Below are positions 1 through 8,709 of a stretch of 8,709 nt of DNA, one piece after another. Numbering within the stretch: position 1 is the first letter of the stretch; the number at the start of each line of letters is the position of its first letter. Origin of the DNA: Takakia lepidozioides (taxonomy: Eukaryota; Plantae; Bryophyta). Below the pieces are notes generated by a model. That model saw nothing but the letters and a program-made list of their open reading frames with translations, did no database searches and was not told the origin of the DNA. The stretch covers positions 1-8,709 of the forward strand of contig JAKLZA010000193.1 of assembly GCA_030704615.1 (NCBI GenBank), in the 5' to 3' direction. The position numbers were made by a program, and so were the translations under genes.

Positions 1-70
1 GTTGCTCTGCCGCCCACAGAGCAATTTGAGGATTGTGACGGCTTGGGAGGGGCACTTTTTTTGTTCTTGC

Positions 71-530
71 TGTGACAGGCCGTTGCCCATGGCCTTGGGG
101 CTGGTGCGGGCTGTGAGGGGCTGTGACAGGCAGTGCGTGAGGCCTTTGGGGCTGTGACGGGCTGTGAGGGTTGTGACAGGCTGTGCCCATGGCCTTGGGG
201 CTGTGAGGGCTGTGAGGGGCTGTGACAGGCGTGCTGAGGCCTTTGGGGTGGCTGTGACGGGCTGTGCTGTGAGGGGCTGTGACAGGACGTGCCTGAGGCC
301 TTTGAGGCTTGTGACGGGCTGTGAGGGGCTGTGATGACAGGCCGTGCCCATGGCCTTTGGGCTGTGACGGGTGTGAGGGGCTGTGTGTGACAGGCAGCGC
401 CTGAGGCCGTTGGGGCTTCTGTGAAGGGCTTTGTTTTTGTGAGGGGCTTGTGACAGGCATTGTGCCTGAGGCCTTTGAGGCTGTGACAAGCTTTGGAGGG
501 CCTGTGACAGGCTGTGCCCAGTGGCCTGTG
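71..530. repeat. Degenerate ~50-bp tandem array (about 9 units) built from 10-bp subunits
   Basis: (TG)TGACAGG recurs at 71, 122, 172, 221, 278, ~335, 386, 449 and 503. Consensus is approximately CTGTGACAGG CTGTGCC(CAT/TGA) GGCCTTTGGG GCTGTGACGG GCTGTGAGGG. Confidence 0.93.
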
Positions 531-573
531 GACTGTGGACGTTGTTGTGAACTCAGTGAGCTGTGTGGGACTT

Positions 574-633
574 GTGCTGGTCTGTGGTGGCCCGTGTTGA
601 CTGTGGATGGCCTGTGCTGACTCGTGGAGGACA
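574..633. repeat. Three degenerate 20-bp tandem units
   Basis: GTGCTGGTCTGTGGTGGCCC (574), GTGTTGACTGTGGATGGCCT (594), GTGCTGACTCGTGGAGGACA (614). Confidence 0.65.
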
Positions 634-1017
634 TGGGGGACTAAGGACTGGCATGTGGTCTGGAGGCCGAACATTTTGAGCTCGTGGAGGGCGGTTTTGT
701 TTTGAGGAGATCTCATGATATTCCCATGGTCATGCAAGTCAGGTGTAGGCTATGTTAGGAACTTAGTATTCCAAACCATAAGCCGCAACAGGTTCTCTAC
801 CCGGTTACCTTGTGGAGAGGGGGTTAGGGACATGTTCATGACCGGTTGAGTGTCAACACGGAGGTGCCACTAGTTGCTGGGGACAGTGCCGGTTCGAGCA
901 CTAGCGATACTAGTGGGTACACGAGACGAGGTGTGCGGTTTAGGCCACTTCACCTCCTGTGTCTTCCACGGAAGGTTCTGATTCGGATTGTGAATCAGGA
1001 GGAGGGCTCATACGGCG

Positions 1018-2140
1018 GTGCAAGTTGTTTCTTTGCCATTGTTGTGGGACACAATGGAGGAGATGTATGGAGCTACCAAGGGGCCACGGGCAACCATTGA
1101 GTTGGATGATTTTATCCAAGAGTTTGATAGTTGGTGTGATTTGCAGCAAATGCGCAATCCACAACTATTTACGCCGTTCATGGCATGGAAAGGGCTGTTT
1201 CAGCACCTTGAGGGCCGCCTATGGATGATTACCATGAGTTCAGGCGGGGGCATGAGGTTGAGATCGAGGAGTGGAGGATGTACTGGTCACCCGACTATGT
1301 CTCCATCACTAGGGGCACTAGAGCCACGAGGGCAGTGGCTACACCTGCCGCTGCACCGGCAGCTTCAGCAAGCAGCAGTGGGACTGGTGGTACAGTAGCT
1401 ACGACGTCCACCCAAGCCACTACCGCACCAGCACTAGCACCCGTGCCTGCCTTCAACCCTGTTGTGGAGTTCTTCGAAGAGTTGAGAGGGAACTACCAAG
1501 GGGTGAGGACAGAGAAGTTGCGGAGCTTGCAAGAGTTCCAACGGAAGCCGACCGAGAGCTTGAGGGAGGCTTTCACTCGCATGAGGCGCTTGATAAATGT
1601 AACCCAAGGGGTTACGGAAGCTCAGGCAGTCCAATTCTGGTATGGGATATTGGACAAGGAGCTGAGGAGAAGGGTGCGGGATGCAACTCTCCTACAAGCG
1701 GCCCAACCCACCTTAGCAAATGTGTTTTTGCTGGCAGAGCGGATAGAGCTCAACATGGTGGAGGAACGAGTGGTCATGGTGGGATTTGCTAAGGAGACAC
1801 CACGGGGTAGTGGTGCTCCTAGCCAACCACTACCTCAACGTGCTCAAGGCAACAAGGGGGCTCAGGTGAAGCTCAGGGAAGGGCAGAGAGGACCTCAGAT
1901 GCAGGGGTCTCTCCCTTCATTTGCTGGCCAACAACGGGCGGATGTGGTGTGCTGGACATGTGGAGGACCCCATGTCAAGAAGGATTGCCCAGAGGGAGGC
2001 AAAGGGTCGGCACATGCACAGCCTGCACAGTTGCAGTGTGGGCATTGTGGCAAGCACGGGCATGGAGAGGCCCAGTGTTATGGTTTGCATCCTGAGTTGC
2101 GCCCAGGCCAGTTCCAAGGGAACAATGGTGGCCGGGGCGA
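1018..2140 (+). CDS. gag: Gag (capsid + nucleocapsid), reconstructed across a frameshift at ~1215; true start probably further upstream
   Basis: ORF 1018..1398 (LDDFIQEFDSWCD...LFQHLEG) joins ORF 1221..2261 (MDDYHEF...) by one added base. Major-homology-like LQEFQRKPTESLREAFTRMRRL lies at ~1527-1592, and two CCHC knuckles follow. Confidence 0.88.
1950..2078 (+). other. Two nucleocapsid zinc knuckles
   Basis: CWTCGGPHVKKDC (CX2CX3HX4C, 1950-1988) and CGHCGKHGHGEAQC (CX2CX4HX4C, 2037-2078), followed by an RGG-rich stretch after the ~2138 frameshift. Confidence 0.92.
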
Positions 2141-2179
2141 GGTGGAGCAGCCCAGAGAGGACGAGGTGGCCAGCCACGA

Positions 2180-4987
2180 GTGCAGGCCAAGGGCAAGCTC
2201 AACGTGGCCAAGGACGCGGAGGGTGTTGACCAAGGCATGGCCAACCGGCTTCAGCAGCTAGAGCAGAGGCTCGCTGCCATGGCTACAGCTCAGGTGGTAC
2301 CGGCTCTAAGGCCGGATGGTCCACCTCCTGCTCCTGAGGGAGGAGATATGGGAGGCATGGGATTCATGTGTGGAGCAGCACTACCACTAGTGCAGGTGGA
2401 GTCTGCTGCAGCCGTGACTCGAGGAGCAGCACGAGTTCCTGAGCCACGAGGTGCAGAGGTGGAGTTGGATCCACAGCGTGGGGAGGCAAGCCGTCAGGCT
2501 AGGCTTCCTCAGTCATTCACATTGGCGGAGACAGTGTCGACGCCATCCATGGCACCTAGTTCTCGCCCGACTGTTACCGAGGCGGAGGTTACTATGCCAT
2601 TGGGGAGAGCTACACGGGCAGCACCACTACCTAGTGTTGCCAAGGCTACGGCAGCTAGTGTGCTGCTAGGAGCGGCCACATCTGTGTGCCAGGCTCCATT
2701 GTTCTCGGCTACCATGATTGCGACGCCGGGGATAAGACCAGCTGAGGTGTTCAGGCTGGCAGCTACACTCTGTGAGAGTGGGGAGGTTACTTCATCTTCT
2801 GCGGAGATAGTGGGAGGTGTAGTGCCGGAGGGATCCTCGGATTTGAGGGTCAAGACTGCCACGGCGGCGCCATGGCAAGCTGCAGCTGCCAGGTTGATGG
2901 AGCTGCCAGCTAGGCCAGCCATTGAGCGCGCCATGGTGACACCTGGAGTTGTCATGTTAGACAACCAGGATGGCATTTTCTGTTTGAGTGGACCGGCAGG
3001 CAAGAGGTACCGGCCACTGCGAGTCTTGTTGGACTCGGGAGCTCAGCCACTGATGCTGGGCAGAGCTGCTATTGCAGGCTTGGGCCTCACGGAGGCGGAT
3101 ATGGAGCCTTGTCCTTTCCAGATACAGACGTCTCTGGGAGGATCGGAGCAGGCTCGGGGCATGACACGGCATGAGTTGGCTATCAGACTACGGCCGGATC
3201 ACCCTACAGATGGCTCAGTGATGCGAGCCAAGGCCATTGTGACAGACGCAGTCTCATACGATGTCCTGGTTGGTGGGGCAGTGTTGTACCCCATGGGCTT
3301 CACCCTGGATTTTTGGGAGGAGTCAGCTTCCTATAGGCCTGCATGGCAGTCAGGGGAGGGCCGGCGTGTGCAGCTCCCTGTGACGTTCATAGGAGGAGTT
3401 GCGGTTGCCCAGCGAGGCAAGATGCCGACACTAGCAGCATTCACAGCGGCAGTGAGTTGGCCTAGAGAGTTGCTTGAGGGCAATGCTCATTCAGAGGATG
3501 TACCACCTCCGGGAGAGCAGGATGACATGTATGGTATGGCGGAGTTGCCTACCATGGTTGCTCAGACTCCATTGTGGGGCACGAGCAAGGATTTGCAGCG
3601 GGATGCTGATCGACGGGTGCAACAAGCCTGGGTGGAGGCTTTTGTACCGTCAGGAGAGGAGGAGAGTGTGGGGATTGCACCAGGACCACCTCAATTGTCT
3701 CCATTGGACACCACACCTATTGTGTGGCAGTCTCCGGATGAAGGCATTTGTCTTCTGGACTTGTTTGGCGGGATCAGCACCGGATTGGCTGCTGTGTTAC
3801 AGGCAGGTGTACGAGTTCGGCGTTACCTGTATGTGGAGAGGGATGAGACTGCACGACGCGTTTCACTTCGCCATGTTGCTCAGTTGGTGCAGCGGTACCC
3901 TGAGTTGTTGTCGGTGTCTGCAATTCGTGGATATCAGCAGGCCTTGCCAGCAGACATTTCGTTGCTGGGGGCGCAGGATTTGGAGCGGGTTGGCTCCATT
4001 GATCTGGTAGTGGCAGGTTGGCCCTGCCAAGGGCATTCATCAGCCGGGCATGGCAATGGATTGCGAGACTCGAGGTCGGGTCTGTTTTGGGAGATGGTGC
4101 GGGTTTTGCGCCACTTGCAGCTTCATCAAGCTGTATCTCCAGCATACATCTTGGAGAATGTGCCACTGATGGGCGGGGCCAGGGTGATGGCCAGTGTGCA
4201 TCAAGTCCGGTCGTGGCTTGGGTCAGCAGTGTTGCTAGATGCAGCTACAGTGGGGTCACGGGCTCATCGTCCACGGCTATGGTGGACTAACATGATGCCA
4301 CCCGCACTGCTCAAGCGTGCATTTGATGGGGTGCAGCGGCCAGCACATCTCACAGTGGATAACATTCTGGACACAGGGAGGCAGTCTCAACGTGTGAGAC
4401 ACGATGACCGTTCGCCTTTGGCAGTGGTCAACAAGGTGGGTCAACCACGAGCAGCATTACCTACACTGCTCAGCTTCCCAGGATCGCATGCTTTCCGGGA
4501 TAGTGGACCTGGCCTCCTGTGGGATGCTCAGTTGCAGCAGTTAGTGGAGCCTAATGCTGACGAGCGTGAGCGGGCAATGGGTTTTACCACTGGTACCACG
4601 GCGGTGTCGTCTCTTTCTGAGGCATCACGTCGTCAAGTGTTGGGGCAAGCAATGGATCTCAATTGCTTGACCTGGATTATCAGCTTGGCTCTAGCTGAGC
4701 AACGCAGAGTGCGGAATACACTTCCCTCAATGGTCTCTCTGCCTACCGAGACGGTACAGGCAGTGAGTGGGGGCGAGCATATGAGGACCACGGGGTGCAT
4801 GCATCCATGGCACACGTGGGAGGTGCTCGAGGTTCAGAGGGAGTTGGCAGCCAAGGCGGCTGTGATGGATGAGGTTGGGGATTCTTCTCGGGTTGAGGAG
4901 GTCCTCAAGGATGAGATGATGGGGCAGGATGAGGCCTTGTCATTGACTGAGCAGGTAGGAAGTACTGCTCAAGAGGTTGCAGCATAG
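2180..4987 (+). CDS. Polyprotein segment: linker + aspartic protease + C5 DNA methyltransferase (probably continuous with Gag)
   Basis: Uninterrupted 935-aa ORF containing LLDSGA and the C5-MTase motifs. Adding one base at ~2138 fuses it to Gag as ...GGRGRGGAAQRGRGGQPRVQAKGK. Confidence 0.92.
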   Translation: MQAKGKLNVAKDAEGVDQGMANRLQQLEQRLAAMATAQVVPALRPDGPPPAPEGGDMGGMGFMCGAALPLVQVESAAAVTRGAARVPEPRGAEVELDPQRGEASRQARLPQSFTLAETVSTPSMAPSSRPTVTEAEVTMPLGRATRAAPLPSVAKATAASVLLGAATSVCQAPLFSATMIATPGIRPAEVFRLAATLCESGEVTSSSAEIVGGVVPEGSSDLRVKTATAAPWQAAAARLMELPARPAIERAMVTPGVVMLDNQDGIFCLSGPAGKRYRPLRVLLDSGAQPLMLGRAAIAGLGLTEADMEPCPFQIQTSLGGSEQARGMTRHELAIRLRPDHPTDGSVMRAKAIVTDAVSYDVLVGGAVLYPMGFTLDFWEESASYRPAWQSGEGRRVQLPVTFIGGVAVAQRGKMPTLAAFTAAVSWPRELLEGNAHSEDVPPPGEQDDMYGMAELPTMVAQTPLWGTSKDLQRDADRRVQQAWVEAFVPSGEEESVGIAPGPPQLSPLDTTPIVWQSPDEGICLLDLFGGISTGLAAVLQAGVRVRRYLYVERDETARRVSLRHVAQLVQRYPELLSVSAIRGYQQALPADISLLGAQDLERVGSIDLVVAGWPCQGHSSAGHGNGLRDSRSGLFWEMVRVLRHLQLHQAVSPAYILENVPLMGGARVMASVHQVRSWLGSAVLLDAATVGSRAHRPRLWWTNMMPPALLKRAFDGVQRPAHLTVDNILDTGRQSQRVRHDDRSPLAVVNKVGQPRAALPTLLSFPGSHAFRDSGPGLLWDAQLQQLVEPNADERERAMGFTTGTTAVSSLSEASRRQVLGQAMDLNCLTWIISLALAEQRRVRNTLPSMVSLPTETVQAVSGGEHMRTTGCMHPWHTWEVLEVQRELAAKAAVMDEVGDSSRVEEVLKDEMMGQDEALSLTEQVGSTAQEVAA
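2950..3340 (+). other. Retropepsin-type aspartic protease domain
   Basis: VLLDSGA with the catalytic Asp codon at 3032-3034, flap-like IQTSLGG, and C-terminal YDVLVG...LYPMGFTLDF (~3257-3313). Confidence 0.88.
3746..4690 (+). other. C5 cytosine DNA methyltransferase catalytic domain, DNMT3-like
   Basis: Motif I LLDLFGGISTG (3752-), II YVERD (3830-), III DI (3953-), IV DLVVAGWPCQ (catalytic Cys 4025-4027), VI ILENV (4148-4162), VIII AHRPRLWWTN (4262-4291), IX ERERAMGF (4562-4585) and X RRQVLGQAM (4628-4654), in non-permuted order. Confidence 0.96.
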
Positions 4988-4993
4988 CAACCA
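4985..4993 (+). promoter_or_regulatory. Candidate leaky stop codon (UAG-CAR-YYA readthrough signal)
   Basis: TAG CAA CCA. The frame stays open from 4988 into the RT ORF at 5147 (5147-2180 is divisible by 3, and no stop was found when reading codon by codon). Confidence 0.6.
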
Positions 4994-6119
4994 CGGGACG
5001 CGTCCTCTACCTCTAAGCCCACTGGACTTAAGGTTGTAGTTACGGAGGACAATTGGGAGCCTGACATTGGACCCATTGTCACCGGAGGAGAGAGACGACG
5101 TATACGGCGGTTCCTGAGGGCTTACAGGAATTGCTTTGCCTTCAGTTTGAAAGACTTGGGAGCACTGAAGGGTCAAGAGATCCGTATTGAGTTGGCCACT
5201 GACACGCCAATCTTTCGGAGACCCTATAGATACAGTGACATGGAGAGGTCTTTGATTCAGATGAGGACTCAAGATCTCTGGGAGGCAGGTTTGGTGGAGC
5301 TCTCTGGTGGAGAGTATGCTTCAGCCACAGTGATGCCAGCCAAGAAGGATGTCTATGGCAATTGGACGGAGAGACGTATGTGCGGTGATTACCGGCCTGT
5401 AAATCGTCAGACCAAGTCCGATAAGTATGCCATGCCAACACCAGAGGAGATCTTTGATGCCATCGGGCATGCTAAGGCCTTTAGCACTTTGGATTTACGA
5501 TCCGGATATCACCAGTTGCCAATCAAGGAGGCGGACAAGCAGAAGACGGCATTCTGGGGGATCAATGAGCACGGCAAGGATTGCCTATATCAGTGGCGGT
5601 TCTTACCATTTGGGCTTAAGAATGCTCCTGCAGAGTTTCAGAGAGTCATGGATAGGATTCTAGCAGGGTGGACTTTGCTCGGTGCTACATAGATGACATC
5701 ATCATCTTTAGTGTTACGATGGAGGAGCATGAGAGACACCTTCAGGTGGTATTGGAGCGCTTGAGAGCGCACGGATTGAAGTTGCATCCGGGGAAGTGCA
5801 AGTTTTTCCACAACCAGATTGAGTATCTGGGTCACATGATATATCCTGGAGGATTGGGGGTACAGCAGACTAAGGTAGAGGCCATTGCACAAATTCCACG
5901 CCCCACGGATGTGAGCCGAGTTCGAGCTTTCATGGGGTTGGCAAACTATTATAGACGGTTTGTCAAAGGATTTAGTACCATTGCAAAGGCTCTAACCAAG
6001 CTGACCAAGGTGGACCAGGAGTGGCAGTGGGAAGATGAGCAGGAACGAGCTTTTCAAGAGCTCAAGGCGAGGTTGACCTCGGCGCCTATCTTGAGACGAC
6101 CAATCAGGGGGCGTCCTTT
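4988..6119 (+). CDS. pol: Reverse transcriptase and connection region (frameshift at ~5667)
   Basis: PIFRRPYR, RMCGDYRPVN, FSTLDLRSGYHQ, KTAF, LPFGLKNAPAEFQR, then YIDD (5686-5697), KCKF, YLGH and FMGLANYYRRFV in ORF 5668..6198. Confidence 0.96.
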
Positions 6120-6475
6120 CAGCTGCATACGGATTGGAGCATGCTGGGGCTTGGAGCGGTGCTCACACAGGTGGATGATGAGGGAAGAGAGTTCGTAGTG
6201 GCTTACGCTAGCCGCTCGAACAACGCTGCAGAGGCTAAGTACAGCTCATATGAGGGAGAGTGCTTAGCTGCAGTGTGGGCCGTGGCACACTTCAGGTGCT
6301 ATCTATACGGCAATCTTTTCACCCTTGTCACGATCACCAGCCACTCAAGTGGTTGATGGAGTCAGACAAGCTTACGGGGAAGCTTGCACGGTGGGCACTT
6401 ATACTCCAGGAGTATGACTTTCAGGTTGTGCATCGACCGGGTTTGGTCAATCGGGATGCGGATGGATTGAGTCGC
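6120..6475 (+). CDS. pol: RNase H domain (frameshifts at ~6120 and ~6332)
   Basis: Reconstructed FQLHTDWS (Asp 6132-6134), GLGAVL, VAYASR, YSSYEGECLAAVWAV, TDHQPL, ARWALILQEYDF, ADGLSR (6458-6475). Confidence 0.93.
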
Positions 6476-6871
6476 AATCCATGCATGAGCCAGCAGGATG
6501 ACACTGGAGCTCGGTGGCATGGTGAGACGGACGAGGAGATGGTGCCGGGATGGCACGCATCTGCATTTTTGTGTATCTTGGCATCGGGAGGTCAGATTGG
6601 ACCTACAACAGGGATGACTGTAGACGGAGTGTCTGAGGACCCTGAGGCTAGTGATGAGCTAGGTGGTGCCAGAGATATACATGAGGATTCGGCTGTGTTG
6701 GACTACCTCCGCACGGGAGACACGGCAGCCATTGTGACTGCCAGGGAGAGGGATCGGATCCTGCAACGAGCCAAGAGGTTCAAGTGGGAGGGGATACACC
6801 TACTTCGAGTGTGGGAGGATGGTCGGGTGAGGATTGTGCCTCACCCCACACAGCGTGCACGGTTAGTGCGG

Positions 6872-7915
6872 CATGCCCATGAGGAGTTGGGGCATTTTGG
6901 AGTGCGACGCACTCACAGTTTACTGCAGGGGCAGTATTGGTGGCGTGGTATGCATACAGAGGTGCAACAGTTTGTGGCTAGGTGCATGGTGTGTGACAGG
7001 GTGCGTGCTTCATTCAACGCCCCTACACCACAGTTGCATCCTTTACCTATCATGGGATTGGGCTACAGGTGGAGTCTTGACTTCGCAGGACCGTTGCCAC
7101 TGACTATGCGCCACCACAGATATGTGTTGGTGATGGTGGAGCACTTCTCCAAGTGGATTGAGTTGGTTCCATTGCCTGACAAGGCTAGTGAGGGGGCTGC
7201 GTATGCATTCTTGGATCGTGTGCTTAGCCGATTTGGTGCTCCAGCTGAGGTACTCACGGACCAAGGGAGAGAGTTCTTGGGGGAGTTTCAGGCTTTGTGT
7301 GATAAAGCCTTGATAGACCACCGCACCACTTCTCGGGATCATCCTGAGGCCGATGGCTTAGCAGAGAGAGTTGTTCAGACGGTGAAGAGGGGTTTGCGCA
7401 AGTATGGCTTACAGAAGGGACACCTAGGAGATTGGGATCTTCAGGTTCCTTGGTTAGCCATGGGCTACAGGTTCAGCAAACAAGCATCACTTGCCTCCTT
7501 CTCACCATATTTCCTTCTCTTTGGCCGAGAGCCGGATTTGCCTGCAGCCATTCGTAGGGACACTGCTCAAGTCCTTAACCTTGACGATCCGGACATGTGG
7601 GTACGTGCATGTGATCAGCGTGCAGAGTTGTTCAAGAAAGTCATGCCCATGGCTTTTGAGAACCTTGCCATTGCACAGCACCGTGATACGTTGAGGTATG
7701 CCACTATACGTGGTGGAGGATATCGTCCTGGGGTTCGGAGGTTTAGCCCTGGTGACTATGTTTATTTGCAGCAGACTGCTCCTACGACTCTGGATGTTAC
7801 TGCAGGGCGTGTTATTCTGAGGGTTCGAGAGGTGTTGCCCTCAGGGGTCCTGATCTTAGAGGGTCGGGATGGCATGACTTGGAAAGACCATGTGCGTAAT
7901 TGTGCGCCATGTCAC
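6872..7915 (+). CDS. pol: Integrase (HHCC zinc finger, DDE core, SH3-like C-terminal region)
   Basis: HEELGH...CMVC (6878-6994), WSLDFAGP (Asp 7079), LTDQG (Asp 7259), GLAERV (Glu 7364) and SPYFLLFGREP, all within ORF 6260..7972. Confidence 0.96.
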
Positions 7916-7974
7916 CTTCCCAATGTCGATGGCAGAGTTGACCCAAACTTGGCAGTGGTACTGCAGGTTTGAGG

Positions 7975-8118
7975 TGCATGCTCTGTGGGTCTGCCAAAGG
8001 GGCAGCCACCATGCTGGTGTGTGATCGGTGCTCAAGGGGTTGGCATATGGGATGCTTGACACCACCCCTTGAGAAGGTTCCTGACGGAGATTGGTTGTGT
8101 CCACACTACTTGGGATAG
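7975..8118 (+). CDS. PHD finger at the polyprotein C-terminus (reached via a frameshift at ~7961; absent from the ORF track)
   Basis: Manual translation: CMLCGSAKGAATMLVCDRCSRGWHMGCLTPPLEKVPDGDWLCPHYLG*. This is a C4HC3 pattern with the typical PPLxxVPxGDWxC segment; the last Cys reads TAC (Tyr). Confidence 0.92.
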   Translation, partial: CMLCGSAKGAATMLVCDRCSRGWHMGCLTPPLEKVPDGDWLCPHYLG

Positions 8119-8367
8119 TGGCAGTGGACATGACTGGAGGCAGCTAACAAGACATGGGAGGCCAAGCTCATAGGAGTCAATACATGAGATCCCAAGCTCA
8201 AGTTCACAGGTTGCAAGACGGCAACTAACGATGGGGCAACTCTTGCACCCGGCCTCTTGATCTATCGAGTTTGAGTGTAGTAGGGATAGTGGTGGAGGAC
8301 TTGGTGAGGCTATGGTCACTATCACATCTTGTGGCTACCTGGACTTAGAGGGACCTAAGCACCAGCT

Positions 8368-8377
8368 AGGGGGGCGA
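8368..8377 (+). promoter_or_regulatory. Candidate polypurine tract; possible 3' LTR start at TG 8379
   Basis: AGGGGGGCGA about 250 bp after the pol stop, followed by T-TGTGTGG. It is short and there is no 5' LTR copy to confirm it. Confidence 0.4.
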
Positions 8378-8385
8378 TTGTGTGG

Positions 8386-8496
8386 ACTAGTGACTGCCAT
8401 AGTGGGCAGCGTAGTGGCAGCCTAGTGACTGACTAGTTGTAGCCTAGTGGTTGGCTTAGTGGCTGGACTAGTGGTAGACTAGTGGTATACTAGTGT
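8386..8496. repeat. Ten-unit 11-12-bp tandem array with a (C)TAGT(GG) core
   Basis: TAGT at 8388, 8400, 8412, 8423, 8434, 8445, 8457, 8469, 8480 and 8491. Confidence 0.88.
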
Positions 8497-8571
8497 GTGG
8501 TGTGCACATGTGTTGTGTGGTTTTGGACAGCGATGTAGTTGTGTAGCAATATGTATGCGCACGACAGCATG

Positions 8572-8600
8572 AAAAAAAAAAATTAGGGTGGGAGGGTGGG
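8572..8600 (+). other. A11 tract followed by a G-quadruplex motif
   Basis: A run at 8572-8582, then GGG-T-GGG-A-GGG-T-GGG at 8586-8600. Confidence 0.7.
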
Positions 8601-8709
8601 ATTTCCAAGACAACCATCGCCCTAGATTCAGATGTCATTCATCATTGAAGGAGTCTTGTTTTTCTTATAAAACAATCGGGACAAACACCACCTTTGGTAC
8701 ATACCAGAT

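Follow-up and report, generated by a model that had tools for sequence, protein, structure and literature searches.

A DNMT3-like methyltransferase domain closes the Gag-protease frame of a Gypsy retrotransposon family ahead of a conserved, probably leaky stop codon

Results

The window, which is the whole stretch of 8,709 nucleotides analyzed in this study, contained a Gypsy retrotransposon copy whose parts were all on the forward strand and whose left end fell beyond the window. Positions 1–550 consisted of G/T-rich degenerate tandem repeats, covered by contigs in three of four sequencing runs, which likely belong to the element's 5' non-coding region. Run X7 consisted of a single 2.3-kb piece whose ends resemble a polylinker, and its label was therefore not taken as a guide to the host. 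The gag region (1054–2179) started with an ATG at 1054, and its translation contained two zinc-knuckle-like motifs. Its match to Retrotrans_gag was below the cut-off (E = 0.0023), and a tblastn match with Marchantia P0123 spanned gag in three frames. The following ORF (2096–4987), open for 963 codons, contained an aspartic protease (2945–3394, with D-S-G within 3026–3046) and a methyltransferase domain in one frame. The Asp_protease_2 match was weak in the window (E = 0.045); in L022, an intact relative, its E value was 2e-4. Downstream were reverse transcriptase (RT; YIDD at 5686) and RNase H (5042–6420; RVT_1, RT_RNaseH and RT_RNaseH_2), a DDE integrase with an H2C2 zinc domain (6845–7960; Integrase_H2C2, E = 4.4e-16; rve, E = 1.2e-13) and a PHD finger (7966–8118; PF00628, 45.2 bits) that ended Pol with a TAG at 8116. 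The best solved relatives of the PHD finger were CHD4, PHF12, KDM5B, DPF3, ATXR5, KDM5A and PHF21A, and in L022 it was fused to the integrase. The Gypsy order of gag, protease, RT, RNase H and integrase was found in the window and in its relatives. The frame of the window copy was broken at about 1211 and 2179 in gag, 5665, 6120 and 6331 in the RT-RNase H region and 7960 in the integrase. Thus, the word intact in the earlier note holds for the methyltransferase domain and not for the element copy.

A polypurine tract that was kept in relatives (8368–8378) preceded a terminal repeat unit, B, which ended in GACA (8379–8566). In relatives, B was followed by a unit A and a second B, whereas other DNA followed in the window, where loose ends were found at 8568 in three runs and the depth dropped at 8619. 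L043 and L066, the only loci for which both ends were examined, had A-coding-B-A-B repeats, with ends of TG...CA and target duplications of 4 bp. Of 22 loci with a PHD match, 9 had the B-A junction motif; the window had only the polypurine tract and B. Standard LTRs were sought within the window and were not found, and relatives showed the A-coding-B-A-B arrangement instead of two full LTRs.

The domain at 3746–4690 matched the C5 cytosine methyltransferase profile PF00145 (DNA_methylase) at 45.4 bits, above the cut-off of 22 (E = 9.6e-12). SAM motif I, the catalytic PC, ENV and RxR were all found, with FGG at 3764–3772, PC at 4022–4027 (catalytic Cys, 4025–4027), ENV at 4154–4162, HRPR at 4265–4276, ERAMGF at 4568–4585 and LGQAM at 4640–4654. 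The claim of a full domain in frame with the protease was therefore borne out, and the PDB alignments recovered the four parallels to DNMT3A quoted earlier as well as the motif order, which was not permuted as it is in plant DRM. The closest solved structures were DNMT3A/B. In a profile comparison, DNMT3A scored 82.8 bits, DRM 52.2 and HhaI 34.8; three phage methyltransferases scored 76–77 bits with this profile, near DNMT3A. A structure model of the domain (pLDDT 72, pTM 0.79) retrieved DNMT3A/B/C throughout among the Foldseek matches listed. An affinity to DNMT3 is likely. The target-recognition region was modeled poorly (residues 204–260, pLDDT < 50), and any CG specificity is thus borrowed from relatives. 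The catalytic Cys was kept in 344 of 349 aligned relatives, the Glu in 374 of 389 and each of the two Arg in 364 relatives, out of 391 and 386 aligned, respectively, i.e., in 93–99%.

Relatives of the element were numerous. Related stretches were found 273 times in metagenomes, and 500 clusters matched at E values up to 1e-30. Named relatives, with identities up to 75%, came from Marchantia, Riccia, Calypogeia and Sphagnum, which places the family in land plants; more distant ones came from Klebsormidium, Closterium and Hariotina. The window copy branched outside those named from liverworts and Sphagnum. The tree of the methyltransferase domain was a quick tree that contained no host DNMT3 sequences and, similar to the RT tree, carried long-branch warnings. 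The dN/dS values of the domain between L022 and L139, L050 and L026 were 0.07, 0.11 and 0.12, respectively, and those of the protease were similar. Judged by these ratios, the domain is under purifying selection, which speaks against neutral evolution. Between decayed copies the values were 0.36 and 1.0, in line with expectation after insertion. That the domain was captured only once, arose by chimeric assembly or rides along neutrally, as the six breaks of the window copy might suggest, is thus counted as already refuted and keeps a negligible probability, given the hundreds of relatives, the identical domain order in independent assemblies, a contig cover over the domain that matched its flanks in three runs and dN/dS values near 0.1. 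A prokaryotic origin was rejected: scans of IMG/VR and GTDB gave only partial matches of 24–50%; the one exception was a full element in a cyanobacterial bin, best explained as plant DNA that was binned there. Phage tblastn matches spanned the domain at 24–30%. The observed/expected CpG ratio was 0.52 for the window and 0.28–0.78 for relatives, values for which host methylation would account equally.

The methyltransferase frame ended at an in-frame TAG (4985–4987) followed by CAA CCA (to 4993), which fits the readthrough context CARYYA, and RT continued in the same frame. The domain does lie between protease and RT, as noted earlier. It is not fused to RT, however, since this TAG intervenes and is conserved in the family; rather than belonging to Pol, it comes last in a Gag-protease-DNMT frame. 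In intact relatives, Gag-protease-DNMT was followed by a stop and then by RT-RNase H-integrase-PHD as one frame; in L022, ORFs of 1369 and 1047 codons flanked a single TAG, and L139 was alike. A stop with CAR-YY was found at 45 of 57 measurable junctions from about six families, as against 11 among the 839 premature stops that lay within domain matches. The second codon behind the stop was CCA, CCC, CTA, TTA or TCA, which encode Pro, Leu or Ser. As this codon varied in residue and yet fitted CAR-YY, it is the nucleotide pattern and not the amino acid that is conserved. The TAG was the majority state in all four sequencing runs examined, and on this, together with its conservation at the family junctions, its reading as a decay mutation was rejected. 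The first in-frame ATG past the stop lay within RT, 85 codons downstream in the window, 117 in L022, L073 and L139 and 48 in L001. Databases held 34 proteins with Gag-protease-DNMT and without RT, of which those called from metagenomes stopped about 75–140 residues past the domain.

The junction was not uniform. Six divergent loci had no stop, and one had a stop without the motif. The commonest metagenome family had CAA CCC, which fits five of the six letters, and an ATG three codons behind the stop, so that reinitiation is allowed there. In other relatives, the domain was fused to RT or sited between RNase H and integrase; thus, dosage at the Gag level is not required across the lineage. Moreover, a long-range RNA stem may form 3' of the stop (4994–5104), with arms at about 4994–5020 and 5075–5104 that were picked after folds had been seen. 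Z-scores were weak for L001 and L019, a synonymous-codon control was passed by about 6 of 10 sequences, and compensatory double changes were found at none of 36 pairs among five close sequences. The evidence for this stem is suggestive only.

Discussion

The stop context resembles that of a known plant viral system. UAG-CARYYA is the type I readthrough motif of tobamoviruses, such as tobacco mosaic virus, in which the same stop and six-letter context part an abundant from a rare product (PMC4132726; PMC2754532). In leaf assays, readthrough of stops with CARYYA was reported as 9–32%, the 9% belonging to a different motif type, and as 6–10% in stable lines (PMC2754532). Rice RIRE2 has also been named as a readthrough candidate (PMC2754532; PMC4132726). 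Different from the tobamoviruses, the stop of this element parts Gag-protease-DNMT from RT, and its leakiness is predicted from sequence.

Given that the first frame ends with the methyltransferase at a conserved UAG-CAR-YY(A), the enzyme would likely be produced in amounts like those of Gag and enter the particle, and Pol would come from readthrough. Very probably, a minority of ribosomes pass the stop to make RT-RNase H-integrase-PHD. The domain itself is probably an active DNA C5 methyltransferase that the protease frees or trims. Its main substrate may, by a slight preference, be the cDNA of the element itself, with CG as the most likely context; a new copy would then arrive pre-marked. 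We lean somewhat more towards a PHD finger that recognizes H3 tails lacking methylation at K4 and keeps insertion clear of active promoters. The reading of the whole, in which the window holds a frame-broken copy of a Gypsy family that makes the enzyme at the Gag level before a leaky stop, packages it and methylates new cDNA, is held with as much confidence as doubt. A wider reading is more tentative, and we would sooner doubt than assert it: an old green-plant Gypsy lineage in land plants, in which a leaky stop of the tobamovirus type loads a de novo DNMT3-like enzyme into the particle at the capsid level, every cDNA is methylated before PHD-guided integration and the A-coding-B-A-B template lies beyond standard LTR models, with the host of the window possibly being a further land-plant lineage, conceivably even a vascular plant, a group from which these elements had been declared missing.

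Alternatively, with the same anatomy and readthrough, the enzyme could act in the nucleus rather than within the particle, its targets being integrated copies, the site of insertion or the chromatin of the host. Gag-level output would presumably far exceed the need of two cDNA strands, the PHD finger on the integrase hints at contact with chromatin, and accidental methylation of the host has been raised by de Mendoza et al. (PMC5890265). However, the PHD finger is part of the readthrough product rather than of the methyltransferase, and the same article describes an ordinary plant-like methylome for Klebsormidium, which bears such elements; action in the nucleus is judged unlikely. Still less probable is that the domain methylates little DNA and is retained for binding nucleic acid or building the particle, or for acting on RNA. 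Its position at the end of the Gag frame would fit, as would the domain from Klebsormidium, the nearest tested relative, which gave no methylation in yeast, a result that is inconclusive since DNMT3B failed too (PMC5890265). Against this stand the conservation of the catalytic Cys, Glu and both Arg described above and the related retrotransposon DNMT3 domains of dinoflagellates, which carried out de novo CG methylation in yeast (PMC5890265).

The methyltransferase would still be made at the Gag level if Pol came from a spliced RNA, with the TAG as acceptor, or from reinitiation. Ogre elements make Pol from spliced RNA, with TAG serving as the acceptor. The TAG is a possible acceptor here too: a T-rich run precedes it in the Sphagnum-like family, and in this family as well as in L026, L028 and L054 an ATG lies 3–5 codons past the stop. 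Six conserved exon letters that match CARYYA are, however, unneeded for splicing, and in five sequences whose frames are open or nearly so, no ATG precedes the RT core, which leaves both routes together with a small probability compared with readthrough.

Among known elements, KnitGypsy-Dnmt3 of Klebsormidium nitens shares the Gypsy domains, an unpermuted Dnmt3-like domain, the DIRS-like A-coding-B-A-B arrangement and purifying selection (PMC5890265). Over 77% of the domain, Klebsormidium P0184 shared 45% identity (E = 1.4e-51), and in the tree the Klebsormidium RT grouped with this lineage, apart from the other Gypsy sequences. By these comparisons, the window element is of the same lineage as KnitGypsy-Dnmt3. 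The latter is in print from Klebsormidium only, with the domain assigned to the Pol ORF, and the main text of de Mendoza et al. (2018) contains no PHD, Marchantia or land-plant element, although its supplementary figures may hold more (PMC5890265). In contrast, the domain described here closes the Gag-protease frame before a readthrough-type stop, Pol ends in a PHD finger and the family occurs in liverworts and mosses.

SymbioDIRS-Dnmt3 and SymbioLINE-Dnmt are likewise retrotransposons with a DNA methyltransferase, but of other element classes (PMC5890265). EpiLTRs and DAM-LTRs also carry one, and EpiLTRs add a chromatin reader; they differ in that their domain is related to DNMT4 and is combined with Dam and a chromodomain (bioRxiv 10.64898/2026.05.21.726589). 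For these four, no Gag-level enzyme is described in the available text of the two sources (PMC5890265; bioRxiv 10.64898/2026.05.21.726589). The host DNMT3 of non-flowering streptophytes has the same unpermuted DNMT3-type catalytic domain and, different from the window, where Pfam gave no DUF3444 match, a C-terminal DUF3444 (Yaari et al., 2019; PMC6453930). As PpDNMT3b acts on CHH in heterochromatin (PMC6453930), a preference of the window domain for CHH is possible.

The role of retrotransposon methyltransferases has been open since 2018, in part because the hosts were awkward to study and the only enzyme assayed from a Gypsy element showed no activity in yeast. The conserved stop predicts both the dosage of the enzyme (Gag level) and its place (the particle), and it offers a natural readthrough signal of a plant retrotransposon. 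As Marchantia polymorpha, a genetic model, annotates family members as Mp4g09160, Mp8g17980 and Mp6g11220, the question is testable. Gene models of such elements also inflate the DNMT counts in bryophyte annotations. Finally, according to an opinion paper, land plants such as tracheophytes lack elements of this kind (PMC6338049); this statement needs to be narrowed, at most to vascular plants.

The methyltransferase domain and its element

The bulk of a single Gypsy element was present on the forward strand of the window. Its 963-codon open reading frame (ORF1, 2096–4987) contained a protease motif followed by the C5 cytosine methyltransferase (3746–4690), as claimed in the earlier note, and around the domain, searches also identified the Gypsy components gag, RT, RNase H and integrase, together with a PHD finger. 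The motifs FGG (3764), PC (4022), ENV (4154) and HRPR (4265) were intact and in unpermuted order, also as described before. The Pfam search with PF00145 gave 45.4 bits (cut-off, 22), and the catalytic Cys was conserved in 344 of 349 aligned relatives. DNMT3A and DNMT3B were the best solved relatives in a single-sequence search (E 2e-11), profile searches gave 82.8 bits for DNMT3 vs 52.2 for DRM and 34.8 for HhaI, and the AlphaFold model of the domain (pLDDT 72, pTM 0.79; the four remaining models 53–56) matched DNMT3 chains exclusively among the Foldseek matches listed. However, three phage enzymes reached 76–77 bits with the same family profile. The DNMT3 label is therefore likely rather than firm. 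The phage enzymes, from S-CBS2 (L144:395–1255), CRP-9 (L145:595–1692) and Epa40 (L146:374–1180), nearly matched the DNMT3A score and are candidates for a prokaryotic sister group of DNMT3-like enzymes.

The window copy had frame breaks at ~1211, 2179, 5665, 6120, 6331 and 7960 (forward strand). Because the segments between them lacked nonsense codons, except for the conserved stop at 4985, the breaks are equally compatible with decay and with sequencing errors carried into the assembly. Small indels relative to the window were found at five of the six sites in contigs of other copies (among 12 of 57 rows). The possibility of a single copy or chimera was also checked: in sequencing run X1, 89,071 of 2,790,647 contigs fell on the window and reached every one of its 30 bins, and coverage of the domain resembled that of its flanks. 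The family is much repeated, and contig depth is no measure of copy number. Degenerate G/T-rich tandem repeats with units of ~10 and ~50 bases occupied positions 1–550, 5' of gag, and were also found in other copies.

Relatives and selection

Protein searches with the domain, in which scoring was limited to the best 7,994 candidates per search, identified 324 proteins of similar length (120 listed) and 82 longer ones. Named matches were from Marchantia polymorpha, M. paleacea, Riccia sorocarpa, Calypogeia fissa and three Sphagnum species, with identities of up to 75% over the whole domain, which places the family in land plants; the match of Klebsormidium nitens was 45% identical. Hariotina reticulata was added by cluster look-up. 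Pol of an intact relative as query added Closterium, including some proteins with a methyltransferase domain, and a Coleochaete transcript known from its Pol side alone. The matches listed in the domain and Pol searches included no named protein of a vascular plant, which is weak evidence of absence. The Marchantia gene models Mp4g09160, Mp8g17980 and Mp6g11220 (P0123, P0124 and P0126) were ORF1 of this element and may have been counted as host DNMTs. Whole family elements annotated as bacterial were found in cyanobacterial genome bins (L139, CADCWO010000201.1; P0021; P0410), and are likely plant DNA in those bins.

In the DNMT tree, which left out plant host DNMT3 sequences, the window fell with Calypogeia, Marchantia and Sphagnum in a group of 14 rows (SH-aLRT 96), and in the RT tree it was sister to rows from the same genera (97). 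The host is likely a bryophyte, or less probably a member of a different land-plant lineage. The profile search identified 500 clusters with E values of 1e-30 or lower. The commonest full layout in 138 newly listed clusters, also found in Hariotina, was RT-RNase H-DNMT-integrase-PHD. The domain lay between RNase H and integrase in P0157, P0158, P0162, P0168–P0170, P0265, P0268 and 37 of the 138 representatives. This large group, which includes the chlorophyte Hariotina, formed its own clade in both trees; therefore, the domain moved within the lineage or re-entered it.

Domain dN/dS, which the earlier note had proposed as a check, was calculated by Nei-Gojobori for 11 hand-picked pairs. It was 0.072, 0.111 and 0.120 for L022 vs L139, L050 and L026, respectively, for which protease values were 0.074–0.115 and RT values 0.03–0.05. 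Values for the window vs L019 and L004 were 0.04–0.06, with dS saturated; three pairs were undefined owing to saturation, and pairs with decayed copies gave 0.16, 0.36 and 1.0.

A conserved stop before RT

ORF1 was closed by TAG CAA CCA 98 codons past the domain, with RT beyond in the same frame. The domain thus lies between protease and RT, as reported previously, but is not part of Pol. Among 82 sequences surveyed (the window, L001–L080 and L139), 57 spanned the junction on either side, of which 51 possessed a stop 10–25 codons before RT. CAR-YY followed in 45 of these 51 and full CARYYA in 10, compared with CAR-YY after 11 of the 839 premature stops that fell within domain matches. Thirty-five rows belonged to a single Sphagnum-like family (CAA CCC), as copies or repeated assemblies of it, and the independent evidence comes from roughly six families, with identities as low as 50%. 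No stop preceded RT in six loci of a divergent group (36–41% identity; L067, L069, L070, L075, L077 and L079), and one locus had a stop without the motif. The divergent group shared the end motifs and came from the same metagenomes as stop-bearing relatives.

In L022, a single TAG separated open frames of 1369 codons (protease and DNMT) and 1047 codons (RT, RNase H, integrase and PHD). L139 had the same two-frame layout, and L050 had one break within ORF1. No differences at 4985–4993 were found in four sequencing runs among 40 of 80 rows, and one loose end, from run X13, finished in the same TAG. A long stem starting ~12–15 bases 3' of the stop was predicted in all six folded sequences (z -0.55 to -3.96). 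Its arms, picked after folding, paired better inside each of two family groups than across them; no double changes were seen in the stem.

Proposed mechanism

Beyond the demonstrated anatomy, conservation and selection of the element, we propose that most ribosomes would halt at TAG to yield Gag-protease-DNMT, while a minority would continue into Pol. Many copies of the enzyme would then be enclosed in the particle beside the cDNA, its likeliest substrate. In a search of solved structures, the PHD finger resembled those of KDM5B, CHD4, PHF21A, BAZ2 and UHRF1, which recognise H3 tails that lack methylation at K4. By analogy, it would direct insertion into silent chromatin, which fits a pre-methylated copy. 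The target may be CG, as for dinoflagellate enzymes (PMC5890265), or possibly CHH, by analogy with moss DNMT3b.

UAG followed by CARYYA is the readthrough signal of tobacco mosaic virus (PMC4132726, excerpt), with 32% readthrough in transient leaf assays and 6–10% in stable lines (PMC2754532, excerpt). Pol might instead arise by splicing or reinitiation. The first in-frame ATG was 48–117 codons past the stop, inside RT, in the window, L001, L022, L073 and L139, and reinitiation therefore cannot yield a whole RT in these; it could in the Sphagnum-like family. The methyltransferase may also act on host chromatin rather than on cDNA, or its role may be non-catalytic, as would agree with the inactivity of the Klebsormidium domain in yeast (PMC5890265, excerpt).

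Element ends and known elements

L043 (1676–10805) and L066 (4874–14077) were complete: unit A of ~340 bp preceded the coding region, which was followed by a polypurine tract, unit B of ~114 bp, two further letters, and A and B again, with TG...CA termini and a 4-bp target duplication each. Nine of the 22 loci for which PHD was matched carried the B|A junction motif. In the window, the polypurine tract and B (8368–8566, forward strand) were followed by other DNA, and the left end of the element lay outside the window. The available text of PMC5890265 describes the same repeat layout for KnitGypsy-Dnmt3 of K. nitens, to which L043 and L066 add integrase-type ends. The element is real and a variant of KnitGypsy-Dnmt3.

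As the earlier note stated, the concept of retrotransposon-borne DNMTs is already known; in the portions seen of de Mendoza et al. (2018; PMC5890265), the Gypsy form is described from Klebsormidium only, and the genome table includes Physcomitrella and Selaginella, with Marchantia and Sphagnum absent. Extracts of PMC12344493 cite this finding likewise, a 2026 preprint (bioRxiv 10.64898/2026.05.21.726589, in part) still speaks of 'streptophytes (Gypsy-DNMT3)', and a passage of PMC6338049 states that land plants such as tracheophytes lack such elements. No mention of Gypsy-DNMT3 elements was found in the sections consulted of PMC6317226 or PMC12885004, and a search that covered subscription journals thinly brought up no paper on family members in bryophytes or on the stop or PHD. 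Our results add the probable leaky-stop anatomy, a putative Gag-level dosage, the PHD and the integrase-type ends.

The repeats of L043 and L066 were DIRS-like, yet their insertion was of DDE-integrase type. The inner B|A junction resembled two joined ends plus two extra letters. In the DIRS-like protein P0195, a single frame joined RT to both a DNMT3-like domain and an adenine methyltransferase (Dam). P0371, a Gypsy Pol, had Dam (PF05869) and PHD, with cytosine methyltransferase absent from its listed domains.

Follow-up and report, generated by a model that had tools for sequence, protein, structure and literature searches.

The stretch of DNA analysed (the window; positions 1 to 8,709 of contig JAKLZA010000193.1 from Takakia lepidozioides) contains most of a Ty3/gypsy element, with gag, protease, a C5 methyltransferase (DNMT), reverse transcriptase (RT), RNase H and integrase, followed by a PHD finger (Table 1). 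The open reading frames of the element are interrupted by several one-base shifts. Short tandem repeats were also found 5′ of gag in one related locus (L040). The A-type terminal repeat was absent from the window, and its position is expected upstream from the spacing in relatives. Contigs had loose ends at 8377, 8566 and 8568, and sister contigs continued into an A-like start at 8568.

Table 1. Features of the element in the window
Feature	Position	Strand	Remarks
Tandem array, ~50-bp GT-rich units	1..550	.	Probably the 5′ untranslated part of the element
gag	994..2261	+	Breaks near 1211 and 2133-2179; PF03732 E 0.002, below cut-off
Two CCHC-type knuckles in gag	1950-1988, 2037-2078	+	
Aspartic protease (LDSG)	3011..3160	+	PF13650 weak, E 0.045; homologous stretch in related loci
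DNMT3-like C5 cytosine methyltransferase	3731..4714	+	PF00145 E 9.6e-12
In-frame TAG, then CAA CCA (CARYYA, TMV-type context)	4985..4993	+	Conserved in relatives
Reverse transcriptase	4988..5841	+	Frameshift near 5665; PF00078 in two frames
RNase H	6028..6415	+	Frameshifts near 6115 and 6331; PF17919 and PF17917 in three frames
Integrase	6845..7960	+	PF17921, PF00665; barrel and linker from model of intact relative L035
Integrase subparts: H2C2 zinc domain; core; SH3/Tudor-like barrel; short linker	6845-7009; 7064-7345; ~7750-7920;	+	
One-base frameshift, integrase linker/PHD boundary	7960	+	
C4HC3 PHD finger	7975..8118	+	Eighth ligand Tyr in window copy; stop 8116-8118
Polypurine tract, then terminal B repeat	~8368-8377, ~8377-8566	+	Element end at 8566

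At the breaks in gag the extra base was present in other contigs, and between 947 and 7960 there were about ten sites at which sister contigs have one base that is missing from the window. The differences are all one-sided, as would be expected of consensus errors in long reads more than of old decay. The host has many copies of the family, with more than 80,000 matching contigs in each of runs X1 and X2. CpG observed/expected ratios were 0.52-0.70 in four elements (no control set).

The PHD finger at the end of integrase

The finger was read in frame 7960-8115, where PF00628 was matched with E 6.6e-12 and 45.7 bits (cut-off 24), the match covering positions 1-46 of the 47 in the profile. The ligands span 7975-8109, beginning with Cys1 at 7975. 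The integrase ORF (6254-7972) is in a different frame from the finger and overlaps it near 7960. A first-pass annotation had placed a PHD finger after integrase, hidden by a frameshift, and had proposed the Pfam search that now bears it out well above the cut-off. Its C4HC3 assignment holds; sister copies have eight zinc ligands, and the window copy has seven of eight, with Tyr in the last place (8107-8109). The motif RGWH, with Gly two residues before the His, was confirmed in this frame. The residues around Cys1, given earlier as PAGLRC, read TAGLRC in the window; PAGLRC arises by reading across the shift.

The codon of the eighth ligand was Cys in ~99% of contig depth at that point (runs X2 and X4), and the extra base at 7960 was found in contigs of all four runs compared (19, 24, 2 and 1 contigs). 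Among the PHD variant rows listed (40 of 67), seven codon differences were synonymous and the eighth was the private Tyr. The frameshift at 7960 and the Tyr at the eighth ligand are defects private to the window copy, the frameshift being due either to assembly error or to decay.

Fusion of the finger to integrase in accurate copies, on which the first-pass reading depended, was found throughout the relatives. Eighty loci were fetched, some of them duplicates; in 11 the end of integrase was missing, and a further 8 did not extend far enough. Of the 61 reaching at least 120 nt beyond integrase, 47 carried the PHD in frame with ligands C1-C6 intact, and the remaining 14 were visibly decayed. Among 120 long relatives, 114 had the finger in the integrase chain; most of the six chains without it end early or diverge close to the end of integrase. 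It was also present in 84/85 near-length relatives running at least 55 aa beyond integrase, and in 134/134 of the 50%-cluster representatives extending past integrase (from the best 150). A chance frame or an unrelated insertion was ruled out by this in-frame fusion in related loci and proteins. The eighth zinc ligand was Cys or His in all 112 parsed proteins. PHD dN/dS was 0.05-0.44 in 18 of 21 pairs (two were saturated and one had a dS of 0), and the finger evolves under purifying selection.

In a model of the integrase C-terminus and PHD of L035 (pLDDT 85, 40-row alignment), a β-barrel is followed by the finger, which overlays the fingers of BHC80, BAZ2A/B, DPF3, UHRF1 and ATXR5 at 1.3-2.1 Å. 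An annotated gene of Marchantia polymorpha (Mp7g09570, P0223) is an internally deleted copy of the element with an intact PHD; it keeps protease and DNMT pieces together with the integrase C-terminus.

The finger had been described as standing in place of a chromodomain. The position at the integrase C-terminus is indeed the same, and the likeness is positional only. Chromoviruses likewise carry a histone-reader module there but use a chromodomain, whereas the window's family uses a PHD without an aromatic cage. PF00385 was found in none of 240 precomputed domain lists and in none of 26 scanned proteins. The best 150 representatives were all within the PHD clade, and one Atlas comparison gave generic Ty3/gypsy neighbours only.

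Family membership, the methyltransferase and the stop before RT

The methyltransferase retains motifs I, IV (PCQ), VI (ENV), VIII, IX and X, and its best PDB matches were DNMT3A (E 2e-11), followed by DNMT3B, DRM2 and HhaI. With a DNMT3-like domain bearing catalytic motifs in a Ty3/gypsy polyprotein, the element is a member of the published KnitGypsy-Dnmt3 family. A DNMT3-like domain before RT and A...B-A-B repeats are likewise reported for streptophyte Gypsy-DNMT3 elements, the DIRS-like layout being that of the Klebsormidium nitens element KnitGypsy-Dnmt3 (PMC5890265). Such terminal repeats were found in five loci (L005, L018, L051, L076 and L077), four of them with a matching 4-bp target duplication (read by eye). 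The window holds the B repeat only, and many copies likewise stop after the first B repeat. Phygy, a non-chromovirus element of Physcomitrium defined by a 4-bp NCGN target duplication (PMC6317226 supplement), was considered as a family assignment and rejected, since NCGN was found in just 2 of 31 distinct flanks.

In an integrase tree of 121 rows, clade A (the window, Coleochaete and K. nitens; DNMT before RT) was separated from clade B, and the window was grouped with K. nitens elements in clade A with a support of 95. The DNMT tree (87 rows) had the same A/B split with a support of 99, and the Mantel r on 85 shared rows was 0.74. Both are midpoint-rooted FastTree trees without an outgroup, and they fit a single capture followed by relocation as well as they fit two captures. 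K. nitens P0044 was in the window's clade in both trees. Two further K. nitens proteins (KFL_015960010 and KFL_005000010) bear the same PHD, and the finger is therefore a trait of the published family; a PHD is unmentioned in the main text and three text supplements of PMC5890265. The nearest named relatives are liverworts, as would be expected of a bryophyte host: Calypogeia fissa (82-88%), Riccia sorocarpa (85%) and Marchantia polymorpha (66%). P0137 is listed as an uncultured cyanobacterium protein and is probably a binning contaminant, and P0002 (Coleochaete scutata) has a transcriptome-assembly name. A G-patch domain lies between DNMT and integrase in P0033 and is also listed for P0028 and P0039.

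The DNMT of KnitGypsy-Dnmt3 was reported within the Pol ORF (PMC5890265), whereas a conserved stop lies between DNMT and RT in the window's subclade. The two domains are in the same frame and the stop splits it; this was treated as a trait of the subclade and as no ground for exclusion from the family. A stop with CARYY immediately after it was found 5′ of RT in 32/40 elements, and in four divergent lineages. In seven of the other eight the stop is present but its context is mutated, interrupted or masked; the eighth (L024) was not assigned. The commonest context was CAACCC (26 cases), the last base of which departs from CARYYA. In L035, which is intact, one stop codon (5083-5091 together with its context) separates a 1369-aa gag-PR-DNMT frame from a 1047-aa RT-RH-IN-PHD frame. 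Decay as the origin of the TAG at 4985 was ruled out by L035 and by the conserved stop and context in relatives. CAR YYA is the readthrough signal of TMV, with about 10% readthrough in vivo (PMC2754532). It is therefore likely that translation is programmed to leak through the TAG at 4985, from gag-PR-DNMT into RT-RH-IN-PHD, an arrangement that would likely group protease and DNMT with Gag. Some clade-A chains (P0010, P0022 and P0044) have no such stop, and DNMT and RT form one chain. No paper on retrotransposon readthrough with CARYYA was found in the literature searched. Readthrough signals of this kind occur in other retroelements.

The named members of clade B are chlorophytes (Tetrabaena, Pleodorina, Volvox, Chlamydomonas eustigma and Hariotina). 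In published accounts, DNMT3 in retrotransposons is limited to streptophytes and dinoflagellates (PMC12344493; 10.64898/2026.05.21.726589), and the papers covered name streptophytes alone for Gypsy-DNMT3. The clade-B DNMT follows RNase H and precedes integrase, in most cases by 90-290 aa, and motif IV is mostly E-C rather than P-C (56/85). The PHD is followed by a Tudor/SH3-like barrel, a fold label taken from the strand pattern and not from a database match, in 75/90 clade-B proteins and 0/24 of clade A. A second methyltransferase follows the PHD in 53/90 and 0/24, respectively. Examples of this C-terminal tail of 100-500 aa are P0027, P0056, P0099 and P0105. A model of the second methyltransferase has a class I SAM methyltransferase fold and two members gave weak D12 adenine-methylase matches; it may be an adenine methyltransferase. 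Neither the window nor any of the 80 loci matched profiles of the barrel and the second methyltransferase. Nested within clade B are two groups (P0049/61/74/88 and P0094/100/106) that have the PHD without a DNMT. This absence covers an open protease-to-integrase chain in three of these seven proteins, with two further such representatives, and for the other four the region upstream of RT is outside the chain.

Predicted histone-facing residues of the finger

The best solved sequence matches of the PHD were CHD4, PHF12, KDM5A/B-PHD1, DPF3, ATXR5, BHC80, BAZ2A/B, UHRF1 and AIRE. Going by entry titles and by 10.1101/715474 and PMC5415848, most of these solved proteins read the H3 tail in its unmodified state. 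Key positions were taken from KDM5A-PHD1 (10.1101/715474) and BAZ2A/B (PMC5415848) and surveyed in 112 of 114 fingers, two being unparsed.

At the cage position, two residues N-terminal to the His, Trp was found in 0/112, 0/81 and 1/133 fingers of three partly overlapping sets, and the window has Gly there. The first-pass annotation had excluded an H3K4me3 reader on that Gly, and the survey extends this to the family: with no methyl-lysine cage, the finger, as judged from these residues, is not an H3K4me3 reader. The Asp after Cys3, which is essential for H3R2 in KDM5A-PHD1 (10.1101/715474), was present in 107/112 fingers, and hydrophobic β1 residues in 110-112 of 112. The window finger retains this Arg2-binding Asp, the β1 hydrophobics and the Ala1 pocket. 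A second acid of the Arg2 pocket is rare family-wide (11/112).

The acidic wall is distributed unevenly. It was found in 70/89 clade-B fingers, in 5/12 of the rest of clade A and in 0/11 of the window's subclade, and also in 0/37 distinct locus fingers; the window is without it. The acid before Cys1 was present in 2/11 of the window's subclade and is absent from the window. Its absence had been given as a caveat in the first-pass annotation, which was right and understated the loss, as the subclade is also without the acidic wall. Median finger charge is +1 to +2 near the window, compared with -4 in clade B. The rows are related, so the acidic/basic contrast counts as about one evolutionary change. 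Neutralisation of the acidic patch lowered BAZ2A binding 17-fold (PMC5415848). The fold, β1 hydrophobics, Arg2 Asp, Ala1 pocket and lack of a cage Trp are shared with the KDM5-PHD1, BAZ2A-B and BHC80 readers, from which the window's subclade differs in having no acidic wall and mostly no N-terminal acid. By its residues the family appears to read a free H3 end that is not trimethylated. The window's own finger type, on the same evidence, is one that has lost the residues best supporting K4me0 reading, and because the subclade lost the acidic wall it is predicted to bind more weakly or with less selectivity for K4.

Proposed roles of the finger and the methyltransferase

The feature is real, conserved and part of a known family, and a role in targeting is probable. 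We give roughly even chances to the reading that the conserved PHD at the tip of integrase tethers the integration complex to nucleosomes and acts independently of the DNMT. The finger would make this tether through the free N-terminus of histone H3. Readthrough would yield much Gag-PR-DNMT and little RT-RH-IN-PHD, the protease would free IN-PHD, and the DNMT may act on cDNA inside the particle. As the finger would disfavour promoter chromatin with H3K4me3, insertion may be directed away from active genes. PHD and DNMT likely work separately, since a conserved and likely leaky stop divides them. If it is read through, the DNMT would be as plentiful as Gag and IN-PHD much scarcer. Such a ratio fits an enzyme that methylates cDNA within the particle, as has been proposed for DIRS elements (PMC5890265), and a finger with a targeting role of its own.

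The first-pass annotation had proposed a rebuilt DNMT3-like pair. In such a coupled reader/writer the PHD would guide integration to chromatin unmethylated at H3K4, where the DNMT packaged with it would methylate the cDNA or the insertion site, by analogy with the ADD and catalytic domain of DNMT3A. The co-occurrence count that it had called for gave both domains in 86/120 long relatives and 28/29 long loci; the search behind the first count, for proteins of at least 1002 aa, was biased to chains including a DNMT. The shared A/B split of the DNMT and integrase trees, the catalytic Cys kept in 82/85 DNMTs, and the short distance from DNMT to integrase in clade B with its acidic wall also favour a coupled pair. 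Co-retention and agreeing trees count against an independent tether, because a functional pair would give the same. The lost acidic wall and mostly missing N-terminal acid of the window's subclade, and the rarity of the second Arg2-pocket acid, also weigh against an H3 tether. In the window's clade, however, the DNMT is before RT and before the conserved stop, ~1,090 codons from the PHD, with the stop, RT, RNase H and integrase between. The PHD has also outlasted the DNMT in two lineages, and the KnitGypsy DNMT was inactive in a yeast test that its authors called inconclusive (PMC5890265). The finger, furthermore, is a canonical PHD and not an ADD, and the ADD of DNMT3A differs from it in domain and arrangement. 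An ADD is composed of a GATA-like finger and an atypical PHD, and adjoins and regulates the catalytic domain. A rebuilt DNMT3-like pair is doubtful on these grounds, and we regard coupling as unlikely and less likely than an independent tether.

Drift of the land-plant finger to another job (binding of DNA or nucleosomes by a basic face, stabilisation of the integrase C-terminus or docking of a host protein) would explain why the subclade has Ala, Gly, Lys or Arg where the acidic wall and N-terminal acid would be, with a net charge of 0 to +3, in a finger still under purifying selection. The Ala1 pocket, β1 and the Arg2 Asp are nevertheless unaltered, and PHDs that bind H3 in the extended form are also without the acidic wall (PMC5415848); drift seems an improbable account of the finger. 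Binding of chromatin outside target choice (nuclear retention, post-insertion remodelling or anti-silencing), with selection making any bias, is more improbable still. The function of PHDs in transposable elements was left open with "chromatin restructuring" cited (PMC8557442; PMC9940879), and the four-base target sites had no clear motif in the 31 distinct flanks, both of which suit such a role. The finger is, on the other hand, fixed at the C-terminus of integrase, the position of the targeting chromodomain (PMC6673714).

PHD fingers are widespread in retrotransposons (PMC6673714; 10.1101/2021.11.30.470311; PMC8557442), and have been proposed to steer or soften insertion (PMC9940879; PMC8557442; PMC6673714). 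In Gypsy-7a_cRei and REM1 of Chlamydomonas, in CR1-like LINEs and in Chlamys the PHD is likewise an accessory domain; unlike in the window's family, no DNMT is reported for these elements in the parts of the sources covered. Intergenic insertion of a PHD-bearing Chlamydomonas Gypsy was 2.6-fold above expectation, which speaks for a tether, with selection as another possible cause (PMC9940879). As in the window's family, EpiLTRs combine a reader and one or more DNA methyltransferases in one LTR element. They carry a chromodomain and a DNMT4-sister enzyme, considered by their authors to be distinct from Gypsy-DNMT3, in contrast to the PHD and DNMT3-like enzyme of the window (10.64898/2026.05.21.726589), and in the window's family a second methyltransferase is confined to clade B. 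The accessible article text that was searched has no mention of the PHD-DNMT3 pairing, of the conserved stop or of clade B. Figures and bioRxiv supplements, notably Fig. 4c of PMC5890265 and Fig. 2 of the DAM-LTR preprint, may nevertheless depict the PHD or clade B already.

More tentatively, the elements may form an old green-plant clade, possibly predating the chlorophyte-streptophyte split, that co-inherited a PHD-tipped integrase and DNMT3 as a working reader/writer. The leaky stop of land plants would then tune dose, and chlorophytes would have moved DNMT3 next to integrase and added the barrel and a second, probably adenine, methyltransferase. This is a possibility that we hold to be doubtful. 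If true, it would make the clade a third, independent "epigenetic toolkit" retrotransposon, a type not found in the literature searched.

In that literature no test of the binding partners of a retrotransposon PHD was found, though such fingers are widespread. The family is suited to binding tests, as it offers natural intact fingers of acidic and basic type, DNMT-less lineages and the Marchantia polymorpha copy (Mp7g09570). Published chromatin maps reportedly exist for this model liverwort (10.1101/827881). A conserved leaky stop would indicate the dose of methyltransferase per particle and so bears on the idea of self-methylation of cDNA by these elements. Should the finger direct insertion off H3K4me3, it would represent a second strategy of chromatin targeting beside the chromodomain.
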